64,000 nt of DNA, from the UHGV virus genome UHGV-0279745; one strand, 5' to 3'. The notes below the pieces were generated by a model. The model was not told the DNA's origin and did no database searches. It saw only the letters and a list, made by a program, of their open reading frames with translations. The translations under genes and the position numbers were made by a program. Positions within the stretch are counted from its first letter, which is position 1, and the number at the start of each line of letters is the position of its first letter. Below, in pieces: positions 1 through 64,000 of the stretch. The DNA is from a virus.

Positions 1-180
1 TAGGTTATCTGTTGCACCAGATGTTTCATGTGTCTTTTCAGTTGCTGAAGAAACAGATTGCACCACAGTAGGGTTAGCAAAGTTGGTTTCAATTGGTATC
101 ACTTTTACCCGATCTGTACCACGGGGTTTGTCTTCCGCGACGATACCAATTGAGAAAAAATCAACACTGGATTTCTCCAT
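1..180 (-). CDS. hypothetical protein, 5' part only (continues past window start)
   Basis: ATG at 180..178 on minus strand with AAGGA about 9 nt upstream; 60 codons open to the window edge (MEKSSVDFFSIGIV...). Confidence 0.35.
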   Translation of the reverse strand, partial: MEKSSVDFFSIGIVAEDKPRGTDRVKVIPIETNFANPTVVQSVSSATEKTHETSGATDNL

Positions 181-210
181 CGGGACGTTCCTTAGATCGG
201 AATTGATTTC

Positions 211-231
211 AGATATATATTACTTAAGTGA
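211..231 (+). promoter_or_regulatory. candidate early-type phage promoter element, copy 1 (agatatatattacttaagtga)
   Basis: One of three near-identical AT-rich motifs in the window; followed by a 10-bp-stem hairpin at 234..260. Confidence 0.4.
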
Positions 232-313
232 ATAGGGGCTGAACTGGCACTTCAGCCCCTACGGACACGTTTCATTCGAAACGGATTGATTAAACCATTT
301 GGGGAGACAGATC

Positions 314-457
314 ATGTCTACTAAAAAGAAAGAAAGTCTCAATGAGCTGCTCAAACGGCTTAAAGACTACACTCCATTTAGTACCTGTTATCGGAAGGTA
401 CTAAAATTTTACAGTCTGCCCCTTTATTCTGCTACTCGGGATACCGGTAGGGGGTAG
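314..457 (+). CDS. small lysine-rich hypothetical protein (47 aa)
   Basis: ATG with GGAGA about 6 nt upstream; not in ORF track (under 60 aa); lies in the long leader downstream of promoter copy 1. Confidence 0.25.
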   Translation: MSTKKKESLNELLKRLKDYTPFSTCYRKVLKFYSLPLYSATRDTGRG

Positions 458-601
458 GGGGCATTATGTATACGGATATAAATAGCGGAGGTATACGTAG
501 TATACCGACATACTCTTCCCAGAGGAACGTAGTGACTTCCTTATACCTCTTTTACAATCCATAATAATAGACTCCCCTTTATTGAGATTAGCGAGTAAAT
601 C

Positions 602-1336
602 ATGAGAGAATTATTAGACGATATCTTTACTAACACCAATTTAGAACTTTCTTCTACGGTGGTTAATGAACTAATAGGGCAATCCCAACCTGCTAAGTTA
701 GTCTCTGCTGAAACAATTAAACCCGAAGATTATCCAGACAGTGACGTTATCGACAGCATGGTTGACGAATACACGATAAGCAGTCACGCCAACCGGTTCT
801 TCTTTGTTCTTAATACCGAAACCAGCGTCATTTTATTCTATAAATTGATCAGTGACGCCGAACTTGAAGTCGTAGCGGAACATGTTCGCCTCATTGCCAG
901 CACGCCTACCGTTTCCGATGTTACGTTTATTGGAGGAAGCAGTATGCTGACGCTATACTCTTACTTCCCACTGTTTAGACATGGGGTAGGGTTAATCAAG
1001 CATGTAGAAAACCTTCCCACTGATGTAGAATTAACGTTGCTCGGCCGGGACATCAGTCTTTATCCCTTAAAAGATAACGGTAAGTTATACGGTTTACGTA
1101 TCTATGTTTCTTGGTTAGAGGGATACCGCGTTATTGAACTGATTGCATCAGGCTTAACAAAACAAATCCCAGAGGCGGAAACGATTTCTAAAGCCACTCA
1201 CCTAGTTGAGATTAATCCAGACGATCCGTTTTTACAGTATCACACAGAAAATTCCCTTCGTGGTGTCGCTGCCGTAAAAGGGTGGAGTTGTGCTGAGATT
1301 ACGAAGGGCTATCTGCTGCTAATTAAAACCGCGTAA
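602..1336 (+). CDS. hypothetical protein, tandem paralog family A member 1
   Basis: ORF track; shares N-terminal LDDIF motif with 3166 ORF and the C-terminal GW..G..LL motif of the family. Confidence 0.6.
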   Translation: MRELLDDIFTNTNLELSSTVVNELIGQSQPAKLVSAETIKPEDYPDSDVIDSMVDEYTISSHANRFFFVLNTETSVILFYKLISDAELEVVAEHVRLIASTPTVSDVTFIGGSSMLTLYSYFPLFRHGVGLIKHVENLPTDVELTLLGRDISLYPLKDNGKLYGLRIYVSWLEGYRVIELIASGLTKQIPEAETISKATHLVEINPDDPFLQYHTENSLRGVAAVKGWSCAEITKGYLLLIKTA

Positions 1337-1362
1337 GTAAAAACCTAAAAGGAGAATATATC

Positions 1363-1917
1363 ATGTATCTGACTAAACTGAAAAATGAAATTATCCAATC
1401 CCTTGAAAAAGGTGTAGGTGAACATTTCTTTAACTGTCCCTATACCGTACTGACCAATACCATTATTCAGCCAGGTGCGATGATAGTAGGGGTGAGTGTA
1501 CAAGCTGTGGAGGAAACCCCGCTGCGTCGCAACATCACGCGTAAAACGCATATCCCATTTAGAACGGGCTTTACAGATTACCTTCAGAGCTTACTGAAAG
1601 ATAGCGTTTGGAAAACAGGCAGCTTCTTCCACGATGGGAAGACTTCCACGCTGGTTTATAAAGAGAACACCAAGTATCTGGTTGATTTTCTCTTAGCGCG
1701 TCAATACGATTTCTTTCCATCCCCTTCTGGCACCACCCCTGATAATCCAGGTAAGTTATTAAACCAAGACGAAGCCGAAGCACTCTTTACAAGACTTCGG
1801 AATGAGCACTGCGATGTTGATGACTGGGAAACGTTGATCGCTGTCGCCAAAGTACATGGTTGGTATACTGTACGTAAAATCGGTCAGCAGTTGTTGTTCT
1901 TAGCTTACCCTGCTTAA
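1363..1917 (+). CDS. hypothetical protein, paralog family A member 2
   Basis: ORF track; strong RBS (ctaaaaggag); C-terminal HGWYTVRKIGQQLLFLA motif. Confidence 0.65.
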   Translation: MYLTKLKNEIIQSLEKGVGEHFFNCPYTVLTNTIIQPGAMIVGVSVQAVEETPLRRNITRKTHIPFRTGFTDYLQSLLKDSVWKTGSFFHDGKTSTLVYKENTKYLVDFLLARQYDFFPSPSGTTPDNPGKLLNQDEAEALFTRLRNEHCDVDDWETLIAVAKVHGWYTVRKIGQQLLFLAYPA

Positions 1918-1946
1918 GTAACGAAAAACCCTAAAGGAGAGTAAAA

Positions 1947-3098
1947 ATGCGAAATATTATTTCTAAGCCAGGACATGCCAAGATCCTAAAAGAACTGATG
2001 GACAGATGCTATAATCGGACTTGGTCACTACCAAGCTTAACCATCGAGTCTTCATTACAACGTGAGTTGTTTGGTTATAACTTGGGCTGTTGTGTACTTA
2101 GTGAATACAACCAGGTTATCGCGCCTGTCGATGTCTGTACTTCCGATGAAGAAATTGAAGGTTACCAGTTCACAGCTTACACAAATTGTGGACTAAATTA
2201 CCGTAAACTCGTTGTTAGGGAAATGAGTAGCAACCGGAAGATTATGTTTAAGGTCTTCCCAAGTGGTAAAGTCAGTAATTTATGTTTTCAGCTTGAGAAA
2301 GTGCCCTTTCACGGTGCAGCCATTTTAACTAAACCAGAACTCCTGTTATTAAGCGGGTTAATTGGCTTTGAAGTAAAAACCATCAAAGTTGAGCAGGAAC
2401 TTACACGAAACGATTTCGGCTCAACTTGGTACGAAAGTTTCTTCCGCTACGAAATGTTAAGTGATAAAGCTATCAAACTCACTTACCGTTCTACCGACGA
2501 CATCGTTTACCACATTTTAATTAGCGGCGAACCCCACCAGATTATTGAAGTCGGAGGAGAAAAATCCGTGCGTACCTTAAAAGATGAATTAACTGATTTT
2601 GTTAACAAAATTGATAACGTGGGTATCAGTGAATTATTGTTCCCGATTCAACATCCAGAGCTGCTTGACGAGAAATCTGAAAACGTGGTTATGGGTGTGC
2701 ATTTACTTCCTGACCATCTTGCTATCTACCGTACACTTTCTAAGAATCAACTTAAAGTGTGGTGCCTGTTAAAAGACCTTTTAACAGAGGCGGGGTGGTC
2801 GTGTAGTGTAGATGTTAACTGTGAAGGAGTTGCGTTCTTCATCACAATAGGCAATCGTAGTTTTTCTGTCGATTTACCTACTCGCAGCTATTACAATTTC
2901 TTCCCGACCGCAGAAGGACGTACTGAAAAAGAACCCGCATTACTGCTCAGTGCTGAGGAGTCCAATGCGTTAATGGCGAAACTAAAGGCGAAAGACGAGA
3001 AGCTGGATGCTTTACATCTACCTATAATCGGGAAAGACTACGGTTGGGCTGACGTGCAAAAATACGGCAGTCAGCTGTTGTTTGTTGCTGACCTTTAA
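1947..3098 (+). CDS. hypothetical protein, paralog family A member 3
   Basis: ORF track; RBS ctaaaggag; C-terminal GWADVQKYGSQLLFVA motif. Confidence 0.65.
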   Translation: MRNIISKPGHAKILKELMDRCYNRTWSLPSLTIESSLQRELFGYNLGCCVLSEYNQVIAPVDVCTSDEEIEGYQFTAYTNCGLNYRKLVVREMSSNRKIMFKVFPSGKVSNLCFQLEKVPFHGAAILTKPELLLLSGLIGFEVKTIKVEQELTRNDFGSTWYESFFRYEMLSDKAIKLTYRSTDDIVYHILISGEPHQIIEVGGEKSVRTLKDELTDFVNKIDNVGISELLFPIQHPELLDEKSENVVMGVHLLPDHLAIYRTLSKNQLKVWCLLKDLLTEAGWSCSVDVNCEGVAFFITIGNRSFSVDLPTRSYYNFFPTAEGRTEKEPALLLSAEESNALMAKLKAKDEKLDALHLPIIGKDYGWADVQKYGSQLLFVADL

Positions 3099-3123
3099 TA
3101 AGTGAAACTACACTTTCTCTAAC

Positions 3124-3150
3124 TGCCGCGCTTTAGTCGCGGCTTTTGTT
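3124..3150 (+). terminator. putative intrinsic terminator
   Basis: gccgcg-loop-cgcggc hairpin followed by ttttgtt. Confidence 0.5.
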
Positions 3151-3165
3151 AAGAAGGAAATAGAA

Positions 3166-3939
3166 ATGAAAGTCCATTTAGACGACATCTTTAAAACCGA
3201 ACCGTATATGATCGAAGGTTCGCTAACATCACTACTATTTGCCGATAGATTAGATCGTACGCTGCAATTACAATCGGTCGAATCTGCACCCGTTGATGAT
3301 GTAGAGCGTTACGAGCGCATCAATCATACGCGGGGTGAGTATCGTCGCTATAAGCCAAATTCACTAAGCATCAAGCTCTGGCAAGTGAGCACAGGTAAAG
3401 TATTAACTTATCGCGCTGTCGGTAGTTATTACATTCAACAAGCCAAAGAATGGCTAGAGAAAGTTAAAGAACTGAACTTCGATCTACTGAGCAAAAAACT
3501 GCGCGATCATAACGCCAGTTTGCCGATACGTAATTATTTCTCCACGATTGAAAATAGTCGATGCTTCGTTTCACGTGAAACCACGATATTACCTGGGGCT
3601 GATGTTCAGACGACACTAAAAGATGTGGTTGTGAAGAAAATCTTTCATGAATCTGAACACGTTGGATTTCGTATCTATTTAACGCACAAGAGACCATTTA
3701 CCGTGATTCACGTTGTTACCGCACCCGAAGGCTCAGCGGTTATTCGAGAACTTCCTGATGCTCGAGACCGTTGCCCTAATGAGCCGCTTTATTTAATGTC
3801 AGGAACAAAATCAACCGCGTTGATGTCCCGTTACAGCATGTTAGATGTTGTTGACGCTGCTATGAAACTGGGTTGGAAAGAAGTGCAGCAACATGGTAAA
3901 CAATTGCTGTTTATTGCCGATGTAAAACTTAATCAATAG
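3166..3939 (+). CDS. hypothetical protein, paralog family A member 4
   Basis: ORF track; N-terminal LDDIF and C-terminal LGWKEVQQHGKQLLFIA motifs. Confidence 0.65.
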   Translation: MKVHLDDIFKTEPYMIEGSLTSLLFADRLDRTLQLQSVESAPVDDVERYERINHTRGEYRRYKPNSLSIKLWQVSTGKVLTYRAVGSYYIQQAKEWLEKVKELNFDLLSKKLRDHNASLPIRNYFSTIENSRCFVSRETTILPGADVQTTLKDVVVKKIFHESEHVGFRIYLTHKRPFTVIHVVTAPEGSAVIRELPDARDRCPNEPLYLMSGTKSTALMSRYSMLDVVDAAMKLGWKEVQQHGKQLLFIADVKLNQ

Positions 3940-3951
3940 TGAGGTGGTACC

Positions 3952-4530
3952 GTGTACCGATTAATAGAAATGCGAAAAGACGTTTGGTTGGAAAACCTCG
4001 TCGATGGGGAGCTTGAGGGAATAGAGCTTTCCTTACCAGAAAGAGCGGACACGGTATTGGTCTTTCTGATAAAACAGGCAGCGAAGGAACCGGTAGGAAT
4101 CTTCAGCGTGGACTATAAAGACCCACGAGGGATTCATTTACGGAACATTTGCAGTGGTTTGGAAAGCTTACCGGCTAATCCGTTCTTAAACTACGCAAAA
4201 CGTAAACTCCAGCCAGGGCAACATCTCTGGGTAGTTCTAGCGCCTGATACACGCATTATACGTGACGACCTGACTGCGTTTGTCCAAGCAACGAAAGTCA
4301 GTTTGTACAATCCTAATGCGGATCGTACCGATATGCCGTTTACAATCACCTTAGAAGACGATGGAACGCAAGAGGGTATTGAGGCAATTACGGAATTAGT
4401 AAACTCTTATCCGGTAGCGTCTATTGAGTTAGAAAACCCAAACCGATTACCGTTGGGTGATTTACTCGAATGGATTGAGCTGAATACCGAGTTCCTCATT
4501 AACTCCCGGCAGTACCGGTTCGATGTATAA
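3952..4530 (+). CDS. hypothetical protein
   Basis: ORF track; GTG start with GAGGTGG RBS. Confidence 0.55.
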   Translation: MYRLIEMRKDVWLENLVDGELEGIELSLPERADTVLVFLIKQAAKEPVGIFSVDYKDPRGIHLRNICSGLESLPANPFLNYAKRKLQPGQHLWVVLAPDTRIIRDDLTAFVQATKVSLYNPNADRTDMPFTITLEDDGTQEGIEAITELVNSYPVASIELENPNRLPLGDLLEWIELNTEFLINSRQYRFDV

Positions 4531-4532
4531 CA

Positions 4533-4570
4533 TCGGTGGGGGTAAACCCCCCACCTTTTATTTTTTTGTT
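4533..4570 (+). terminator. intrinsic terminator
   Basis: ggtggggg-taaa-cccccacc hairpin followed by a long T-run. Confidence 0.7.
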
Positions 4571-4592
4571 CGTTAATATTAAAAATAATTTC

Positions 4593-4614
4593 AGATATAT
4601 ATTACCTAGGTGAG
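4593..4614 (+). promoter_or_regulatory. candidate early-type phage promoter element, copy 2 (agatatatattacctaggtgag)
   Basis: Contains TATATTAC; lies between a terminator and the next gene; followed by a gtgagag/ctctcac hairpin (4610..4631). Confidence 0.45.
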
Positions 4615-4660
4615 AGTACAAAAGCTCTCACTTAATAAAACCATTTTAGGAGTATTAAAG

Positions 4661-5032
4661 ATGAAAAACGAATTATTTAAAGACCCGTTTGTTGTATTAA
4701 TGATCGTTACTCGCGCTGCCACTAACCCAGAAAACCTGAAACGTTTACTTACTAACGAAGCATACCTTATCGAACAGCGTGACGCGCAGTTAGCCAAACC
4801 GCACGCTGAAGGCCAGGCGAAAGACCTTATCTCTATTTTCCGTAACGAAGAATGGCGTAAAAACAACGAGCTGTCCGACAACTTGACGGTTGCAATTGCA
4901 AAACTCTTGACACTGTTCAATCTCGACAAAGACATTAACCAAAGCCTTTCTACAGAAGAACGTCTGGAAATGATAAGAGGTATCGGAGATAGTTATACAC
5001 AGATTAAAGCATTCCCCAACACAGTTATTTAA
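4661..5032 (+). CDS. hypothetical early protein, dispersed paralog of the 62129 gene
   Basis: ATG at 4661 with extended RBS ttaggagtattaaag; N-terminus MKNELFKDPFVVLMI identical to the 62129 ORF; first 44 coding nt identical. Confidence 0.7.
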   Translation: MKNELFKDPFVVLMIVTRAATNPENLKRLLTNEAYLIEQRDAQLAKPHAEGQAKDLISIFRNEEWRKNNELSDNLTVAIAKLLTLFNLDKDINQSLSTEERLEMIRGIGDSYTQIKAFPNTVI

Positions 5033-5078
5033 TTTCATAATTTGTGGGAATTTCCCCATAACCCGAAGGAGCATTTCA

Positions 5079-5540
5079 ATGAAAACCTTTATCACATTCT
5101 TAATAACCATTTTAACTTTCGGCCTCAATAGCGCACACGCCGCTATCAACAGCTGGGAACAAATACAAAACCCTGGGCAGGCAGTTTACGAAATCGAGGA
5201 CACCGCCGGAAACGGACTGTCTATCAACTGTGACACAGAAACTGCGAATCGCAAATTTTACGGTCGCATGGTTTGGTATTACGGTGAACCCGTAGGTGCA
5301 ACTAACGCGGAAGATAACACGATGGATATTGTCGTAAACGGCAAAACCTATAACATCCCTACCGTGGACGGTAGTGACAAAGCAGAACACGCTTGGGTTG
5401 CTTTCGTTAAAGCTATCGGTAATGCCAAAACTTTCAGTGTGAGTATCAATGGTAACGATGCCGCTAACTTTACCGTAGAAGGCGAACGTCTGTCTGAAAC
5501 TTTCTTCCAAAACTGTGGACACACCCGTCCTAACAAATAA
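5079..5540 (+). CDS. small secreted protein (predicted signal peptide)
   Basis: ORF track; hydrophobic N-terminus ending AHA; Cys residues. Confidence 0.65.
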   Translation: MKTFITFLITILTFGLNSAHAAINSWEQIQNPGQAVYEIEDTAGNGLSINCDTETANRKFYGRMVWYYGEPVGATNAEDNTMDIVVNGKTYNIPTVDGSDKAEHAWVAFVKAIGNAKTFSVSINGNDAANFTVEGERLSETFFQNCGHTRPNK

Positions 5541-5568
5541 CTATTAGTCTTTTTTAGAGTGCGTGAAA

Positions 5569-5955
5569 ATGAATATCAGAACTATACTTTATACCATCAT
5601 TATTTTCTGTGCGGTCGGAATTACTGGCACTTATGCTTTCGGTGATTCAGATGTCCGTTATTACGAACCGGCTCCTGACTCACCGATTATCAACCCGGAT
5701 GAGACGCCTACGTTAATGCGCAGTTTCGGTAAACTACAAGTTTATCGTTTAGTGCGTGGTGAAACGTGTACGGGATTACTCATTGCTGACACCCGTGCAC
5801 AAGTCTACCAACGTCTGACGGATATCGCCTGCGAACAACCAAAAGTCATGTCAGTTAGTATCCATCCGCTATCAGTTGGTAACTATACCGCTGTGGACTT
5901 CTTTCACAACGCCGAATTAATCGGACGTGTTACCTTAAATCGCCCTGCTGAATAA
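5569..5955 (+). CDS. small exported or membrane protein
   Basis: ORF track (5563 GTG alternative start); hydrophobic N-terminal segment. Confidence 0.5.
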   Translation: MNIRTILYTIIIFCAVGITGTYAFGDSDVRYYEPAPDSPIINPDETPTLMRSFGKLQVYRLVRGETCTGLLIADTRAQVYQRLTDIACEQPKVMSVSIHPLSVGNYTAVDFFHNAELIGRVTLNRPAE

Positions 5956-5973
5956 TCTAAAGGAGTAGTTATA

Positions 5974-6459
5974 ATGAAACGTTTACACACATTGATGTTC
6001 TTTCTGGTTTTCTTGTTTATCGGTGTCACGCCAACTGTAGATGCGGCCTCCGTAGACGAATTGCTTACCTGCGATGGAAACGCTTGGGAAGGTCAGCCAA
6101 ATGCGTGCCCAAACATCAACGACTTGTACGATACCGATAAGTCGTTTAAAGCCGTTGTTGATAAAACATTAGACCCTGTGGGACTGGATGGTATGTTCGG
6201 CTCTAAAGGTTACATGGATGGCCCTGGTGGTAACATGTATCCGGTAAACATCAACAACAAAATCTGGATTGAAAGTGGCGGTTGTAAAGCTAACGCTTGT
6301 GGTTGGGAATACATCGTAACGCTATACAACCCACACACCAAGAAACTCGTCGGCTATTACTACAACATCGACCCCGGTTATCTGATTTGGTTCGGTGATA
6401 TCGGTGTTGCCGAATTCGCTTACCTGGTTAAGAAATACGTAGAACAATCTAAATACTAA
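5974..6459 (+). CDS. small secreted cysteine-containing protein
   Basis: ORF track; signal peptide ending VDA; strong RBS ctaaaggag; multiple Cys. Confidence 0.65.
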   Translation: MKRLHTLMFFLVFLFIGVTPTVDAASVDELLTCDGNAWEGQPNACPNINDLYDTDKSFKAVVDKTLDPVGLDGMFGSKGYMDGPGGNMYPVNINNKIWIESGGCKANACGWEYIVTLYNPHTKKLVGYYYNIDPGYLIWFGDIGVAEFAYLVKKYVEQSKY

Positions 6460-6470
6460 GGACTTTTATC

Positions 6471-6881
6471 ATGAAAACTATCATCAATACTCTTCTCATT
6501 GCAATGGCTGTTCTGTTCTCTGTCAACGCTACAGCAAAAACAATACAGTTGCCAGACAATATTAAGTACGTCAATAGTACCGATGATTTCTATTGTACGG
6601 AAATTGACGGGTTGTACTGCCAGGCGAAAAGCCTGTTTAAATACAAAGGTAGCAGATACGTATTCATCGTTGAGCAAGGTGGTGCCTGGTGCTACGACAG
6701 CCCAATGTCCGTACTCAACCTCGAAACGTGGAAGGCTCAGCGTCTCGAATACAACGACAAACGTCTGTGCTCTGGTAATAACAAACCATTCTTCGAAGTC
6801 GTAGATGGTGTGCCAATGGTAGGGATATTAGACACTTCGGAAAAACCTATCGTTGTAGCTATGGATAAACTTAAAATTTAA
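6471..6881 (+). CDS. small secreted cysteine-containing protein
   Basis: ORF track; signal peptide ending ATA; 5 Cys. Confidence 0.65.
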   Translation: MKTIINTLLIAMAVLFSVNATAKTIQLPDNIKYVNSTDDFYCTEIDGLYCQAKSLFKYKGSRYVFIVEQGGAWCYDSPMSVLNLETWKAQRLEYNDKRLCSGNNKPFFEVVDGVPMVGILDTSEKPIVVAMDKLKI

Positions 6882-6891
6882 GGAGTAACTC

Positions 6892-7281
6892 ATGCGTCTC
6901 GTCTGCGTTTTAGCATTCTTCTTCTCCCTGAGTGTAGCAGCATCTACTCAAGTTAACGATTTACTGCTAACCCCAAACAACAATACCGATTACCAGTACA
7001 ATCCTCCGGGGTTTGAAGTTTGTGAAGTCGGTGAAACAATCTGCCAAGAAGTCGGCGCAGACGGGCGCTATATTCTGGTAAAAGCTGATGGTGGCACAAT
7101 GTGTCCCGCAGGTTATTACTTTCTGCTCGATTCCGTCGCAAGAGAGGTTCTTCCTATCACCACGAAAACGTGCGACCCTACCGTTGTCTTAACTCTCGCT
7201 AAAAGCAAATCTCGCGACCGTTATCTGATCGTTATCGAAGAACGGGGCAAGATGGCTGGTGCTATCGAATTAGATCATTGA
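6892..7281 (+). CDS. small secreted cysteine-containing protein
   Basis: ORF track; signal peptide ending AAS; 4 Cys. Confidence 0.65.
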   Translation: MRLVCVLAFFFSLSVAASTQVNDLLLTPNNNTDYQYNPPGFEVCEVGETICQEVGADGRYILVKADGGTMCPAGYYFLLDSVAREVLPITTKTCDPTVVLTLAKSKSRDRYLIVIEERGKMAGAIELDH

Positions 7282-7289
7282 GTGTAGTC

Positions 7290-7320
7290 TTGGCCCCGAT
7301 ACGTTCGGGGTCCTTTTTAC
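7290..7320 (+). terminator. intrinsic terminator
   Basis: ggccccga/tcggggtcc hairpin plus T-run. Confidence 0.6.
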
Positions 7321-7347
7321 GACATGTTTACCTAAAGGAGTATTAAA

Positions 7348-7824
7348 ATGCAATTATCTAACGTTTACCAAGCTGCGCAATTTCATCATGACCTGTCGGC
7401 TAAACCTGAACAAATTCGCCACAACTTAACGGTGGCCTGGAAACTGCTGCGTATCGCCGAAGCCTCGCGCCTTAACGATCAGTCGACGATTATCGAAACG
7501 GTGCGCACACTACATCCAGTCGACCTGGAAACAATCTGGACCTTTGATTTAACCCGAATTTATCACCGTCGTTTTAATGCGGCAGTTGATGCGATCCGTC
7601 CTTACTTTCACCACCTGCGGACAACACGCGAAAATGACACTGCACTTGAATGGGTATTGGTACAAAGCGTATGGAGCGACTACATTTATCTCCTTTCTTT
7701 AGAGACGGGTGAATGTATCGTTGCTAACGAAGTTTTTTCAAGTAACGCAGAAATGTATCGTTCCTTCGCGACGATTAAAGGTGAAACACAACCTATTTTA
7801 TCACTCACGCACTTAGGGCTGTAA
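7348..7824 (+). CDS. hypothetical protein
   Basis: ORF track; RBS cctaaaggagtattaaaatg. Confidence 0.65.
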   Translation: MQLSNVYQAAQFHHDLSAKPEQIRHNLTVAWKLLRIAEASRLNDQSTIIETVRTLHPVDLETIWTFDLTRIYHRRFNAAVDAIRPYFHHLRTTRENDTALEWVLVQSVWSDYIYLLSLETGECIVANEVFSSNAEMYRSFATIKGETQPILSLTHLGL

Positions 7825-7827
7825 TTA

Positions 7828-7861
7828 GCCCGGCCCCGTTTACTCGGGGCTTCTTTTTTTG
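7828..7861 (+). terminator. intrinsic terminator
   Basis: gccccg/cggggc hairpin plus T8. Confidence 0.65.
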
Positions 7862-7880
7862 ATCTAAAAGGAAAGACCAG

Positions 7881-8489
7881 ATGAACGAAATTACATTAGT
7901 TCGTTTTCTTGAAGCGATGCAAAATGCAGAGCGCTTTTCGCATACGCCTTTATTCATTGACTTAATGGAAGAAGAAGTAGAGGGATTCCTGGCATACCCT
8001 CGCTTACGGGAATATTTTAAACGTAAAACACCGACTGCTTACGAAAAGTTGGTTTACGCGCTTGAGAACAGTACAACATTGTTAACGTCACCTTTTAAGG
8101 CGTTGGAGGCTTTAGACCCGGCTGGTACCACAAGTATCCCACAACGTGTCGTGTTCTACTATATCGACCACGATCGAATCAAAGCCGATGTTGTTAACTG
8201 GATCTCTGAAAACGCAGTTCCTGAAACACGCACTTTTAATCTCTGTCCTGTAGAAGAAGGGTGGAAGGTCGGTAGCCACTATTCTTACCCGTACCAATCC
8301 ATTAAATCGCCGTTTTTATACCCGGTTTATCTGGATGACGTTACACCTGGAAATTGTATCCCGGTAACAAATCTGATCTGTACATTGACGATGGAAGTCT
8401 TAGCCACAAAGGCGGGACAGGTTTGGGTAGAAAACACGAAGAACGTCGATTATTGGACTTCAATGGGTTATCACCTGTACACCAAATAA
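7881..8489 (+). CDS. hypothetical protein
   Basis: ORF track; RBS aaaggaaaga. Confidence 0.65.
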   Translation: MNEITLVRFLEAMQNAERFSHTPLFIDLMEEEVEGFLAYPRLREYFKRKTPTAYEKLVYALENSTTLLTSPFKALEALDPAGTTSIPQRVVFYYIDHDRIKADVVNWISENAVPETRTFNLCPVEEGWKVGSHYSYPYQSIKSPFLYPVYLDDVTPGNCIPVTNLICTLTMEVLATKAGQVWVENTKNVDYWTSMGYHLYTK

Positions 8490-8492
8490 CGT

Positions 8493-8540
8493 TTGGGAGA
8501 ACCTTCGGGTTCTCCCTTTCTTTATTTTTTTTTCTTTTTA
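8493..8540 (+). terminator. intrinsic terminator
   Basis: gggagaacc-ttcg-ggttctccc hairpin plus long T-run. Confidence 0.7.
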
Positions 8541-8569
8541 CACCACACTCCGTCTTTATGGAGGTGGGT

Positions 8570-11074
8570 ATGCTAAAAGTTGAACGGATTATACTCAAAG
8601 GTTTTACGGGGATGGGATTACATGAAATTGAAACCTTCGATTTCACTATCCAGTCTCCGACAACAATTATCCTGGGTGGGAACGGCTGCGGGAAAACCAG
8701 TCTACTGTCTGTGTTCCTACCCTTAGCACCGGCTAAAACCGAATTCAGGGACGGCGGTTCTTACACAAACTACTGTTTAGTTGGCGATCAACGCTATCGT
8801 TTCAAAGTTGCCCGTAAAGGCAACTCTTTGGTTTGCGATATTGAGAACCTGACCACGGGGGCAAAGATCGTCGAGCAAGGTAATGCGAAAGTCTACAACT
8901 CCCGTGTTGAAGAAATCACAGGTATTACAAAAGAGATTAAAGAATTATTAAATGGTGAGGTGTTGTTAACCGATGCGGGAACCGAATTACGCCGCAAATG
9001 GTTTTACCGTTTAAGTACCTCTGATCTCACTTACGCGTTAGGGTTTTATCAACGTTTACGTAAAAACCTTACTGCCTTAAATGGGGGTATTGAAATCACC
9101 AGCCGTAAGATCGCCGAATTACGGACGCGTGTTATTGAGAACGAGGAAGAACGGCAGCAGTTAGCGACGAGATTAAAAGGTTTGGAATCGGATTTACGTG
9201 AACTGAACCGAGAAATCGAACAGTTACCAGGATTAAATCGTGCCGTCACCATCGAAACAATCCAAGCGTTATTAAACAGCTTGGGTCCAACCATCGACGC
9301 AATATTACAACATCGTGGTGGATTGCCTACTGATGAACAGATACTGGCCGCGCGACAAAACGAAGCGACGGCCCGCGAAGCCGTCGTGTCTACTGAAACA
9401 GAGGTATCGATGTTGAATAAAGACTTGTCGCTACTGATGGATGAGTCGACACGACAAGACTACCTGATGCGGAATCACGAAGGTCTCAAGAATACACTGG
9501 CACGTTTACGTGAGTTACTTACCAAATGGGACACCGAGCATCTCTTTCCGGGTTTATTTAACGACAACATCAATTTAGACCAACTTCGTGCGGCTACCGA
9601 CGCGCGTGTTTGGGGGCAACGGTTAGGAACAACACTGGACGCAATTCATTCAACCGAAAAACTTAATGTTTTGGAAGAACGGCTTCTGGTGATGGATCAA
9701 AAAACCGCAGGGTTGCGGGATAGACTCCAGCGAGTGGAGAACGTTTTACAGAATTTAAATCACGAACGTAATCACTACTTAGAAACAGCGGAAGTGGATT
9801 GCCCGCAGTGTCGGTTTAAGTTCCGTCCTGGCGTTACGCGTTCTTTACCTGAACTTGAGTCTTCGATTCGCGGACAACAACAGCAGCGCACGGAACTGCA
9901 AACGCAGTTAGAGACTCTATTACGCGATCGTGTTGAGTTAGAATCCGATGTAACTTATATGCGGCAGGTTCGTGAGATTGTACTGACGTATTCAAAGGAC
10001 CCGGTATTGAGCATGTTCTTTAAGCGTTTGCAAGAACGTAACGTTTTCACAGAATCACGTGAACAGTTCGGGAGTCTATGCGCAGCGTTTGACAGTGAGT
10101 TGTACTCTGCTATTGAGTACCATGAAACCCGTCAACGGTTAGTGAAGGCGGAAAAAGAATGGCAGGATGCCGTGGCGGCCGTTGGTAACGTCGATGGTGC
10201 TTTACAACAGAAAATTGCTTTCCAACAGTCACGATTAGGTAAAGCCACAGAGATGCTCTCAATGCGTCGTAGAGAGTACGAACTGGCTAACACGACACTT
10301 ACCTATCTGGTGAATGTTAAACGTGCTGTAGATGATTTCAGTGCGTTATTCGAACGGTTAGAGAGTGATGTTAAGGTTACGTTGACAAATACGGTCGTCG
10401 AGGAACTCTTACGTGCACGAGAAGGGAAGCTGGATGCTTTTACAACCGCACGCGAACGTTATCGTCAGATGGAAAATGAATTGAATCAGCTCAACAGTTT
10501 GGAACGCGAACTTGCTGACTTACAAGCCCAGCAATTCAATAACAAACTGATGATTCAAGCCTTCTCTCCAGAAAAGGGTGTACTTAGAAAGTATTTTTAC
10601 AACGCTATCGTTAGAATCACAGAGTTAATGACGCGTTATATCGAACAGGTCTGGACGTACCCCATGCGCGTTATGCCTTGTGACCTCACTGACGGCGATT
10701 TGGATTATACTTTTCCTGTCCAGCTAAAAACGCATCCTGAGCCTGTTCCTGACGTGCGTAAAGGGTCTAAGGCGCAGCGTGCGATATTTAATCTGATGTT
10801 CAGGCTGACTGCGTACAAAGCGCTGAAGTTGCATCAGTTTCCGTTGCTTTTGGATGAGCCTTCGGAAGGCATGGATGAGGAGCACCGTAACAACCTGGTC
10901 GGTTTTATTAAAACGTTAGCAAACTCGGGAGAATTTTCCCAACTGTTGGTAGTCTCCCACGAAGCCGAGGTTCATTCTAAACTTAATGAAGCATCGTACT
11001 GTGTCATCGAACCGGAAGGGGTGACATTGCCTGCGGTGTATAACGAAGGAGTAAAAATTGTTTATGCAAACTGA
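8570..11074 (+). CDS. SbcC/Rad50-like recombination ATPase
   Basis: Start moved to ATG 8570 (RBS GGAGGTGGG, downstream of terminator); Walker A GGNGCGKTS, long coiled-coil middle, CPQC zinc hook, C-terminal LLDEPSEGMD. Confidence 0.7.
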   Translation: MLKVERIILKGFTGMGLHEIETFDFTIQSPTTIILGGNGCGKTSLLSVFLPLAPAKTEFRDGGSYTNYCLVGDQRYRFKVARKGNSLVCDIENLTTGAKIVEQGNAKVYNSRVEEITGITKEIKELLNGEVLLTDAGTELRRKWFYRLSTSDLTYALGFYQRLRKNLTALNGGIEITSRKIAELRTRVIENEEERQQLATRLKGLESDLRELNREIEQLPGLNRAVTIETIQALLNSLGPTIDAILQHRGGLPTDEQILAARQNEATAREAVVSTETEVSMLNKDLSLLMDESTRQDYLMRNHEGLKNTLARLRELLTKWDTEHLFPGLFNDNINLDQLRAATDARVWGQRLGTTLDAIHSTEKLNVLEERLLVMDQKTAGLRDRLQRVENVLQNLNHERNHYLETAEVDCPQCRFKFRPGVTRSLPELESSIRGQQQQRTELQTQLETLLRDRVELESDVTYMRQVREIVLTYSKDPVLSMFFKRLQERNVFTESREQFGSLCAAFDSELYSAIEYHETRQRLVKAEKEWQDAVAAVGNVDGALQQKIAFQQSRLGKATEMLSMRRREYELANTTLTYLVNVKRAVDDFSALFERLESDVKVTLTNTVVEELLRAREGKLDAFTTARERYRQMENELNQLNSLERELADLQAQQFNNKLMIQAFSPEKGVLRKYFYNAIVRITELMTRYIEQVWTYPMRVMPCDLTDGDLDYTFPVQLKTHPEPVPDVRKGSKAQRAIFNLMFRLTAYKALKLHQFPLLLDEPSEGMDEEHRNNLVGFIKTLANSGEFSQLLVVSHEAEVHSKLNEASYCVIEPEGVTLPAVYNEGVKIVYAN

Positions 11075-11243
11075 TTGGTTCCGTCGTATTGTGGATGCGG
11101 TAGGGTTTGGCTTCATGTCCATTTTAGCGGTTCTTTATGTCATGTTTTGTGTGGTGATGATTTTATGGGTAGTTTCATCTTATCTGATTAAACTATCGTG
11201 GGGTTCAATTTGGCGTCAACGCGAATGCGAATGGCGGAATTAG
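11064..11243 (+). CDS. small membrane protein (59 aa), translationally coupled to the SbcC-like gene
   Basis: ATG at 11064 with GAAGGAG RBS inside the 3' end of the upstream gene; one hydrophobic helix. Confidence 0.5.
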   Translation: MQTDWFRRIVDAVGFGFMSILAVLYVMFCVVMILWVVSSYLIKLSWGSIWRQRECEWRN

Positions 11244-11253
11244 GAGAGGGAAT

Positions 11254-11352
11254 ATGGTTGTAGGGGTTCTGTTAACACTTGGCTCGTTGTGGTTAATTGG
11301 TAAAGGTTTAAACTGGCTGATTAAACGTCACCGTTGGGCGTTCGAAGATTAA
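11254..11352 (+). CDS. tiny membrane protein (32 aa)
   Basis: GGAGAGGG RBS then ATG; MVVGVLLTLGSLWLIGKG... single TM helix; not in ORF track. Confidence 0.3.
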   Translation: MVVGVLLTLGSLWLIGKGLNWLIKRHRWAFED

Positions 11353-11409
11353 CCACCCAAATAATCCAGAAGATACCCTCCGGTGTGAGGGTATTGACAG
11401 GAGCAGAAA

Positions 11410-11538
11410 ATGACCACGATAAACGCTACGAATGTAGCGATATCCGCACTATACGACGCGGAACTTTCATGGGGTGGATTAATAATCACCACAGCCATAT
11501 TAGCCGCTGCGGCTTTCGTCATCGCGCGTTGGTTTTAA
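11410..11538 (+). CDS. tiny membrane protein (42 aa)
   Basis: CAGGAG RBS then ATG; hydrophobic C-terminal helix; not in ORF track. Confidence 0.3.
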   Translation: MTTINATNVAISALYDAELSWGGLIITTAILAAAAFVIARWF

Positions 11539-11569
11539 TTTTACTTTTTTGCGTCTCTAAGGTTTGCAA

Positions 11570-12013
11570 ATGGAAATTTATTTGTTGAACGCATCTTCTA
11601 AAGTCGGTGAGCGACAAGCTGCCGATTTACTCAAACTACACTACCGTTACTTAGACCACCAGGCCACGTTACTGAAAATCAAAATGTCGGTGCCGAAGTT
11701 AAATGCGCGACAGCTGATCGAAGGTAACTGCATAGTTCTGGTGTATCAGGATGATGTCGCGGTAGGATACTGTAGTTATCGGAATCGTAACGGCTCACTT
11801 AAGATACGTTCGGTATACGTGCTCCCAGACCATCGTCAACGGGGTGTAATGAAAGAGATTTTCAAAGCAATTGCAGCTGATGAAGTTTTCGGCGAGATTG
11901 TTACTGGCATGTATGCGAAATGTAAAGAAGCAAAAGAGTATTTCATCCGACGCGGCTATCAGGCGGTTTACTCACGCGATCGTGAGTGGGTCGATTTTAG
12001 CAAAACATTCTAA
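11570..12013 (+). CDS. GNAT-family N-acetyltransferase (putative)
   Basis: ATG at 11570; GNAT motif A-like VLPDHRQRGVMKEIF. Confidence 0.55.
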   Translation: MEIYLLNASSKVGERQAADLLKLHYRYLDHQATLLKIKMSVPKLNARQLIEGNCIVLVYQDDVAVGYCSYRNRNGSLKIRSVYVLPDHRQRGVMKEIFKAIAADEVFGEIVTGMYAKCKEAKEYFIRRGYQAVYSRDREWVDFSKTF

Positions 12014-12079
12014 AAACAATAAAGCTCTCTTGGCGTACCTCACTATGAGTGTGAGAAATTTACGTCAGGAGAGCTAATT

Positions 12080-12325
12080 ATGTTAAAATCGTACGGAGTG
12101 GGTGGTTTGGATACGAGTATTTGTTGGAAAGAATACGAACGTGCGAAAGCGTTCTTACAGCATCCCAATGTGGGGACAATAGGTAAGGTCTGTTTCGGCA
12201 AACCTTCACTGACGGCTTGTATCCAAGGGGCTTTAGGGACGTTGCCACCCGAAACACATTTCGAGCCTGAGGAGAATATGAATGTTCACAGAGAACCCAT
12301 CAATTTACGGCATACCGTTGAATGA
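12080..12325 (+). CDS. hypothetical protein
   Basis: ORF track; RBS caggagagc; overlaps next gene by 44 nt. Confidence 0.45.
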   Translation: MLKSYGVGGLDTSICWKEYERAKAFLQHPNVGTIGKVCFGKPSLTACIQGALGTLPPETHFEPEENMNVHREPINLRHTVE

Positions 12326-12650
12326 AATTGATATTCTGCAAATTTGTTATCAGTGCGGCGACTTCGGTAAGACACAAGTAACGCCGTTAGTTAAGCTTTT
12401 AGGTTACTTGCCTGAAATCGAGTTACCTTTTGTTAAACCTAGCTTAGTTCGTCGCGCATCGTGTCGCGAAGCTTATTTGCTCTGGAAACACAATATTTCA
12501 GTAGAGAAGGTCTGGGACCGTATGAACGATCATCAGTTCCGTGAGCAGGTCGTGCACACGCTTAACTTGGCACTGACTATGCAACGCCTGGGCTTACAAC
12601 ACGAGGGTTTAGAAGCGGCGGTCAAGCAATGGATTACGAAAAATCGATAA
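12282..12650 (+). CDS. hypothetical protein
   Basis: ORF track; RBS gaggaga. Confidence 0.5.
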   Translation: MFTENPSIYGIPLNEIDILQICYQCGDFGKTQVTPLVKLLGYLPEIELPFVKPSLVRRASCREAYLLWKHNISVEKVWDRMNDHQFREQVVHTLNLALTMQRLGLQHEGLEAAVKQWITKNR

Positions 12651-12737
12651 TGGGTAAAACATATATCGCTATACTTGTCGAGCTATCAATCGGCGGTACA
12701 CGTTTTAATACTACACATCAACTCCGGGCGTTTCGTT

Positions 12738-13235
12738 ATGTTAACGGTACGTAAAGAATCTGAAATTGGTAACGATCTTTTTAATGCGCCCGAAGACTAT
12801 AAAGTCGTTACCATTAATTGCGTAGGAGCGATGGGTCGCGGTATTGCACTCGCGTGTCGTGAACGCTACCCCAACCTTTACCAGGATTATCGTAAGCGGT
12901 GTCGTGAAAACGAAATTAAGATTGGAAACGTTTACGTTTACTCTGACGAAAAGTGTATCTTGCTCCCCACGAAAACCCATTGGCGCTTAAAGTCCCAGGT
13001 TTCTTATGTTACTGCGGGCATTACCGCACTAGCGGATTGTGCTGAGGATCTGGATACCAGCGTTGCTATCCCTCCACTGGGAATGGCAAACGGGTGGTTA
13101 GATTCCTGGGAAAGACAAGAAATCTTTTTGTGGCTTTACAAAAAACTTGAATCAAGGAGACAACACTACACGTTATACTTACCTGATAAGTTGTACCAAG
13201 AAGCAGAGTCATTAATTCCAAACTCTTTTAAATAG
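12738..13235 (+). CDS. macro-domain-like protein (tentative; ADP-ribose binding/processing fold)
   Basis: ATG 12738 preferred over TTG 12675; motif VTINCVGAMGRGIALA resembles the macro-domain glycine-rich loop; assignment from motif only. Confidence 0.4.
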   Translation: MLTVRKESEIGNDLFNAPEDYKVVTINCVGAMGRGIALACRERYPNLYQDYRKRCRENEIKIGNVYVYSDEKCILLPTKTHWRLKSQVSYVTAGITALADCAEDLDTSVAIPPLGMANGWLDSWERQEIFLWLYKKLESRRQHYTLYLPDKLYQEAESLIPNSFK

Positions 13236-13253
13236 ATATTATCATTAGGGCAC
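13234..13253 (+). promoter_or_regulatory. candidate promoter-like element, variant class (agatattatcattagggcac)
   Basis: Shares the AGATAT..TTATC core with two other intergenic sites and resembles the early motif. Confidence 0.25.
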
Positions 13254-13335
13254 ACAACAAAGGAGTATTAGCTGTCCGCGCCGTCATTTCGTCTTACGGA
13301 ATACGGAAATGTATAAATCCAACTGGAGAAACAAA

Positions 13336-14034
13336 ATGTTTCGTATCTTCTTTCTTTTACTGGTAACACTTTTCGCGTTTAACGCACAGGCGTCAACGTC
13401 AACGCCACATTCTAAGCATCAGCGTGAGTTTGCACAAATCCAACATCGGTTCGAAAAAGTCAGCCCGTTAATTGTGGAAATCTCACGAAAGCAGGGCGTT
13501 GATCCCAAGCTGATGATTACGCTGATTTATCGTGAATCGCGTTTTGATCCCAAGGCTTACAACAAAAGCTCACGAGCACATAGCCTGGTACAAATGCTTC
13601 CAAGTACCAAACGTAATCTGCTAAAGCTTTATGGAAAAGAATTAGGTCTTAGTCAGAACGCCGATTTGTATAATCCGCGCAACGCTGTTTTGCTGGCTAC
13701 CGCGTATGTTAAACATCTTGAGAAGGGGTTAACCAAACGACTCAAACGCAAGCCCACCATGGCTGAAATTGCGTTAGCTTACCACTGGGGTGAAAGTGGC
13801 GCTCACACGCGAATCAAAAGCAAATCTCGAGCAGCACAACGAGAAATGGCAGGCTTTATGAAAGACGCCGCGTTCTATAGCGCGAAAATCGATGTGCCTG
13901 TTGTTGTGGGCTCGGCCCCACGTCAGCTTGCGTTTGCGAAGAAAACACCACGTCAGATTCAACTGGCGGAAGTTAGTAGAATTTGGGATACGATAAACAC
14001 GAGTTTTCCAATCAATAGAGGAGTTACCCTTTGA
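13336..14034 (+). CDS. secreted lytic transglycosylase (SLT domain)
   Basis: ATG 13336 with GGAGA RBS; signal peptide MFRIFFLLLVTLFAFNAQA; SLT motif ESRFDPKAYNKSSRAHSLVQMLPST. Confidence 0.6.
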   Translation: MFRIFFLLLVTLFAFNAQASTSTPHSKHQREFAQIQHRFEKVSPLIVEISRKQGVDPKLMITLIYRESRFDPKAYNKSSRAHSLVQMLPSTKRNLLKLYGKELGLSQNADLYNPRNAVLLATAYVKHLEKGLTKRLKRKPTMAEIALAYHWGESGAHTRIKSKSRAAQREMAGFMKDAAFYSAKIDVPVVVGSAPRQLAFAKKTPRQIQLAEVSRIWDTINTSFPINRGVTL

Positions 14035-14540
14035 GCATCGTAGTAACCGATTGGTATAAAGGCATTACAAAAGCCGCACAATTGACCGCGAAAGACGTTT
14101 ACAGTATCGTCCGAAGCAGTATCGAAGACGAGATTAAGTCGGATGAAGAATTCGCTGAGAAACACGAATTTTACGATGCTTTACCCACAGCATTCGGCGA
14201 CGACGAAGAAGAAGGTTTAGAGTTTGACTGGAACGTCAACCTTGCCTTACTGTGGATTTGTGGTTTACGGCCAACGGTAAAAGAAACCGAAGAAGGAAAA
14301 GTCTTGCTTTGGAATTTTACCGGGCAGTATAACCGTAATTTAGTCTTTAAACAGGCGTATATGGACGCTACTGTAGAACTTCAAAATCTACTGCTTGGCG
14401 AAAACACATACTGCCAACGCAGTTTCTTAACGATTCTGGAAAAACTTGTGTCGACACACAAAGTCTGGCGTAAAGAAGACGCCCCGGAACATATGTTCAT
14501 TTTAGAGTACGCTGTCATTCCAAATCAGCCGTTCTTCTAA
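14031..14540 (+). CDS. hypothetical protein
   Basis: ORF track; TTG start overlapping upstream stop, AGGAG 7 nt upstream. Confidence 0.5.
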   Translation: MSIVVTDWYKGITKAAQLTAKDVYSIVRSSIEDEIKSDEEFAEKHEFYDALPTAFGDDEEEGLEFDWNVNLALLWICGLRPTVKETEEGKVLLWNFTGQYNRNLVFKQAYMDATVELQNLLLGENTYCQRSFLTILEKLVSTHKVWRKEDAPEHMFILEYAVIPNQPFF

Positions 14541-14544
14541 TCCC

Positions 14545-14586
14545 TACCCCTTACCCTATACGGTGTAAGGGGTACTTTTATTTTCA
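14545..14586 (+). terminator. intrinsic terminator
   Basis: ccccttac/gtaagggg hairpin plus T-run. Confidence 0.6.
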
Positions 14587-14606
14587 TTCCCTAAAGGAGC
14601 AGAGTT

Positions 14607-15086
14607 ATGATAAAATTCATTTGGCGTTATCCAACGCGTTTTTGGTTTGTGGTACTTGAACTGTGTATGGTTCTTGTAGCGGTTACTTTTGTCGAAGCGC
14701 CCGCCTCGCAGTTGGCCATTTTCTGCCTTTTCGTGACTGTCCCTGTATGGGTGATTGCGAAGGCTATTAAGTTCGTCATGGTGTGTTGGGCGAATTATAC
14801 CTGTCCGTATAAGCCTAAACAAATCATGAAATGGCTGATGTATATTGAAGAACGTTTACCGGCGCAACATAAATTACTGGGCTGGTCGTCAATGTTGGAT
14901 ATTGCACTAGAAACCAATGCAAAGTTCCCCGGTGCGAAAAACCCTTATTTGTTGATGGCGGTAATTGTTGCACAACAAAAACTGGTGGGTGACCGTTGGT
15001 TGCCAGAAGAAGCGAAAGCGTATATCCGTAAACATCCAAAAGCTTTTTACTCGGTAGGACAATGGCGTAACTTGCCATTATTTTAA
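14607..15086 (+). CDS. membrane protein (multiple predicted TM helices)
   Basis: ORF track; RBS cctaaaggagc; hydrophobic N-terminal half. Confidence 0.65.
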   Translation: MIKFIWRYPTRFWFVVLELCMVLVAVTFVEAPASQLAIFCLFVTVPVWVIAKAIKFVMVCWANYTCPYKPKQIMKWLMYIEERLPAQHKLLGWSSMLDIALETNAKFPGAKNPYLLMAVIVAQQKLVGDRWLPEEAKAYIRKHPKAFYSVGQWRNLPLF

Positions 15087-15140
15087 CTTTTTTACATAAC
15101 CCTTAGTTGATTTGAACAAACCTAAAAGAGGACTATTAAA

Positions 15141-16076
15141 ATGACTTTTCCATCTGAAGTAATTCACGAACTGGCTAACACGCTACGTCGTTACCATAGC
15201 AGCAAGACGATGCAAACCAATGTGGGTGCGACCGCCGACTTTTTACGTGGTTATTTCCTGGGCAGAAATCCAACGTCGATTACACAGGAAACGGTTTTCT
15301 CTATCGAACGTACCTCCTTAATCCTTCCAATTGATAATTTCACTGCGTTTCAAGAAAGGAATACGTTCAACTTCTCTATGGGAATGCTGTATTCGACCAT
15401 CGCCATTAATCCCATCATGAGAGATGACCCATCTTTCGTGCCTTACCAACATACAACGGATCACGGTAATTGGTTCGTTGTGGTAGAACAAGGTGCGAAT
15501 CAGTATGATGTTGTTGCAGCTCGTGACGAAGCTTTCTTTGATTTAGGGCAGATTTATCGCCGTCAAGAAATTGCGTTTGACCTACGTCAAGGTAATATCG
15601 GATTAAGTGGGTCTGCTGTCTATTTCATCCTGAGTAGTTGGTCACATGTAGGTTTTGTGCTGATGAAAAAAGGACCGTTGTTCAACTCACCGTTGGTAAA
15701 ATACCATAACCCTGAGGAAGGAGATCATGACGAAGAAGAAACGGTACCTAGCACAGAAGTCGCCGTTTGTGAAAACTACGATGATCTGAAATCTGTACTC
15801 GTTAAGCGTGATGTTTTCGAATCGTTAAACCTGGATTTCCCCGGTGACGAAAATGAAATATCCGTAGCTGACCTGGTAGAAGCGTTGTGTCAGAAAGACC
15901 AAGCTAACGAAATTAGCGACGAAGAAGCAGAACTCTTCCAAGTTCAACAACTCGTCAGCAAGGTTATCGGTGGACAGGGAATCGTTGACACTCTTATGGC
16001 TCTACCGCCGAAGAAACGAACTCAGAAGTATATTCGTGAGCTGGTTCTTGAAAACCTGGGTCAAACCAAAAAGTAA
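15141..16076 (+). CDS. hypothetical protein
   Basis: ORF track; RBS aaaagaggac. Confidence 0.65.
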   Translation: MTFPSEVIHELANTLRRYHSSKTMQTNVGATADFLRGYFLGRNPTSITQETVFSIERTSLILPIDNFTAFQERNTFNFSMGMLYSTIAINPIMRDDPSFVPYQHTTDHGNWFVVVEQGANQYDVVAARDEAFFDLGQIYRRQEIAFDLRQGNIGLSGSAVYFILSSWSHVGFVLMKKGPLFNSPLVKYHNPEEGDHDEEETVPSTEVAVCENYDDLKSVLVKRDVFESLNLDFPGDENEISVADLVEALCQKDQANEISDEEAELFQVQQLVSKVIGGQGIVDTLMALPPKKRTQKYIRELVLENLGQTKK

Positions 16077-16083
16077 TTTAAAT

Positions 16084-16118
16084 CCCCTACTCCTCCGGGA
16101 GTAGGGTTAATTCTTTTT
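16084..16118 (+). terminator. intrinsic terminator (CCCTACTCC/GGAGTAGGG stem family)
   Basis: ccctactcc-tccg-ggagtaggg plus T-run. Confidence 0.7.
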
Positions 16119-16137
16119 CCACCTTAGGAGTATTAAA

Positions 16138-16689
16138 ATGTTTCCATCGTCTGAATATTTAACTCATCTGGCTTACGGTATTCGCCGTGGTTCTGTTTTC
16201 CGCACACGTTTAAAGGATATAAATTTCCTGGCTAATTTCTTATTTGATCGTTTGTGGGATGGCGATAGTGTTTACAAAAAGATCACCGTAACACAACTTT
16301 ATTCCCTTATAGCAGCATCTGAAATTGTGCCTACGGATATTCGTCGATTTAAACGACAGCATAACGGGGATGTTACAATCAGCTTTCTTGATCGTTCTCC
16401 TATTACCGTTGAAATCGACGATCGTATTGACGCTAATAGTGAAATGTCTGGTTGGAAGATTCTGTTTGATTGTGGCAATCGTTATGCGGTACTTGGTTCC
16501 TCTGATGAGCGCGACTTCCCATTCGACAAACCCTACTACTACCTCAGTGAAGACGATTTCCCGGATAAAGAATCCAACATCTTTTTAAACGGAGACACAG
16601 TTTACTTCATTTTTCGTACCTGGAACGATGTTGCTGCTATGATTGCTCAAGGCGTCATCGATTACCGTAAACTAGAAGTTGACATTTAA
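16138..16689 (+). CDS. hypothetical protein
   Basis: ORF track; RBS ccttaggagtattaaaatg. Confidence 0.65.
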   Translation: MFPSSEYLTHLAYGIRRGSVFRTRLKDINFLANFLFDRLWDGDSVYKKITVTQLYSLIAASEIVPTDIRRFKRQHNGDVTISFLDRSPITVEIDDRIDANSEMSGWKILFDCGNRYAVLGSSDERDFPFDKPYYYLSEDDFPDKESNIFLNGDTVYFIFRTWNDVAAMIAQGVIDYRKLEVDI

Positions 16690-16700
16690 AATAAAAGCTA

Positions 16701-16731
16701 CCCTACTCCCGAAGGAGTAGGGTAATCTTTT
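16701..16731. terminator. bidirectional intrinsic terminator between convergent genes
   Basis: ccctactcc-cgaa-ggagtaggg flanked by A-run upstream and T-run downstream. Confidence 0.7.
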
Positions 16732-17355
16732 TTAGTTAACTAACCCGTTAGCTTTAAGAATCTCTAACATTTGGTTGTTTAACTCTTTTAATTTTTTGTT
16801 CTCTTCTGTCAACGCAGCAACTTTCTCACCTAATGGAATAGATTCACGAATTTTATTTTTTCGTGCCGCTTCCATCTGCAAGTGTTGTTCCTCCGTTACC
16901 TTTCCTTCATACTCGAGCGTTGTAATTTCAACTTTCGGCTCAATCCCTAGTGTATGCGTGAGAATATCTGAAACGTCTTTTGTTATAGACGACACTTTCA
17001 CGTAATCCGGTACCAGTGCCAAATCTACCACTAACACATTTCGTTGATACGTGATCCCGGATAAACCTGGGTATGATTCCAGGTAGGTGTCAGGTATGTA
17101 TACAACTTGACCGTCCCGAGATTTAAATGTCAGAATCGATGCACTAACATTCGCATCTGCTAAATATTCTTCACGTCCTAGCCCTACTGGCTGGTAATAC
17201 GAGTTATAAACGTCAATATTCTGACGTACTAAATCTGGGAAGGTACGTGACGCTTCTACCGTATAAATGACCGTCTCGGCTAAAGTAAACGGTGTTTTTA
17301 CTTTAAACAGTCCCGTGGTGTTGACTGGTACCTGGAGTGGTAAACGCGTAGCCAT
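16732..17355 (-). CDS. hypothetical protein (possible virion protein)
   Basis: ORF track; minus-strand pair with 17359..18732. Confidence 0.6.
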   Translation of the reverse strand: MATRLPLQVPVNTTGLFKVKTPFTLAETVIYTVEASRTFPDLVRQNIDVYNSYYQPVGLGREEYLADANVSASILTFKSRDGQVVYIPDTYLESYPGLSGITYQRNVLVVDLALVPDYVKVSSITKDVSDILTHTLGIEPKVEITTLEYEGKVTEEQHLQMEAARKNKIRESIPLGEKVAALTEENKKLKELNNQMLEILKANGLVN

Positions 17356-17358
17356 TCA

Positions 17359-18732
17359 TTACTCCTCGTCTAACTCGGTGTACCATTTCGCTTTCCGAGA
17401 CAGGATACGATATTCTACGTTGTCGTATTCAAACACCCAGAAGTAGTTATCAGGGTCAGCCTCATCGACCAGTTTTACAACATCTAAGCTGGTTTGATAC
17501 GGGTGGTATTCTTCCGCAGCAATAAGTGCCTGGAAGAATAACGCCAACCATTCGGTCGTTGTTTTCGACATACGCGCAATATCAGGGTTAGTCGTCGCAA
17601 TTAACGCATAATCCGGGATAGTTTCGTGTAAGGTCGCTTTCCGTGTATCGTTTTCCGGTCCACTGATTACAACACAGTTTAATGATTTATAAACTGTTGG
17701 TAAGTCAGTTACGTCTGTTGTAGGTTTACTGATCGTTTTAGTATTTCTTTCTGCTACCGTCTGGTCTGCCCATTCTCCAAACCGACTGATAGCTTTGACC
17801 CAGAAATCATATGGAAGGATGGGGGAATAAAGCGCCGCCACATCTTCCTCATTGGGTATCCCACGAATTTTCCATCCAGGGACAATTGTAAATTTCGTGG
17901 TAGTGAAAATTTCGGGAAATACTTTTACCCCGATAGGGACAGTAAAGCTAGAATTAGCGAGAATATGTTCTCGCAACGCTTGCTTTATTTTCGTTGGGTT
18001 TTTTCCCGCACGTCCGTAGATAATAACCGACATTGGGACAACTAGGGTAGACTCGTAGTTTTCTTGATCGTGCCAAGTATAGTAGTTGGTTTGGATGGCG
18101 GTATAAGGAAACCCTGCCATTAACTCATTGATTTTCTTATGGTGTTCGGTAAGGTTAAACCCTTCCATCGCCTTTTCAACGACTGACTTGGTCGACAAAA
18201 ATGTGTCGATTGGTGAAATCGGCATCTGTACTTCGATTTCGAACCCTGTGTAATCTTGATCGAAGTCTTCATCCGAGAACCAAACAATGATCTGATTATC
18301 TACATCAGTGTCATCTTGTACTTGATCTGCCGTTACTTCATATTTCCAGCTCACCCAACGTGGGAACCAGTTACTGTTCGTCTGTATCATCGCACCAGAC
18401 TGAACACCAGAAATGGTTGATTGGAATTGGCCTAATAACAGGCGCTGGAATTCGAGTTCGTCATTTCTCAGATTCCCCAAGATGGCTTGCTGGTAAATCC
18501 ATTGAGAAACGGTTAGAATATGATCAGAAAATTCGGCTGGTACAACAACCGTCTGTTTTTCTCGTTTAGACGTAAAAGTCACCAATTGAACTTGCAAATT
18601 GGTTTTAGTAAACGTCTGTTTACTCTTCGCGTACGAGAGTGTCAAATCCGACAGCTCGCCCACCGGAGCGGTGACGCCGTCCTGATTGTCAAACAGTGCC
18701 GGTATCTGAATAAAACCTTGTAAGTCTAACAT
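17359..18732 (-). CDS. hypothetical protein (possible virion protein)
   Basis: ORF track; 457 aa. Confidence 0.6.
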   Translation of the reverse strand: MLDLQGFIQIPALFDNQDGVTAPVGELSDLTLSYAKSKQTFTKTNLQVQLVTFTSKREKQTVVVPAEFSDHILTVSQWIYQQAILGNLRNDELEFQRLLLGQFQSTISGVQSGAMIQTNSNWFPRWVSWKYEVTADQVQDDTDVDNQIIVWFSDEDFDQDYTGFEIEVQMPISPIDTFLSTKSVVEKAMEGFNLTEHHKKINELMAGFPYTAIQTNYYTWHDQENYESTLVVPMSVIIYGRAGKNPTKIKQALREHILANSSFTVPIGVKVFPEIFTTTKFTIVPGWKIRGIPNEEDVAALYSPILPYDFWVKAISRFGEWADQTVAERNTKTISKPTTDVTDLPTVYKSLNCVVISGPENDTRKATLHETIPDYALIATTNPDIARMSKTTTEWLALFFQALIAAEEYHPYQTSLDVVKLVDEADPDNYFWVFEYDNVEYRILSRKAKWYTELDEE

Positions 18733-18757
18733 AATTAAAAATACTCCGAGGTGAGCA

Positions 18758-19261
18758 ATGGGTTCATTTTTTAAAGTGCTTCCGTTCTTCCTTCAGATGT
18801 TAATGGAAGCATTTAAACCAGGAGAAGGAGAAAACGTATCAAGAGCAAGCAAGATAATGACTTTAATCATCACGATCTTGTTGTCGTATTCTGGCTTCGT
18901 CTCCTACGCCTATGTACAACAGTTTCACGCGCTCGTTGCAGTGCAGTCTCATGACACTTATATGTCGCAGTCTTACCAAGAGATGAAACAAGATCGAGAT
19001 AAACTAAAAGAAGATAATGGGAAGTTATACGACAGGCTCTTCGTTTGCCTCGGCCAGAAACCGCCATATGAAAGCACGTTTAATTCATCGAAAGCGAGCG
19101 GTACGGCGAAGGATCTGTCTTCGACAAAACCAGAAACTCCTGTTAATCCAGCTTCAACACCAGAACAACGTAAAGAGGCTTCGGCGAGACCTGTTGGCAA
19201 TTTAAATGCGAACAGTTTTCGACAGGAGATCATAAAGACGCTAACGTCTTCTAAGGAGTGA
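18758..19261 (+). CDS. membrane-anchored hypothetical protein
   Basis: ORF track; RBS GAGGTGA; N-terminal hydrophobic segments. Confidence 0.55.
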   Translation: MGSFFKVLPFFLQMLMEAFKPGEGENVSRASKIMTLIITILLSYSGFVSYAYVQQFHALVAVQSHDTYMSQSYQEMKQDRDKLKEDNGKLYDRLFVCLGQKPPYESTFNSSKASGTAKDLSSTKPETPVNPASTPEQRKEASARPVGNLNANSFRQEIIKTLTSSKE

Positions 19262-19264
19262 TTG

Positions 19265-19720
19265 ATGAAAATGCTGTTATTCATCATGATGGTGTTCGTG
19301 GGGTTGGTGAGTAATAGCTACGGCGACGAAGTTAAACGTCCAGCTTATAGGCCACTGGAACTTCCTCCTACACCACCAATAATGGTGAATTGGAAAATTG
19401 ACAATAATGCAATGCGTGAGTATGTTGCGGATGTCAACACCTATGCTTACTACGTTTATGTCTACACCCGAAATTTAAACCAACAAGCCGTTAAACGTGG
19501 CTGGAGCCCACCAATGCTGGCTCCACTTTGTGAGCGTTATGAGTTACCGAAGTTACATGTTGTACCTGAACGCTTATCTCTTGACGAAAGCTCTTTAACG
19601 CCCCAGGAGATTAGCCGTGACCTATCGCGTAAACTCAATAATTTGTTGTGGAATTACCGTTCCGACCGTCAGACACTACTCGATTCGTATAACCAATACT
19701 TGACATCGTGTTTGTACTGA
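19265..19720 (+). CDS. secreted hypothetical protein
   Basis: ATG 19265 with TAAGGAG RBS; N-terminal signal-like MKMLLFIMMVFVGLVSNSYG. Confidence 0.55.
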   Translation: MKMLLFIMMVFVGLVSNSYGDEVKRPAYRPLELPPTPPIMVNWKIDNNAMREYVADVNTYAYYVYVYTRNLNQQAVKRGWSPPMLAPLCERYELPKLHVVPERLSLDESSLTPQEISRDLSRKLNNLLWNYRSDRQTLLDSYNQYLTSCLY

Positions 19721-19722
19721 CA

Positions 19723-19768
19723 CCCCCTCCTGTACCCATTCGTGGTACAGGAGGGTCTTTCTTTTTAA
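19723..19768 (+). terminator. intrinsic terminator
   Basis: ccctcctgtacc/ggtacaggaggg 12-bp stem plus T-run. Confidence 0.65.
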
Positions 19769-19810
19769 CGTTTGCAACTATTTTAATGTAGACTAACAGG
19801 AGAATTCAAC

Positions 19811-20545
19811 ATGACCTACCCAAAAATTGTCACCCCGTACACACCGACGCTGGTTATTGGTGCTGATGCTGAAACCAAATCATTACGCCCCGATGCTTAT
19901 CTGTTAAGTGCGGGTTTAGTGGCTTTTGACGTCCCTACATTGAAAATGGTCGGTTCCTCATACATCAGGATCGATCCTAACGATCCTAAAGCAAAAGCCA
20001 TTTTCCACGAAGACCCACAAACCGTTGGTTGGTGGGAAGGTAAAGGCGAACCCGAATACGCACCGTCTCGTGAAGCCTATGCGGAAGCATGGGGTGGGAC
20101 GACAGCATTGCCAGACGCGCTCTGGGCGATGCAAAAATGGCTCGGGGAGATCACCGCAAAACACGAGTTTGTGATTACCATGCGTGGTCCTGACTTCGAT
20201 GCGCCGATTTTCATGAACGCATTCGCACAATGTGATATTCCGCCAGGGAAGTTCCGTAAATTCAGTGCACTGGATAGCGATCGTACCGCAGAACGTTTAG
20301 CCTTTGCATTTGGGTTCGAGCCTGACCTAACCGTAGAGCAAATTTACTGGACACGCGGTAAGCCCGCTTTTGAGCACCACGCTATGTGGGATGCGGCAAA
20401 AGAAGCCTACACCACGGCACGTATTTACCACCTCGCTTTGGTCACTCGCCAATACGGGTTTGAACGCGCCAAAGCCTGTCACGAAGAACTGAAAACGGGC
20501 GAGTATGTTGCGCCGCAGATTCGTGATCAATTAACCAGGGATTAA
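19811..20545 (+). CDS. DnaQ-like 3'-5' exonuclease (DEDDh)
   Basis: Exo I GADAET, Exo III HHAMWDA motifs; RBS caggagaa. Confidence 0.6.
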   Translation: MTYPKIVTPYTPTLVIGADAETKSLRPDAYLLSAGLVAFDVPTLKMVGSSYIRIDPNDPKAKAIFHEDPQTVGWWEGKGEPEYAPSREAYAEAWGGTTALPDALWAMQKWLGEITAKHEFVITMRGPDFDAPIFMNAFAQCDIPPGKFRKFSALDSDRTAERLAFAFGFEPDLTVEQIYWTRGKPAFEHHAMWDAAKEAYTTARIYHLALVTRQYGFERAKACHEELKTGEYVAPQIRDQLTRD

Positions 20546-20547
20546 GA

Positions 20548-22068
20548 ATGAAGAACGTTGATGTTGCAGTAATTTACACGGATGGTAGCCATTTGACCTC
20601 CCCGCTCGGTACAGGAGCGGGGATTCATGGATACTTATTTAATCGTGAAGCGATTGAGGATGGTCGGGTTTACCGTCATCCCTCTATTCCCGAGGGGATT
20701 ACGACGTCAGGATACCGCCAGATAAACAAGGATGAAAAACTTCCACCTTTACCAGAAACCGTGGAGTTTATTGACGGTGTTGTGCCTGTACCAAAAATGT
20801 CACACTCCGACGTTGCAGAACTCGTGGCTTTCCTGACCGTCTTCGAACACGCACCTTTCGTTGCCAAAAACTATGTTATCTATATCGATGCCTCTTACGT
20901 TGTCAACACGTATAACGATTGGATTGATGGTTGGGCTGCACGCGGTTGGCGTCGTGCAGACGGTACGCCTATTGCGAACTTGGAATTAATCCAACGGATG
21001 TGGGAGGTTAAACAGCGGTTAAAGAAAGAAGGGAAAGGTATTCGTGTCCTTAAAATTAAAGGGCACTCAGGACGCTATGGAAACGAGCGTGCCGACGAGT
21101 TAGCACGGAAAGGTTCAAGTATTTCGGCTCGAGGTGAGGGGTTAGACTATACACCGTATTGGTCAAAAGACGAGATGCCTGAGGAAGAACAGCAACCAGA
21201 AGTTGTTGGTGAAGGTGTCAATTTGTCTGCTTTTCCCGATATCTGTGTTACGAAGTTCTGTTACCCGATGGTGAACGAACCGCATCCCACTGTTACAGTT
21301 AACGGTAATAAACTTTATTACATGTTCGGTGGGAACCATGCAAAACAGAAGGACGATATCGTCTTCGTTGGTAAGTACATTCCAGATGCACAATTCTGCG
21401 TAATGTTTACCAAAGAACCATGGAACAACGTATACGAGTTGGTAAATACCCACTCTGCGAAAGCGTGGGAAGGGGTGCCCCGTTTACGTCAGTTTGATCC
21501 CATTGCCGTTGTTTTTAACTTATTCGTAAAACGTAAGAAGTTCGCAGAAGCCGCAGGTAACGGTATTCCTGTCGATCGGATGCATTTTAGCGAAGACAAA
21601 AACCTGTGGATGTTTGAAGATCTTTCGATTACACGAATTCTTCGTCCCGCGTTATTGTCTTATCGCTGCATTACGATTCGTGATGAGCTTGCAGGTTGGT
21701 TACGCGATGCCATGGAGGGGAAAAACTCAGTCGTAATGAACGACATTACTGACCTGCTTTACGATGAGAAAGGTAAGCCGAAGAAAGACTTTTATCGTAA
21801 CGTAGATAAAGGTTTTGACGTAACTATCCATATCCCTGGTAGTAAAAACAAGGTTAAAACCATCCTTACTCGAGGTATCGACATACCGACGCGTACGGAA
21901 ATCAACCGTATGAAAGAACCAGAAGGACGATTCTACGTGGCGGTACGGCGTCCAGAACGGCAGTATATCGAGTACGCGTTGGTTTATATTGGGGAAAAAT
22001 ATCATGGGTTGTGGTGTGGCTATTATTCAAACAAACGAATATTGACGGATAAGGAGCTTGAATGCTGA
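20548..22068 (+). CDS. RNase HI-domain protein with about 330-aa C-terminal extension
   Basis: N-terminal RNase H motifs YTDGS ... YIDASYV ... HSGRYGNERADELA; 506 aa total. Confidence 0.65.
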   Translation: MKNVDVAVIYTDGSHLTSPLGTGAGIHGYLFNREAIEDGRVYRHPSIPEGITTSGYRQINKDEKLPPLPETVEFIDGVVPVPKMSHSDVAELVAFLTVFEHAPFVAKNYVIYIDASYVVNTYNDWIDGWAARGWRRADGTPIANLELIQRMWEVKQRLKKEGKGIRVLKIKGHSGRYGNERADELARKGSSISARGEGLDYTPYWSKDEMPEEEQQPEVVGEGVNLSAFPDICVTKFCYPMVNEPHPTVTVNGNKLYYMFGGNHAKQKDDIVFVGKYIPDAQFCVMFTKEPWNNVYELVNTHSAKAWEGVPRLRQFDPIAVVFNLFVKRKKFAEAAGNGIPVDRMHFSEDKNLWMFEDLSITRILRPALLSYRCITIRDELAGWLRDAMEGKNSVVMNDITDLLYDEKGKPKKDFYRNVDKGFDVTIHIPGSKNKVKTILTRGIDIPTRTEINRMKEPEGRFYVAVRRPERQYIEYALVYIGEKYHGLWCGYYSNKRILTDKELEC

Positions 22069-22730
22069 TCGTTTATAGTGAGGTCTTGTCAAAAGCCCCC
22101 CGGTTTTTACAAACTCACTTTATGTATAACGCACGGCAGTATTGGGGCTTTAAAGCCCCTTACTCCGAAGATTGGGAAGTTGTGGAAAAGTTAGCATTTG
22201 TGTTTTCTCTTTCGTTGTTGTGGGAGATCATTGCACTATACAACGCGGGTTGTGATATCCCGGAGAACGGCTTTTTCCAACAACACCTATTCCAAAAATT
22301 CACAGCATCGGTAGAAAATCATGAAGTGCGCAAGGAGTGTATCGGCTACGCAGAGCATTCTGAAGAATTGAGAAAGATTTCCAAATTAGTTATCACGCGG
22401 ACATGGGCTGAATTCGAAACTTACCCCGAAAAAATAATTTGGTTTAATCGTGAACAGTTTATTAAAGAGGCAGTCAGTCAACATCCCGTTCGACTAATCG
22501 TGTTAAAGCCGTCAGATCTCGCCTTACGCCACATCTATTCGTCTCCAGAGGAAATCGTTTTTTCCTCTGGAACAACAGATTATGGTATTTTTAAACAAGG
22601 CGATTCTTGGATTCTTCCACACGATTTAGACGGGTATTTGCTCAGTAGCGATCAAATACATTCGGGTTATGACTCACAGGTGAAGGAGTTTACAGTCGAT
22701 CCTTTTTTCGCTAAAAATATTCTTAGATAG
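22062..22730 (+). CDS. hypothetical protein
   Basis: ORF track; start overlaps upstream stop (ATGCTGA). Confidence 0.55.
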   Translation: MLIVYSEVLSKAPRFLQTHFMYNARQYWGFKAPYSEDWEVVEKLAFVFSLSLLWEIIALYNAGCDIPENGFFQQHLFQKFTASVENHEVRKECIGYAEHSEELRKISKLVITRTWAEFETYPEKIIWFNREQFIKEAVSQHPVRLIVLKPSDLALRHIYSSPEEIVFSSGTTDYGIFKQGDSWILPHDLDGYLLSSDQIHSGYDSQVKEFTVDPFFAKNILR

Positions 22731-22745
22731 ATATTATCCAGGTGT
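22726..22745 (+). promoter_or_regulatory. candidate promoter-like element, variant class (agatagatattatccaggtg)
   Basis: AGATATTATC core upstream of the 22767 gene. Confidence 0.25.
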
Positions 22746-22766
22746 AACACCATTGGAGTTATTAAA

Positions 22767-23507
22767 ATGCTAAAAGTTTATGTCCCTCAATTACAACGTA
22801 TCAATCCCTCGTTGTTCGAGGGAATCTTTTATAAAATTTGGCCACAATACTTCAATGAACGTTTGAAAGACCCAAGGTGGTCGACCGTACAAGGAGAATT
22901 CTTTTATACCGCACAAACCGCCTGCACAGGTATTTTCACTCAGTTCATTGGAGAAATTATTAACGCCGTCAACACTAACCGAACTGTCGACCTACGTGAC
23001 GTTACAGTAGACCTCTCATCAATCTACGATAACTACGATTGTGATGATGCTGTGTTCGAACACTTTTCTGTTGAAGACGTTTGGGAAGCAGTGTACCAGT
23101 GGTTAGAGTATTACGTGAATTACCTACTCTCCCCAGAGATGTTAGAAACCTTCAACAAAGCACTCTTTCCTATTTATAACGACTTACTCAACGTTAAACA
23201 AACAAAGAACCTGGTTGGGTTCTGGTATTCGACCTACGACGCCGAATGTAAGTTGTGGGAAAAAGAAATGATTGCTTACGGGATAGAACGGGGAGACTAT
23301 GTTGAGATTCACTGTGGTTTCTGGCCATTCAGTCACTACGAGAACGCACGGCTTGGTATCTCACGATTGTGGTCGTTTTATCTCTGTGAAGCTACGGGCG
23401 TTATTTACCTTGAAGACAGCGGCGCACAAATCCCTAACGGTACTGTTGTAACATACTGCCAGATTCGTGAAGATCGGGGTCGGCCAATTTATCAGGAGTA
23501 CGTATAA
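22767..23507 (+). CDS. hypothetical protein
   Basis: ORF track; RBS cattggagttattaaaatg. Confidence 0.6.
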   Translation: MLKVYVPQLQRINPSLFEGIFYKIWPQYFNERLKDPRWSTVQGEFFYTAQTACTGIFTQFIGEIINAVNTNRTVDLRDVTVDLSSIYDNYDCDDAVFEHFSVEDVWEAVYQWLEYYVNYLLSPEMLETFNKALFPIYNDLLNVKQTKNLVGFWYSTYDAECKLWEKEMIAYGIERGDYVEIHCGFWPFSHYENARLGISRLWSFYLCEATGVIYLEDSGAQIPNGTVVTYCQIREDRGRPIYQEYV

Positions 23508-24049
23508 TGAAAATACTTATCGATTTCTCACTCAGCGAGTCACGGGGCAAATTAAACAAACTGTTAAGTGAGATGCGTAGCCGCGTTGCGTTTGAACTGC
23601 ACGACGCGATAGCAGTACATGAGAACAAGATTTCTGAAGAACACAGTGGGGTCGAAATTACTATCCTGGATTCAGAAGCGATGGTGAATAATCTCATTGA
23701 ACAGTTAGAGCGAAAAATCCATTCGGCCATGACATACCCACATCTAGTGCGGGTAACTGATCCCGATACGGATATTCACCTGATTCTTGAGAAAGCCTTT
23801 CTACATGCCGCGCATTACTTACAGAATAATGCTCCAGATACCCTCGATGAAGTGTATGTCGCCATATTGCAGCGACAATCTTCAACGACGGATATAATAG
23901 ACACAACGTGTTGGAGCGATATTCTTACCAACGAAACAATGTCCCGTATCCGGGATATTTTCCTTGAGACACTCGGGTTAGTTGAGAAAATCTGCCATGC
24001 TGAGCTCATCTACCTGTCATCAAAATACGGTCAACCTAAAGGAGTATAA
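23507..24049 (+). CDS. hypothetical protein
   Basis: ORF track; TAATG stop-start overlap. Confidence 0.6.
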   Translation: MKILIDFSLSESRGKLNKLLSEMRSRVAFELHDAIAVHENKISEEHSGVEITILDSEAMVNNLIEQLERKIHSAMTYPHLVRVTDPDTDIHLILEKAFLHAAHYLQNNAPDTLDEVYVAILQRQSSTTDIIDTTCWSDILTNETMSRIRDIFLETLGLVEKICHAELIYLSSKYGQPKGV

Positions 24050-24051
24050 TC

Positions 24052-24576
24052 GTGGATATTTTAATTCAGCTTCGCAAGAAAACAACCATTGCCACACCGA
24101 TAGCGCTAGAGGAGAAAATCTCTGGTGCGGTTGCACGCAAGCTCTGTGGTGCTCACGGCTTTAGCGACCATCAGGAGCGGGTCGTTACTGTCGCCACATT
24201 ACACAACTTACGACACACAGTACATTACTGTTTAGTTGACAACGTCACCATCACTCTTGATGATAACGTAAATGTCGACCAACTGCGGCGCGAAATTGTC
24301 CACAAGATCGAGGCTTACAATAGACGTTTCGAACGGGCATGTACGCGTTTAACTGATGACGAAGCACTACGAAAACGTTTGAAACTTGAAATTGAATATG
24401 CAGCGCAACGTTATGGGGTTGGCGGTACCGAACCGTGTCTGACCGAACAAGAAATCACGTTAGCAATCGAGGTTTATACCACTCTCTGCTGCGCCATCCT
24501 AAAAGAGACCAACCACGAAATTACAAAAGCGTTGTTAAACACCGCAGACAAAATCACCCCAATTTTAGGACAATAA
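24052..24576 (+). CDS. hypothetical protein
   Basis: ORF track; GTG start with cctaaaggagta RBS. Confidence 0.55.
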   Translation: MDILIQLRKKTTIATPIALEEKISGAVARKLCGAHGFSDHQERVVTVATLHNLRHTVHYCLVDNVTITLDDNVNVDQLRREIVHKIEAYNRRFERACTRLTDDEALRKRLKLEIEYAAQRYGVGGTEPCLTEQEITLAIEVYTTLCCAILKETNHEITKALLNTADKITPILGQ

Positions 24577-24577
24577 A

Positions 24578-25066
24578 ATGAACTTAAATCATAACTTCGA
24601 TATTCGTGACACCGATTTCGTACATGAATTTCTCAATAACGAAACGCGTGTACGAAAAGAAATTGAAGAAAAGTTGACTCCGTTGGTTGTAGACACTCCC
24701 TGGATGGCGGACTACGCCGCGTCCTACTTTTCTTCTCAGAGCTTATTTGGATACATATTTATCATACTTGACTTCTTCGATCCATCAAGCAAGCGCATAA
24801 CAGAAACATACGTTCGGCAACGCCTACGCCACGGTCGCAACGAGTTCTTAAAGAAAGTTTCTGATGCGTACCACATGGGTCGATTCCCTACTCCGCTAGT
24901 CCCTTATACAGAACCGGAATGGGATAAATTTTATACCCGGATTTGGGTTGAAGACTCTCTCTTGAACGAAATCGTAGAAATCATCAAGCGTAACGAAAAC
25001 CAACTTGCTCTGCAACTATGGGAGTGGCTAAAAGCTAATTATCCTGATTACGTCAAAATCGACTAA
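24578..25066 (+). CDS. hypothetical protein
   Basis: ORF track. Confidence 0.6.
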   Translation: MNLNHNFDIRDTDFVHEFLNNETRVRKEIEEKLTPLVVDTPWMADYAASYFSSQSLFGYIFIILDFFDPSSKRITETYVRQRLRHGRNEFLKKVSDAYHMGRFPTPLVPYTEPEWDKFYTRIWVEDSLLNEIVEIIKRNENQLALQLWEWLKANYPDYVKID

Positions 25067-25070
25067 TAGA

Positions 25071-25104
25071 CACCCTAGCTTCGGCTAGGGTTACTTTATT
25101 TTTA
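25071..25104 (+). terminator. intrinsic terminator
   Basis: ccctagc-ttcg-gctaggg plus T-run. Confidence 0.65.
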
Positions 25105-25125
25105 ACCATTTTAGGAGAATAAACC

Positions 25126-26052
25126 ATGTATTTGTACAAAAGTAAAAAAGTAAAAGGTATTAAAGACTGCCTTAGACAAATGGGGTCTCAGCATCTTGAA
25201 AATGTAATGGAAGAAAACCGAATAAAGGAAAATCCTGTCTCGAAATGGATAAAAAAGAATCGTAACCATTTAACCAATGCCTTTATACCTTACGACGCTG
25301 AGTTAGGTCTCAAAGATCCCCGTTCCCTTCACGCACAAACATTAGCAATTGGATGGCTATACGGTGGTGCTTCCTTAATATCCAACCAAGCACTTAGAGA
25401 ACTTGTTTTCGAGACTGAGATGCCCAGTAAATTCCCTGAAGAATGGTTGGACTTTATACCTACCTGGACTGTGGCAATCGACGTAGGTAAAGAGGATGAG
25501 ACTTTCTTTCTCGGCTATCGAAAAAACGGGAATAGAAGGTTTATCATAATTGCTACAAATACTGATTACGGGTTAACAGAAGGCGTTACCACAATTGCCA
25601 CTTGTTCGTTAGAGCTTCGTAGTGCAGGAAACGGGCTTGTGGAAATCGACTATGCCGACGGTGTGGAGAACGAACAAGAAAAGATGCTATGGTTATCTCT
25701 GGCCAAAGCCGCTACTTCGATGATATTTCTGTGCACGCTAATCCCGCCCAATTACAGGGAGTCTTTTAATGATATTAAGTTCAAGGAAATCAAAAAGAAC
25801 GGTAGTATTAGTTACGACGTTAAACCTCGTGAACGCGATGTTAAGATAGATATCACGCCAGGACAAGTGAATTATCTAAAAGGGTTTAACACTGACTTGA
25901 AAACCATGCAGGGTATCAAACATGCTAAGGCTGCCCACATCCGTCGCGCTCACTGGCGCAGATATTGGGTCGGCCCTAGAAATGGTGAAAGAAAAAGAAA
26001 ACTTTGTTGGATTCCACCTACATTTGTCCGTGGCTACGTACCCCACAATTAA
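25126..26052 (+). CDS. hypothetical protein, tandem paralog family B member 1
   Basis: ORF track; C-terminal AHIRRAHWRRYW..W.PP motif shared with next gene. Confidence 0.65.
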   Translation: MYLYKSKKVKGIKDCLRQMGSQHLENVMEENRIKENPVSKWIKKNRNHLTNAFIPYDAELGLKDPRSLHAQTLAIGWLYGGASLISNQALRELVFETEMPSKFPEEWLDFIPTWTVAIDVGKEDETFFLGYRKNGNRRFIIIATNTDYGLTEGVTTIATCSLELRSAGNGLVEIDYADGVENEQEKMLWLSLAKAATSMIFLCTLIPPNYRESFNDIKFKEIKKNGSISYDVKPRERDVKIDITPGQVNYLKGFNTDLKTMQGIKHAKAAHIRRAHWRRYWVGPRNGERKRKLCWIPPTFVRGYVPHN

Positions 26053-26076
26053 GCTAAAGTGTTTAGGAGTATTAAA

Positions 26077-26976
26077 ATGACAACGAATAATAGACTTTAC
26101 GGGAAAGCGCTAAGACGCATGAGCGAACAAATAGAAAAGGCACACCAAACAATTCACGGATTAGATCAGTGTCGTTTTATTCGGTTCATTAACGAGCATA
26201 AACGTCAAATACCCGTAACGTTTATACCAGTTAAAGATCCGACCTATCGTGAGTATGGCGTTACAGAACAGATTCCCAGACTGATTAAGCAGTCTCTGGG
26301 ACTAGGATGGCAATACGCTGCTGTTGAAATCATCTCGGATGAAGAACTGATGGCGCTCTTAGCAAAAACTGAGAGACTAAAAAATATCCCGTACTTCTGG
26401 ATAGAAACCATCCCTTCATTTACTTTCTCGGTTACTGTAAATCTCGACGAAAGTCCAATCACGTTATTTATCGGAAGACGTCTTTACGAAGGTGAAGAAG
26501 TTCTCTTTGTGATGTCATGCGAAGAACATGGCGAGTCGGTATACATGGAGTTTGAGATTTACACGATCGACAAAAGTAATGATGATTTCGTGGAGTTAAA
26601 GCCGCTCCTTACTTCGGTTAAGGAGAATCAACGACTACTCGACGCGGTCTACATCGGGCTATATCTTTCATCACGAATTAAGCGAACCGAACGTGAGAAG
26701 AAAGAATTTCGCGGAAGGTCCATTCGTTATGTTCCTGATACAGAAATTCGCCCACGTAGTGAAGCAGTCGTTTTAGATGTAAGTCCGGTACAATGGGAAG
26801 ATATAGAGCAGCAACGCAAGGAAGGACACGAGGTTTGTTTGGCGATTTATTGCGCCGCACATATCCGTCGTGCGCATTGGAAGCGTGTATGGTGTGGTAA
26901 AATGTCAGAAATGCGCTGGCGCGAATGGCGATGGATAGCGCCGAGTTACATTTCTGGATTTTATCGTGGGAAATAA
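26077..26976 (+). CDS. hypothetical protein, tandem paralog family B member 2
   Basis: ATG 26077 with gtttaggagtattaaa RBS; C-terminal AHIRRAHWKRVW motif. Confidence 0.65.
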   Translation: MTTNNRLYGKALRRMSEQIEKAHQTIHGLDQCRFIRFINEHKRQIPVTFIPVKDPTYREYGVTEQIPRLIKQSLGLGWQYAAVEIISDEELMALLAKTERLKNIPYFWIETIPSFTFSVTVNLDESPITLFIGRRLYEGEEVLFVMSCEEHGESVYMEFEIYTIDKSNDDFVELKPLLTSVKENQRLLDAVYIGLYLSSRIKRTEREKKEFRGRSIRYVPDTEIRPRSEAVVLDVSPVQWEDIEQQRKEGHEVCLAIYCAAHIRRAHWKRVWCGKMSEMRWREWRWIAPSYISGFYRGK

Positions 26977-26984
26977 ATAGTTTA

Positions 26985-27030
26985 CCCCTAGACCGTGTGG
27001 TCTAGGGGTAACTTTACTTTTTTATTTTTT
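26985..27030. terminator. bidirectional intrinsic terminator between convergent genes
   Basis: cccctagacc-gtgt-ggtctagggg with T-runs on both sides. Confidence 0.65.
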
Positions 27031-27777
27031 GTTTGCCTTAAGCGCTTTTAAGCGTTCGGCAGTAACGTTCAGGCATTCGATTAACTCGTTAACCTGTTTC
27101 ATGAACAGACCAAACAGCTCCACCCAATCGGATGCAAAATCTAACATCATCGTCAGTTCTTTTGCTACATTCGGATGAATGTTTTGTTCAGACAAGATTT
27201 CCGACGTAGTGCGAATGGACTCGATTGACTTGTCGATGTTCGTCCGTAAACGTTTCGTAATTTCAACGTTCAGGGCTTTAGCACGATTAAACGCAACGTC
27301 AATCTCAGACGCGCTGTGGTACGTCTTCTCAATTGGTCGCTGGTCAATAACGTTATTAGTGTACGATTTCGCTAATAAGTTAACCAGGTCTTTCGGGTTA
27401 ACATTACGTAACGGCAAATTAACGTTTTTGTAACGGAAACCAATCGGTAATGACAGTACCCCCACATCATGTGTAAGGGCCGAAAGTTGTTTATCGACCG
27501 GCAGCAGAATACCCGTATAGATGTTTTGTAGTGAACTCCATACGGATTCTAAGCGGTTCAAATGATCCATCACGTAGGTATTAAAACCAGGTGGGACGAT
27601 AACCAACATTCCCGCAAAGTGTAGGAATTTTTCTTGTTGCATCCACTTGGAAACGTCCGACATCTCGTCATAAGTGGTTAATGCAATCTCTTGTTGAGGG
27701 CCGCTAAACCCTTTCGGTAAGATTGCAGACGCTTTAGCGGCGAAGCTAGATAACGCTGCAAGTGGATTTACATTCAT
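27022..27777 (-). CDS. hypothetical protein
   Basis: ORF track; GAGGT RBS on minus strand. Confidence 0.6.
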   Translation of the reverse strand: MNVNPLAALSSFAAKASAILPKGFSGPQQEIALTTYDEMSDVSKWMQQEKFLHFAGMLVIVPPGFNTYVMDHLNRLESVWSSLQNIYTGILLPVDKQLSALTHDVGVLSLPIGFRYKNVNLPLRNVNPKDLVNLLAKSYTNNVIDQRPIEKTYHSASEIDVAFNRAKALNVEITKRLRTNIDKSIESIRTTSEILSEQNIHPNVAKELTMMLDFASDWVELFGLFMKQVNELIECLNVTAERLKALKANKK

Positions 27778-27875
27778 TCTAAAACCTCGGATTATAAGTC
27801 AGGGTTACATAGTAAAGTCTTTTTACAGTTCACCCAAACCTTATGACCGAGACTCTTCCATAAAGGTAAAGCTCG

Positions 27876-28175
27876 ATGAAAATCAAATTACTGACTCGAA
27901 ACACCACACCGCGTTTAGAACCGGAAATTTATCTGACGCCTGTTAAAAAAGGTCAGAACGGTAAACCTATTCAAGTTGGAAAAGTCTTGAGCGTAACGTC
28001 GTGCCCGAGCGGTAAACGTGTTATGGAACTGGAAATTGACGAGCGTAATAAACGCCGTTTCGAGTCTATTGAAAACCCTTATCCTGAAAATGCGGAAGAA
28101 GTTACTGAGTGGGTAGAGACCTACTTTGAATTCTGGCACAACCGCCGTCTTCTTCTTCCGACCAAGAATCGTTAA
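27876..28175 (+). CDS. hypothetical protein
   Basis: ORF track. Confidence 0.55.
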   Translation: MKIKLLTRNTTPRLEPEIYLTPVKKGQNGKPIQVGKVLSVTSCPSGKRVMELEIDERNKRRFESIENPYPENAEEVTEWVETYFEFWHNRRLLLPTKNR

Positions 28176-28190
28176 TTATCGGAGCGCTAA

Positions 28191-29687
28191 ATGGCAGGCC
28201 CAACTAAGCAAGTTATCGGTGAAGTAATTCGTCCACGTTTTAACGTTTACACCATCATGGATCATGCCTTAGGTAACTACGAAAAAGGTGAAGATGGTTT
28301 GTACTACCTTAACGGTGGTTTTGCCCACATCATGGGTTTCGCAGGTCGCGGTAACACTTTTAAATCCACCTTGTTAGATTTCTGTATCTTCCAAATCCTG
28401 CAACGTTATAAAGCAGAGTGGGGTTCTAAGTACGATACAGAAGTGTCCGCTGCCCTCGATCGTTTAGAAACTGGGTACATCTCTGCCATGAACGCCAACG
28501 GTATCGACGACGGAACATCTGTACTGGAGCTTATCCACGAAGGTCGTTATAACCTGGTCGGTTCTGACGTAATGCCTGGGGAACAGTATTACAGTGATTA
28601 TATTCGTGATGAAGTTGAAAAACGCTTCAAACAGTATATGTCTGGTAAGACCCGTGTAACACCGTTCCCCGATCCGGTTCGTCGTAAGTTAAAAGAAATC
28701 CTGGACCCCTGGCTTTATTCTATCGACTCCCTGTCAGAGTGGCATTCCAGTTCGCTGGAAGACAAACACGCAAAAACGGATATCGGGGATTCTGATCAGA
28801 ACATCCTGAACGCCCACGACGCACTGCAAAAATCGAATATGATGAGCCGCTGGCCGTCTGCGTTTGCACGCGGCGGTTTTTACATGGGCTTCGTGGCACA
28901 GATGGCCGATGACTCTGGGAAAGCGATGGCGGGTGGCCGACAGGCTCAAAAAGCAAATGCGAAAATTCTCGACGACGCCAACGACGATTTAAAATTCGCA
29001 GGTATTCCTCGACGTCAGCTTAGCTTTTTAACAAACTCTTTTATCGTCGCGACGAAATCAGGTGAGCTGAAGAAAGACCAGAGCTATAACGCACAGACCG
29101 GTGTTAACGAAGAACTTTATCCGACGTCACGTTCTAAAGCGATGAATGCGTCGGTAAACGACTTGAAGATTATCACCTTTACCCAGTATCGTGCGAAGGG
29201 TGGTCACACCGGTGTGAAATTCCAGATGATCTTCTCTCAGGAAATGGGTCTGTTGTATCACCTGAGCCTGTGGCATTATTTAAGTGACACGCTGAAGAAG
29301 TCAGACTTTGGTTTCACATCAAGCGGTAGTGGAGGTTCCATCAAAGAACTTGACATTCTACCTGGTGTGAAATTCCAACGCACGACAATCCGTGATATGA
29401 TTTCTGATAACGCACGCTTACGTCGCGCTTTAGAAATCACTGCGGCAATTGCGTATATGCAAAACAACTACCATCGTCTTGAAATGAAGTATCATCTCAG
29501 CATGGGTGAGATTTACAAACTGATTGACGAGAAGTGGGACTGGAATGAAATTCTGGATAACACGGTAGAATACTGGATGTTTAAAGACCAGGAAACCAAA
29601 GGCGGTAAACGTACACTGACTGCACGTACCATTCTGGGTATGGCTGTTGATGGGCTAGAACCGAAGTTCCTGACGAAAAAGAAATAA
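28191..29687 (+). CDS. RecA/UvsX-family ATPase (putative recombinase)
   Basis: Walker A-like FAGRGNTFKST and Walker B-like LYSIDSL, which I recall as resembling the T4 UvsX motifs; longer than typical UvsX. Confidence 0.45.
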   Translation: MAGPTKQVIGEVIRPRFNVYTIMDHALGNYEKGEDGLYYLNGGFAHIMGFAGRGNTFKSTLLDFCIFQILQRYKAEWGSKYDTEVSAALDRLETGYISAMNANGIDDGTSVLELIHEGRYNLVGSDVMPGEQYYSDYIRDEVEKRFKQYMSGKTRVTPFPDPVRRKLKEILDPWLYSIDSLSEWHSSSLEDKHAKTDIGDSDQNILNAHDALQKSNMMSRWPSAFARGGFYMGFVAQMADDSGKAMAGGRQAQKANAKILDDANDDLKFAGIPRRQLSFLTNSFIVATKSGELKKDQSYNAQTGVNEELYPTSRSKAMNASVNDLKIITFTQYRAKGGHTGVKFQMIFSQEMGLLYHLSLWHYLSDTLKKSDFGFTSSGSGGSIKELDILPGVKFQRTTIRDMISDNARLRRALEITAAIAYMQNNYHRLEMKYHLSMGEIYKLIDEKWDWNEILDNTVEYWMFKDQETKGGKRTLTARTILGMAVDGLEPKFLTKKK

Positions 29688-29731
29688 ATAGGCTCGGGTA
29701 GGGTAAACCCTACCCGACCTAAGGAGTCATC

Positions 29732-30031
29732 ATGCGTTATCAAACGGAGATTGTGGAACGCTTAAGTGAAGGATTGGCAAGTGTTAATTTAGAAACAGCG
29801 GCCGAATTTCGTGAAGCCTTCACTCACCCGTTTCCCGATCTGGAATCCTTTTGTTTAAAGGTCGCTGAGTATTACTCGAATCTATTAGTACGTTACGGGT
29901 ATGCGCCAGTACGTTCCGAACTTCCTGAAAACACGGAAGCTATCAGCTACTGGATTGACCTGCTTGAAGCAGAAACGTTATCCAATTTACGTAAGGCGGT
30001 AGACAATGAAACTCGAACCAGCGCGGCGTAA
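29732..30031 (+). CDS. hypothetical protein
   Basis: ORF track; RBS cctaaggagtc. Confidence 0.5.
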   Translation: MRYQTEIVERLSEGLASVNLETAAEFREAFTHPFPDLESFCLKVAEYYSNLLVRYGYAPVRSELPENTEAISYWIDLLEAETLSNLRKAVDNETRTSAA

Positions 30032-30674
30032 AAAGGCGGAAGCCTACGCCTTACAAATCTTAAAGTTGGTAGACCCTTCTGGCATTAATGCTGAAGCCGC
30101 GAAGAAAGCCTTCGCACGAATGACCGACGAACAGTTTAACCGACTTCGTAACGGTTTACCTATTTACAACCCGGTGGGAAGTAAAGTCGAAATTGACCAC
30201 CTGCGCAATATCGAGGTGTGCAAAATTCTCGGGGTAAACCTGGAGCAACGACTCTGGTTAACAGAACCAAAAACGGGTGTTTATCACCGTACTCGTTACC
30301 CTCACTTAGTCTTACGCTTGCCTGTCCGTCGTCAGACACAGATGCAAGAAAAGAAAATGGCGGTTGCGAAAAACGACAAAGTTCGCGATAAACTCTCCGG
30401 TCAAGTCGTCGGACCTTCCAAAGCATCCGGGGTGTCCTTCCCAGAGGCATACATCATGTATTCCGATGGTCACGACTGGACACTGAAAGAGTTCTTGTGG
30501 GCGCGTGGTGGTAACGACGCACTACAACGTGCTTTCTATCAATCTCTGCGCCAAACCGGTAAAGGGCGTATTGATTTGCCTGGAGCGGAGCGAACGAGTT
30601 CTAAAGCAACGCGTACGTGGTCAGCGTACCTAAAAGCGATGCATATCGGTAACAACATAGGCCATCCGTCATGA
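30006..30674 (+). CDS. hypothetical protein (start uncertain)
   Basis: ORF track; overlaps upstream gene by 26 nt in another frame. Confidence 0.45.
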   Translation: MKLEPARRKKAEAYALQILKLVDPSGINAEAAKKAFARMTDEQFNRLRNGLPIYNPVGSKVEIDHLRNIEVCKILGVNLEQRLWLTEPKTGVYHRTRYPHLVLRLPVRRQTQMQEKKMAVAKNDKVRDKLSGQVVGPSKASGVSFPEAYIMYSDGHDWTLKEFLWARGGNDALQRAFYQSLRQTGKGRIDLPGAERTSSKATRTWSAYLKAMHIGNNIGHPS

Positions 30675-31393
30675 GATTATCTCGGCGTTTCTTAATCGAT
30701 ATTGATACGTTATTTGATACGCGTTTAGGTTGGGTAAAAGCCGTTAAGCCTGAAAGCTTAGCATTGCTAGACTACGATGTTTATCGTCGTCGCTATACAG
30801 AAGCTTGGGCTGGCGTACTTGGATTTGAAAAATGGGATGAAGAGTGGCGGAAGCGGGATAAGCGCGCGTTGATTAATGCGCAACCTACTGAATTATTGGC
30901 AACAATGAAAAACGAATTCGAGTGTATGTTGCTTGAAATCGAAATGCATTCGCCAATTGAAAAACCCACTCTGACCATCAATACGTGGCCGTATACGGAT
31001 TTAACGGGCGAAGAACTTCAAGCCTTTTTGAATCTGTTTCGGATGTACTACAATAACGTACAAGTTGAATTGGTGTCTTGGTCGTTAGAAGATCTCACAC
31101 CGGGGAGATTGTCGTTGGCGTGGGATTGCTGGATAATGTACGATTGGTTCGAGTGGATTAAGCTTAACGCTACGCACTTGAAAAAACCGATTCCGAGCTT
31201 TACCATCACACACCCTGCCATGCTCACACCAGAACTGACCGGGGAATTGGTTGAACAAATCAAACAAGACGGCGTTAATCCGTTTAAGGAACATATCCGG
31301 TTTATGGCAGAGTGGGTCGGTGTCGACCCACGAGATGCCGCTTTATTTAGTCTTGCTCGCCCTGCTCAGGACGTGCAAACGCCGCCGTCATAA
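30671..31393 (+). CDS. hypothetical protein
   Basis: ORF track; ATGA stop-start overlap. Confidence 0.55.
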   Translation: MRLSRRFLIDIDTLFDTRLGWVKAVKPESLALLDYDVYRRRYTEAWAGVLGFEKWDEEWRKRDKRALINAQPTELLATMKNEFECMLLEIEMHSPIEKPTLTINTWPYTDLTGEELQAFLNLFRMYYNNVQVELVSWSLEDLTPGRLSLAWDCWIMYDWFEWIKLNATHLKKPIPSFTITHPAMLTPELTGELVEQIKQDGVNPFKEHIRFMAEWVGVDPRDAALFSLARPAQDVQTPPS

Positions 31394-31811
31394 TGGACTT
31401 AACATCGATTTGTTCGCCTACTGGTGCCAGCTCCCCTTCTGTTACTTCAACATCAGGAATAACAGGAACGGGGGGCTGGTAGCCCTGGGTTTCTTCGATT
31501 TCCTCATCGTGACGACGTATTTTGATATTACCGCGTTGCATGAGGATGCTATTAAGTGCATTCGCCAAATCTTGGTTAGCTTCGCTGTTTTTCTGTGCAG
31601 CAGCAACACGACGTTTGGAAATGATTTGTTTATCGACGTCGTTAAGCAAAGACCCCAGCCGGTCTACCGTTTTCAAGTCTTTGTGTGCTTGAGGATCGTC
31701 CAAGATGAGATTCACAATCCGTACACGGGCTTGTTGCGTTTGGCGGAGAAGCGATTCTTCGTCGTCCACATCTCCATCAAACGCCTGATATTTCACTTCT
31801 TCGTCAGCCAT
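31347..31811 (-). CDS. acidic hypothetical protein
   Basis: ORF track; GAGGT RBS 8 nt upstream on minus strand; 3' end overlaps the convergent 30671..31393 gene by 47 nt. Confidence 0.55.
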   Translation of the reverse strand: MADEEVKYQAFDGDVDDEESLLRQTQQARVRIVNLILDDPQAHKDLKTVDRLGSLLNDVDKQIISKRRVAAAQKNSEANQDLANALNSILMQRGNIKIRRHDEEIEETQGYQPPVPVIPDVEVTEGELAPVGEQIDVKSIMTAAFARPEQGEQD

Positions 31812-31844
31812 TCTTACTACCTCAATTTCAAAAAGAAGTCAGAC

Positions 31845-31862
31845 AGATATTATCTACGTGAG
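31845..31862 (+). promoter_or_regulatory. candidate promoter-like element, variant class (agatattatctacgtgag)
   Basis: In the divergent intergenic region, about 20 nt upstream of the RBS of the 31883 gene. Confidence 0.3.
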
Positions 31863-31882
31863 ACATTCTTTAGGAGTGAATT

Positions 31883-32431
31883 ATGTTAACAGGAATAATA
31901 ACTCGTTTTAAACAACGGTTAGAGAATAATCGTTTAAAAGCCCTCAGAGAGTCTCTGAAGCAGGAGTTCCATAAGAACACCCACAACCCCTATGTCAGAG
32001 TCTTTACCGGCTTACAATTGCTTACGTTGCCTTTAAACATAAACGAAGAACCCTTTCGTCCCAGCCTTCGCGGTTTCCTCGAATTGCGTGTTAATAACAT
32101 TGACCTCGTTTATCAACGTTTGGCATTTCTCATTAATGAATACCAACGAGCAATTAACAGGAGTTCAATAGAATGGCTACCATTACCTGATGCTTTAAAT
32201 AAACGAAACGACTTGGCGGAATACCGATGGCTAGACACTTATTTTGGGACGTCCAGTCCTGAGGTTGCCGCTTATAAGCTAGGTAAAATACTCGCGCTAA
32301 TTCAACCCTATGAATCAGCGTTCCTTAAACCGGAGTCCGACGAAGACAAAGCGCTGGTAAATCAAACTGCGCATTTATTCCGGGAGTTGGAAACGTTGAT
32401 TGAACACTACCTTTTAGAACGTCCTATTTAA
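31883..32431 (+). CDS. hypothetical protein
   Basis: ORF track; RBS ctttaggagtg. Confidence 0.6.
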   Translation: MLTGIITRFKQRLENNRLKALRESLKQEFHKNTHNPYVRVFTGLQLLTLPLNINEEPFRPSLRGFLELRVNNIDLVYQRLAFLINEYQRAINRSSIEWLPLPDALNKRNDLAEYRWLDTYFGTSSPEVAAYKLGKILALIQPYESAFLKPESDEDKALVNQTAHLFRELETLIEHYLLERPI

Positions 32432-32464
32432 TAAACCAGTAACCCCTTGTAACAAGGTGATGTG

Positions 32465-33307
32465 ATGGATAGCAAAAAAGTAAGTGTGGTCGTGGACGCT
32501 GAAGACGAACGTGCAGGCGGACCACTTCAAACACTATATTGGAATTATAAAGAATTGATCGGATGGAAGCCTTCGGATTATAAACTCGCCGTCGCCAAAC
32601 ATATTCTGTCTCCAGAATTTAAAACACGTTCAAAAGCAACGATGGACGATCGAATACAACGTATCTCCACGAAGCTGAGTTCAGGTAACATCCCTGCACT
32701 ACCTGTCGATCTTACCTGGCGAGGTTTTACAGAAGGGTTGGTGATTACCGGAGTGGAAACACTGCGGATTTGTGTAACCACTTACCGAGGACACTTCAAA
32801 ACAAAAACCGTATCTGAAATTACCACACGCGTGCGTGAAGATCTCGCTCGGGATTTGTTCGAAGATAACGACGAACGACCTAAAGAGTCTGCAACTGCGC
32901 AATTGAACCGTTATTTCCAGAACTGTGGTGAGACCGCAAAGATGATGGTGCATCCGTTATCTCGGCTAACTTGGACTATCTTCGCAAACATGAAAATGAA
33001 TGCGGACTGGTGGTACCGTCTTTCCACAAACTTCGTTAACGATCCTGCTAACTGTGAGCAAACGCCGTCGAAACGAAATGATTTGCGGCACAACATGCAG
33101 CACAATCTAAGGTTAAAAAAGAAGTTTTCCTGGAAATGGTTTATGAGGGTACTCAAGGCAATTGATGTTCGTAGTTTCGAAATCCTTCTGACCTTAAGGC
33201 GTCAGAAAGACAATAAAATCTACGAAGTTCAGGTCACGGTAAACCTTGACGAATACCAAATTGGAGACCAGAATGAAAATCGACCAAATAACCAGTCAGA
33301 TAAATAA
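32465..33307 (+). CDS. hypothetical protein
   Basis: ORF track (ATG one codon after the GTG at 32462). Confidence 0.55.
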   Translation: MDSKKVSVVVDAEDERAGGPLQTLYWNYKELIGWKPSDYKLAVAKHILSPEFKTRSKATMDDRIQRISTKLSSGNIPALPVDLTWRGFTEGLVITGVETLRICVTTYRGHFKTKTVSEITTRVREDLARDLFEDNDERPKESATAQLNRYFQNCGETAKMMVHPLSRLTWTIFANMKMNADWWYRLSTNFVNDPANCEQTPSKRNDLRHNMQHNLRLKKKFSWKWFMRVLKAIDVRSFEILLTLRRQKDNKIYEVQVTVNLDEYQIGDQNENRPNNQSDK

Positions 33308-34547
33308 AGGTCAGTCAGCAATCGATAATTCCGTTAATACGGCAAAGAACGCCGCAAACCGCGTACAATCGACGGTGGAGAATGCGGAGCGTGGTATTAA
33401 AAGCACGGTCGATAGCGTCAACCGATTGTCAGAACGTGCTGGTGAAACATTCAACAAACTGATTGGCGGTGGTAACGAACTGACCAGCAAAATTGGTAAC
33501 CTTTTTGGCGGTAGTGATACCGCCAGTGTTGGCGGAAGTAAGACTGCGGGGAGTTCGGCTTCCGGTGTATCTCCGGGACAAAAAGTTCCCGGGTTTGCAT
33601 CTAATACCAAAGAAACACTTCCTGTCCTCGATCCACAAAAGCGTGACGTTTCTGAACCTTTTAAGAAAAAGGACGAAGATGGTCTAAAAGCGCTAGACTA
33701 CCTAAGTCCGGGTGGGATGGGGAAACTGTTAAATAAAGGGTGGGACAGCATCGGCAGCTTAACCGACTCTGTTTTATCAGGTATCGGCACCGACTTTAAC
33801 TCAGTGAAAAAACGTCTCGAAGGGACGATGAACATTGCTGGGCAACTGGCTAAACTCCCCTCGGAAGTTAGTCAAGAAGTCAACGGCTTTATGTCCGAAG
33901 TCAACAGTATGCGTTATCAAATCACCTCGATCGTTGATGACGTACAGCATACTTTCGACAGCTACAAAGACTTAGACGACTTCTTAGCCATCGATAACCT
34001 GATTAACAGCTTTAAAGGCAGCAACAGTTTCTCCACGTTAGACATTAATACCTCTTCAGCATTGATTTATGGCCTGTCTACCAAACTGAACAGTTATGGT
34101 TTACCGGCTAAAATCGAACCGATGCTTCAAGCGATTACCGATGCGCAAGCGAAAGAGGTACTGTACGGCGAGCTGATGATTCAGGCAGCAGCGACAGGTA
34201 ATCTGGATTCAACGGAATACTATCTGGATAAACTCCAACCGGGGCAAGGGACTCAGATCGCAACCACCGTTATCCAGAACCTTATGGCTAACCTTCGGGT
34301 TGAACCCGGTGTCAGTTTCAAAACGTATGGCACTCGTCTATTAACGTTATTTAAAGGATTAGATGCAAAATGGGACAAAGCGAAAAACATCACGCCAGAA
34401 ATGACTGAACTTAAACTTTACACCTATGCAGGCGTAAATGCGATTCAGGCGCTACTGACCACCGAGAAACGTAATTACGTGATTGCTGCAGGTAGTGTAA
34501 GTTACCAGTCTACCGATAAAATCGTGGAAGACTATTTTGCAATTTAA
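33273..34547 (+). CDS. hypothetical protein with Gly/Ser/Asn-rich N-terminal region
   Basis: ATG 33273 with GGAGA RBS; low-complexity N-terminal third. Confidence 0.55.
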   Translation: MKIDQITSQINKGQSAIDNSVNTAKNAANRVQSTVENAERGIKSTVDSVNRLSERAGETFNKLIGGGNELTSKIGNLFGGSDTASVGGSKTAGSSASGVSPGQKVPGFASNTKETLPVLDPQKRDVSEPFKKKDEDGLKALDYLSPGGMGKLLNKGWDSIGSLTDSVLSGIGTDFNSVKKRLEGTMNIAGQLAKLPSEVSQEVNGFMSEVNSMRYQITSIVDDVQHTFDSYKDLDDFLAIDNLINSFKGSNSFSTLDINTSSALIYGLSTKLNSYGLPAKIEPMLQAITDAQAKEVLYGELMIQAAATGNLDSTEYYLDKLQPGQGTQIATTVIQNLMANLRVEPGVSFKTYGTRLLTLFKGLDAKWDKAKNITPEMTELKLYTYAGVNAIQALLTTEKRNYVIAAGSVSYQSTDKIVEDYFAI

Positions 34548-34557
34548 GAGGCCGGTT

Positions 34558-35379
34558 ATGTCCGAACCACAATTACTGCGTTCCGTATTAAAGAAGATCA
34601 AAAGCCAGGGTGAAGACAATCACGCTTTGGCATTAACGCTGGGTTATCAACCTGGGCGAAATAATCCTAATGGATACGTTAACGCGTCAAACATCGTGCT
34701 TACTCCTGATGAGCGCTTTGTTTATGTCCTATACCTTCGTCGTTTAGGCTACGTTTGTGCGTTACCCGAAAAACTCCCTTTTACCGATGGTATTAACCAT
34801 CTTAACCTTTACTCTAACGGTCGTACTACCGTAGGGAAGATGATCAGTAACTTCTACGCGCAACCTAACGGTGCGAAATTCGACACAATTCACGGTCAGT
34901 TTTTAACGTTAGAAGGCTACTATCATTATTTAAGGATCGTGGACTATCTGTTCTACAAAGGCTACGGAATAAACGCTTTGGGTCGTTTGGAAACTGAATA
35001 TCCTGACATCCGTTTATTACGCACCCTGACTGGGGCTGAATGTATACAACACGGTCGGCGATTAAAGGCGAGTATCTACGGGGGCACGGATTATCGGCCT
35101 GGCGAGTTTAGCAATTACGCAAGCGGTGCATTTCAAAACGCATTATTGCGTAAGCTCCGACTCTTGAAGTTTGACGGAAGCTGCTTAGGTAATGTGTTAT
35201 CGTACTGTCATTCGATGGGATTACCGTTCTTGCATTACTACGTTATGAACGGCCGGGTTATTACACCACCCCATTCGGAATGGCTTCCTAATCTGGTGGT
35301 TTCTATTGTAGAAAACATCGACTTTAACGACACAACGTTCGACATTACGAGCGTCAGTGAAAGTATGGGATTAATCTAA
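34558..35379 (+). CDS. hypothetical protein
   Basis: ATG 34558 with AGAGG RBS. Confidence 0.55.
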   Translation: MSEPQLLRSVLKKIKSQGEDNHALALTLGYQPGRNNPNGYVNASNIVLTPDERFVYVLYLRRLGYVCALPEKLPFTDGINHLNLYSNGRTTVGKMISNFYAQPNGAKFDTIHGQFLTLEGYYHYLRIVDYLFYKGYGINALGRLETEYPDIRLLRTLTGAECIQHGRRLKASIYGGTDYRPGEFSNYASGAFQNALLRKLRLLKFDGSCLGNVLSYCHSMGLPFLHYYVMNGRVITPPHSEWLPNLVVSIVENIDFNDTTFDITSVSESMGLI

Positions 35380-36038
35380 TGGGATTATTCGATACCCTTG
35401 CGCAATTGGAAAAAGCGCAGGAAGAAGAGGTTATTCGCGTTGCAGGCGAATCCATTAAACGTGAAGTGGAAAAGGAATATTGCGTCTGGGTTAAACCTAC
35501 GCAAGCGGGATGGGATTGGCTGCACGCACAGTCCGCCAAGATGTTCATGGACATTCTCATGCCGATAGAAGGTGGGCGTCGCCGTATCCGTATTAAAGAA
35601 GACGGTACAGCACAGCTAACGCTTAAGCGTAAATTCCTGGACGGAAAGGTTGAAGAGAATTCGGATATCGGTATTAGTTCTGCACTCTCTTTTTACAAGG
35701 ACGGTTATTTGGCACACCTGGTGAAACGTATTCACTTAGAACCGGGTGAATTAGCCGATAAAGGTGCTAAGCATTGGGATATTGATATTTTCAGTATCAC
35801 CACCGGACACCCCGCAATTGAAGTTTCGGGTGACTTTAACGATCTCCTCACTGAGATGCGTAGCAGTACCAGCGTCGGTGACTGGGTGAAAGTTGAACTG
35901 GAAGTCGAACGTTACGAGATTGCGGATGTTCTGTCTGTGATTCCGTTTGAGTTTGACGGCCATATTCCGGCTACGCCAAAAGATCCTGAAGACCAAGAAT
36001 ATCTTCGTGATTACTGGGATTCAGTTACCCGTATGTAA
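35379..36038 (+). CDS. hypothetical protein
   Basis: ORF track; TAATG overlap. Confidence 0.6.
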   Translation: MGLFDTLAQLEKAQEEEVIRVAGESIKREVEKEYCVWVKPTQAGWDWLHAQSAKMFMDILMPIEGGRRRIRIKEDGTAQLTLKRKFLDGKVEENSDIGISSALSFYKDGYLAHLVKRIHLEPGELADKGAKHWDIDIFSITTGHPAIEVSGDFNDLLTEMRSSTSVGDWVKVELEVERYEIADVLSVIPFEFDGHIPATPKDPEDQEYLRDYWDSVTRM

Positions 36039-36040
36039 CA

Positions 36041-36082
36041 CCCACCCTACTCCTGACTAGGAGTAGGGTATTTTCATTTTTT
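36041..36082 (+). terminator. intrinsic terminator (CCCTACTCC/GGAGTAGGG stem family)
   Basis: ccctactcc-tgacta-ggagtaggg plus T-run. Confidence 0.7.
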
Positions 36083-36101
36083 ACCCTAAAGGAGAATTAC
36101 C

Positions 36102-36470
36102 ATGCAAGCTCAGTTTTTTAGTACACCCAAAGGTTTCGGTTTTAAATTCCCTGAATTTGTTTTACCAAAACAAGTTATTGAAGTACCCTTCCCCCGTTAT
36201 GTGCAATTAGGACTGCGCACTGTACTTGCCAACTTTTCGGGAAAGACTGTGGAAATTCGTGTGTGGGAAGGTTCGGGAACTCCTGGCGGTGTTATGTTTG
36301 TTGATTACAATTGGATTAAAAGAACAGGTTTTCCGCTTGTACGAACAGTTGAGGCTGCTCGTGGATTACCCTTCCACGTTCTACTGGAAGATATAACGTT
36401 ACCTGTAACTGGCGATTATTCTTCTCCTGCGGATGACGAATACCAAATTCATCTTGTTTTGTTGAAATGA
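36102..36470 (+). CDS. hypothetical protein
   Basis: ORF track; RBS cctaaaggagaa. Confidence 0.6.
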   Translation: MQAQFFSTPKGFGFKFPEFVLPKQVIEVPFPRYVQLGLRTVLANFSGKTVEIRVWEGSGTPGGVMFVDYNWIKRTGFPLVRTVEAARGLPFHVLLEDITLPVTGDYSSPADDEYQIHLVLLK

Positions 36471-36530
36471 TTTTTACAGTTGGGAACAGACTTATGTCTC
36501 CCAAGACTGCGTTTAAGCGGAGAAACAATT

Positions 36531-37058
36531 ATGCGTGGATATATTCTCGATCTTGCAATTTCTGTAGAAGAACTTGTGGAAAAACTCGGCGGTACCGGTC
36601 GCGGACTTCATGAGAAGACCGAAAGCATAGCTCATCTTCTCGAACCAAAATACGTACGGAAACTCCACATGATTGCTTCCGTTCGCAACAAATCCAACCA
36701 CAGGAGAATTCTTCCTGATCGCATAGACGTCTATGAACAAGCTGTGGAAGAAACCAGGCTCTATTTAGAAGATCTGATTAGGAAAATTGAAGAACGGAAA
36801 CGTCAAAAGGCTGCGGAGATAAACGCCAAATACCTAAACCGCGAAGCGTTGTTGAAACAGGTAGAAGACGAAATCGAACGTAACAGTGTTGAAACAGAAC
36901 GCATGAGAACGCAAACCTCCACATCGAATACAGGCCCGTCTACTACGGAAGAGAAGAAATGGTCTGATTTGACTGTGATAGAAAAGATAGGTTGGGGTGC
37001 CGGTATTGCAATCATGGGAGCTGCGGTTGCGTACCTTAAAATAAAGTCTCGTGACTAA
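36531..37058 (+). CDS. coiled-coil protein with C-terminal membrane anchor
   Basis: ATG 36531 with GGAGAAA RBS; C-terminal IGWGAGIAIMGAAVAYL hydrophobic helix. Confidence 0.5.
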   Translation: MRGYILDLAISVEELVEKLGGTGRGLHEKTESIAHLLEPKYVRKLHMIASVRNKSNHRRILPDRIDVYEQAVEETRLYLEDLIRKIEERKRQKAAEINAKYLNREALLKQVEDEIERNSVETERMRTQTSTSNTGPSTTEEKKWSDLTVIEKIGWGAGIAIMGAAVAYLKIKSRD

Positions 37059-37072
37059 ATCGGGTATCGGAA

Positions 37073-37618
37073 ATGAAACAAATACAGTTAACTGATCACG
37101 TTAATGCGTTTAAACACTTTCTGGATAACGCGGGTATAAAACCTGGCGAACAGACAGACGCATGGACTGCACGTGTTTACGGAAGTATTGGCAAAGTCTG
37201 TGAATCCACGACAACACACGATGGGTTGTTTGTTGCTAAAGCAGTAGGTATTGCCTTGTGGGATCTTGCTGCTTTGGTTTACGTGATGAATAACGGGGAT
37301 TTACGCCCCCTTGAAAAATCGTTACACAGACTACTAGCCATTAAGAAATGGAAAAACGAACATCCTGAGACAATCGCGGTGACGTTGATGCCAGAAGCGG
37401 TACTTGCTATCAAAGCGGTACGCAGTTGTACCGCACGCGCACAAATGGAGCGTCGACTACACCTCACGACGCTCTTTTATCAGTTGGCTAGAATTGTAAA
37501 GATGAACGGCCTAATCTTCGACCGGGTTCTACAAAACGGACGTATAAGTTGGACAGAAGAACTAAGCAGTTCTCCGTTCTATACAAAACTAAAGCTTAAA
37601 GACATTTTGAAGGATTAA
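37073..37618 (+). CDS. hypothetical protein
   Basis: ORF track. Confidence 0.55.
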   Translation: MKQIQLTDHVNAFKHFLDNAGIKPGEQTDAWTARVYGSIGKVCESTTTHDGLFVAKAVGIALWDLAALVYVMNNGDLRPLEKSLHRLLAIKKWKNEHPETIAVTLMPEAVLAIKAVRSCTARAQMERRLHLTTLFYQLARIVKMNGLIFDRVLQNGRISWTEELSSSPFYTKLKLKDILKD

Positions 37619-37619
37619 C

Positions 37620-37928
37620 ATGGAAAACTATTCGGGTTGGGCAATTTCGCAGTGCATTGGTTATTCTTTACGTTCTTTAGTGCGTACACTTTATAACAAA
37701 AACTCAGGCGAAGCTATTACACCACAGTTACTGGGCAAATTGGAAGTCGAAGTTAACCACAAATTAAAGCAGTTACTCGACAGCCACGTAAGAACAATGC
37801 GTTGGGAGTTCTTGCTACGTGGTAAGAAGCCAACAATTACCGTTGTAGCAGAAGGCAGTGAAATCGTACTGCAATCCAACGCAGACCTATTTGAAATTTT
37901 AACTGAACTCGAAAGGGACAAAATCTGA
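37620..37928 (+). CDS. hypothetical protein
   Basis: ORF track. Confidence 0.55.
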   Translation: MENYSGWAISQCIGYSLRSLVRTLYNKNSGEAITPQLLGKLEVEVNHKLKQLLDSHVRTMRWEFLLRGKKPTITVVAEGSEIVLQSNADLFEILTELERDKI

Positions 37929-38248
37929 TGGTTACGAACGACAATATCAAGAAAAAGATTGACGAAATTATAAGCGTCAGTTTAGATAGAATCGAATTAA
38001 TTCCCGAAACTAAGGAGATCAAATATTACGTTCCTGCGGACGAACTATTTCCAGGTCTTCTTAGAATCTCACCAAAAAAGGTTGAAGAGGCTAAACGGCA
38101 ATTCGAAGTTCGTGGCCTTAAGGTTGACATTGTTAACAAAAAACATTTCCATGTAACGTATAGCCAGGAAAACATTATATTTAGTCCTGAACAAGCGCAA
38201 CGTAATTTAGATATTTTAACGAAACGAATGGGGAATAATAACAAATGA
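37928..38248 (+). CDS. hypothetical protein
   Basis: ORF track; ATGA overlaps. Confidence 0.55.
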
Positions 38249-39279
38249 AACAGTATTTAGCGTTAATGCAAGACATTCTGGATAACGGTGTTGTCAAGAA
38301 AGACCGCACAGGTGTAGGGACACTATCTGTATTTGGTCGTCAACTACGTTTTGATCTGAAAGAAGGTTTCCCATTAGTTACTACGAAGAAGGTTCACCTG
38401 AAAAGTATCATTCATGAACTGTTGTGGTTCTTAAACGGTGACACTAACGTGAAGTACCTGCAAGAGAACGGGGTAAAAATCTGGAACGAATGGAGTGATG
38501 AAGAGGGGAACTTAGGGCCAGTTTATGGTAAACAATGGCGCGAATGGCGCGACTGTAAAGTTGTGGAGTGTCATGACGTAAGACGTACACAACAACTAAT
38601 GCAGCGGGGTTACAAGTATATTGGGAATATGAAGGAAGATGGTACGACGTATTTGGTTTATGAAAAACCACATGACCAGATCAGCAAAGTTATCCAACAA
38701 CTTCGTGAAGACCCTGACTCCCGCCGTATTATCGTTAGCGCCTGGAATGTAAGTGACCTGGACGACATGGCACTTAATCCGTGTCATAACTACTTCCAGT
38801 TCTACACTACAGAAATGACACTGCTTGAGCGACTGGATTGGTACGAAGCAAATGAACCGGAAAAATTTGCGAACGCGCCACTTATTAATCACGAAGATAT
38901 TGATGATGAAGAACGACTTCATGAAACTTTGGATCGTGAAGGTATCCCTCGTCGTAAGCTTTCATGTTTTTACATGATGCGCAGCAACGATGTCGCATTA
39001 GGAAAACCGTTCAACATCGCGTCATACGCTCTGTTAACTCATATAGTTGCCCAACAAGTGAATATGGTTCCCGATGAGTTAGTTTATAGTGGGGTCGATG
39101 TGCATTTATATCTGAACCACATCGATCAAATAAAACTCCAGTTGACTCGTGAGCCGTACCCGTTACCTAAATTGGTTATTAAACGTAAACCCGAATCTAT
39201 CTTCGACTACAAATACGAGGACTTTGAAGTAGTCGGTTACCAATCACACCCACACATCGCTATGCCTGTCGCGGTGTAA
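38245..39279 (+). CDS. thyA: thymidylate synthase (ThyA family) with two insertions
   Basis: Near-identical blocks to bacterial ThyA as I recall it ([71 protein letters not shown]); 344 aa versus about 264 for E. coli ThyA. Confidence 0.85.
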
Positions 39280-39308
39280 ACTACCACTTAACTAAAAGGA
39301 ATGATGAA

Positions 39309-39755
39309 ATGTCTAAAACTCATGTTAACTATAACATCGTAGTAGAAGAATTATCAAAAGGTTTAACTGATCTGGATTCTAAAGATAATCCGTTTACCGA
39401 TCGTTATGGAGCCAAAGCTTTATCTGAGTTCCGTACTATCCGCTACGGTACAGGCAGACAGACAGGACTTACAGACTTTGCTGTCGAGTTAGCTAAGAAC
39501 CATAAAGGGAAGGTATTATTCGTTAATCCAAAAGGGTTCTTAGAAGACGATGTGCTGTTCCGTTTGGGTCTCGAAGACTTGCCGGAGAATATCACGCAAA
39601 TCATCGGTTACCAAATGGGTACAGAAAAAGAAAAATACAGCCTTGTTATTGTAGATAACGCTGGGGTTTTCTTTAGCATTTTCCGTTACATGAAGTTCTT
39701 TCGCTTACTGGCAAACTCAGTAACTAAAGACGTTGTAATCCATTTAATGGGTTAA
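39309..39755 (+). CDS. hypothetical protein
   Basis: ORF track; RBS aaaaggaatga. Confidence 0.55.
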   Translation: MSKTHVNYNIVVEELSKGLTDLDSKDNPFTDRYGAKALSEFRTIRYGTGRQTGLTDFAVELAKNHKGKVLFVNPKGFLEDDVLFRLGLEDLPENITQIIGYQMGTEKEKYSLVIVDNAGVFFSIFRYMKFFRLLANSVTKDVVIHLMG

Positions 39756-39776
39756 TTAATGATGAGGGAATTCTTT

Positions 39777-39926
39777 ATGACGAATGATGTCATTAAAGTT
39801 ACTATAAAGTATATCAATCTGAATAAGAGAATCCGTTGCAAAGTAAATCGTAAAGCTATCGCTAGTCGCTGGCGTAAAGGTCCACACAAGGGTCGTAAAC
39901 GCTTTCTGGCTTTTGGGGATGTCTGA
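39777..39926 (+). CDS. small basic protein (49 aa)
   Basis: ATG with GAGGG RBS; RWRKGPHKGRKRF motif; not in ORF track. Confidence 0.35.
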   Translation: MTNDVIKVTIKYINLNKRIRCKVNRKAIASRWRKGPHKGRKRFLAFGDV

Positions 39927-40288
39927 TGAAAAAACCACGATTTCACAGCCTGAGATTCTTTACAGGTGCTCTATATTTTGTTGGCTACAACCGTGTACGT
40001 AAGGGTCCTGGTAAATCGAAGATGCGCATCGTGCGATATAAAGAAACGCCACCAGGTCTAGCACCGATGGCGAAACTTCTGTCGCCGTTCGCTAACCTTA
40101 AAATCAAAACTGTTAACCCCTTTGTAAGAAATTTGGGAACTAAAATGTCTGAAGAAGTTAAAGTAGAAACCGTTAAAGAAACTGATGAATTTGCAATCCC
40201 TGGCTTAGACCCGGAAGCTACCGTAGAGAAGGGTGCTGACCCAACTACGGAAGACGATAACTGCTCAGGTGGGGCTTGCAAAATTTAA
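39926..40288 (+). CDS. hypothetical protein with basic N-terminus and acidic C-terminus
   Basis: ORF track; RVRKGPGKSKMRI motif similar to upstream small ORF. Confidence 0.45.
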   Translation: MKKPRFHSLRFFTGALYFVGYNRVRKGPGKSKMRIVRYKETPPGLAPMAKLLSPFANLKIKTVNPFVRNLGTKMSEEVKVETVKETDEFAIPGLDPEATVEKGADPTTEDDNCSGGACKI

Positions 40289-40294
40289 CAGTTC

Positions 40295-40338
40295 CTGGGG
40301 TGCTTATGTAGCACCCCTAATCCTTATTCTTTTTGTTT
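40295..40338 (+). terminator. intrinsic terminator
   Basis: ggggtgc/gcacccc hairpin plus T-rich tail. Confidence 0.6.
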
Positions 40339-40357
40339 AAACTAATGGAGTTTTAAA

Positions 40358-41191
40358 ATGGGCGAACGTTTTGACATCAACACTATTTACAACATCGTAG
40401 TTAATCCTGGTCAACACCTGGAAGAAGTTAACGCGCAACTGCGCGCTCTGAATGAGAATGCAGTACAGTTCGATGCTATTTACACAATTGGTGTAAACCC
40501 TGGCACCAACCGTATTCGTGTAGAAGGTAAACGCCACACCGGTAATCAAGAACTGGACATCGAAACAATTGTAGCGCCTATTAAGCTTACCGATGCTGTT
40601 TACAACGGCACGGTAATGCATACAGAATCTGTTCCGGTCTACTCTATTGAAAACTGTGTAGAACGTGTTAAAGGTTGGTCTAAAGAACGTGGTATTCTCG
40701 ATAACGGTAAACTGGAAACCCAAATCACGAAGTTCTTTGAAGAGTTAGGTGAAATTGCGGCGGGTATCAGTAAAAACAAACCTGAGTTGATCATGGATGG
40801 TATTGGTGATGCGTTGGTGGTTCTGGTAAACATCATCGAATTAGGGGATGCTTATTCTGGTCACCTTACAGTGGCAGAAGACTGCATCGAGTCTGGTCTA
40901 CGCTTAGGTGTGGAAGATGTAGCTGAAGTTGAAGAAAATTTAAACAACGCTGGATACCCACATCAACAATACCTTCACGCTATTGAAAGTTTTGCCACAA
41001 CCTTTATGGAAGGCAAAGATCATGGTTTCGATTTCGTTAGCCTGGGTTTAGCTCATCTTGCTCGTATCGCCTTGTATTACAAACTGGACATTCGTCATTG
41101 TTTCTCTTTGGCCTGGCACGAAATCAAAGACCGTAAAGGTTACCTGAACGCCGACGGTATCTTTGTAAAAGAAGCAGACCTGGCGAAATAA
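40358..41191 (+). CDS. MazG-like nucleoside triphosphate pyrophosphohydrolase domain protein
   Basis: C-terminal half shows EELGEIA ... DGIGDALVVL ... WHEIKDRKG pattern typical of MazG/all-alpha NTP-PPase. Confidence 0.55.
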   Translation: MGERFDINTIYNIVVNPGQHLEEVNAQLRALNENAVQFDAIYTIGVNPGTNRIRVEGKRHTGNQELDIETIVAPIKLTDAVYNGTVMHTESVPVYSIENCVERVKGWSKERGILDNGKLETQITKFFEELGEIAAGISKNKPELIMDGIGDALVVLVNIIELGDAYSGHLTVAEDCIESGLRLGVEDVAEVEENLNNAGYPHQQYLHAIESFATTFMEGKDHGFDFVSLGLAHLARIALYYKLDIRHCFSLAWHEIKDRKGYLNADGIFVKEADLAK

Positions 41192-41197
41192 ATAAAA

Positions 41198-41250
41198 GTA
41201 CCTACCTCCTTTCGGAGGTAGGTAGACTTTCTTATTTTTTTTTCTTTTTT
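41198..41250. terminator. bidirectional intrinsic terminator between convergent genes
   Basis: cctacctcc-tttc-ggaggtagg with long T-run downstream and A-run upstream. Confidence 0.7.
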
Positions 41251-41813
41251 TAAGCGCCTGGAACAATCCCAGAAGAGATATACGTCAAACCGTCAAGTTC
41301 AGTGACTTTAATCAACTTCGAAATATCCTTACCATCGGACGGCAGCTCCGTTAAGTACACCTCCAGCCGCCCTGTCCATGCCAAAGACGTCCCATTCATG
41401 GTAATGATGGTTTTATCTTTGCTGTCTGGTGCAGCTGTTGGGTTCTTAACTTCGTCGTCAGTAATCTGTAAATTGTACTTATTGCGGAAAAGCTGTAGTA
41501 CCTCAGATACCGTAGCCGCATTAACACCCGCAACAGAAACTACAAAATCACCTAAGAGGTGCTCTAAATCCAAACGACGATAAATAACGTCGATTTTACC
41601 AAACGTTTTCTGTTCAATAATTCCCTGGACGCTAAGTTGGGTATTTAATCGCGTAAATTGAGTTTCTGGTGTTTCTACCGCAGGAATATGTGACGGTGTA
41701 CCAAAATTCAACTTATCGATTGTAATACCTTTCTCTACCAAACCAGGATTCTTTTTTACTAATAACTCATAAACCAGTTGTTTTCCTGATTTACCTAATA
41801 GCGTATTAGCCAT
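41250..41813 (-). CDS. hypothetical protein (probable virion-module protein)
   Basis: ORF track; downstream of the giant gene in the same minus-strand block. Confidence 0.6.
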   Translation of the reverse strand: MANTLLGKSGKQLVYELLVKKNPGLVEKGITIDKLNFGTPSHIPAVETPETQFTRLNTQLSVQGIIEQKTFGKIDVIYRRLDLEHLLGDFVVSVAGVNAATVSEVLQLFRNKYNLQITDDEVKNPTAAPDSKDKTIITMNGTSLAWTGRLEVYLTELPSDGKDISKLIKVTELDGLTYISSGIVPGA

Positions 41814-41829
41814 TATTTCCTCTCAAACA

Positions 41830-44001
41830 TTAACGTGCTTGCGGCAAGAAGATGTTCGCGATCTGGCGTGCTGGAAGCACATCAAACGCAGAGTTAATAA
41901 AACTGCCCTGTGACCACGCAGATGCCCAGTTCTGCGCCCAAATGCTTCCTTGGATCTTGGCACGCTCTATACCGTTCGTACGTTCGTACAACGTCGCTGC
42001 GCCCAAACACGCCATAAACTCACTGAATTTATTATCGTCGTCCCAAACACCTGTGTCTGTAACGATGGGCATATACATCACACGGGACAAATCACGGATG
42101 GTAACATTGATATCACAAGACAGTGGAACAGAATCACCTGGTCGCCAACCTAAACCACCCACACCGAATTGTAAAGACAAAGACGTTACGATAGCGTTAC
42201 GGAACGAGAATCGACCTTGTGAGTAACACTCCAGATAAAACGGATGAGTGAATGATTGCTTACCCGTCGCAATTGGACATACTGCGGCGATCCAGAAGGA
42301 CAGTGGGACTAGAATTTCCTGGAAGATATCCAGGTCACTTCCCGACCATGCACGTAAAGGTATTGTCAAGTTAATATCATCGCCCGAGGCATCTGAACTG
42401 TCCCACACCTCTGGGAAGTCAATGACGGATGAATTATATAACGACATAATCCCCGTTAGATGCAACGTATCTGCTAACCCACGCATTACGGACTTAAAGC
42501 CCGTAATTAATGAATCGACCGCGTTGAAGCCGGTTTGCCCGCCGGACAAGTTTACTTCAAGTTGACGAGCTTTCGCCGTCATTGAGTTAACTGTGCTAGA
42601 GATCTCCGGCTCTTTTGTAGAATTAGAGAACGAACGAGAGACGGTGTCCTTCCCATCGATTCTCCAGGTTACCCACTGAGAACCGTTGTAGATTTCGGAC
42701 AGCGCCTGTGCTTTAATCCCTTCAATCTGTTCGCCAACCACTTTAACAAAGTCGCCGAAGAACGTCTCCATAGTCGATTCTTTACCTTTATCCGCCCAGG
42801 ACTGTATCGTATTCTGTTGTCCCTCGGTGAGGTTACTCGCATCGGCATTTTCCAAATCCTCATTCATTTTGTTTTGGATTTCTGCCGCCTGCGCCTCTAG
42901 GTCGCTTGCCGTTCCCCCAGTTTGTAACCCGGAACTAAACGCATCGAGAACCCCTTTCTCCAGTTCATCAACGCTGTTAATATCTTTACCCGACGCGTCT
43001 TTCGCCGCATAACCACCGCGTTCGGAAGCGGCTAACCGTTCCATGTCTTGCAAAGAAACTTCGTAATTTCTCACATCGTCAGAATACGAAGCTGCACCAT
43101 ACGTGCTATCCAGATAGAAATTTCGTATCCGCTCGGCGAGTTCGTCGTCACTTGAGGACTGCTTACGAAGCTCTTTTAAACGTTGATTCTGATAGTTCGC
43201 CAAAGTTTGATAACGGTTGATCATCTTAAAGACATCGAATTCACCGCCCTTTTTCCAAACCTCCGGTAACGCTTCAAAAGCCTCATCGCGTGCTTTTTTG
43301 TTCCCTTTTCCATCTCCGTCTTGACTGACCTGGAAGGTACCTAAGATACCCGTAGGAACCAAACGACGATAAACAAGTTGCGTATTCAAGATGTTCTGTA
43401 CAGCACGCAAATACAGATGCATCGTCGGTTTAACGTAATAATAACGCGACGTTTCTTTATTCAACGCTGCCGCGAGAATGCGTGGAGTAATTAAAATTAC
43501 CGCAAAAGCGACAGTACCCACCGTTGCCCATATCGCTGCCGCGCCGATATAACTTGCTATCGTACGGATCATTCCCGGATAGTCACCCGTACGCGCTAAA
43601 TATGCTAAGTTGGAATCGTACATATTCGCAAAGAACGCGGCCATGCCCAGATATTTCGGCTTTCCGAAACGGCAATGTACGTAAAACGAATTTTGGTTAA
43701 TACTTTCGTAATAATACGTCCCTAAGCGATAAGAAGCGGTTGGCATACCGTTAGCCAACGCCTTTTTCTCCGCCTCACGATTACCGGGTCGTGCAAATGC
43801 CCCAGTTGATGGGGGGTCTGCAAACCACGTAAACTGCGGAGGGCTATTAATCGCTTTACTACCGCCCATGGTCGTATCTTCAAAAGACATCATACCGTTA
43901 GAGTAGCGTCGCAAGGCCAGAAAACGTTCATCTCGGCCTTCCAACTCTCCCTTAAATAGATTTCTGACCCAGCTTGAGTCGTTAGCTGATCTAGCGTCCA
44001 C
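41830..44001 (-). CDS. hypothetical large protein (probable virion protein)
   Basis: ORF track; GTG start with AGAGG RBS; 723 aa. Confidence 0.65.
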   Translation of the reverse strand: MDARSANDSSWVRNLFKGELEGRDERFLALRRYSNGMMSFEDTTMGGSKAINSPPQFTWFADPPSTGAFARPGNREAEKKALANGMPTASYRLGTYYYESINQNSFYVHCRFGKPKYLGMAAFFANMYDSNLAYLARTGDYPGMIRTIASYIGAAAIWATVGTVAFAVILITPRILAAALNKETSRYYYVKPTMHLYLRAVQNILNTQLVYRRLVPTGILGTFQVSQDGDGKGNKKARDEAFEALPEVWKKGGEFDVFKMINRYQTLANYQNQRLKELRKQSSSDDELAERIRNFYLDSTYGAASYSDDVRNYEVSLQDMERLAASERGGYAAKDASGKDINSVDELEKGVLDAFSSGLQTGGTASDLEAQAAEIQNKMNEDLENADASNLTEGQQNTIQSWADKGKESTMETFFGDFVKVVGEQIEGIKAQALSEIYNGSQWVTWRIDGKDTVSRSFSNSTKEPEISSTVNSMTAKARQLEVNLSGGQTGFNAVDSLITGFKSVMRGLADTLHLTGIMSLYNSSVIDFPEVWDSSDASGDDINLTIPLRAWSGSDLDIFQEILVPLSFWIAAVCPIATGKQSFTHPFYLECYSQGRFSFRNAIVTSLSLQFGVGGLGWRPGDSVPLSCDINVTIRDLSRVMYMPIVTDTGVWDDDNKFSEFMACLGAATLYERTNGIERAKIQGSIWAQNWASAWSQGSFINSAFDVLPARQIANIFLPQAR

Positions 44002-44007
44002 GTTTTA

Positions 44008-44040
44008 CCTCTAAAAAAACGGGGGTAGTTTCCTACCCCC
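44008..44040 (-). terminator. putative intra-operon terminator/attenuator on minus strand
   Basis: On the minus strand: gggggtag/ctaccccc hairpin followed by T7, located between the giant gene and the 723-aa gene. Confidence 0.45.
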
Positions 44041-44049
44041 CTGTTGTTA

Positions 44050-47000
44050 TTACGCCGATTTACGACTAACGTCGAGTTGTGGCGCTGGTTGGGTTATTGA
44101 CACGTTACGTGACGCCGAACCCGGAGCGGTTGACGCAGGGTTAGCCGGTCCGTTTTGCATAGCCTGTGGTCGCTGACGAAGAATTGTTACAATCTCTTTC
44201 AGGTAGCCCGCAGACTCTTTTGCAACCGCCAGCTGCTGTACGCTGATCGGATCACCGCTGTTCACTGTAGAGCCGGTCTGTGCATCGGAAGTTACTGTTG
44301 GTGCAGGGCGGACTGATTTCTCCATCTGCTGTCTAGCACCTTCTTTTACTTTAGCAACATCCTCTTCGGCCAGGCCGTCAGCACGAGCATTTTGACCCAC
44401 CGTATCTACAACAACTGACGCATCACTCGGTGTCACGTCGCCGCCGGGGCTCGGCACCGCCGGACCACCGCCCGTCGCAGCTTTAATGTCATCGGCCCCC
44501 ATTGCACCTTTATCTGCTAAGGCTGTGTCACGATTCGCCTCGTTCGCAGCTGGCAGGTTATCTGCCGGGCCTGTGATGGACGGATCGTTAGCAGCGCCCG
44601 CAGCGATGGCTGGGGATGACGGCATTGGCGTTACGCCAGTCGTCAAGTCTTTCACCGATGCCTGATTGCCCGCAATTGCGTTTGTTCCTACTGCACCAAT
44701 CTTACCACCCATGATGCTGAGCACTTCATCCAAACTACGCAATTTTCCATTCTTGTAGAAAATTGTGCTGTTTGCCGCGATTTGATCGGCCGATGCACCA
44801 CGCGATGACGGACCGTTCGGATCACGCTTCCATTCTTGCAGGAATTTCTTACCGCCACCTTGTCCTAAGAAGTGGTAGAGGTAAACTGCCGCACCGGGAG
44901 GATCGATGCCACCTAAATCCTTTCTGGCTTTCTCGATATTGTCACGAATATGGCGGACACCAAGCAGGGCATTCGCCCACGGGTCATACTGGTCGGTTTG
45001 CGGGATACCGTAACGTCTAGCGTAAGCTTTCATCTGCTCACTCCAGGTACCGTTGATGAACTGGAACAAGCCAGCTGCAGAACTTCCTTTAGCTTTGATG
45101 CCGTATCTAAGTCCTGATTCTGCTTGTGCCATTCCCAGCGCTAACGCTGGAGGAACACCCATCATCTTCGCTACGTCTATAATCAGTGCTGCGACCGCAT
45201 TCAGGTTAGGCTTCAATCCGTCACCCAACGTTGAAATTGGATACTTAGCCGCTAACGTTTTATAATCACCGTCTTGCATCTCGCCAAGCTTCACACCGAA
45301 GTTACCGGTACTAAACGCGGCGTAATTCTTAGCCCCCATCTGACCATAAGCACCAGCCAAATCGTTTGGCGTGCCGTAATTACCACCGTCATTCGCTGCC
45401 GGTTGAAGCAGATCGCGATAAGAGGAGGAAGTATTCATCTGTTGCCGAGGTGGTTGGTCCTTCTCGTCATCGGTCAAGAACATCTGAGTCGCACGATCTT
45501 TTCGCTGCCAGTTCACACGGAAACCAGCAGAAGGCGTAGCACGCAGCGTTTTACGTACTGCCAAATCAGCTTCCTTAGACAGTTCTTTCAGGTTCTCTAA
45601 CTCCGTTGCAACTGAACCAGCGTCAGTGTTAGCATCACCCCCTAACGGGTTAAACGGTACCTCCCACACCGATTGGCGAATACCCCCTTTCAGGTTGTAC
45701 GCACCACGCATCATCAGTGCGATTTCATACAAGAACCCGCCTGTAACGCGTAGGTCCATCGGATCGGCAGCAGGGACATAACGTTTCACCCCAACCACGT
45801 ACGTCATGAAGACAGGTAAGAAGCGGTTATAGAACCAGTTCTTGTACCGATCTTCTTTTGGTCCACCAATAGCGTCAGGTGCAATCACTGCAATCGCACG
45901 TTTCCAGTCTCCTTTATACGTACAACTTTTCACATCAGTGTCTTGCAACACTTGACGTTCTAGGAGCGTATAGAGGTTACGGGTTGTTTGAGTAATGCTC
46001 ACCGCACCATAAGCTTTCAACCTTACAGATTCCAAATCACGGAGATCGGTTTCTTTAGGTAAGCTTCTCCAGTCAACTTGAACCTGAACTTGTTCGGTGC
46101 CGTCTTCCCAACCTTCAACCTTTGCAACCTCTTTGTTGCGTTCCGCATCCGCTTGAGCCAACGCTTGGGTCGATTCCGCCACAGAAGCAACTTTGTGTCC
46201 TTCGGCCACGCTGCCCGTAGCATTTACATCCTTACGTTTTTCATCACGACGCATGTTAATCGAACGAAGCACGCGTTCTTGTGCTTCAACGACTTCTTCA
46301 CCTGACAAAAACTCGGCCGGGGTAAACGTTACGAAATCCCACGCTTTAGAGAACCAACCTTGGTTAACCTTGCGGGGGTCTTCTAATGCACGGAATGCAG
46401 GTGCGTCTTTCGACATCTTCATTTTGTTAAAGATGTTCAACATGTCTGCTTTCGACACTTTCGCTGGATTACCGACGTCTGCTAACGCGATATCGTTATC
46501 CATCGATTTCAGTGCCGTAATCCAACGTAAGTAAATAGGCACAAAACGTTGTAGCATAAACGCACTAAACGCCAGCATTTCGCCTTTGTCTTCTACGTTA
46601 GTACCAAACCCTTCGGCCAGTTTCTTCACATCGTCACCAGACAAACCACGCAGCTGCGCTTGACCGTTCTCTGTATAAGAGATATACGGTTTCAAGTTGT
46701 CTTCTAAATAACGTGCTTTTGCACCGTCGTCGGAAGACCATTCATCATGGTCTCTAAAACCGTACTGCGCCAATCGCATGTTATCTAGGTACTGGGCATT
46801 TACACGATCTTTAGTTTTATAATAAAACCACGTTAACCCTGCGCCAGCGGCTACCAAACCGATAATCGGCCAGCCAACCGCAGTTACCACTGCAGATGCA
46901 GCTGTCGCGACAGCACTCACCGCAGGGACAGCCAAACGGGTCACGGCAAACTTACCAACGTTCCACAACGCTTTGCCTGCAAATCCGACCGGCTTGAAGA

Positions 47001-50000
47001 TTCCCCATTTTGCAAGTTTACCTAAGATTGAACCCACTGTGCCTAAAATACTCACGATTGGTCCTACCAACGGCAATCCTTTAAGGAAATCCATTACCCC
47101 ACGTTTACCACCTTTCTTCTCAGCCTCTTTCTTAGCCTTTTCCTCTTCCTTAGAACGCCGACGGCGTCGGAAGAACTGGAAGTAATCGCGTTTTTCATCA
47201 CTGGCAGGCGGCTTATTGCGTTGGCCGAACTTACTGAACATAGTTCTTAACAAACCTTCCGAAGCACCTGCTTTTTCCGCAGAATCACGCATGGTGTTAA
47301 ACCATGACATTTCCTGAAGATTAACCATTCGGTTCAGGCGTTCCAGTAAAGCTGACCCAACGCTACGGGCTTTCTGTTTCCCTTTATTAATCACACGTCC
47401 AGCGCTATCCGTTACGGTGTCTAAGTCTTCTTTTGCCGCATCGATGATACGTGTTTTAGACACCTTGCCTCTTGCGTAGATGTGCTGACGATAAAACTCA
47501 GCAACATCGTCATCGCGTCCTGCTAAACGACTCTCCATTCGATAACGTGTGCCGATATCGTAACGTGGGTCTCGGAAAGTATCGACCATATCGCTTGCAC
47601 GGCCACGGAAACGATCAAACCAACCACGTGCGGCACCGCCCCAACGAGAAAGACGACCACCTACCGCACTGCGATAACGGGACATTCTGTCACGCATCCG
47701 ACCACGCCAATCCCGGAACCCCTGAAAATGTTCACGGAACCCATCACGTATGTCTTTAGCACGTTGGAATAATCCTTTAACTGAGCTGGCTCCCGTATTC
47801 CGTTCCATCTGTTCTGTCCAGGTATCATCTTCTGGTTCACCTGGCAATCTCCGGTTAAGGAGTTTGTAGATACGGATTAAGATGTGGTTAGTTTTACGGC
47901 CGTTCGACCATGAGAACACACTAAACCCACCACCAGAACCCCCTTCCTTACGGTTCTGCCACCAACGTGTCAGAGGGTTATCAGAAGCCAACTCTTTGAG
48001 CTTCTCAAATCCGCGTTTTGCATTGTTCCACAAACGTGCTGGCATTCCCGTTACACGGGAAATCATGCTTTGTAAACGGGTTTTCTCTGCACCCTCTGGA
48101 ACCTCATTTAACCACTCGCGTGCTTTCTCGAACAACGAAGCCGCTTTAGGCGAAATGAAACCCAGAAGTTTCTTCGGTAAAGTCACAGCTTTGTTTACCG
48201 CCGTTCCTGCTTTCCCAGAAATGTACTGGAAAAGCGCTTGAACTTTACCACCTTTGTAGAAACGCAGTTTACCTGCGGCAGCCAAATCAGCAGCAGCTAA
48301 GATTAAATTACCCGCTTCATCGACGATGTCACGTCCCAGTTTAATATCGTCGAGAGTTTTAAGTTGAATCAGCTTCTCAGTTTTCGGGTCAGCCTGGTAA
48401 TATTCCCCAGCTTCTAAACGACTTCCTTGTAATACGACGTTGCCACGTTCATCGTAGATGTCGCGAACGCCTAAAACACCTTTACCGAAAGCTACGGCAG
48501 AATTCCAACCCGTCGATAATGTACCGGTTACTAACCCTTTCAGTCGGCTAAATACGCCGGGACCTTCGGAGGAACCGCCTGAGAATTTCCCACGAATAAA
48601 ACCACCTAATGCTTGTAGGCGATCTTTCCCACGTAGGAACAGATTCTTACCAAACCGTCCTACACCAGAACCGGTATCCCAAAGCACTCCAGCCCAGCGA
48701 CGTAACAAACCTGTCTCGCCTAGTACAATACGTTTGCGCTTACGACGACGTTTACGGCCCGATTCACTCGAACTTTCAGGTTCGTCGCCGTCATCACGAC
48801 TACCGCCTAAACTGGCTAGAAGAATACCTTCCTCATCCATGTTCTTAACGTGTTTGAGGATATCTTGCACGGTGCTAGATTCAGGCTGTTTACGTACGGC
48901 ATCAATCAATCGATCGAACTGTTGTTCCAGCCCGGCGTTCGTATCTGGACGGCTGCTTAAGAGCTCAACAAAGTTGGTAGATTTCTCTCCATAAAGTACC
49001 GCAGCGAGTTGACGGGCGCTTAAACCACGACCGCGACCACCTTTTCCACCACCACGTACGTTGGACAGTTCTTTGTCTTCAAAGCTCGGCTCTGCTCCTG
49101 CACCCATCCGACGCAAGTAATCACCCAACGCAGAACCATTTTGCAGCTTACGTTGAATCTCTTGCTCACGGGTTAACGAACGGCCAGAACGGGTCTTACC
49201 CATCGACAGGTCGTTAAATAGCGTATAGGGATCGTTAATGTCCTTATCGACTTCGAAAATGTCGTTCTTCGCATCGTATTTAAAAATACCGGAATCGCGA
49301 AGTGCGTTCTCGCCGTAAATCACAGACGCAGCATCAACCGTGTCTTGACGTGCACGAATCGTTGACTGAATAGCGGCTATTTTGTTTGAAATCGCATTAC
49401 TCAGTTCATGGTGACCGCCAACCAGTTCCGCAGAACGGGCTTCTAAAACACCCTGAATCGCTTCCACAGCGTTTGCGTTCATGTAACGATACATGTGCAT
49501 CGGGTCTTTCAATAAAGACCCTACATCGAACGCTTTCCCTTCCGAGGCACGAGACTCGATGTAGTCCGCTAACGCCTGACGTGTTTTCCTATCGAGCGTT
49601 TTATCTTTATCGATAAAGTCGACAGTGTCGTTGATGTACGTCTGTAAACGTTTGCGCTGATCGTCATTAGCAACGGCCTTACGTACACGATTACCAATAA
49701 CTTTGCGATCAACCATACCGCGCGTGGTCAGGTCGTATACCTGATCGTGGTGTTCGCCATACCCACGACGAATAGATTTGTTAATCTCGGACAGTAACGT
49801 CGGAATAACTTCGGTGATACTAAGGTAAGCTTTACGATCGAATTTCGCTGCGGCAGAAAGAGATTCCGCAGAGCGATCGTCTAATGCTAAGGTTTCGCGA
49901 CGTAGCGGGTTAACTAGCCCCAATTCGTGCATTAGTCGAAACAGATCAGCTAACGGACCGCTTGTTTCTCCCGCTATTGCCGAGTTAGAAATAGACGACA

Positions 50001-51174
50001 AATTTCCAAAGCCATACTTCGCCAACTGTAGGCGTTTCATGACTTCTGGGTTTTTCTCTAACTCGCCACGGGTCCAGTTCTGAAGACGCTCGATCTGGGG
50101 TTGTAAGAGACGTTTTGCTAACCAACCACCTGCAAAACCTGCCGCTTTATTACGCGAGTTTGTGTTACGACGGTCAGGAGACAACGATGAGCTGTCCGAC
50201 ATGTCAAAGTCATCTTCCTGAGCCATCCCTAGAACTTGTTCTAGAATCCCACGACCATCACTAAAGATGTTCGAGATTTTCTTCTTCGCGTTTTCGCGAA
50301 TCTGACCAATGAAATTATCTGCGTAGTGTAAGGGGTTCATCCACTCCGCAGCTTTACGTTTTACATTAGCCCAACGAATTTCAGAAAACTCTTCCTTCGC
50401 GTAGTCGGGTAGTGCCGTGTTCTTAACGATGGCTTCTAATGCCGGGGTGTTGCGTGCAAACTCGTCTTGTTTGAGTTTCGCAATATCCTGCAAAGCAAAC
50501 AATGTCCGATATTGCAGCTCTAACTGCTTACGCTGAACATTCAACAACACGCCACGACTTAAGCTAGTCGTTAAGTTGACGTCTTTTGCAATACCGATTA
50601 CGGTCTGGAACAGCGCGTCGGACTTCATGTCCTTAATCGTGTCGCGCAAGCGGTCTTCAACCATCCCCTCTTGCGCCTCACGTTGCTGGTCCGCTGTTTG
50701 CGGTGCACCTGAGAACACGCTGTCCAGCTCACGATCCATCATCGCTTGTTTAGGATCGTAATTCCCATAGTCGATTTGATCGTTACGTGCCCACTTGTCG
50801 ATTTTCCGTGTTACGGATTCCGGTAAATACCGTTTCAGTGTTGGGCCTAACTGTCTCGCTTGCATCTTAACGACGCGAGACGTCTTTTCAATCTCGTCTT
50901 TCGTATGGGCCAGAATGTCTTGACCTGCGGCTTTAACGTTTTGATAGCCTTCGTAGGCTTCTGCCGCAGGTTTAGGCATCCCTTTTAAAATAACCTGATC
51001 ACGTTTGTTTTCGGGCCAGATAGTCGACAACGCCGACTTACGGGCAGCACGAAATGTGTCCATGACCGGGTTACGCGATTGGTCTTGTTGACGAGGGGGC
51101 TCATCAAAATCGTCCCAGTCGTCCATGTTATCAAGATCGATTTCATCGAAATCATCTTTACCTTTTTTAGCCAT
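44050..51174 (-). CDS. giant virion-type protein (2374 aa) with transmembrane segments and C-terminal lytic transglycosylase (SLT) domain
   Basis: Uninterrupted 7.1-kb ORF; SLT motif GMAQAESGLRYG...GLFQF encoded about 44830..45160; Gly/Ala-rich hydrophobic helices about 46800..47090; acidic N-terminus. Confidence 0.8.
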   Translation of the reverse strand: MAKKGKDDFDEIDLDNMDDWDDFDEPPRQQDQSRNPVMDTFRAARKSALSTIWPENKRDQVILKGMPKPAAEAYEGYQNVKAAGQDILAHTKDEIEKTSRVVKMQARQLGPTLKRYLPESVTRKIDKWARNDQIDYGNYDPKQAMMDRELDSVFSGAPQTADQQREAQEGMVEDRLRDTIKDMKSDALFQTVIGIAKDVNLTTSLSRGVLLNVQRKQLELQYRTLFALQDIAKLKQDEFARNTPALEAIVKNTALPDYAKEEFSEIRWANVKRKAAEWMNPLHYADNFIGQIRENAKKKISNIFSDGRGILEQVLGMAQEDDFDMSDSSSLSPDRRNTNSRNKAAGFAGGWLAKRLLQPQIERLQNWTRGELEKNPEVMKRLQLAKYGFGNLSSISNSAIAGETSGPLADLFRLMHELGLVNPLRRETLALDDRSAESLSAAAKFDRKAYLSITEVIPTLLSEINKSIRRGYGEHHDQVYDLTTRGMVDRKVIGNRVRKAVANDDQRKRLQTYINDTVDFIDKDKTLDRKTRQALADYIESRASEGKAFDVGSLLKDPMHMYRYMNANAVEAIQGVLEARSAELVGGHHELSNAISNKIAAIQSTIRARQDTVDAASVIYGENALRDSGIFKYDAKNDIFEVDKDINDPYTLFNDLSMGKTRSGRSLTREQEIQRKLQNGSALGDYLRRMGAGAEPSFEDKELSNVRGGGKGGRGRGLSARQLAAVLYGEKSTNFVELLSSRPDTNAGLEQQFDRLIDAVRKQPESSTVQDILKHVKNMDEEGILLASLGGSRDDGDEPESSSESGRKRRRKRKRIVLGETGLLRRWAGVLWDTGSGVGRFGKNLFLRGKDRLQALGGFIRGKFSGGSSEGPGVFSRLKGLVTGTLSTGWNSAVAFGKGVLGVRDIYDERGNVVLQGSRLEAGEYYQADPKTEKLIQLKTLDDIKLGRDIVDEAGNLILAAADLAAAGKLRFYKGGKVQALFQYISGKAGTAVNKAVTLPKKLLGFISPKAASLFEKAREWLNEVPEGAEKTRLQSMISRVTGMPARLWNNAKRGFEKLKELASDNPLTRWWQNRKEGGSGGGFSVFSWSNGRKTNHILIRIYKLLNRRLPGEPEDDTWTEQMERNTGASSVKGLFQRAKDIRDGFREHFQGFRDWRGRMRDRMSRYRSAVGGRLSRWGGAARGWFDRFRGRASDMVDTFRDPRYDIGTRYRMESRLAGRDDDVAEFYRQHIYARGKVSKTRIIDAAKEDLDTVTDSAGRVINKGKQKARSVGSALLERLNRMVNLQEMSWFNTMRDSAEKAGASEGLLRTMFSKFGQRNKPPASDEKRDYFQFFRRRRRSKEEEKAKKEAEKKGGKRGVMDFLKGLPLVGPIVSILGTVGSILGKLAKWGIFKPVGFAGKALWNVGKFAVTRLAVPAVSAVATAASAVVTAVGWPIIGLVAAGAGLTWFYYKTKDRVNAQYLDNMRLAQYGFRDHDEWSSDDGAKARYLEDNLKPYISYTENGQAQLRGLSGDDVKKLAEGFGTNVEDKGEMLAFSAFMLQRFVPIYLRWITALKSMDNDIALADVGNPAKVSKADMLNIFNKMKMSKDAPAFRALEDPRKVNQGWFSKAWDFVTFTPAEFLSGEEVVEAQERVLRSINMRRDEKRKDVNATGSVAEGHKVASVAESTQALAQADAERNKEVAKVEGWEDGTEQVQVQVDWRSLPKETDLRDLESVRLKAYGAVSITQTTRNLYTLLERQVLQDTDVKSCTYKGDWKRAIAVIAPDAIGGPKEDRYKNWFYNRFLPVFMTYVVGVKRYVPAADPMDLRVTGGFLYEIALMMRGAYNLKGGIRQSVWEVPFNPLGGDANTDAGSVATELENLKELSKEADLAVRKTLRATPSAGFRVNWQRKDRATQMFLTDDEKDQPPRQQMNTSSSYRDLLQPAANDGGNYGTPNDLAGAYGQMGAKNYAAFSTGNFGVKLGEMQDGDYKTLAAKYPISTLGDGLKPNLNAVAALIIDVAKMMGVPPALALGMAQAESGLRYGIKAKGSSAAGLFQFINGTWSEQMKAYARRYGIPQTDQYDPWANALLGVRHIRDNIEKARKDLGGIDPPGAAVYLYHFLGQGGGKKFLQEWKRDPNGPSSRGASADQIAANSTIFYKNGKLRSLDEVLSIMGGKIGAVGTNAIAGNQASVKDLTTGVTPMPSSPAIAAGAANDPSITGPADNLPAANEANRDTALADKGAMGADDIKAATGGGPAVPSPGGDVTPSDASVVVDTVGQNARADGLAEEDVAKVKEGARQQMEKSVRPAPTVTSDAQTGSTVNSGDPISVQQLAVAKESAGYLKEIVTILRQRPQAMQNGPANPASTAPGSASRNVSITQPAPQLDVSRKSA

Positions 51175-51203
51175 AACGTTTAATCCGTATCAGGAGATTT
51201 AGC

Positions 51204-52823
51204 GTGAATAAACTTAATTGGGTTGACTTTTATCTGCTCAATGTAAACAAGTCTCTTGTGTCGCGATTACGACCCGTCACGACCACGGATACTTTCCAGG
51301 GGTTAACAAAAAACTTTCACCCCGAAGGTCTTTACTCTACAGAGATATTTGGACTCACGGGGAGTGAAGCGCGAGACTCTACTTTCTCTTATATCGATAT
51401 TAAACTCGATATCATTTCGCCGACGGTGTGTTTGGCGTTATTCCAACTCAAACAACTCTACGAAGAAATTTGTTCTGGAAAACGCTACGCAACGTGGAGC
51501 GAAAAAGAAAAAGATTTCGAACCGGCCTTGCCGGGAGACCCAGGCGCAGATACCGGTTTTAACTTCTTCCTCAGTCACTATAACGATTTAAAACCTAAGC
51601 GTAACGAGTCCCTACAACGTGACGAAACCGTGGATTTCTTTTTGAAATTCCGTCCCGTTAGTCTTAGTCGATACGTTCTCGTGTTACCCGCGGGTTTACG
51701 CGATTTAGTAATTCGACAAGATGGTAGAGAACAGGAAGAAGAAATCGGCGGGATGTATCGTCGGTTGGTATCACTCGCCAGGGCGATCCCTGACCGAGCA
51801 ACCCGTGTTGAATTAACTAACCCCGTACGCTGGAAGCTGCAACAAACCTTCAACGATATCTGGATGTATTTCTTTAACATCCAAGACGGTAAAGGGGGTT
51901 TCCAACGTCGTAAAGTGACGTCTCGTAAATTAATGAACGGGACACGTAACGTACTGTCCTCATTCTCGACGGGGTCTAAGTGCATGGGTCGTGAAGACGC
52001 TATTCGTCCCACCGACACCAAAATTGGTTTATACCAGGGCTTAAAAGCGTTACTCCCCGTTGCGCAATACCAGATACGTGAACGTTACCTCGGTAACATC
52101 CGTGCTGGTGACGGCAACCTTTACGGCGTAAACACCAAAACCCTTAAACGTGAATTCTTGGAAGTAGGTGGTCGTGTATACGACACATTCACCACCGACG
52201 ATGGGATTGAATCCTTAATCAACCGAATGGAAGCTCGCGAGCTTCGCCATCAGCCGATTATGTTGGACGACACCCACTACGTTGCGTTGGTTTACCAAGA
52301 CACCAAACATTTTAAGGTGTTCTACGATATTGAAGAACTTCCTAAAACGTTTGACCGAAAATTCGTCCACGGTATGACGCTCGTCGAATTGCTTTATTTG
52401 TCGGGCTACGAGCTTTGGAACGATTATTTCGGTTTCGTTACACGTTATCCCGTTACAGGCCGAGGCTCGACGTATTCATCGACCATAAGATTGGAGACCA
52501 CCACATCATCTTTATACTTAAAAGAACTGGAAGATGACTGGGAAACTGAAAAACCCCGAGGGGCTATCAGCTACCCTGACCGGTCGGTTCCTACCTTCGT
52601 TGAGTCGATGGCACCACACCCTTCACGCTTAGGTGGCTTAGGGGGTGACTACGACGGCGATACCGGGTCGTTTAACGCGCCTATGTCCCAGGAAGCACTC
52701 GAGGAAAACCGGAATTGGATACACTCGAAAAACTACTGGTTCGATTCTGATGGGAACTTTAAAATCAATCCTATCAACAACGTGATTAAACGTGCAACGC
52801 AAGCGTTATTAAAGAACCCATAA
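51204..52823 (+). CDS. multisubunit RNA polymerase beta-prime-like subunit (N-terminal catalytic fragment), putative
   Basis: GTG start with CAGGAG RBS; aa 482-486 DYDGD (nt 52647..52661) followed by NAPMSQEALEE, matching the beta-prime NADFDGD...PL..EA..EA active-site region. Confidence 0.5.
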   Translation: MNKLNWVDFYLLNVNKSLVSRLRPVTTTDTFQGLTKNFHPEGLYSTEIFGLTGSEARDSTFSYIDIKLDIISPTVCLALFQLKQLYEEICSGKRYATWSEKEKDFEPALPGDPGADTGFNFFLSHYNDLKPKRNESLQRDETVDFFLKFRPVSLSRYVLVLPAGLRDLVIRQDGREQEEEIGGMYRRLVSLARAIPDRATRVELTNPVRWKLQQTFNDIWMYFFNIQDGKGGFQRRKVTSRKLMNGTRNVLSSFSTGSKCMGREDAIRPTDTKIGLYQGLKALLPVAQYQIRERYLGNIRAGDGNLYGVNTKTLKREFLEVGGRVYDTFTTDDGIESLINRMEARELRHQPIMLDDTHYVALVYQDTKHFKVFYDIEELPKTFDRKFVHGMTLVELLYLSGYELWNDYFGFVTRYPVTGRGSTYSSTIRLETTTSSLYLKELEDDWETEKPRGAISYPDRSVPTFVESMAPHPSRLGGLGGDYDGDTGSFNAPMSQEALEENRNWIHSKNYWFDSDGNFKINPINNVIKRATQALLKNP

Positions 52824-52832
52824 GGCTAAGCA

Positions 52833-55800
52833 ATGCTGCTCATTAAACAGTTTAACCAACGCTTCTCGGTGCGTAAAACTGACGAGTTTGGTAATCCGAG
52901 GATTATCCCGCTCGAGAAGCTACAGATACCACGTGGTTCTGTACTCCATGTCATTGATCTCGACCAGGTGGTATTAGCGCCACCTGCAACACTCGAGATT
53001 ATTCAACCGTTAGAAAAACCTGCACAGGTTCGTCACCACTTTAAATTACCGGAAGACGGTATTAGCGGTCATCCGCGCAACAAACCTGTTCAGGGGCAAG
53101 AACGTGCTATCTTTGCTTACCACCGTGCAAACCGCCCGATGCGTCGTCTTACCTCAGACGATCTGGTTCGCAAAGACTTAAAAGTTCTCCTGGTCGAGAA
53201 CTACACACCGATGCTATCGCACTACTACTATCCTGACACCCAGTTAGCCTGGTACGATAGACTGCGTAACATCCAACTGTTGATGATTAACCAGTTCAAA
53301 TACGACACGCAAGAATACATGCGTCAGAACTATTTCGTTATTGAACTGGGTTCGACTCTACCTTCGTTCCAGAAGTTTCAAACAACCTATAACGACCGCG
53401 TTAAGAGCAAGATTGAGAAGTTCCAGGACTTCAACTTGCTGTGGTTATTGGAGTTGTTTGCTTGGGCTTATGGAAAACAATCCGATTCCCTATTCTCGGG
53501 AATGGATTTAACTCAGCTGTCACGAATGAACTTTATCTTCACCCACAACACGGGCTTTACGTCCATGAACATGGGTGTTGTAGAGAAAATGCGTAAGTCG
53601 TCCGGCGGTCGTTTAAGTGATGACCAAATGGCCAGGATGTTCTACCGTACGCTGGTGCGTGTAATGACACAAGCACCGTCTAACGCGTACGAAGCTGAAT
53701 TCCTAACGCCTGAAGGCGACGAGCGTGTTTTCCTTAAAGACGTCGAAGAAGAAACCGTTGATGTTGTCGACGATGACGATGTTGTTAATGACGCTGTGGT
53801 GGAATCCGATAACACCTTCGATGAAAAAGAAGACGTTGTTATTGAAGAACCGAAGGAAGACGTCAAACCGACGACCATCGTCGTCGAGAAAGTCATTCCA
53901 CATGACGAGATTATTAAACAGGAAGCACAACGCTTAGCTGAAGCGGGCCGCTTAAGTTCTAAAGCATATCAGTTCCTGTCAGAATCGTCTAAACGTTTCG
54001 TTCAGCTACCTAACCCGTATAACCCGAAAGAAACCTACGGGGAAGCACTGACTGTTCACGAGAAAGATATTGTCGTTAAAGCCGAACCGAAAAAAGTTCA
54101 GCGGCTTGTTACCGATGAAGGGTGGGCAGAGAACGTCACCGACCAGATGGTGAAACAATACAACCAGACCATGATGACCAAAGACGTACTGGCGGCGGTC
54201 GCCAGTTCACAACGTTTGGGTCTGGCGGTTCACAACCACACGGTGGAAAAAGAAGTTTCTGTTACAGGAACTATCGAGCACCACACTTTACGTGTTCAGC
54301 CAGTCGGTGGTGAGCCAACAACCGTTCGCTTCTCTATCCCAGGCTTGACCGAGGACGGTACTTGGGTCGCTAATGGTGTCGAATACACCATGCGTCGCCA
54401 ACGTGTGGACTTACCGATTCGTAAAGTTGCACCGGATACTGTCGCACTGACTACCGCTTACGGTAAAAACTTTGTCCGTCGTAGTGATAAGGTCGCGAAC
54501 GATTACGGTCGTTGGTTAACCAACGCGATTATCACACGCGCTGTTGACCCAACAAACACCGAAGTCACCGATGCACGTTTAGCAAATGTGTTCGATCCTA
54601 CGCAACATCTGCCTCGTCAGTATACGGAGATTGCACGCCGTATTGCCAGCTTTAATGCGAACGGCTATATGTGGAACTTCGACTACAAAGAAGCCGTTAA
54701 CTTCTTTAACGACGAGCAACTCAGAGACGCCGATGCTGCCAAACTTCTGCCAGTGGCGAAACGTCCGCGTAGTGAAACAATCCTGGCAATGGATGACAAA
54801 TCCATGCTTTACGGTGTGAACGGAAACAAAGTTGAACCGGTGGGGACTATCGCAGAGGTACTGGGCTTTAATAACCAGAAAGTGCCTCGCGAAATGACCG
54901 AGCTGTCTTTGATGGGTAAATCTTTGTCGCTTGGTTTTATCTTCTCGTTCTATCTTGGACTCCAGGGAATGTTGAAACATTTCGGTATCCAGTACGAGTT
55001 GGTTCCTACAGGACAGCGTGTTGATAAGAATGCCTACGACAGTATTATTCGACTACAAGACTGTAAACTTTTAGTTACTTGCGATAACGATCAGCAGAGG
55101 ATGATTCTGCATGGTTTGGATCGCTATCTCAAACACCTGGTTGCTTATACCGAATCAGAAGCAGACCGCGAAGACATTTACCTGAACTTATTACGTGAAG
55201 CAGATGGCCTAACGCCACGGTACATCAACGAGCTGAAACAGATGCGGTCCGCGTTTGTTGACGACATGCACGCACGTATCCTCAGGAAAATGGGTGAGCC
55301 GGAAACCTTTATTGGCTTGCTGGAACGTTCTAACGAACTGTTACAAACCGACCACTCTTTACCAGAGATTAACGGCGATGAAATGATGTTCTTAGGAAAT
55401 CAGAGGATTGCCTACCACATCTATACTGCGATGGTCAGAGCGATGCGTAACTACAATAACGCACCGGGCAGTAACCGTAAGTTCGAACTGACGCAAGATA
55501 TGGTTTGGGGTGCTATTAACTCCGACCCGTCGGTACTTTTGGCACCAGGCGCTAACCCTATCCAGTCAATTAAAGAAAAAGACGTTATTACGATGGGGGG
55601 TACAGGTGGTCGTAATCGTAAAACGATGGTCTACCACACACGTGAGTTCCAACCCAGTGATATCGGGATAGTCTCGGGTAACACCGTAGATAACGGCGAC
55701 GTAGGGATTACTGCTTTCGTCACCAATAACCCACGTTTTGACACCGTTGACGGTACTACGTTTAAGCGTGAAGAGAAAACCCCGAAACCGAGCGATACCC

Positions 55801-56999
55801 TTTCGTTTATTGACGGGTTAGTACCCGATACGTTAATGGACGATGCAAAACGTCAAAACTTCGTTGGGATTCAGTTAGGTTCTGCCACCAGTTGTAATGG
55901 GGCAACCACAACCCCGTATCGTACTGAACAGGAGAAATTCGTCGCTCACCGTACTTCGGTGAAACATGCACGCGTTATTGATAAAGCAGGTAAGATTACT
56001 GGTCTGTCGAAAGACCACATTGAAATTACGTACGAAGATGGAAGTAAAGAAGCCTTTCCTCTAGGGCGCTGGTTCGGCCCCCACGAAGGTACCTTCTATC
56101 CGCACACCTTGGTAACACGCTGGAAAGCCGGTGACAAGCTCCCGGCCGGAGCAGTGATTACGTACAACGAGCAACACTTTGAACCTGATATTTACGATCC
56201 TACTCAGGTTTCCTGGAAAAACGGGGTGCTGGCCACCGTTGCTTTATTAGAAGCTGAAGAAGTTATCGAAGACTCCAACGCAATTTCTGAACGGTTCGCG
56301 AAGAAAATGGTGGGGCAGGTAACAAAGCTGAAAGAAGTGACGATTAACAGCAACCAGATGCTTTTGGAAATCGTGAATGAGGGCGACCACGTAGACGTCG
56401 ATACAATCCTATGCACGTTTACTGACGACTTGACGGGCGATATGAGTGCCTTTAGTCAGGAAGCAGCCGCAACGTTGCAAAGTTTAAGTTCGTACGCACC
56501 TCGTGCAGGGGTACGTGGTATCGTGGATAAAATCGAAGTGGTGTATCACGGTGAAACCGAAGACATGACACCAAGCCTTGCTGAACTGGTGCGTAAATAC
56601 GACAGAATTCGTCGTAAAGCCGCACTGGCAGTCGGACGTGGTGATCCGGTTTCAGGCAGTGTAAACGGCGACTACCGTGTCGAAGGTGTACCCTTGGCCT
56701 TTAACTCACTTTGTGTTCGATTCTTTATTACACACGACGTTGAGATGGCCGCTGCGGATAAGATGGTTATTGCTAACCAGCTAAAAACCACCGTACAAGA
56801 AGTCATGTACGGCGACAACAAAACAGAGGATGGCGATGACCTGGACGTGTTGTTCGGTCGCGATTCCGTCGATGCGCGTATCGTAGGTTCAATCCAACGT
56901 ATCGGTACCGCGAATGCTGTAGGTGAACAAGCCGGGATTCTCATCGGGCGTATACTCGATGGGGAGGCTGTGCCTGATTTACCCGCGACACTTAAATAA
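52833..56999 (+). CDS. large hypothetical protein (1388 aa), possibly a further RNAP subunit or virion protein
   Basis: ORF track; immediately downstream of the beta-prime-like gene; no motif recognised with confidence. Confidence 0.7.
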   Translation: MLLIKQFNQRFSVRKTDEFGNPRIIPLEKLQIPRGSVLHVIDLDQVVLAPPATLEIIQPLEKPAQVRHHFKLPEDGISGHPRNKPVQGQERAIFAYHRANRPMRRLTSDDLVRKDLKVLLVENYTPMLSHYYYPDTQLAWYDRLRNIQLLMINQFKYDTQEYMRQNYFVIELGSTLPSFQKFQTTYNDRVKSKIEKFQDFNLLWLLELFAWAYGKQSDSLFSGMDLTQLSRMNFIFTHNTGFTSMNMGVVEKMRKSSGGRLSDDQMARMFYRTLVRVMTQAPSNAYEAEFLTPEGDERVFLKDVEEETVDVVDDDDVVNDAVVESDNTFDEKEDVVIEEPKEDVKPTTIVVEKVIPHDEIIKQEAQRLAEAGRLSSKAYQFLSESSKRFVQLPNPYNPKETYGEALTVHEKDIVVKAEPKKVQRLVTDEGWAENVTDQMVKQYNQTMMTKDVLAAVASSQRLGLAVHNHTVEKEVSVTGTIEHHTLRVQPVGGEPTTVRFSIPGLTEDGTWVANGVEYTMRRQRVDLPIRKVAPDTVALTTAYGKNFVRRSDKVANDYGRWLTNAIITRAVDPTNTEVTDARLANVFDPTQHLPRQYTEIARRIASFNANGYMWNFDYKEAVNFFNDEQLRDADAAKLLPVAKRPRSETILAMDDKSMLYGVNGNKVEPVGTIAEVLGFNNQKVPREMTELSLMGKSLSLGFIFSFYLGLQGMLKHFGIQYELVPTGQRVDKNAYDSIIRLQDCKLLVTCDNDQQRMILHGLDRYLKHLVAYTESEADREDIYLNLLREADGLTPRYINELKQMRSAFVDDMHARILRKMGEPETFIGLLERSNELLQTDHSLPEINGDEMMFLGNQRIAYHIYTAMVRAMRNYNNAPGSNRKFELTQDMVWGAINSDPSVLLAPGANPIQSIKEKDVITMGGTGGRNRKTMVYHTREFQPSDIGIVSGNTVDNGDVGITAFVTNNPRFDTVDGTTFKREEKTPKPSDTLSFIDGLVPDTLMDDAKRQNFVGIQLGSATSCNGATTTPYRTEQEKFVAHRTSVKHARVIDKAGKITGLSKDHIEITYEDGSKEAFPLGRWFGPHEGTFYPHTLVTRWKAGDKLPAGAVITYNEQHFEPDIYDPTQVSWKNGVLATVALLEAEEVIEDSNAISERFAKKMVGQVTKLKEVTINSNQMLLEIVNEGDHVDVDTILCTFTDDLTGDMSAFSQEAAATLQSLSSYAPRAGVRGIVDKIEVVYHGETEDMTPSLAELVRKYDRIRRKAALAVGRGDPVSGSVNGDYRVEGVPLAFNSLCVRFFITHDVEMAAADKMVIANQLKTTVQEVMYGDNKTEDGDDLDVLFGRDSVDARIVGSIQRIGTANAVGEQAGILIGRILDGEAVPDLPATLK

Positions 57000-57002
57000 T
57001 CT

Positions 57003-57030
57003 CGAGGGGTGGGTCGCTCCCACCCTTGTA
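57003..57030 (+). terminator. hairpin, possible weak terminator
   Basis: ggggtggg-tcgct-cccaccc but poor T-run. Confidence 0.35.
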
Positions 57031-57046
57031 AACTCCGGAGAAGAGA

Positions 57047-57340
57047 ATGTCTATTCTAGATAAAATCAAACAGCGGCACGGTATTCCGACTGGGAAAAAT
57101 ATTACCCAGCAAAACGTGGAGGGATACAGTCCCATTCAACGTACCAACTACGTGTCTTTAGGTAATACTGTCGAATTAGCAACGGAGATTGTGCATGGTC
57201 TGATTCGCGGTAACTCAGGAATGTCTGACCGTATCGGTGATCAGAAACTGCTGAAACGTGATATCGCAGATCTGGTGGGCGCGCGTTTGTACGCGATGCT
57301 TCAGGCGAACATCAGCACGAATAAAGAGGTTAAACAATGA
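57047..57340 (+). CDS. hypothetical protein
   Basis: ORF track; RBS ccggagaagaga. Confidence 0.55.
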   Translation: MSILDKIKQRHGIPTGKNITQQNVEGYSPIQRTNYVSLGNTVELATEIVHGLIRGNSGMSDRIGDQKLLKRDIADLVGARLYAMLQANISTNKEVKQ

Positions 57341-58797
57341 TCAGTTTATACTCGCTGAATGCGGTTACTAACGCCATGAAACTGTGCAAACAGCATAATG
57401 TTCAGCTTGGCACAGACGTTGACTCTCCGGTTGATTTGCTCAACCGCGCGGTCGACCCTACCCGCGTTTTCGATACCACAATCACCGACGAACAGTTCTT
57501 CCAGGAACTGCCCGCGATTACGCAGCTTAAACGTCCTGTAGACGGTACGGCGGAAGCTTCGATTATTCATGACGGTGCTGTTGAAGTTGAAGCACTGCGT
57601 GTTGACGATCATGAAACCACGCTATTCGAACTGAAGAACATGGCCATTCAGCGTTGCAACGGGATGCTGGATTTTGCCCGTAACGTTGTTCAACCATTTG
57701 TGCAGCTGGTTATCCAAAATAACACGATTGAAGATGTCAAACCGTTGGTTGAAGACTGGAACCTGATTCCGGTAGGTATCGATCCGTGTGTGGATTCCCC
57801 AGTTGTCCAGGCGCTGATTCAAGAAATCGCCAACCCGATGGGCAACGGTACGACTTACGACCCGATCAAGTTCGATGTACCGGCCGACATCGAGATTCCG
57901 GAAACAGGTGTAAAAGCGTATGATGAACTGGTGCGTAAATTACTGAATGACCTGAATCTCAGCATGTACGATGCAGCAAAACTGCTGCTGGCAGGTAACT
58001 ACACCGTACCTGTTGCAGATAAAGCACCGGAGATGGTAAAAGAACGTGTTCTGGTACTGCTGTTGTCTTCGTTCTTCATTGAACGTCCGTGGCCTGACTC
58101 AGGTGTTGACGCCCTGAAATGGAAAGCGGAAATGGGCCGTGCCTATTACACGTCTATCGGTTGGGTATACGGTTTCGAAAAAGCGGTGGCTAACCGTGTC
58201 GCCACAGGTAACATCGTTTACTCTTACGATACCAACGAGAAAAACGTCTATATCTGTCAGGAAACGATGGACGACTACCTGGAAAAAGGCGGTATCGTTG
58301 AAGCCCTGTTGGGTGCCATTTACCTGATGGACGAAGGCGACTATAACGTTTCCGCACGTGTCGCGTCTCTGCTGGAAAACCAGAAAGCCTACGTTGAAGC
58401 TTACAATCGTCGTGCGATTATCGTTCAGAAACGAAATGAACTCGATTGGGTAAGTCGTAACCGTCAGGCACTGAAAACTGCGTTCTCGATTGCAATCGAC
58501 CAGCTCGACCAGGGCTACCTGACTGTTGGCGAGCTGACGCGCACTCGCGAAGAAGTCAAACAGGTTGTTATGGGGATTTGTGATGATTTCTTTGTCAACG
58601 CAGACGAAGACATTACGTTGTTTATCATCCGGACTGCATGTAACTCCGTATTCTGCGCCTACGAAATTGATCCGCTGATGCGTGCGATTCATACCGCGAT
58701 GATTGAGAACACCGATCCGGCAGAAGCCGCAACCAGTTGGATGATTGACTATGTACTGAACTGGATCGCAGGTTCAGTATTTGTCGATAAACTTTAA
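57337..58797 (+). CDS. hypothetical protein
   Basis: ORF track; ATGA overlap with upstream gene. Confidence 0.65.
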   Translation: MISLYSLNAVTNAMKLCKQHNVQLGTDVDSPVDLLNRAVDPTRVFDTTITDEQFFQELPAITQLKRPVDGTAEASIIHDGAVEVEALRVDDHETTLFELKNMAIQRCNGMLDFARNVVQPFVQLVIQNNTIEDVKPLVEDWNLIPVGIDPCVDSPVVQALIQEIANPMGNGTTYDPIKFDVPADIEIPETGVKAYDELVRKLLNDLNLSMYDAAKLLLAGNYTVPVADKAPEMVKERVLVLLLSSFFIERPWPDSGVDALKWKAEMGRAYYTSIGWVYGFEKAVANRVATGNIVYSYDTNEKNVYICQETMDDYLEKGGIVEALLGAIYLMDEGDYNVSARVASLLENQKAYVEAYNRRAIIVQKRNELDWVSRNRQALKTAFSIAIDQLDQGYLTVGELTRTREEVKQVVMGICDDFFVNADEDITLFIIRTACNSVFCAYEIDPLMRAIHTAMIENTDPAEAATSWMIDYVLNWIAGSVFVDKL

Positions 58798-58815
58798 CGC
58801 GCTTAGGAGGTGATC

Positions 58816-59544
58816 GTGAGTGCGATTGAAACAGCCCGTCGTGACCCTACTAAGGTTCATGCGGACTTGGTAAATAACGGCACGGTCACCACTACCAAAG
58901 GGGGATGTTACATTTACATCCCCGTTGGGTTTGTGGCGAAAGAGTTGGCGGTTATTTCTTCTACGGTAACAATTGTAGGGATCTTTGCGATTTCTACCGA
59001 CCGTAAAACATATGGGGTGTCCAGCGTTACAACGCTTATGGAGATTACCCCAACGGCGTTTGAAGAGATCGACGTCTTTGGTGTTCCTTATTACGAATTT
59101 CGTTTTGATCCCGGTACAGTGGTTTTCCCCAACCGCAATTTACAGGTGTTGTCTCACCCTATTTACAACATTGCGTCGTATATTTACGACTTTGGTAATC
59201 GTCCTTTCTGGTTTACTGCAGCGGATGATGCTGAACTCTTGGCACCTGATAAAGTCAAGAAATGGAACGGTTTTACTGTATTTGCCGATCAGATTACCGC
59301 TGACGTTTACGCAGCACACACACAGCGTAAAGTAGGTGATCCGAGAACGTTCTTCCGTTACACGCTGAAGAAAGATAGCGATCTTAACAACCCTGTGCAG
59401 TTTATTCCATTGCGCAGTGGTTCACTTAACAAAACGTCGAGACTGGCGAAGCTTGCGGACGTGGAACTTAAACGTGGTATTCGTTCTGCGCTACAGGTTG
59501 ACCCGGTGCGTGCCGAACCGCTCGAAGATTTGTTTATGAGGTAA
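58816..59544 (+). CDS. hypothetical protein
   Basis: GTG 58816 with AGGAGG RBS (58810 GTG is too close to the RBS). Confidence 0.55.
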   Translation: MSAIETARRDPTKVHADLVNNGTVTTTKGGCYIYIPVGFVAKELAVISSTVTIVGIFAISTDRKTYGVSSVTTLMEITPTAFEEIDVFGVPYYEFRFDPGTVVFPNRNLQVLSHPIYNIASYIYDFGNRPFWFTAADDAELLAPDKVKKWNGFTVFADQITADVYAAHTQRKVGDPRTFFRYTLKKDSDLNNPVQFIPLRSGSLNKTSRLAKLADVELKRGIRSALQVDPVRAEPLEDLFMR

Positions 59545-59575
59545 TCTTACCTTTTACTTTTACTCGGGGAAAACA

Positions 59576-60379
59576 ATGGACAATTTAACACTGCGTTACA
59601 ACTGCGTAGCGTTAGCCGGTGTTAACGCTCCAGCCACACTGGAGAAAGACGCGGATGGTTATTACCGCGTACTATTGGGTGCTTTGAATATCTTTAACTC
59701 GGAAGGGATTTTTTACGCCTATAACGAGTCTAAGCACGTATTCGAACGCTCGAACATCTTTATGCGTAAAGTGAAAGCAGGGAATCTGTTCGGGGAAGAA
59801 GATCACCCGGCACCAGAACCCGGTATGACCGAAGCGCAATGGATCGATCGCAACGAATGGATTGAGACGAAAAACGTCTGTATGCACATTCGTGAAGTTG
59901 AAGTGATTCCAACCGACCAAACCTGTAACGGGTTACCGGTTATGGAAATCTGGGGCTGGGTTAAGCCGAACCGCGAACGTGGTCCGTACTTAGCAGAAGC
60001 ACTCGAAAACCCACACCAGAACGTGTGTTTCTCTCTGCGTGCAATCGTACGTGAAGGTTATGTAGGTGGTGTGAAAACACGTCGCCTGGATCGCCTGGTA
60101 ACGTTTGACTGGGTTATCGAAGACGGGTTGCAGATTTGTAACAAATACTCTGCGATTCAACGCGGTAGTAAAGTGGCTCAAGAATCCACACGCGTTCTGT
60201 TGGACCGTCGCGTCTCTCTCCAGGCGCTGGAGGACATTCTGCGAAATCCTAACACCACGTCTACCATCGCGACAGAATCTCGTCGTGGTGAAGTTCGTGC
60301 GTTAGCGCAGGAGTACCTGGCCATCGCTAATAAGAAAACTAACCTGCGTGTTATGGGTTTAGGTAACGGGAAGTGGTAA
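59576..60379 (+). CDS. hypothetical protein
   Basis: ORF track. Confidence 0.6.
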   Translation: MDNLTLRYNCVALAGVNAPATLEKDADGYYRVLLGALNIFNSEGIFYAYNESKHVFERSNIFMRKVKAGNLFGEEDHPAPEPGMTEAQWIDRNEWIETKNVCMHIREVEVIPTDQTCNGLPVMEIWGWVKPNRERGPYLAEALENPHQNVCFSLRAIVREGYVGGVKTRRLDRLVTFDWVIEDGLQICNKYSAIQRGSKVAQESTRVLLDRRVSLQALEDILRNPNTTSTIATESRRGEVRALAQEYLAIANKKTNLRVMGLGNGKW

Positions 60380-61018
60380 ATGGCTGATACTATTGAACCT
60401 TCGTTGGTGAAGTGGTTAGAGCAACAACTGCCGCGCACCGCAAAGAAAGTTTCTTTGAAAAAGTTAGATAGCGCCCCGTTGCATATCAGCGATCGAAAGA
60501 TTTCGGTTTTCACGCCTCGGATTCCTTATAGCGTTTACAGAGACGAAGACAAAACGGTACCCCGTATTTGCTGCTCTGTCGATTTAGAACGTTGCCTGCG
60601 TGGTGTCCGTCGCTACTTTACACCTGCGGAAACCGCAACCGCCGTGCCACGTTTTTATCTGTATGGGTTCGACGAACGTGATGTTGTACAGCCCTCGATA
60701 GAACTGTCGGCTGAACCCTACCGCGCTAATGAAGTGTGGATTGTTCCTCACCGCTTATCGAACTGGGAAATTAAACCCAGTTTAGTCGGTGAACTGCGTT
60801 TAGTTCGACTGGCAAACAACGGATACACCCACACGTTAGCAGTAGCGCTTAACCAAGACGTTCGTTTGAATGCTAACCAGCTATTAAAAGGTGGTTCATT
60901 CTACGAACTTACTGTAACGTGTAGTGAACGGGAACCTCAGATTACGATTTCTGATGCAAAAGAAATCTCTCGGGGTATTTTTGACGCTGCGTTAAACGAA
61001 TACACTGTAACTCCATAA
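60380..61018 (+). CDS. hypothetical protein
   Basis: ORF track; abuts upstream stop. Confidence 0.6.
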   Translation: MADTIEPSLVKWLEQQLPRTAKKVSLKKLDSAPLHISDRKISVFTPRIPYSVYRDEDKTVPRICCSVDLERCLRGVRRYFTPAETATAVPRFYLYGFDERDVVQPSIELSAEPYRANEVWIVPHRLSNWEIKPSLVGELRLVRLANNGYTHTLAVALNQDVRLNANQLLKGGSFYELTVTCSEREPQITISDAKEISRGIFDAALNEYTVTP

Positions 61019-61067
61019 TCGCCCAGTTCATGGTCTGCAACCCGAATTTGTCGATTGTGAGGGAAGC

Positions 61068-61367
61068 ATGAAAGTGGTTAACATTGCCATACCTCCGACT
61101 TTGCAAACTTTAACGCCTGAGGAATTGAAAGCACTAACAATCTATGCCGTTCAAGAGCATGCTGGAAAGGAAGTGCTTTCTTCGATACTCGCTGAACGTT
61201 TTGACACCAAACGTAAAGTCAACAACATTGTCGCAGGTATTTCACAACAAGATATCGCGAAATTTTATTGCGATGTGCGTCAAGCCGGTACCGAAATCGA
61301 CTTTACACGTACTTACCTCTTGTTAACTGAACCGTTTCGGTTCATTCTTTCGATTAAGCAGTCCTAA
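61068..61367 (+). CDS. hypothetical protein
   Basis: ORF track. Confidence 0.55.
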   Translation: MKVVNIAIPPTLQTLTPEELKALTIYAVQEHAGKEVLSSILAERFDTKRKVNNIVAGISQQDIAKFYCDVRQAGTEIDFTRTYLLLTEPFRFILSIKQS

Positions 61368-61433
61368 TTTTTTTATTTTACAATTTCTACCGTTATTGTG
61401 TCGGAGGAACTTCTACAAAAAGGATAATCAAAA

Positions 61434-61985
61434 ATGTTCAATTTAGATAGTGACGGCGTGTTCGCGAGTTGGCGTAAATACGTGTTGACCCACCACTTTC
61501 AAGGAATGTCCATACAAGAATTTCATGGAATGCCGGAATTGCACCGCCGTGCACTGGTCCGGGAAATGTATTTAAAGGACCCGGATCTTTTCTATAAACT
61601 AGACCCTATACCCGAGGCTGCAAAAATCCTCGAAACGGTAGAAAGTCTGGGGGAATGCTGGGCGATATTAACGTCGGGTTCGGAAGACCATTTCGATCAC
61701 GACCGTGTTGTTGAGTGTAAAAAATTATTCTTCGAGAAACACTTTGGTGTGCCTGGTCACAAAGTTATCGTAACCACAAGCTCTGCAGAAAAAGCGACTT
61801 ACGCTGATAAGGGGAGATTGTTAGTGGATGACTATGGCCGGAATTGCCGTGAGTGGGTGTTAAAGAACGGGACCGCGATCTATACGCGGACGGATGAGCC
61901 TGACGTTGACGCCATTTGCCGACAACTCAGAACATTCGCAGAAAATCCCTTCGAATACTCAGGTCAGATTTTGTGCGTGCAGTAA
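61434..61985 (+). CDS. HAD-superfamily 5'(3')-deoxyribonucleotidase-like protein (putative)
   Basis: N-terminal FNLDSDGVF matches the HAD motif I (DxDGV) as found in NT5C-type nucleotidases. Confidence 0.45.
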   Translation: MFNLDSDGVFASWRKYVLTHHFQGMSIQEFHGMPELHRRALVREMYLKDPDLFYKLDPIPEAAKILETVESLGECWAILTSGSEDHFDHDRVVECKKLFFEKHFGVPGHKVIVTTSSAEKATYADKGRLLVDDYGRNCREWVLKNGTAIYTRTDEPDVDAICRQLRTFAENPFEYSGQILCVQ

Positions 61986-61992
61986 AACCATT

Positions 61993-62036
61993 CGGCTAGT
62001 CTATTCATCGAATAGACTAGCCCACCTTTATTTTAA
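61993..62036 (+). terminator. intrinsic terminator
   Basis: gctagtctattc-atcg-gaatagactagc 12-bp stem plus T-run. Confidence 0.7.
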
Positions 62037-62055
62037 CCCTATTGAAAATTATCTT

Positions 62056-62077
62056 AGATATATTTTACTTAGGTGAG
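62056..62077 (+). promoter_or_regulatory. candidate early-type phage promoter element, copy 3 (agatatattttacttaggtgag)
   Basis: Same motif and same terminator-promoter-gene arrangement as copy 2. Confidence 0.4.
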
Positions 62078-62128
62078 CGTTGTAGAATTACACGCTATTC
62101 GACTGTTTAACCTAAAGGAGTATTAAGA

Positions 62129-62518
62129 ATGAAAAACGAATTATTTAAAGACCCGTTTGTTGTATTAATGATTTCTACTCGTGCTATCACACGTCAAGAT
62201 GACCTGGAACGATTAATTACAGATGAAACTTATCTGTGCGAGCAACGTGACAAACTACTGAACAAAGAATGTTCTTGTGAAGATATCGGTCCTCTAGTGA
62301 CTATCGTCCATAACCCAGAGTGGCGTAGAAACAACGAATTGTCTGATATCTTGAGTGTTTCGCTTGCAAAACTGGCAATGTTGTTCTCTCTCGATAAAGA
62401 CCTTAAACAATGTCTTACTACGCCAGAGCGCATCAAAATGTTTGAAGGCATTCGGGAATCAGTTAAACAAATTAACGCTATCAAAAGCAATTGGATACTC
62501 TCTAGCGTAGGTAGCTAA
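62129..62518 (+). CDS. hypothetical early protein, dispersed paralog of the 4661 gene
   Basis: RBS cctaaaggagtattaaga; first 44 nt of CDS identical to 4661..4704; protein similar along full length. Confidence 0.7.
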   Translation: MKNELFKDPFVVLMISTRAITRQDDLERLITDETYLCEQRDKLLNKECSCEDIGPLVTIVHNPEWRRNNELSDILSVSLAKLAMLFSLDKDLKQCLTTPERIKMFEGIRESVKQINAIKSNWILSSVGS

Positions 62519-62519
62519 G

Positions 62520-62909
62520 ATGGAATGGCCAAAAGAACTTATCAAAGTCTGTCGTGACCCCTTCACCTTATGGATTCTGTGTAGCTTACGTCGTGATGAC
62601 AGATTCTATACTTTCGTAACAGACCCACAAGCACTTGAGCTCCACGTAAAACGCGTTGAGGCGCATTTAGAGACGTTAAAAGAGGAAAGCAATACCATCG
62701 TACCTAAAGATGCGTTTTTGTGCCGTATGGCGTCTCCTAAGTGGCGTGAAGCGCATCGACTAAAAGCACCTACGCTCCCGGATATGGTGCAAGAGCTTGC
62801 AAGGGTAGTAAGCGCTGACCATATCCTTTATCGAAACATTATCCAAGAACCTGACGATTGGAAAAACCATCGTATTCTGTTGGCACGCTGTCAGTTCACA
62901 TTCTCTTAA
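62520..62909 (+). CDS. hypothetical protein
   Basis: ORF track. Confidence 0.55.
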   Translation: MEWPKELIKVCRDPFTLWILCSLRRDDRFYTFVTDPQALELHVKRVEAHLETLKEESNTIVPKDAFLCRMASPKWREAHRLKAPTLPDMVQELARVVSADHILYRNIIQEPDDWKNHRILLARCQFTFS

Positions 62910-62930
62910 TCGACTTGTAAGGTATTATCA

Positions 62931-63602
62931 ATGGAAGCTACTGAAATTAATAAATTCTGGGAACGTGTACTTAGCCACTTCCGCGATTTCTATCGCTATA
63001 CCGATAGCGCACATCGACTAGACCACATTCTTTCTGTGAAGTCGAACGCTGTTCGTATCGCTTACCTGTTGAACGAAACTCAACACTTAAAGAATGTTCT
63101 GGTTGCTGTGGCAGCGCACGATATTTTCTCCACACCTGCTGACCGTGCCTCCCACCACATCAAAGCATTCAATTACGTGCTTGATTCTGCACCTATTCTC
63201 AGACGTCGCTTTAAACTTACCTCCGACGATGTAACCGAGGTAGCGTATGCAGTATTAGAACATCGGAGTTCCCACAAAGGTGGTTATAATTCCATTGTTT
63301 CTGAAATTGTCGCTGCCGCCGATCGCGGTATCCCTACCGTCGAAGAAGTTAAAAATTACATGCACCGCTCTTACTTATACGCACGTGACCATGGAAAATC
63401 CGTTACCGATTCAAAATTCCATGCAATCAGTCACGTGCAAAATAAGTTCGGTCGTAATGGTAAATCTCGTGTTCCTGATTGGTATAACGCATTGTTTGCG
63501 AAAGAAATCTTGGAACGCCAAGAGTACGTTGAAATGCTCGACTTAGCGTATTTCACCGACGAAATCATCACTGGCTTAGAAAGCCGTCTTCAACAACAGT
63601 AA
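62931..63602 (+). CDS. hypothetical protein, possible HD-domain phosphohydrolase
   Basis: ORF track; H...HD pattern (AHRLDH ... VAAHDIF); weak. Confidence 0.5.
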   Translation: MEATEINKFWERVLSHFRDFYRYTDSAHRLDHILSVKSNAVRIAYLLNETQHLKNVLVAVAAHDIFSTPADRASHHIKAFNYVLDSAPILRRRFKLTSDDVTEVAYAVLEHRSSHKGGYNSIVSEIVAAADRGIPTVEEVKNYMHRSYLYARDHGKSVTDSKFHAISHVQNKFGRNGKSRVPDWYNALFAKEILERQEYVEMLDLAYFTDEIITGLESRLQQQ

Positions 63603-63621
63603 ACCTTAAGGAATAAATCAA

Positions 63622-64000
63622 ATGGCACAAGTAATGTCTACTAAAGAACTGGCTGCAATGATCGACGCGCTGGAAACTCCGGCAATGACTCTGGACGAAA
63701 GCGCGGTACTTAACGCAGACCCGTTAATCAAAATCTACGAAGAATCACTTCCGGTCATCAAAGTGAACGACACCGATTATCGTCTAACGCTACAGGATGC
63801 GGATGCGGTTCGCCAACACGATGCGAACTTCCTGGAAGTCTACGGTAAGGTTGCATCAGAACTTATCGTTGAGAAAGCGAAAGCAGACGACGAACTGGTC
63901 GCACTGGACCTTACCACGAATATTGGTAATGCGTCGTTCTCTACGGTGTTCTCACGTCCAACTGGGGAAACAGTAGGGGCGTCTGAATGGGCAGCTTCTA
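63622..64000 (+). CDS. hypothetical protein, 5' part only (runs off window end)
   Basis: ATG with AAGGAA RBS; open frame to the end of the window; not in ORF track because truncated. Confidence 0.5.
   Translation, partial: MAQVMSTKELAAMIDALETPAMTLDESAVLNADPLIKIYEESLPVIKVNDTDYRLTLQDADAVRQHDANFLEVYGKVASELIVEKAKADDELVALDLTTNIGNASFSTVFSRPTGETVGASEWAAS

Follow-up and report, generated by a model that had tools for sequence, protein, structure and literature searches.

In enterobacteria, a hairpin located 0-3 nt from the triphosphate 5′ end is the classical protection of mRNAs from 5′-end-dependent decay. Such 5′-terminal stem-loops reportedly stabilise E. coli mRNAs, as described in 1992 by Emory, Bouvet, and Belasco and by Bouvet and Belasco (both listed in PMC3997798), and the T7 gene 10 leader, with a stem-loop at +1, is a phage example of a 5′-terminal stabiliser. 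The early promoters of phiKZ-like jumbo phages belong to a class that is read by a virion-packaged multisubunit RNA polymerase (vRNAP) (PMC7598289). Their consensus sequences, predicted or mapped, are TATATTAC in phiKZ, ..TATATTACDWHDGTG in 201phi2-1, ..TTTYARRYAKATATTATYWWADTG in OBP, and ..TTTCARRYAKATATTATYWAAGTGWA in N1M2 (PMC7058600). The rule mapped for AR9 is AAATATATATTAT-(6N)-G+1, and the transcription start sites of phiKZ and phiR1-37 lie 6 nt after the consensus (PMC5312081). Here, we describe a promoter of this class and the strong stem-loop that follows it near one end of a 64,000-nt stretch of viral DNA, the whole of which is referred to as the window. Both the promoter class and this kind of 5′ RNA structure are already known, and the assignment is well supported and, in this respect, ordinary.

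The window is, judging from the proteins it encodes, part of an uncultured phiKZ-like (Chimalliviridae) jumbo phage related to Erwinia phage phiEaH2 and Salmonella phage SPN3US. The ORF at 52833..56999 (1388 aa) showed 82% and 76% identity to the proteins annotated as RNA polymerase beta subunit in the Erwinia phages phiEaH2, Stratton, and Asesino and in the SPN3US group, respectively; a beta-like protein of a multisubunit phage RNA polymerase, either the virion or the non-virion enzyme, is encoded there. The minus-strand gene that the preliminary description had starting at 180 does start at that position, and its product was 73% identical to the baseplate assembly protein of phiEaH2 and Stratton by tblastn, with a homologue in SPN3US and a full-length homologue of 321 aa in contig L003 (related sequences are given here by L numbers). 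It is the matches of these two proteins to those of phiEaH2 and SPN3US on which the placement among phiKZ-like phages rests. No close relative was found among the deposited phages (INPHARED), the nearest matches being those at 73% (baseplate) and 82% (RNA polymerase), and the close relatives are known solely as metagenomic contigs. In tblastn searches against phages, neither the 244-aa gene at 602..1336 nor the 47-aa ORF at 314..457 gave a match. Megablast of positions 1..6000 against INPHARED matched only stretches of about 60 nt with promoter and terminator sequence around 4553..4628. This sole nucleotide-level match within 1..6000 falls in 4535..4628, shows 83-86% identity over about 60 nt in SPFM, SPLA, and Erwinia phages, and consists of the A/T-rich spacer after a terminator together with the second copy of the early promoter, which suggests that the intergenic signal is better conserved than the flanking genes.

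The motif AGATATATATTACTTAAGTGA at 211..231, which had been described as the first copy of a promoter, was read directly in the sequence and is a repeated phage promoter of the early class. It contains the exact TATATTAC core at 216..223, corresponding to the conserved AT-rich core near -10, and is preceded by TTTCAG at 207..212, which provides the upstream T-rich TTTCA block present in the consensus sequences of OBP, N1M2, and 201phi2-1. The complete site, 207..230 (TTTCAGATATATATTACTTAAGTG), had no mismatch to a 24-nt IUPAC consensus (TTTCARRYAKATATTAYYWARGTG) that we adapted from the published ones, relaxing one position from T to Y to admit the phiKZ-type C. All seven TATATTAC sites in the first 50 kb of phiKZ carry G at the predicted +1, and here G230 lies 6 nt after the core; application of the rule of the other phages (consensus, 6 nt, G+1) would place the transcription start at G230. 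Allowing up to two mismatches, the 21-mer was found three times in the window, at 211, 4593, and 62056, always on the plus strand, against 0.00 expected matches, the latter two copies having two mismatches each. A scan with a position weight matrix (PWM) made from 29 related promoters gave strong sites with +1 at 4612 (57 bits), 62075 (53 bits), and 230 (51 bits) and weaker variants with +1 at 22744 and 31860. All five copies, three strong and two weak, are intergenic, lie on the plus strand, and precede genes. We regard it as very probable that 207..230 is an early, vRNAP-dependent promoter of the phiKZ-like jumbo-phage class. Sites found in a sigma-70 promoter scan were no commoner than in shuffled sequences, and a sigma-70 promoter was rejected. 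The exact 21-nt motif is also present in unrelated marine phages, within a conserved coding sequence (..SPYFEDIYYVGEVKEIPINELV..) represented by many short IMG/VR contigs (L016-L135), and will therefore give false positives in pattern-based promoter searches.

The features of the locus are listed below. The promoter is the first plus-strand signal after the divergent late gene, and the unit that it would open runs to the terminators at 3125..3143 and 4535..4555, in keeping with the earlier view that an early transcription unit starts here. The unit comprises five genes, all of unknown function, three of which are clear paralogues: the plus-strand genes beginning at 1363, 1947, and 3166 have a common C-terminal domain (BLASTP E values from 1e-4 to 2e-13), as expected for the cluster of paralogues noted before. 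With this site, the beginning of an early transcription unit is pinned down for an uncultured giant phage, and a testable +1 (G230) is available. The preliminary interpretation was largely right except in assuming a simple 420-bp leader: the figure of about 421 bp corresponds to the intergenic span between 180 and 602, the predicted leader from G230 to the ATG at 602 is 372 nt long, and it holds a small ORF preceded by a Shine-Dalgarno sequence and a structured non-coding element at about 437..548. The two terminators downstream have a U-tract, unlike the hairpin of copy 1. The loop CTTTAGT of the terminator or attenuator at 3125..3143 (+) also occurs in L001 (~2425-2450) and L002 (~2405-2435), with stems that differ in a compensating manner (GCCGCG/CGCGGC in the window, CTGTG/CACAG in phiEaH2, and AACTGTT/AACAGTT in SPN3US), which suggests that CTTTAGT is a conserved terminator-loop motif.

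Features of the promoter-proximal region and of the predicted early unit, in window coordinates
Feature	Position	Strand	Remarks
Divergent late structural gene, 5′ end	1..180	-	Start codon 178..180; baseplate assembly protein homologue, phiKZ gp164 family
Predicted early (virion RNA polymerase) promoter	207..230	+	TTTCA block 207..211, TATATTAC core 216..223, six bases, predicted +1 G230
Putative 5′-terminal stem-loop	233..261	+	11-bp GC-rich stem, 7-nt loop; +4..+32 of the predicted transcript
Second small hairpin	268..283	+	CGTTTC-ATTC-GAAACG
Shine-Dalgarno GGGGAG and small ORF	SD 301..306; ORF 314..457	+	47 aa
Third hairpin	380..402	+	AGTACCT-GTTATCGGA-AGGTACT; loop in L014 is the reverse complement, TCCGATAAC
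Older conserved structured element	437..548	+	G-box, P1, CGGA, P2, GACATACTC, CU-rich tract
G-box GGGGGTAGGGGG	450..461	+	Part of the 437..548 element
Variable hairpin P1	462..485	+	Followed by CGGA 486..489
Hairpin P2	490..506	+	GGTATAC-GTA-GTATACC
GACATACTC	507..515	+	Followed by CU-rich tract to about 548
First full-length gene of the predicted early unit	602..1336	+	244 aa, function unknown; 79% identity to homologue in IMG/VR contig L003
Weaker internal terminator	3125..3143	+
Strong intrinsic terminator closing the unit	4535..4555	+	Directly before promoter copy 2 (+1 = 4612)

The stem-loop downstream of the promoter had been read as a 10-bp stem at 234..260, with the arms aggggctgaa (234..243) and ttcagcccct (251..260) and the loop ctggcac (244..250). 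This reading was exact, and T233-A261 adds an 11th pair. RNA folding of 228..270 yielded -20.5 kcal/mol, compared with -10.1±2.4 kcal/mol for dinucleotide shuffles (z -4.3; none of 200 shuffles was as good), so that the fold-energy check proposed earlier came out in favour of the structure; with DNA parameters, the value was -11.5, and the minus-strand stem was equally good. The hairpin was kept in both the minimum free energy (MFE) and the centroid folds of the whole leader (230..620, z -4.5). If transcription starts at G230, the RNA begins with GAA, leaving three unpaired nucleotides before a stem at +4, that is, a stable hairpin within about 0-4 nt of the 5′ end. No T-run follows the stem on either strand, the next sequences being ACGGACAC (+) and ATTCACTT (-), and a terminator scan of 1..1500 returned no site; an intrinsic terminator is ruled out by these results, as had been expected. 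RNase III needs about two helical turns (around 20 bp) of duplex, and an RNase III processing site was rejected because the duplex of 11-12 bp falls short of this length. Searching 1..5200 with Rfam 15 produced no covariance-model match at E≤1 except a spurious rli47 at 4528..4584, and no copy of 232..436 was found elsewhere in the window.

To see the hairpin in the context of its clade, exact AGATATATNTTACNTANGTGA matches were collected from IMG/VR. About two thirds of the 21-mer matches in IMG/VR were coding sequence of marine phages (..FEDIYYVGEVK..), which was removed and reused as a control, and 24 non-redundant promoters were left besides copy 1. A stem of 4-9 bp started at the predicted +1 in 19 of the 24, and z was below 0 in 22, with a mean of -2.45; the 63 marine coding sequences with the same 21-mer, which served as the negative control, had a mean z of -0.16. 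At the exact-motif promoters, the plus strand folded better than the minus strand (Wilcoxon p = 0.007) because of G·U pairs at the base of the stem, which points to a function of these hairpins as plus-strand RNA. A PWM survey of 471 kb yielded 42 distinct promoter-like sites, for which the median MFE of +1..+30 was -6.5 kcal/mol and z was below -1.64 at 69%. The five homologues of copy 1 were the five strongest hairpins among these 42 sites, and the earlier statement that copy 1 carries the strongest downstream hairpin thus holds in the window and across the clade sites surveyed. Overall, about 70% of the predicted early promoters in the enterobacterial clade are followed by a significant hairpin, which starts exactly at +1 at about half of all sites and about 80% of the exact-motif sites. 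The early promoters of phiKZ showed no general +1 hairpin (mean z -0.2), which indicates that the feature is not essential to the promoter class and is specific to the clade. Our literature search found no earlier description of +1 hairpins after these promoters, although this does not prove that there is none. The coupling of hairpin and promoter in Erwinia/Salmonella-type chimalliviruses, unlike phiKZ, merits a second look by specialists.

Ordinary early leaders in the clade are about 55-60 nt long and have a weak AU-rich stem and a conserved ribosome-binding region. Their typical +1 hairpin has the form GAGAGTTA..TAACTCTT, with G·U at the base, and is followed by the conserved leader AATCGACTATTAATCTAAAGGAGTATTACCATG; the predicted promoters surveyed for such hairpins include those with +1 at 4612 and 62075 in the window and 40 further sites in L003-L281. 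Whereas the sister promoters mostly have no unpaired nucleotide before the stem, copy 1 has three. RppH, as given for the Bacillus enzyme, needs at least two unpaired 5′ nucleotides (PMC3997798), and the three nucleotides before the copy-1 stem may still admit it.

We propose that an injected multisubunit virion RNA polymerase would read the promoter at 207..230, starting at G230, and that the nascent RNA would consist of GAA followed by the 11-bp GC-rich stem-loop at +4..+32. The stem-loop would conceal the 5′ terminus of the first early mRNA from the decay machinery that acts on 5′ ends (RppH and then RNase E in enterobacterial hosts), and this protection would lengthen the life of an mRNA with an unusually long, poorly translated 5′ region, on which the small ORF, the structured element, and the 4.3-kb cluster of paralogous early genes would follow in this order. 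Copy 1 would then be the extreme case of a clade-wide habit of hairpin-led early transcripts. Taken as a whole, an early promoter with a 5′-terminal protective stem-loop on the first early mRNA is an interpretation that we favour slightly over its negation. That the hairpin matters as plus-strand RNA is likely, and the chances that its job is mRNA stabilisation are about even. Since the copy-1 leader of 372 nt is mostly untranslated and highly structured, a stronger cap at this copy is plausible. If the hairpins do stabilise mRNA, they would be useful parts for engineering these phages and would offer a clue to the survival of early messages in the period preceding formation of the phage nucleus. 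It is conceivable, though quite improbable, that the +1 hairpin is an obligatory tag of virion-polymerase transcripts in the enterobacterial branch of the nucleus-forming jumbo phages, reinforced at copy 1 and also contacting the G-box through its CCCCUAC arm; such a tag could serve exit from the early-infection vesicle, preferential ribosome loading, or immunity to phage or host RNase.

At 19 of the 24 promoters, the stem begins precisely at the predicted +1, which would equally suit a structure tightly coupled to initiation. As the first RNA structure leaving the exit channel of the vRNAP, the hairpin might act co-transcriptionally, in promoter escape, against backtracking or R-loops, or in promoter-proximal pausing or attenuation. 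Many of the ordinary clade hairpins are followed by TTT(T)A, and premature termination in 201phi2-1 yields short RNAs derived from the 5′-UTR (PMC11512511), both of which fit such a role. However, copy 1 has no T-run at all, the phiKZ promoters of the same class work without hairpins, and the spread of stem strengths in the clade, from -2.7 to -20 kcal/mol, fits a passive cap better than a tuned pause. We consider the co-transcriptional role unlikely.

The locus was also compared among relatives. The promoter and the hairpin occur at the same site in about 8-10 related metagenomic contigs: L003/L004, L005, L006, L007, and L014 from IMG/VR, where they lie between the baseplate gene and the paralogue cluster, and L184, L189, L217, and L222 from metagenomes, where a scan with TTACTTANGTGANTAGG was poorly specific (120 rows, 5 of them homologues). 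The stem arms are AGGGGCTGAA/TTCAGCCCCT in the window, L007, and L217; AGGGACTGAA/TTCAGTCCCT in L004, L014, and L184; AGGAGCTGAA/TTCAGCTCCT in L005 and L222; and AGGGGTTGAA/TTCAACCCCT in L006. All 11 core pairs were paired in each of the six aligned sequences, and compensatory double changes (G-C to A-U or C-G to U-A) were present at three stem pairs; no compensatory changes appeared when the registers were slid by 1-3 columns as a control. The flanks of the hairpin vary little across the homologues, and the loops vary or flip. Together, the three compensatory pairs, the full core pairing, and the changing loops indicate that structure rather than sequence is maintained. The single exception to full pairing is L189, in which a C·A mismatch on the plus strand would be G·U on the minus strand; in L007 and L217, the outer pair is G·U, in favour of the plus strand, and these two hints cancel each other out. 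The compensatory changes all run from one Watson-Crick pair to another and do not, therefore, identify the strand.

A minus-strand role was also considered: the structure might be an element in the long 5′-UTR of the late baseplate mRNA, or might insulate divergent early and late promoters that overlap. The minus-strand stem is equally perfect, and the L189 mismatch becomes a pair only on that strand. In L005, L006, and L007, a late minus-strand mRNA would cross the hairpin, because a late-promoter-like sequence, GTAAATTTTAAGTAATACTATGA, is located about 230 nt before the baseplate gene. Moreover, the reverse complement of the early core (AAGTAATAT) is the late-promoter core of the relatives L010, L012, and L013 (AAGTAATATGA in L013), so that the early promoter may have arisen on the back of the late one, or may overlap it. 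Nevertheless, in neither the window nor L014 does the minus strand contain TATG between 181 and 508, and in more distant relatives the baseplate gene is expressed although such a hairpin is missing. Hairpins are, furthermore, usual at early promoters that have no divergent gene, with plus-strand G·U pairs there. A minus-strand role is quite unlikely in our judgement. As separate observations on late signals, the late promoter of phiKZ is TATG with G as +1, and a late-promoter-like box, GTAAAAA(A)G-N5-8-TA(A/G)TATG(A), occurs in the window at 27808..27825 (-). A box of the same GTAAAAA(A)G..TATG type lies about 22-27 nt before the baseplate start in L008-L015 and about 230 nt before it in L005-L007, and the TATG before the baseplate gene has been lost in the window and L014.

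The loops provide information on how such stems may change. CTGGCAC in the window (244..250) and GTACCAG in L014 are reverse complements but for one base, as are CTCGCAC in L007 and GTGCGAA in L217, and the loop of the 380..402 hairpin is exactly reverse-complemented in L014. The window and L014, which are otherwise nearly identical here, thus differ by two loop flips (244..250 and 387..395) inside 170 bp. Flips between such close relatives show that template switching or recombination between arms operates here, and they point to such events being frequent at short inverted repeats in these genomes. Because template switching can make paired changes without selection, the covariation of the stem is supportive, not decisive. 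The flips would suit a functionless or selfish palindrome that is kept perfect by copying one arm from the other and was brought in with a promoter-bearing insertion of about 240 bp, and the block 181..~425 is indeed absent from phiEaH2, SPN3US, and others. However, the hairpin and the promoter were kept in all 9-10 contigs while the adjoining small ORF was lost three times, and unrelated hairpins occupy this position at independent early promoters much more frequently than in shuffles and controls. Such a palindrome is very unlikely to account for the hairpin.

The alignment identified 181..~425 as an insertion that separates the start of the baseplate gene from a box common to all the relatives, which reads TTTTTTACG in the relatives and AAATTTTACAG in the window. 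The insertion contains a new baseplate 5′ region, the early promoter, its hairpin, the second hairpin, the small ORF, and the third hairpin. In phiEaH2, SPN3US, ChrisDB, Wellington, Derbicus, and others, the intergenic region adjoining the baseplate gene has no early promoter. The hairpin at 268..283 recurs in L005, L006, L007, and L014 with changes confined to the loop and no covariation, and is deleted in L004/L184. The small ORF was predicted by the gene caller on a source-like contig, and its N-terminal ~22 aa are homologous to an ORF of 25 aa in relatives, which is of the type MSTEKKSGLDEVIELFKRYNPAIPR in L005, L007, L189, and L222 and of the type MFAEQKDGIEEVVRLFRHYSPYLPR in L006 and L217; the two types are 48% identical and agree in length and in their stop. 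In the window the ORF is longer (47 aa), L014 carries a frameshift in it, and L004/L184 have lost it by deletion. The ORF at 314..457 is probably a real but dispensable micro-gene.

The structured element at 437..548 has the consensus G-box GGGGGTA(A)GGGGG, P1, CGGA, P2, GAC(A/T)TCCTT, and a CU-rich tract. It is non-coding, occurs once per genome, and adjoins the baseplate gene in every phage of a large clade (Erskinevirus, Seoulvirus, Wellington, Derbicus, and others); it was located at ~2830-2945 in L001, at ~2830-2930 in L002, and in L008-L015, L257, L258, L279, and L280. In all 14 sequences compared, P2 is paired perfectly from end to end, and eight versions of the stem sequence occur among them. 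Its covariation was counted over eight alignable sequences, because MAFFT misaligned 4 of 12 P2 sequences; double changes were present at six of the seven pairs, and the score of 0.714, against 0.188 in shuffles, was reached by none of 500. P1 folds better on the plus strand in three lineages. The element had no Rfam match, and blastn against phages gave no match. In L010, L012, and L013, it is not followed by a canonical terminator, and a stand-alone sRNA is therefore not supported. The occurrence of the element in distant phages that have no promoter at this site suggests that it predates the promoter. The element merits a second look by specialists, and the locus offers a lesson for annotation, since both a micro-ORF and an unrelated structured element that is conserved lie hidden in the long "leader".

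The sequence TAGGGG occurs at 233..238, in the 5′ arm of the promoter hairpin, and at 448..453 and 455..460, and CCCCTTTATT occurs twice, at 419..428 and 575..584, flanking the structured element. Alternative long-range pairings in the leader are possible, and the global fold still keeps the local hairpin. That the hairpin is a site for a phage or host RNA-binding regulator or a DNA-binding dimer, or forms a long-range RNA switch together with the downstream G-box, is highly improbable: TAGGGG in its 5′ arm is the repeat unit of the G-box, its 3′ arm and flank, CCCCTACGG (256..264), are complementary to CCGGTAGGGG (444..453), and the whole leader is unusually structured (z -4.5), but the symmetric double changes in both arms are unlike a sequence-specific dimer site, the loop sequence flips freely, the local hairpin persists in the global fold, and a G-box change in L004 is unmatched in L014, which has the same stem.

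With an early promoter followed by a putatively protective stem-loop as the preferred reading, the locus resembles several described systems. It shares with the phiKZ TATATTAC promoters, the AR9 AAATATATATTAT-(6N)-G promoters, and those of 201phi2-1, OBP, and N1M2 the AT-rich core, the TTTCA block, and the 6-nt spacing to G and, as in phiKZ-like phages generally, there are multiple co-oriented copies before early operons and multisubunit phage RNA polymerases in the genome. Copy 1 differs from the phiKZ-like early promoters in that its divergent late neighbour leaves it without the usual terminator and A-rich tract upstream, and in having a hairpin much stronger than that at any other copy. 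Like intrinsic terminators and attenuators, the hairpin is a GC-rich intergenic stem-loop, but it has no U-tract on either strand. The promoters of coliphage N4 likewise involve an injected virion RNA polymerase, early genes, and a hairpin near the start; in N4, however, the hairpins are situated before +1, their loops are 3 nt long, and they serve as the recognition element, whereas the hairpin here lies downstream of a linear consensus and has a 7-nt loop. An N4-type hairpin promoter was rejected on account of this downstream position and because the hairpin is weak or absent at several copies and in phiKZ. The leaders of E. coli ompA and papA are similar in that a stable hairpin lies a few nucleotides from the 5′ end of a long mRNA and in that structure, not sequence, is conserved. 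Compared with these leaders and that of T7, the stem-loop described here would be transcribed by a phage multisubunit polymerase and would be preceded by three unpaired nucleotides.

Follow-up and report, generated by a model that had tools for sequence, protein, structure and literature searches.

A candidate structured non-coding RNA beside the baseplate-assembly gene of SPN3US/phiEaH2-like jumbo phages

Introduction

The window analysed here, 64,000 nucleotides of the virus genome UHGV-0279745, belongs to a nucleus-forming, SPN3US/phiEaH2-like jumbo phage (Chimalliviridae). The gap between its leftward baseplate-assembly gene and the first paralog gene, which the first-pass annotation had called unusually long, measures 421 bp when read directly (181-601). 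That annotation pointed out a G-rich tandem repeat, an inverted repeat and an additional GTATAC hexamer in the gap, and offered them as operator or protein-binding sites or as parts of a small RNA. The locus raises the question of whether these repeats have any significance and, if they have, whether they act as double-stranded DNA, as single-stranded DNA or as RNA.

Results

The repeats could be read in the window. The tandem repeat, annotated as gtaggggg at 447..463, is real, although its position was off by a base: TAGGGGG occurs twice at 448-461 with a period of 7. The GTATAC hexamer at 468-473 and the perfect 7-bp inverted repeat (GGTATAC at 490-496, gta at 497-499, GTATACC at 500-506) are exactly as described. 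Within the window, the exact 17-mer GGTATAC-gta-GTATACC occurs once, G5-N3-G5 with at most one mismatch is found at this site only, and GGARCGNAGYGACNTCCTT, the pattern of the second mini-hairpin, has no other match. Seven perfect 7-bp repeats spaced by 3 nt are present in the window versus 3.8 in shuffles (maximum 7), and GTATAC occurs 15 times versus 13.3 expected, with 3 of the 15 copies within 38 bp at the element. Neither GGA-hairpin-GAC in the window (34 versus 29 in shuffles) nor CGGAG-hairpin-CCTTTAT in SPN3US (5 matches versus 11 expected) was enriched. Taken alone, the G-rich repeat and the inverted repeat are accurate observations but not beyond chance; their significance comes from conservation and covariation in relatives, and not from the window sequence alone.

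The two repeats are pieces of one single-copy element of about 130 bases (Table 1). The conserved unit extends from about 409 to about 548, a third of which had been seen before. A covariance-model search returned one match in the window (102 bits, E=2e-21) and exactly one in the whole 240-kb SPN3US genome, and the element occupies one place per record in 35 SPN3US-type phage records. Conservation in related phages, which the first-pass annotation had proposed as a check, is very strong: homologues occupy the syntenic position in 29 genomes or contigs, which fall into seven groups (the window clade, Seoulvirus, Erskinevirus, Machinavirus, Wellingtonvirus, Derbicusvirus and CR5). RAY, PhiPA3, PCH45 and the phiKZ-like SL2 lack the element, and their equivalent site is only 64-162 bp long. 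Across the window clade, identity is 95-99% over 398-545 versus 53-87% for the adjacent paralog coding sequence; in the element core it reaches about 98-100%, with flanking coding DNA again at 53-87%. This identity is near-total, loops included, and exceeds the needs of a simple scaffold RNA. Two features are invariant throughout: G5-N2-4-G5 and the frame CGGAG...CGAC(A)UCCUU. In the window clade, 220-320 bp have been inserted between the element and the baseplate gene, and the element is unchanged.

Table 1. Features of the gap between the baseplate-assembly gene and the first paralog gene (positions in the window)
Feature	Position	Strand	Remarks
Leftward baseplate-assembly gene	ATG 180-178	-	Left border of the 181-601 gap
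Early-promoter-like motif TCAGATATATATTACTTAAG	209..228	+	3 copies in window (209, 4591, 62054) vs 0 expected
10-bp hairpin AGGGGCTGAA/TTCAGCCCCT	234..260	+	Directly 3' of early promoter; read from sequence
Decayed small ORF	314..457	+	Outside element; stop codon TAG between the two G-runs
5' edge of conserved block, TACTAAAATTTTACAG	398..413	+	Degenerate counterpart of the T5-6AC(G/A) preceding the element in all other lineages (alignments)
Whole conserved element	409..548	+	Covariance-model match 409-528; second mini-hairpin and pyrimidine-rich tail extend to ~548
5' pyrimidine-rich tract CCCCTTTATTCTG	419..431	+	Pyrimidine-rich in most lineages
Hairpin P2	432..450	+	CTAC-t-CGG / GATA loop / CCG-GTAG; predicted folds
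Invariant core G5-TA-G5 (G-rich direct repeat)	450..461	+	Unique in window
Weak AU-rich hairpin P3	464..481	+	TTATGT / ACATAA-like arms; contains GTATAC 468-473; -1.1 kcal/mol in window
Hairpin P4	486..509	+	Stem 490-496/500-506, loop GTA 497-499; invariant frame C-G-GA ... GA-C around inverted repeat
Second mini-hairpin copy and pyrimidine-rich tail TTCCTTATACC	522..548	+	G-GA-AC-GUA-GU-GA-C (524-536), then tail; motif recurs in relatives
T-rich-AC signal TTTTACAA	550..557	+	Relatives carry T4-6A(A)C(A/G) after element
First paralog gene	ATG 602		Right border of the 181-601 gap

In every relative examined the element is a neighbour of the leftward baseplate-assembly gene, just upstream of it; the gene downstream varies among lineages but the element itself does not. 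It is unannotated in all records examined, including RefSeq SPN3US, phiEaH2, Asesino and NZ_CP173450.1. The last of these is the sole E. coli match and, although filed as a clinical-isolate 'plasmid', is really an SPN3US/phiEaH2-like phage genome of the window clade (E. coli 98232); there was no chromosomal match in E. coli, and host mimicry was rejected. In SPN3US and Erskinevirus a 105-aa gene comes next after the element; a tie to it was rejected because the window lacks this gene. DNA searches of annotated phages with 1-3000 and 150-1400 found no homologue of the element, since its conserved pieces are too short for BLAST; the early-promoter motif was the only part of 150-1400 with a match (in CR5, PCH45 and SPAsTU). 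L015 and 8 of the 12 IMG/VR matches to the 17-mer were due to chance. Against Rfam 15, window positions 1-3000 gave only a chance snoTBR5 match at E up to 10 (743-785, 14.5 bits versus a gathering threshold of 44), and the loci of eleven relatives gave only a U6atac match at E up to 1, elsewhere in L029. A search of the literature other than a catalogue of more than 10,000 viral RNA motifs (PMC10690425) found no description of the element and no transcriptome data for its clade. No tRNA or tmRNA was found, and tblastn of the first paralog protein against annotated phages found nothing.

The inverted repeat is the stem of hairpin P4. P4 is a perfect hairpin in 28 of 28 sequences with 8 stem variants, and a ninth variant occurs in Wellington (stem-anchored table); the stems are GGTATAC, GGTATCC, GGTACCC, GGTACTC, GGTAGCG, GGTGAC, GGAG, GUCU and GC. 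In the alignment 92.7-93.8% of the P4 cells are paired versus 33-50% in register-shifted controls, and 5 of the 8 pairs show a double compensatory change. The observed values of cells paired, both-side changes and covariation score were reached by none of 500 shuffles, and the counts of pairs and of pair types by 91 and 53 of 500, respectively. Some members of the clade have GGA in place of GTA in the loop, on an unbroken stem. Pairing is thus kept across lineages while the sequence changes, as selection on a folded single strand would have it, and this fits the small-RNA option of the first-pass annotation. Around the stem, G488·A508 and A489·G507 may form a tandem G·A internal loop that G487-C509 closes. 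With two nucleotides on either side (2x2), this GA/GA loop is symmetric, and a bulge is absent in every lineage; an L7Ae-type kink-turn, which needs a three-nucleotide bulge beside the tandem G·A, was rejected. In CR5-like phages P4 exists solely as the mini-hairpin motif (GGAGCGTAGCGAC); in L027, L029, L054 and L056 the motif is nested inside P4, and the change there from AC/GU to AU/AU is compensatory.

The other parts of the element vary in different ways. At P2 a hairpin is found in every lineage but its stem differs each time (GG-GAAA-CC, GAGG-GAAA-CUUC, UGAAG-GGAA-CUUCA, CGU-GAGA-ACG and UGC-GAAA-GCA are examples), and the loop is GNRA or GNRA-like in at least 8 lineages. The column alignment of P2 is poor (62.5% of cells paired), and covariation of P2 and P3 is seen lineage by lineage. 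Every one of the 29 elements examined has two G-runs in its core, each of 4 G or more and mostly of 5-6, with a spacer of 2-4 nt (UA, AUA, UAA, AAA, ACC or AGA). At P3, other lineages have unrelated, stronger hairpins (GAUCUGUG/CAUAGAUC, UAUGU/ACAUA, CCCU/AGGG), and Erskinevirus and CR5-like phages have no hairpin at this position. MFE and duplex predictions showed the G-runs wobble-paired to the 5' pyrimidine tract (P1); P1 is not claimed, because the spacer-complement test was not significant (12 matches versus 8 expected) and L032 lacks the pyrimidine tract.

Stems of 2 to 7 pairs among lineages and a P3 that is present or absent are typical of RNA families, and G·U to A-U transitions occur in the stems (L054 versus L056). 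In each of the 15 lineages compared, the fold of the + strand is more stable than that of the - strand by 6-25 kcal/mol. Folding z-scores are modest: most lineages lie between -0.5 and -4, and CR5-like phages near 0. RNAalifold on a plain MAFFT alignment recovered only the base of P4 (4 pairs), and because this was insufficient the structure was read lineage by lineage and through the covariance model. Each element has 3-7 GGA, several of them in P2/P3 loops (ACGGAU, UUGGAUG, GAGGAUU, GCGGAUC); loop GGA is missing from some lineages and the counts are mildly above composition, by an estimate only. Many GGA motifs in hairpin loops characterise small RNAs that titrate CsrA/RsmA. GNRA loops, GNA triloops and tandem G·A are stable in single-stranded DNA also, and for this reason structural signatures alone do not separate RNA from single-stranded DNA.

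Transcription signals surround the element. Early promoters of jumbo phages are AT-rich motifs centred near -10 (PMC7598289). In the window clade the 209..228 motif, upstream of the element, would place the element in an early leader. The stem at 234..260 covaries in relatives (GGGACTGAA.., GGAGCTGAA.., GGGGTTGAA..), hairpins also follow the other two copies of the motif, and in the early transcript this one would be the 5' hairpin. In SPN3US, 10 of the 18 matches to T5AC(R) lie outside ORFs, a fraction that amounts to 6% of the genome (p=1.6e-8), and T5-6AC(R) is + strand intergenic punctuation in this phage and may act as a promoter. The intergenic signal follows a terminator hairpin in 6 of 10 cases, and a spacer of 6-10 nt is common. 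The T5-6AC(G/A) copy 5' of the element has decayed precisely in the clade that gained the upstream early promoter. In several lineages the element is upstream of the early promoter, not downstream of it, and in the sister sub-clade the RBS of the next gene directly follows the element and the U-run is absent. A scan of 1-1500 found no rho-independent terminator, and the U-rich run starts 7-8 nt after the P4 stem; a canonical intrinsic terminator would have its U-tract within 0-2 nt of a G+C-rich stem, and the 3' end of the element is not of this kind. A putative GGA/UCC helix that closes the hairpin differently would abut the U-tract. The T-rich-AC signal at 550-557 may mark where a terminator-like tail ends, or it may serve the following gene as a promoter. 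The middle promoter of phiKZ consists of TACT about 22 nt upstream of the start and an A-rich run (PMC8244752). TACTAAAA is present at 398-405 and CATACTA in other lineages; TACT with an A-run gained little support as a promoter here: TACT-A4 is not enriched in the window (9 versus 6) and otherwise lies inside genes.

Discussion

Our data indicate that the element is probably a new structured RNA that serves as a small RNA or as a module of a leader. Positions 409-548 would encode a structured non-coding RNA of about 110-140 nt on the + strand, once per genome. From 5' to 3' it would consist of the pyrimidine-rich tract, P2 (often GNRA-capped), the G5-N2-4-G5 core, the optional P3, P4 and a U-rich tail, UCCUU(U)AUUC. 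The G-GA...GA-C frame of P4 would form the tandem G·A internal loop, usually with a C-GNA-G triloop on top. In most lineages the phage's own T5-6AC(G/A) signal precedes the module and a terminator-like hairpin with a U-rich tail follows it, and with its own 5' signal and terminator-like 3' end a free-standing small RNA is probable there. In the window clade an early promoter, a 5' hairpin and a mini-ORF appear to have been inserted upstream, so that the module would lie in a long early-operon leader, from which it may be processed out.

What such an RNA might do is suggested by its invariant parts. The unpaired purine tracts (GGGGG, GGGGG, GGAGG, AGGA) and the G·A frame are most likely a docking surface for protein or RNA, which the variable stems would only hold in shape. 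We tentatively propose a new jumbo-phage RNA family, which would act either as an RNP or decoy on a host or phage factor or as a transcript that seeds a replication-priming R-loop; this goes beyond what we would call likely. The invariant G5-N-G5 and the G·A-framed hairpins would form the RNP or decoy, with one gene per genome. Its target might be the translation apparatus, for example, because the element displays three or four Shine-Dalgarno-like purine tracts.

Small and leader RNAs of phage provide partial parallels. The pyrimidine boxes of the CUUUAUUC type beside short GNRA/GAAAN hairpins in the nut sites (boxA-boxB) of lambda and rrn and in HK022 put resemble parts of the element, which likewise heads a long early operon in the window and by analogy would act as RNA. 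However, its box only loosely resembles boxA (GCUCUUUA), it is present in a single copy per genome, and it is upstream of the early promoter in several lineages. In phages of this kind transcription is carried out by phage-encoded multisubunit RNA polymerases that are for the most part shielded from host factors (PMC7598289, PMC13282480). Non-coding RNAs have been reported for phiKZ (PMC8244752, PMC13282480). Like the phiKZ small and leader RNAs, the element is a short non-coding intergenic hairpin unit of Chimalliviridae oriented with neighbouring genes, but it has no sequence or Rfam relationship to them, and its status as an RNA is putative.

The main alternative to a structured RNA is a DNA element that acts through single-stranded or unwound DNA, such as an origin, a site of R-loop priming or packaging, or another cis site. 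In an origin or R-loop priming site the G-rich non-template strand would lie downstream of a promoter, and the + strand, once displaced, would fold into stable hairpins. We consider this alternative unlikely, but several observations fit it. The element is strictly single copy, it keeps a fixed place at a major transcription divergence beside the late baseplate promoter whichever gene follows, and its ultra-conservation includes the loops. Non-template G clusters, GNA triloops, GNRA loops and tandem G·A suit DNA mini-hairpins and R-loop origins, and such features occur in ColE1 RNA II, mitochondrial CSB II and T4 oriF/oriG. Promoter-proximal non-template G clusters at a unique site, such as the G-run of ColE1 RNA II, are a shared trait, but these origins lack the covarying multi-hairpin architecture of the element. 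In SPN3US, where the element lies at 161.44-161.57 kb, a local minimum of cumulative GC skew is found at about 161 kb; the change of gene orientation accounts for it in full, and a genome-wide origin signal is absent. GC skew mirrors only gene orientation in this genome, is uninformative on initiation, and was rejected as an origin test. Other observations also speak against DNA: the stems contain internal G·T, RNA tolerates their G·U to A-U transitions better, punctuation signals for transcription in the + direction lie on both flanks, and the insertion toward the baseplate gene left the element unchanged. Hairpin promoters of the N4 type, with a 5-7 bp stem and a 3-nt purine-centred loop in single-stranded template DNA, resemble the 7-bp stem and 3-nt loop closed by C-G in the window and the GGA loop of its clade variant. 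In the window, however, the loop centre is T, and other lineages have loops of 4-11 nt or a 2-bp stem. An N4-type promoter was rejected, since the window encodes multisubunit RNAP beta-like genes and no N4-like single-subunit virion enzyme, and the element is single copy whereas N4-type hairpin promoters occur at several early genes.

It is improbable that the element is transcription punctuation only, that is, an elaborate terminator or insulator with promoter signals that separates the late baseplate promoter from the early block and has no stable-RNA function. Its 3' hairpin, AUCC and U-rich tail ending in AC(R) do resemble the ordinary rho-independent terminators of the same genomes (GGGTAAGAGGG-ATTTCC-TTTTTTACG in SPN3US; 14541-14585 in the window), and T5-6AC(R) is found on both sides. 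Ordinary terminators, however, are not conserved to this degree and lack the G5-N-G5 and G-GA/GA-C frame, and the element instead has a conserved spacer of 7-8 nt (CGACAUCC) from stem to U-run. CGGAG-hairpin-CCTTTAT and GGA-hairpin-GAC are not repeated genomic signals. The 5' two-thirds (P2, G-runs and P3) have no counterpart in these terminators and no terminator role, and there is no + strand gene to terminate because the upstream gene is on the other strand.

A double-stranded DNA operator, in which the GGTATAC/GTATACC palindrome and the additional GTATAC would be the target of a phage or host protein that regulates the divergent promoters, is very unlikely. The palindrome is perfect and three GTATAC lie within 38 bp in a divergent promoter region, but a sequence-specific operator would conserve its half-sites. 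Here the half-sites vary among lineages, with nine stem sequences, and outside the window clade it is the pairing and not the palindrome that is conserved. The third GTATAC, at 468-473, belongs to the separate, weak and clade-specific P3 hairpin and is absent elsewhere. The invariant flanks, GGA...GAC, are non-complementary, and hence the conserved unit is not a DNA palindrome; the stem is reduced to 2 bp in CR5-like phages, and the window has no further copies.

Protein coding is the least credible reading. The ORFs do exist (314-457 on the + strand, which has a GGAG RBS; 32-codon ORFs at 466-564 (+) and 464-562 (-); and a minus-strand ORF from the ATG in rc(CCGACAT)), the first ~19 codons of 314-457 are conserved at the protein level in the sister sub-clade (MSTEKKSGLDEVIELFKRYNPAIPR and MFAEQKDGIEEVVRLFRHYSPYLPR, each followed by a stop), and ATG-TCG-G on the minus strand is common to all lineages. 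However, an intact mini-ORF stops short of the element; among the closest relatives the mini-ORF has been deleted in L013/L022, L037 and L040, it is frame-shifted in L002/L033 and L038, and in the sister sub-clade it has 25 codons and ends about 70 nt earlier. The minus-strand ORFs extend 15-38 codons beyond the ATG that they share and also differ in sequence; the stems covary and codons are not kept, which accounts for both. Nucleotide-level conservation reaches beyond every ORF, no PHROG matched, PGAP annotates nothing here in NZ_CP173450.1, and no conserved reading frame was found on either strand across relatives. Coding capacity or a lack of conservation had been named by the first-pass annotation as evidence against its proposal; the region is non-coding and strongly conserved.

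Nucleus-forming jumbo phages are intensively studied, while their non-coding RNAs, origins and middle promoter and terminator signals are barely known. If the element is an RNA family, it spans at least seven groups of Enterobacterales-infecting Chimalliviridae, and if the R-loop reading is true, it would be the first candidate origin for nucleus-forming phages. The element is a concrete, testable target in culturable phages for distinguishing a dedicated structured RNA from a unique cis-acting DNA site.

Genomic setting

The leftward gene that borders the gap encodes a baseplate assembly protein, its first 60 residues matching the phage family phrog_3216 (E=8e-15). A 1388-aa protein is a jumbo-phage multisubunit RNA polymerase beta-like subunit (phrog_3148). 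Its best annotated relatives, at 82% aa identity, come from Erwinia phages Stratton, phiEaH2 and Asesino; those of Salmonella phages SPAsTU and SPN3US come next at 76-80%, and all are of the nucleus-forming Chimalliviridae group (PMC13282480). No near-identical phage was found in the annotated phage collection; among metagenomic contigs, with lengths of 150-230 kb, identity is 78-94%. NZ_CP173450.1, a circular 221,873-bp RefSeq record named 'plasmid p98232-contig_4' from human urine E. coli strain 98232, is a jumbo phage of the window clade; its gene order is unchanged and its copy of the element is 95.8% identical. The record points to E. coli as host for a clade otherwise known from metagenomes only.

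Five early genes lie in a row rightward of the gap. Four share the C-terminal motif ..GW..V.K.G.QLLF.A.. and weak PHROG matches (phrog_26772, 33648, 24489) cover the C-terminus only; the fifth matches phrog_20879. The first of these paralogs had no tblastn match among annotated phages.

Positions of the features in the window, and in SPN3US where stated
Feature	Position	Strand	Remark
Baseplate gene, ATG	180-178	leftward	
Gap	181-601		
Early-promoter-like motif TCAGATATATATTACTTAAG	209-228; 4591-4610; 62054-62073	+	0 expected by chance
Hairpins after the motif	234-260; about 4612-4634; about 62078-62098	+	second GTGAGAG..CTCTCAC; third AGCGT..ACGCT
Mini-ORF	314-457	+	ATG 314; good ribosome-binding site
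T5-6AC(G/A)	407; 550; 7314; 8535; 15088	+	
Element	409-548	+	
P2	432-450		hairpin
TAGGGGG TAGGGGG	448-461		G-runs 450-461
P3	464-481	+	includes extra GTATAC (468-473); weak, -1.1 kcal/mol
P4	486-509		GGTATAC-gta-GTATACC at 490-506
AGTATG	512-509	-	
Minimal form, second copy	524-536		
First paralog gene, start	602	rightward	
Five early genes	602-4530	+	
SMC-like gene	8354-11074		
Terminator	14541-14585	+	after gene ending 14540
RNA polymerase beta-like subunit	52833-56999		
SPN3US, TAGTATGA	229230; 161432; 158710; 64406	-; -; -; +	
SPN3US, covariance model match	161,440-161,560		98.5 bits
SPN3US, partial look-alike	15,473-15,545	+	

A near-invariant block in the long gap

The first-pass annotation had singled out a G-rich direct repeat, a GTATAC hexamer and an inverted repeat in this gap as candidate operator sites or parts of a small RNA. 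All three are present, and each taken alone is statistically unremarkable: perfect 7-bp repeats with a 3-nt spacer number 7 in the window versus 3.8 in shuffles, and GTATAC 15 versus 13.3 expected. A promoter and terminator scan gave nothing within the range of these repeats, and a tRNA search of the window found none. Rfam returned no family match to the element in window 1-3000 or in eleven relatives' loci, by which a known RNA family was ruled out.

The conservation in related phages that the annotation had proposed as a check was borne out, as a near-invariant block in the clade with homologs outside it. In the gap alignment, core 420-545 is almost invariant: the five genomes first aligned vary at position 464 only, and the four variable positions among all clade members are 419, 454, 464 and the P4 loop. 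Identity is 95-99% over 398-545, only 29-90% over 263-397, 82-99% in the baseplate coding sequence and 53-87% in the adjoining paralog coding sequence. The first four relatives were found by an exact 17-mer, which biases that 17-mer and not the other ~130 nt; relatives found via proteins (loci L013, L022-25, L033, L037-44) have the same near-invariant core.

Upstream of the block the clade carries a putative early promoter, a 5' hairpin and a mini-ORF. The motif TCAGATATATATTACTTAAG, in pattern form TCAGATATAT[AT]TTAC[CT]TA[AG]G, is the sole part of the gap region that matches annotated phages, and fits the AT-rich early-promoter motifs reported for jumbo phages (PMC7598289). A hairpin follows each of its three copies within about 10 nt, an arrangement that looks like a standard 5' hairpin design of early transcripts. 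The mini-ORF is intact in the sister sub-clade (L023-L025, L044 and L060, which is NZ_CP173450.1), with 25 codons conserved at protein level (MSTEKKSGLDEVIELFKRYNPAIPR, MFAEQKDGIEEVVRLFRHYSPYLPR) and a stop about 20 nt upstream of the conserved block. In the window's sub-clade it is frame-shifted (L002/L033, L038) or deleted (L013/L022, L037, L040), and in the window itself it has lost its own stop and reads through to TAG at 455-457. The overlap of this ORF with the G-runs is thus an accident of its decay; the first-pass annotation had named coding by an extension of this ORF as a refuting outcome, which the comparison does not bear out.

Distribution outside the clade

The region upstream of the baseplate gene was also read in phiEaH2, Asesino, SPAsTU and SPN3US, in 16 IMG/VR loci, 13 metagenome loci and 8 more annotated Erwinia phages. 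A common architecture was found at the syntenic site. Its invariant pieces are T5-6AC(G/A) at the 5' edge, then G4-6, a 2-4 nt spacer and G5-6, then (A/G)CGGAG, and a 3' box CGAC(A/C/U)(U/C)CC(U/A), usually CGACAUCCUU, with a U-rich tail in most lineages. Two boxes end differently, the first copy of the window clade in CAUAC and that of SPAsTU in CAUCCA. Three hairpins between these pieces are variable.

A covariance model built from 13 representatives (118 positions) has exactly one match in the window (409-528, 102 bits) and exactly one in the complete SPN3US genome. Each relative with a baseplate protein at least 46% identical also has one match (Wellington 44.6 bits, EarlPhillipIV 66.6 bits). 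BLAST with the SPN3US version hits 35 phage records at one place each; the site is unannotated in most and carries hypothetical proteins in a few SPFM records. The model gave no match in the remote baseplate relatives L034, L046 and L047 (27-30% identical; IMG/VR/metagenome contigs) and L035 (26%), nor in L045, an intermediate relative with 56% identity over part of the protein, in which a T-rich signal leads straight into an early promoter.

No match was obtained either in RAY, PhiPA3, the phiKZ-like SL2 or PCH45, where only 64-162 bp separate the baseplate gene from an SbcC-like gene. In these four (L063-L066) the two genes are directly divergent; in the window and SPN3US an 8-kb early-gene block, headed by the element, separates the baseplate gene from the SMC-like gene. 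Since the block is absent in these outgroups, the element marks the edge of a clade-specific insertion.

What follows the element differs between lineages, which rules out a link to one downstream gene. SPN3US, Erskinevirus and SPAsTU have a 105-aa ORF there, CR5 and L029 an early promoter, and Machinavirus other genes. The window has a paralog-family gene at this place and lacks the 105-aa gene altogether.

Covariation and strand asymmetry of the hairpins

P4 contains the inverted repeat. When stems were located by anchoring on the invariant GGA and GAC and pairing inward, an uninterrupted stem was found in 28/28 sequences, in eight variants, to which Wellington adds a ninth.

Stems and loops of P4 by lineage
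Lineage	Stem	Loop
Window clade	GGTATAC	GTA or GGA
SPN3US	GGTATCC	GTA
pEa_SNUABM_29	GGTACCC	GGA
SPAsTU	GGTACTC	TACA
Machinavirus L026, L057-59	GGTAGCG (one G·U)	TCCC
Erskinevirus	GGTGAC	AACG
L027, L029, L054, L056	GGAG	nested mini-hairpin
CR5-like	GC	GTA
Wellington	GUCU/AGAC	9 nt

On model-based alignments 92.7-93.8% of cells are paired, with double compensatory changes in 5/8 pairs; these alignments are fitted to the structure and inflate such counts, a bias of which the stem-anchored table is free. Sliding the 3' partner by 1-3 columns lowers pairing to 31-50%. Pairing, the number of cells changed on both sides and the covariation score all lie above the values of every one of 500 shuffles; the counts of pairs and pair types are unexceptional (26-91 and 41-53 of 500 shuffles). 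The dinucleotides that flank the stem, GA...GA, are invariant and non-complementary. They are interpreted as an internal loop of tandem sheared G·A pairs, with an invariant G-C pair closing it. The minimal form G-GA-NN-GNA-NN-GA-C is the entire P4 in CR5-like phages, recurs as a second copy in the window and Erskinevirus, and is nested within P4 in L027, L029, L054 and L056, where AC/GU versus AU/AU is a further compensatory change.

P2 lies directly 5' of the G-runs in every lineage, with lineage-specific stems: CUAC.CGG/CCG.GUAG in the window, and elsewhere GG/CC, GAGG/CUUC, UGAAG/CUUCA, CGU/ACG, UGC/GCA, AGG/CCU and UGUGUCU/AGA.CACA. Its loop is GNRA or GAAAN in at least 8 lineages. Column-wise only 62.5% is paired because the register of P2 shifts, and the hairpin is supported by lineage-by-lineage reading, not by a statistic. 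P3, between the G-runs and CGGAG, is unrelated in sequence between lineages and absent in Erskinevirus and CR5-like phages. Pairing of the G-runs with the 5' pyrimidine tract is possible.

In 15/15 lineages tested the plus strand has the more stable fold of the two strands, by 6-25 kcal/mol; plus-strand z-scores are mostly -0.5 to -4.2 and about 0 in CR5-like phages. Elsewhere in the window, an ordinary terminator consists of a hairpin ACCCCTTAC..GTAAGGGGT and then CTTTTATTTTC; its left arm CCCTACCCCTTAC could pair with about 15 nt of the G-rich core of the element, two of the pairs being G·U, which is no more than chance would give.

Putative transcription signals flanking the element

Read on the minus strand, TCATACTA beside the baseplate gene is TAGTATGA. 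In SPN3US this octamer precedes four genes by 30-50 nt, those of the tail sheath, the baseplate and one virion protein, and gp201; it agrees with the phiKZ late promoters, TATG(+1) (PMC7598289). It is likely a late-promoter motif; it belongs to the baseplate gene and is the left boundary of the element. The window copy is mutated (GGTACTA), and a clade-specific C-to-A change within the element (CCGACATAC) makes AGTATG on the minus strand, so the baseplate late transcript may start inside the element, antisense to it.

ORFs of at least 90 aa leave 6% of the SPN3US genome free. Of 18 plus-strand T5AC(G/A) matches in this genome, 10 fall in that share (p=1.6e-8), and of 5 on the minus strand none does. 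Six of the 10 intergenic copies come after a terminator hairpin with a pyrimidine spacer of 6-10 nt, and the remaining copies are isolated, about 45-55 nt upstream of a start codon. These positions indicate genuine transcription punctuation, as terminator tail, promoter or both. Every lineage has one copy immediately 5' of the element, without a preceding hairpin, and a second T-rich-AC follows the element's hairpin and pyrimidine tail. In the window clade the 5' signal has decayed to TTTTACAG, ATTTACAG or AATTACAT, which coincides exactly with the clade that has inserted the upstream early promoter, 5' hairpin and mini-ORF. These signals are circumstantial evidence for rightward transcription of the element. 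Its own T5-6AC(G/A) signal would serve for this in most phages, and in the window clade the early promoter would, the element then being part of a long leader.

A partial look-alike of the 3' module occurs in SPN3US within the 5' end of gp245, a gene of opposite orientation, as T6ACG, 22 nt, AGCGGAGG, a 5-bp hairpin GGGTC/GACCC and CTTTAT. It escapes the covariance model and may have arisen by chance.

Nature of the element

The element is under strong purifying selection, single-copy, strand-asymmetric and hairpin-rich, and shows bona fide covariation. We lean towards a functional plus-strand RNA, which would be a small RNA of its own or a module carried in a leader. Recognition would then fall to the invariant purine tracts and the G·A frame, with the stems as scaffolds. 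Candidate partners or targets are the translation apparatus, RNA-binding host proteins and the phage RNA polymerase; the first is suggested by several Shine-Dalgarno-like tracts and UCCUU anti-SD-like boxes.

The main rival is a unique cis-acting site that works through unwound DNA, as an origin, R-loop site or pac site. DNA hairpins, too, are stabilised by GNA triloops, GNRA loops and tandem G·A, and members of the clade keep their loops more strictly identical than a scaffold RNA would need; we consider this reading possible, though unlikely. That the element, set among punctuation signals, is itself purely a terminator or insulator is improbable. The operator proposed in the first-pass annotation would be a double-stranded DNA site, which is very improbable where sequence varies, pairing is kept and the invariant flanks are non-palindromic; the small-RNA option of the same annotation fits the covarying hairpin. 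Protein coding is hardly credible, as minus-strand ORFs from the shared ATG in the reverse complement of CCGACAT vary in length and sequence and the mini-ORF is decayed or deleted in the window's sub-clade.

Searches of the window and SPN3US for further copies of the element's motifs ruled out a repeated regulatory site. An N4-type promoter is contradicted by the multisubunit RNA polymerase genes and the single copy, a K-turn by a symmetric GA/GA loop lacking a bulge, and a canonical terminator by a U-rich run that starts 7-8 nt beyond the P4 stem. No description of the element was found in Rfam 15 or the searchable literature, a scope that leaves aside one large viral RNA motif catalogue, and the public records examined leave it unannotated in most cases and annotate it as RNA in none. 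Judged by sequence and predicted folding, the element may represent a new candidate family of phage structured RNA.

Follow-up and report, generated by a model that had tools for sequence, protein, structure and literature searches.

Four consecutive genes on the forward strand occupy positions 602 to 3,939 of the window, the whole 64-kb stretch of phage DNA analysed here. The first, g1 (602-1336), encodes an acidic protein of 244 aa (pI 4.8) that is a divergent relative of the g4 product over its full length; g2 (1363-1917) encodes 184 aa corresponding to the C-terminal half of the g3 product, with a core module at ~1699-1908; g3 (1947-3098; 383 aa) joins a variable N-terminal region of ~260 aa to an extended C-terminal module (core ~2886-3095); and g4 (3166-3939), the most conserved member, encodes a basic protein of 257 aa (pI 9.0) with its core module at ~3739-3927. 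An earlier note on this DNA had picked out these reading frames and quoted their C-terminal strings, and both are present as described. On the same strand and in the same transcription unit follows g5 (3952-4530; 192 aa, phrog_20879), a conserved gene unrelated to the array, whose homologue in SPN3US is gp177. The window also includes split multisubunit RNA polymerase (RNAP) genes, SbcC and UvsX, and its RNAP genes share 73-75% DNA identity with those of phiEaH2, Stratton and SPN3US-group phages. The genome is that of a Seoul-like jumbo phage of ~222-227 kb, belonging to the nucleus-forming group.

Upstream of the array, on the forward strand, lies a promoter motif of phiKZ type (ATTTCAGATATATATTACTTAAGTGA, 206-231), the early type served by the virion RNA polymerase. 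The sequence at this position, ATTTCAGATATATATTACYTARGTGA, includes TATATTAC, the core given for phiKZ, and also fits the predicted promoter of 201phi2-1. Three copies occur in the 64-kb window where none is expected, at 206, 4588 and 62051, the last with three mismatches and the first two (206-231 and 4588-4613) as exact matches. The motif is kept in relatives; in Derbicus, Phobos and CR5 it precedes the reading frame of the lone module gene by 25-190 nt. It also recurs elsewhere in the SPN3US locus and is the sole DNA to reach 83-90% identity with SPN3US-like phages. According to a review, conserved AT-rich motifs of this kind turned out to be the early promoters wherever a jumbo phage encoding an RNAP has been profiled for transcripts. 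The earlier placement of the array behind an early promoter is thus borne out as far as a phiKZ-type promoter-like motif is concerned, with early timing suggested by the motif itself, and the injected virion RNA polymerase probably uses this TATATTAC-type promoter to transcribe the unit from 206 to 4555 early in infection. Immediately 3' of the motif, a stem-loop on the same strand (GGGGCTGAA-loop-TTCAGCCCC, 234-261) is retained in relatives through two-sided changes (GGGACTGAA/TTCAGTCCC, GGGGTTGAA/TTCAACCCC and GGAGCTGAA/TTCAGCTCC) and probably lies at the 5' end of the transcript.

Between this stem-loop and g1 lie a short forward reading frame and a non-coding leader. The reading frame (314-457; 47 aa from ATG) is poorly conserved and of uncertain coding status: relatives carry it in variable or shortened form, one of them (L004) has lost it by deletion, and its place in SPN3US is taken by an unrelated 105-aa gene, gp174. 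The leader element (128 nt, 417-544), which carries a perfect palindrome (GGTATAC-GTA-GTATACC, 490-506), shows 98.4-100% identity to its counterparts in seven relatives with much more diverged flanking sequences, and is retained whichever gene comes first, g1 or g2. In SPN3US, twenty-six of its nucleotides recur in the corresponding intergenic position; blastn with the whole element gave no match among isolated phages. Its identification as a known RNA was rejected, as it matches neither an Rfam family nor a tRNA and its predicted fold is unexceptional (MFE z=-1.2). A consensus scan places a terminator-like forward hairpin in the gap between g3 and g4 (3125-3143; GCCGCG-loop-CGCGGC followed by a T-run), and the unit ends at a forward intrinsic terminator (4535-4555) with an 8-bp stem, seven of its pairs G-C, and a T-run. 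Beyond it stands the second exact promoter motif (4588-4613, forward), with a hairpin of its own on the 3' side.

The claim that the four genes are paralogues holds up in pairwise alignment and profile comparison, significantly so for g2, g3 and g4 among themselves and more weakly, by way of g4, for g1. By blastp, the C-termini align between g2 and g3 over 108 aa (E=4.9e-14), between g3 and g4 over 65 aa (E=1.8e-10) and between g2 and g4 over 64 aa (E=1.9e-5). Profile comparison gives 97% (E 8e-11) for g2 and g3, with the whole of g2 matching the C-terminal half of g3, 97% (E 2e-10) for g3 and g4, and 77% (E 2e-5) for g2 and g4; the adjacent, unrelated g5, used as negative control, scores E 0.3-0.7 against all four. 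In six-frame translation of the 64-kb window, and with patterns set after the sequences were known, GW-x(5-9)-G-x(1-3)-LL[LFIV][ILV] is found in the four array C-termini only, while both [IL]P[DE]A...GW and the LDDIF motif that the earlier note had ascribed to the first and fourth members are confined to g1 and g4. A further candidate feature, internal repetition of a helix-GW-hairpin unit, was discarded, since self-comparison of g1, g3 and g4 with hhalign yields off-diagonal E values of 0.16-0.59 and secondary HMM matches lie at E ~10.

The first gene is missed by both module HMMs, including one built from 24 sequences, and its profile matches the module profile at E=0.0012 with a probability of 20%. 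Its connection runs through g4, with which hhalign aligns it over its full length (233-234 columns; E=8.5e-5 at 60% and E=2.9e-4 at 40%). Within a set of 35 sequences a g1 HMM scores 2.5e-8 on P0027, an orthologue of g4, and, when 3,784 six-frame segments are ranked, it places seven g4 orthologues straight after those of g1, with an eighth one noise match later. On these pairwise, profile and HMM scores, g2, g3 and g4 are robust members and g1, judged by sequence comparison, is probably a very divergent one tied in through g4. That the array constitutes a family of paralogous, modular proteins can be held with high confidence.

What unites the family is a small C-terminal domain, previously undescribed, of ~65 aa (~110 aa in the extended form of g2 and g3) with the consensus [IL]PDxxDR[ST]xN[ED]PxYLMS ... 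GWxxVxxxGxQLLF. It stands at the extreme C-terminus in all four array proteins and in nearly all true family members. The 24-sequence HMM recovers it in g2 (9e-23), g3 (3e-21) and g4 (1e-21), and g3 and g4 match PHROG models, g4 scoring 1.7e-9 with phrog_26772 and 5.2e-7 with phrog_33648. The module of g4 is predicted to fold as beta-alpha-alpha-beta-beta (pLDDT 94, pTM 0.80) and is also modelled confidently within the full-length protein. Foldseek comparison, made with this g4 module model, returns predicted structures from EarlPhillipIV, phiEaH2, PhiEaH1, Wellington and Eowyn at probability 1.0 and TM scores up to 0.87, and all significant matches are uncharacterised jumbo-phage proteins. 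The statement that the array proteins contain no known domain also stands: Pfam and NCBIfam yield no match, the best hit of a profile search of PDB sequences (2kzv, E 0.35) is not significant, the full-length g4 model (pLDDT 69.5) finds nothing under E 0.16 in the PDB by Foldseek, and among the defence families of PADLOC the single match, g3 with DpdF at 0.02, is at chance level. An Excisionase or MerR-type winged helix-turn-helix (HTH) was considered and rejected, there being no structural likeness of Xis/MerR type and no match to an HTH family.

Among 1.84 billion, 34 cluster representatives carry the module, in proteins of 72-423 aa. Some of these consist of the module alone (72-130 aa, on other large contigs), and in another lineage (P0119-P0130) near-identical modules are joined to unrelated N-termini. 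The gene is single-copy at the equivalent locus in SPN3US (gp175; YP_009153469.1 / AEP84008.1), pEa_SNUABM_29, Derbicus, Phobos and CR5, where one protein of 322-423 aa bears an unrelated N-terminus, in contrast to the three or four tandem genes found here; the array is thus a lineage-specific tandem expansion of a single-copy gene. The SPN3US protein, which tblastn aligns at 36% over 67 aa, shares the C-terminal module with the array, as do PHROGs 33648, 26772, 24489 and 18480, and all are annotated as of 'unknown function'. Its gene is also placed like the array, past divergent DUF1471 and baseplate genes and ahead of the g5 homologue. An obligatory partnership between g5 and the module was rejected: in Derbicus, Phobos and CR5 no g5 homologue is detected beside the module gene, nor is one seen close to module-only genes; co-occurrence of the two is confined to Seoulvirus-like genomes.

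Between close relatives the array is a mosaic, with identities of 49-79% for g1, 41-90% for g2 and 42-95% for g3 against 91-99% for g5, and its N-terminal regions differ both between paralogues and between alleles of closely related phages. In public data g2 is essentially biallelic, falling into two major classes. (A second word-indexed protein search yielded g2 orthologues and hardly anything else.) Breaks in homology coincide with the conserved leader, with the point in g2 and g3 where DNA coding for the module begins, and with the stretch just past the next promoter motif: homology stops at the 3' edge of the 128-nt leader for two relatives (L002 and L003) and at 4617, just past the 4588-4613 promoter copy, for six of the seven. 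Within one genome pair dS varies ~20-fold among genes. All four array genes are under purifying selection, with dN/dS of 0.31-0.39 for g1 and g3 and 0.09-0.18 for g4 and for g5 (0.09-0.39 throughout) and no gene above 1. The description of the array as a diversifying family is therefore apt in that its members are unusually variable and mosaic among close relatives, but it does not extend to gene-wide positive selection (dN/dS 0.1-0.4); the diversity arises because segments are exchanged, and cassette exchange within the array is likely.

The same data bear on the idea that these are accessory genes which the phage can do without and which drift fast, sharing no specific mechanism, their similarity a mark only of recent duplication and their variability one of relaxed constraint and recombination. 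In its favour, g1 and g3 show larger dN/dS values than g4 and g5, and g1 is missing from one relative, an Enterobacter ludwigii element, just as the neighbouring g6 is present in some relatives and absent from others. Yet every gene has a dN/dS well under 1, the module is kept in module-only proteins and in phages so far apart that their RNAP genes share only ~73-75% DNA identity, and the paralogues are old, given that their modules share just 30-38% identity. We regard such drift as doubtful.

A parallel is offered by T4-type phages, in whose PeSL promoter-terminator cassettes and hyperplastic regions (PMC2839356, PMC4122927) early accessory genes are exchanged in blocks, as here, and terminator and early promoter are likewise far better conserved at the DNA level than the genes around them. 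In the present phage, terminator (4535-4555) and promoter (4588-4613) retain 83-90% identity to distant phages, and the element they form (4535-4613) sits exactly at the edge of the insertion or replacement of g6. It has the properties of a PeSL-like mobile regulatory cassette, and from the break points we infer recombination at it. Two differences stand out: the PeSL promoter is one for host sigma-70, whereas the motif here belongs to a phage multisubunit virion RNAP, and some exchange points here are intragenic, at the border of the conserved domain, so that halves of proteins are swapped as well as whole reading frames.

A shared tail domain behind swapped front halves suggests a role at the phage-host interface. 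The reading that best accounts for the locus as a whole, to which we assign a probability of roughly 40%, is that of a lineage-expanded family of early, modular proteins, diversified by segment exchange, whose docking handle equips them as host-interface factors. The module would act as a handle that all members share for docking to, or oligomerising on, a conserved partner protein of phage or host (weakly inferred), the exchangeable N-terminal parts would supply target specificity, and the array would provide early factors of host takeover or counter-defence, neither enzymes nor virion parts. The functional part of this reading, a docking handle on proteins with a host-interface role, is put forward tentatively from sequence features. 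Counting against the reading are the restriction of g5-module co-occurrence to Seoulvirus-like genomes, the dN/dS below 1 in every gene, the essentially biallelic g2, the weak tie of g1 to the family and the neighbouring baseplate genes. More speculatively, nucleus-forming phages may have in this module a novel domain for addressing or docking, one that brings interchangeable N-terminal effectors or sensors to a single conserved hub, for which the early infection vesicle, the nuclear shell, the import machinery or a host hub protein are candidates. Under that view the array would amount to an early effector system, polymorphic and moulded by an arms race with host defences, and could be connected with the persistence reported for Seoul-like phages in bacterial isolates. 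This elaboration we consider improbable.

A place in the virion is similarly unlikely. The proteins would then be accessory proteins or assembly factors associated with baseplate or fibre, their variable parts tracking host range and the C-terminal domain anchoring them. The array does adjoin a divergent gene annotated as a baseplate assembly or structural protein, the SPN3US locus lies near other baseplate or fibre genes (gp168, gp171, gp173), and a conserved anchor with a variable remainder is the typical design of host-range proteins. The array, however, is a separate unit with a TATATTAC-type promoter, alongside small non-structural genes, and its polarity is opposite to that of the usual fibre, with its conserved N-terminal anchor and variable C-terminal tip. 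Module-only proteins of 72-130 aa also tell against an anchor, one of them encoded on a 22.7-kb contig of small genes beside HTH, DNA methyltransferase and Bro-N genes and outside any structural-gene setting. As a weak negative, the main text and two supplementary files of the virion proteome paper (PMC5105663) make no mention of SPN3US gp175, and the portions of the SPN3US literature consulted do not name it as a virion or essential protein. If instead the C-terminal domain bound nucleic acid, these proteins would be regulators acting early on transcription, on translation or on the fate of mRNA, with N-termini resembling sensors, and the conserved leader with its palindrome, in front of their own genes, could be a target. 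This, too, is improbable; the module is not basic (pI 5.1-7.9), which favours the binding of protein over that of DNA.

The preferred docking-handle architecture has counterparts elsewhere. The internal proteins IPI-III of T4 carry a conserved capsid-targeting sequence while the remainder is highly variable, and IPI* is an anti-restriction factor. Like the array, they place a short constant part on otherwise unrelated, rapidly replaced bodies in large virulent phages; unlike them, the array has as its constant part a folded C-terminal domain of 65 aa, neither packaging nor cleavage is indicated for its products, and they are not known to counter any defence. In polymorphic toxins and effectors, a constant delivery domain is joined to a variable effector. 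The array resembles these in its constant and variable halves and in alleles that differ in one half only, but its polarity is reversed, and toxin domain, immunity gene and secretion signal were not found.

According to a 2026 review, Tad1 is the sole anti-defence protein so far described from jumbo phages, and many others are to be expected among their small open reading frames of uncharacterised function. The array is a concrete candidate of this kind: probably early, duplicated in one lineage, mosaic between close relatives, and built on a compact, confidently predicted domain without known relatives, which could be used as bait for its partner and as a search handle for further cassettes. 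As Seoul-like phages are reported to persist in isolates of Salmonella, E. coli and Shigella, many natural alleles are already at hand for population analysis in public assemblies, which contain ~300 Seoul-like genomes. Judging by the break points, chimalliviruses may use conserved stretches of regulatory and domain-coding DNA as anchors for shuffling their early genes, sometimes half a gene at a time, in a manner similar to that of T4-type phages with their PeSLs.

All four open reading frames of the array lie on the + strand with the C-terminal strings quoted for them in the earlier note: g1 (602-1336, 244 aa), g2 (1363-1917, 184 aa), g3 (1947-3098, 383 aa) and g4 (3166-3939, 257 aa). The same note took them for four paralogues, a claim borne out for g2, g3 and g4, whose C-terminal similarity exceeds coincidence of composition in blastp (g2-g3, E=4.9e-14 over 108 aa; g3-g4, E=1.8e-10 over 65 aa; g2-g4, E=1.9e-5 over 64 aa). 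Profiles built from orthologues related g2 to g3 at 97% probability, with g2 covered from end to end by the C-terminal half of g3, and gave 97% for g3-g4 and 77% for g2-g4, while the following gene, g5, used as a negative control, showed no kinship to any of g1-g4 in profile comparison (E 0.3-0.7). The first member is far more divergent: two HMMs of the shared C-terminal module missed g1 with all filters off, and its profile met the module profile over the last 26 columns only (E=0.0012, 20% probability). Over its full length g1 aligned to g4 (hhalign, E=8.5e-5 and E=2.9e-4 over 233-234 columns); its HMM, searched against 35 sequences, matched the g4 orthologue P0027 at 2.5e-8 and, across 3,784 six-frame segments, ranked seven g4 orthologues right after those of g1 and an eighth after one noise match. 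In the six-frame translation of the window, LDDIF (residues 5-9; the N-terminal motif that the earlier note saw in both) and [IL]P[DE]A...GW are exclusive to g1 and g4, and the ending GW...LL[LF][ILV] is absent outside the array genes, all three patterns having been picked after the sequences had been seen. Given this full-length likeness and these window-unique motifs, we treat the array as three robust paralogues and one probable, very divergent relative. Internal repeats in the array proteins, and g5 as an obligatory partner of the module, were tested and dropped.

Split multisubunit RNA polymerase beta-type subunits are encoded in the window, together with a UvsX-like recombinase, an SbcC-like protein and virion proteins characteristic of phiKZ/SPN3US-like jumbo phages. 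Its RNA polymerase genes share 73-75% DNA identity with Erwinia phages phiEaH2, Stratton and Asesino and with SPN3US-group phages; among isolated phages (August 2025 collection), none is a close DNA match to the phage itself, and none matches the array at all bar one 60-bp element. Close relatives are circular ~222-kb 'plasmids' of completely sequenced Enterobacter ludwigii and E. coli (L002, NZ_CP134650.1; L003, NZ_CP173450.1), five IMG/VR contigs and many ~220-227-kb contigs in Salmonella, Shigella and E. coli isolate assemblies, an occurrence that fits the 'Seoul-like persistent jumbo phages' previously described in a preprint (bioRxiv 10.1101/2024.12.31.630880). In SPN3US, the module gene (gp175, 412 aa) follows divergently transcribed DUF1471 and baseplate-type genes and precedes a g5 homologue, the very place of the array in the window. 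HMM scans found a single module gene at this locus in SPN3US, pEa_SNUABM_29, Derbicus, Phobos and CR5, against three in all close relatives of the window phage, which also carry g1 in every case except the Enterobacter element; the array is thus a lineage-specific tandem expansion.

When 1.84 billion cluster representatives were searched exhaustively with HMMER, 34 module matches reached E<=0.001, two of them long multi-stretch proteins judged probably spurious; in almost all the rest the module forms the extreme C-terminus of a protein of 72-423 aa, module-only proteins included. Its consensus, [IL]PDxxDR[ST]xN[ED]PxYLMSxxxV ... A...GWxxVxxxGxQLLF, accommodates a variable insertion between two helices, and AlphaFold2 predicts a compact strand-helix-helix-hairpin domain (mean pLDDT 94, pTM 0.80); when g4 is modelled at full length, this region is the part predicted with confidence. 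As the first reading from sequence had it, no known domain is recognisable: Pfam, NCBIfam, PADLOC and PDB sequences gave no match, the matching PHROGs (26772, 33648, 24489, 18480) are all labelled 'unknown function', and Foldseek against predicted viral structures retrieved solely jumbo-phage proteins, from Erwinia, Klebsiella and related phages and all uncharacterised. The family is uncharacterised and its domain without known relatives. Module topology and a palindromic leader nearby would suit nucleic-acid-binding regulators, a role made less probable by a module that is not basic (pI 5.1-7.9) and by the lack of fold matches; an excisionase/MerR-type winged-helix identity was tested and dropped. 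Module-only proteins (72-125 aa; L013 6001-6378, L015 6001-6294, L016 6001-6219) are encoded on 279-kb and 113-kb contigs, where a glutaredoxin gene follows immediately downstream and a thymidylate-kinase gene lies ~4 kb away. Another, on a 22.7-kb contig, is flanked by genes for an N6/N4 DNA methyltransferase and a Bro-N protein, within a stretch of small genes that includes an HTH gene at the end of the contig. The module may therefore extend beyond SPN3US-like phages.

The leader, 128 non-coding nucleotides at 417-544, is 98.4-100% identical in all seven relatives, its flanks being far more diverged, and is retained with either g1 or g2 next. It contains a perfect 17-bp palindrome, GGTATACGTAGTATACC (490-506), and 26 nt around the palindrome are found again in SPN3US at the corresponding intergenic position. 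The leader matches no Rfam family and no tRNA, its predicted fold is unexceptional and the window holds no second copy; it might act as operator, RNA leader or recombination anchor. A short upstream ORF behind the promoter hairpin (314-457, 47 aa in the window) appears reduced in L002, L003 and the relative L008 (~25 aa, judged by eye), differs in L006 and has been lost from L004, while its position in SPN3US is taken by gp174, an unrelated gene of 105 aa.

A 26-nt motif, ATTTCAGATATATATTACYTARGTGA, occurs at 206-231, at 4588-4613 and, with three mismatches, at 62051 (0 expected by chance); it holds the TATATTAC core listed for phiKZ, agrees with the predicted 201phi2-1 promoter and lies 25-190 nt upstream of the single module gene's reading frame in Derbicus, Phobos and CR5. 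According to a review, such conserved AT-rich motifs turned out to be early virion-RNAP promoters in every profiled RNAP-encoding jumbo phage. A strong intrinsic terminator is located at 4535-4555, and 3125-3143 forms a weaker hairpin. We infer that g1-g5 form one early unit from ~232 to 4555; the early promoter of the earlier note corresponds to a phiKZ-type motif, and the timing of the unit is predicted from that motif. Baseplate genes adjoin the array and would suggest virion- or baseplate-associated products, a reading made improbable by the separate early-type unit and by a protein polarity that is the reverse of the usual fibre architecture. A stem-loop directly follows each promoter motif (234-261 and 4609-4630), and at 234-261 pairing persists in relatives despite changes on either side of the stem at three different positions, which suggests that early transcripts would carry a conserved 5'-terminal hairpin. 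Terminator, promoter motif and hairpin make up a composite element (4535-4632), ~60 bp of which, the sole DNA within the first 8 kb to match SPN3US-like, Erwinia and Proteus jumbo phages, is 83-90% identical to them; right after it, homology stops for six of the seven close relatives. Gene g6 (4610-5032, 140 aa, phrog_27024) is confined to two genomes, that of the window and that of L004, the nearest relative, with neither DNA homology across 4618-5058 nor a g6 homologue detected in the other six, and is thus a presence/absence accessory gene directly behind the promoter cassette. The next five ORFs (5079-7281; 153, 130, 161, 136 and 129 aa) all have hydrophobic, signal-peptide-like N-termini (e.g. 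MKTFITFLITILTFGLNSAHA and MKRLHTLMFFLVFLFIGVTPTVDA), and so may represent a group of small exported proteins within the following early-type unit.

Across seven close relatives, identity to the window proteins is 91-99% for g5 and 80-97% for g4, and falls to 49-79% for g1, 41-90% for g2 and 42-95% for g3, in combinations that vary from genome to genome; public data hold two main g2 allelic classes. DNA homology stops at 547-552, the 3' edge of the conserved leader, restarts at 1771-1816 and 2717-2745, where the module-coding part of g2 and the extended module of g3 begin, and stops at 4617, just past the second promoter motif. The g3 alleles of L005 and L006 share 42% and 73% overall identity with the window protein and have nearly identical C-terminal modules, and the Derbicus-like lineage carries near-identical modules on unrelated N-terminal regions. 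As dN/dS is below 1 throughout (g1 0.31-0.39, g3 0.33-0.37, g2 ~0.2, g4 0.10-0.18, g5 0.09-0.14) and dS against the closest relative spreads ~20-fold between genes, these are constrained coding sequences whose diversity is mostly the product of exchanged segments, not of demonstrable positive selection; the proposed diversifying family stands as marked, mosaic variability of g1-g3 relative to g5. Dispensable, drifting accessory genes are poorly compatible with purifying selection and with a module conserved across distant phages.

A two-part early protein family is the best-supported reading, in which the conserved C-terminal domain would most plausibly serve as a shared protein-binding or oligomerisation handle and the exchangeable N-terminal part would confer specificity. 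The early-type promoter, lineage-specific expansion and mosaicism would fit a role at the phage-host interface, in host takeover or counter-defence, which we regard as possible but doubtful. Genetically, the array behaves like the hyperplastic early regions of T4-type phages, which are shuffled modularly via promoter-terminator cassettes (PeSLs) resembling the 4535-4632 element; beyond that pattern, the domain-coding segment is an anchor too, and such anchored exchange of half-genes represents a variation on an evolutionary pattern already known.
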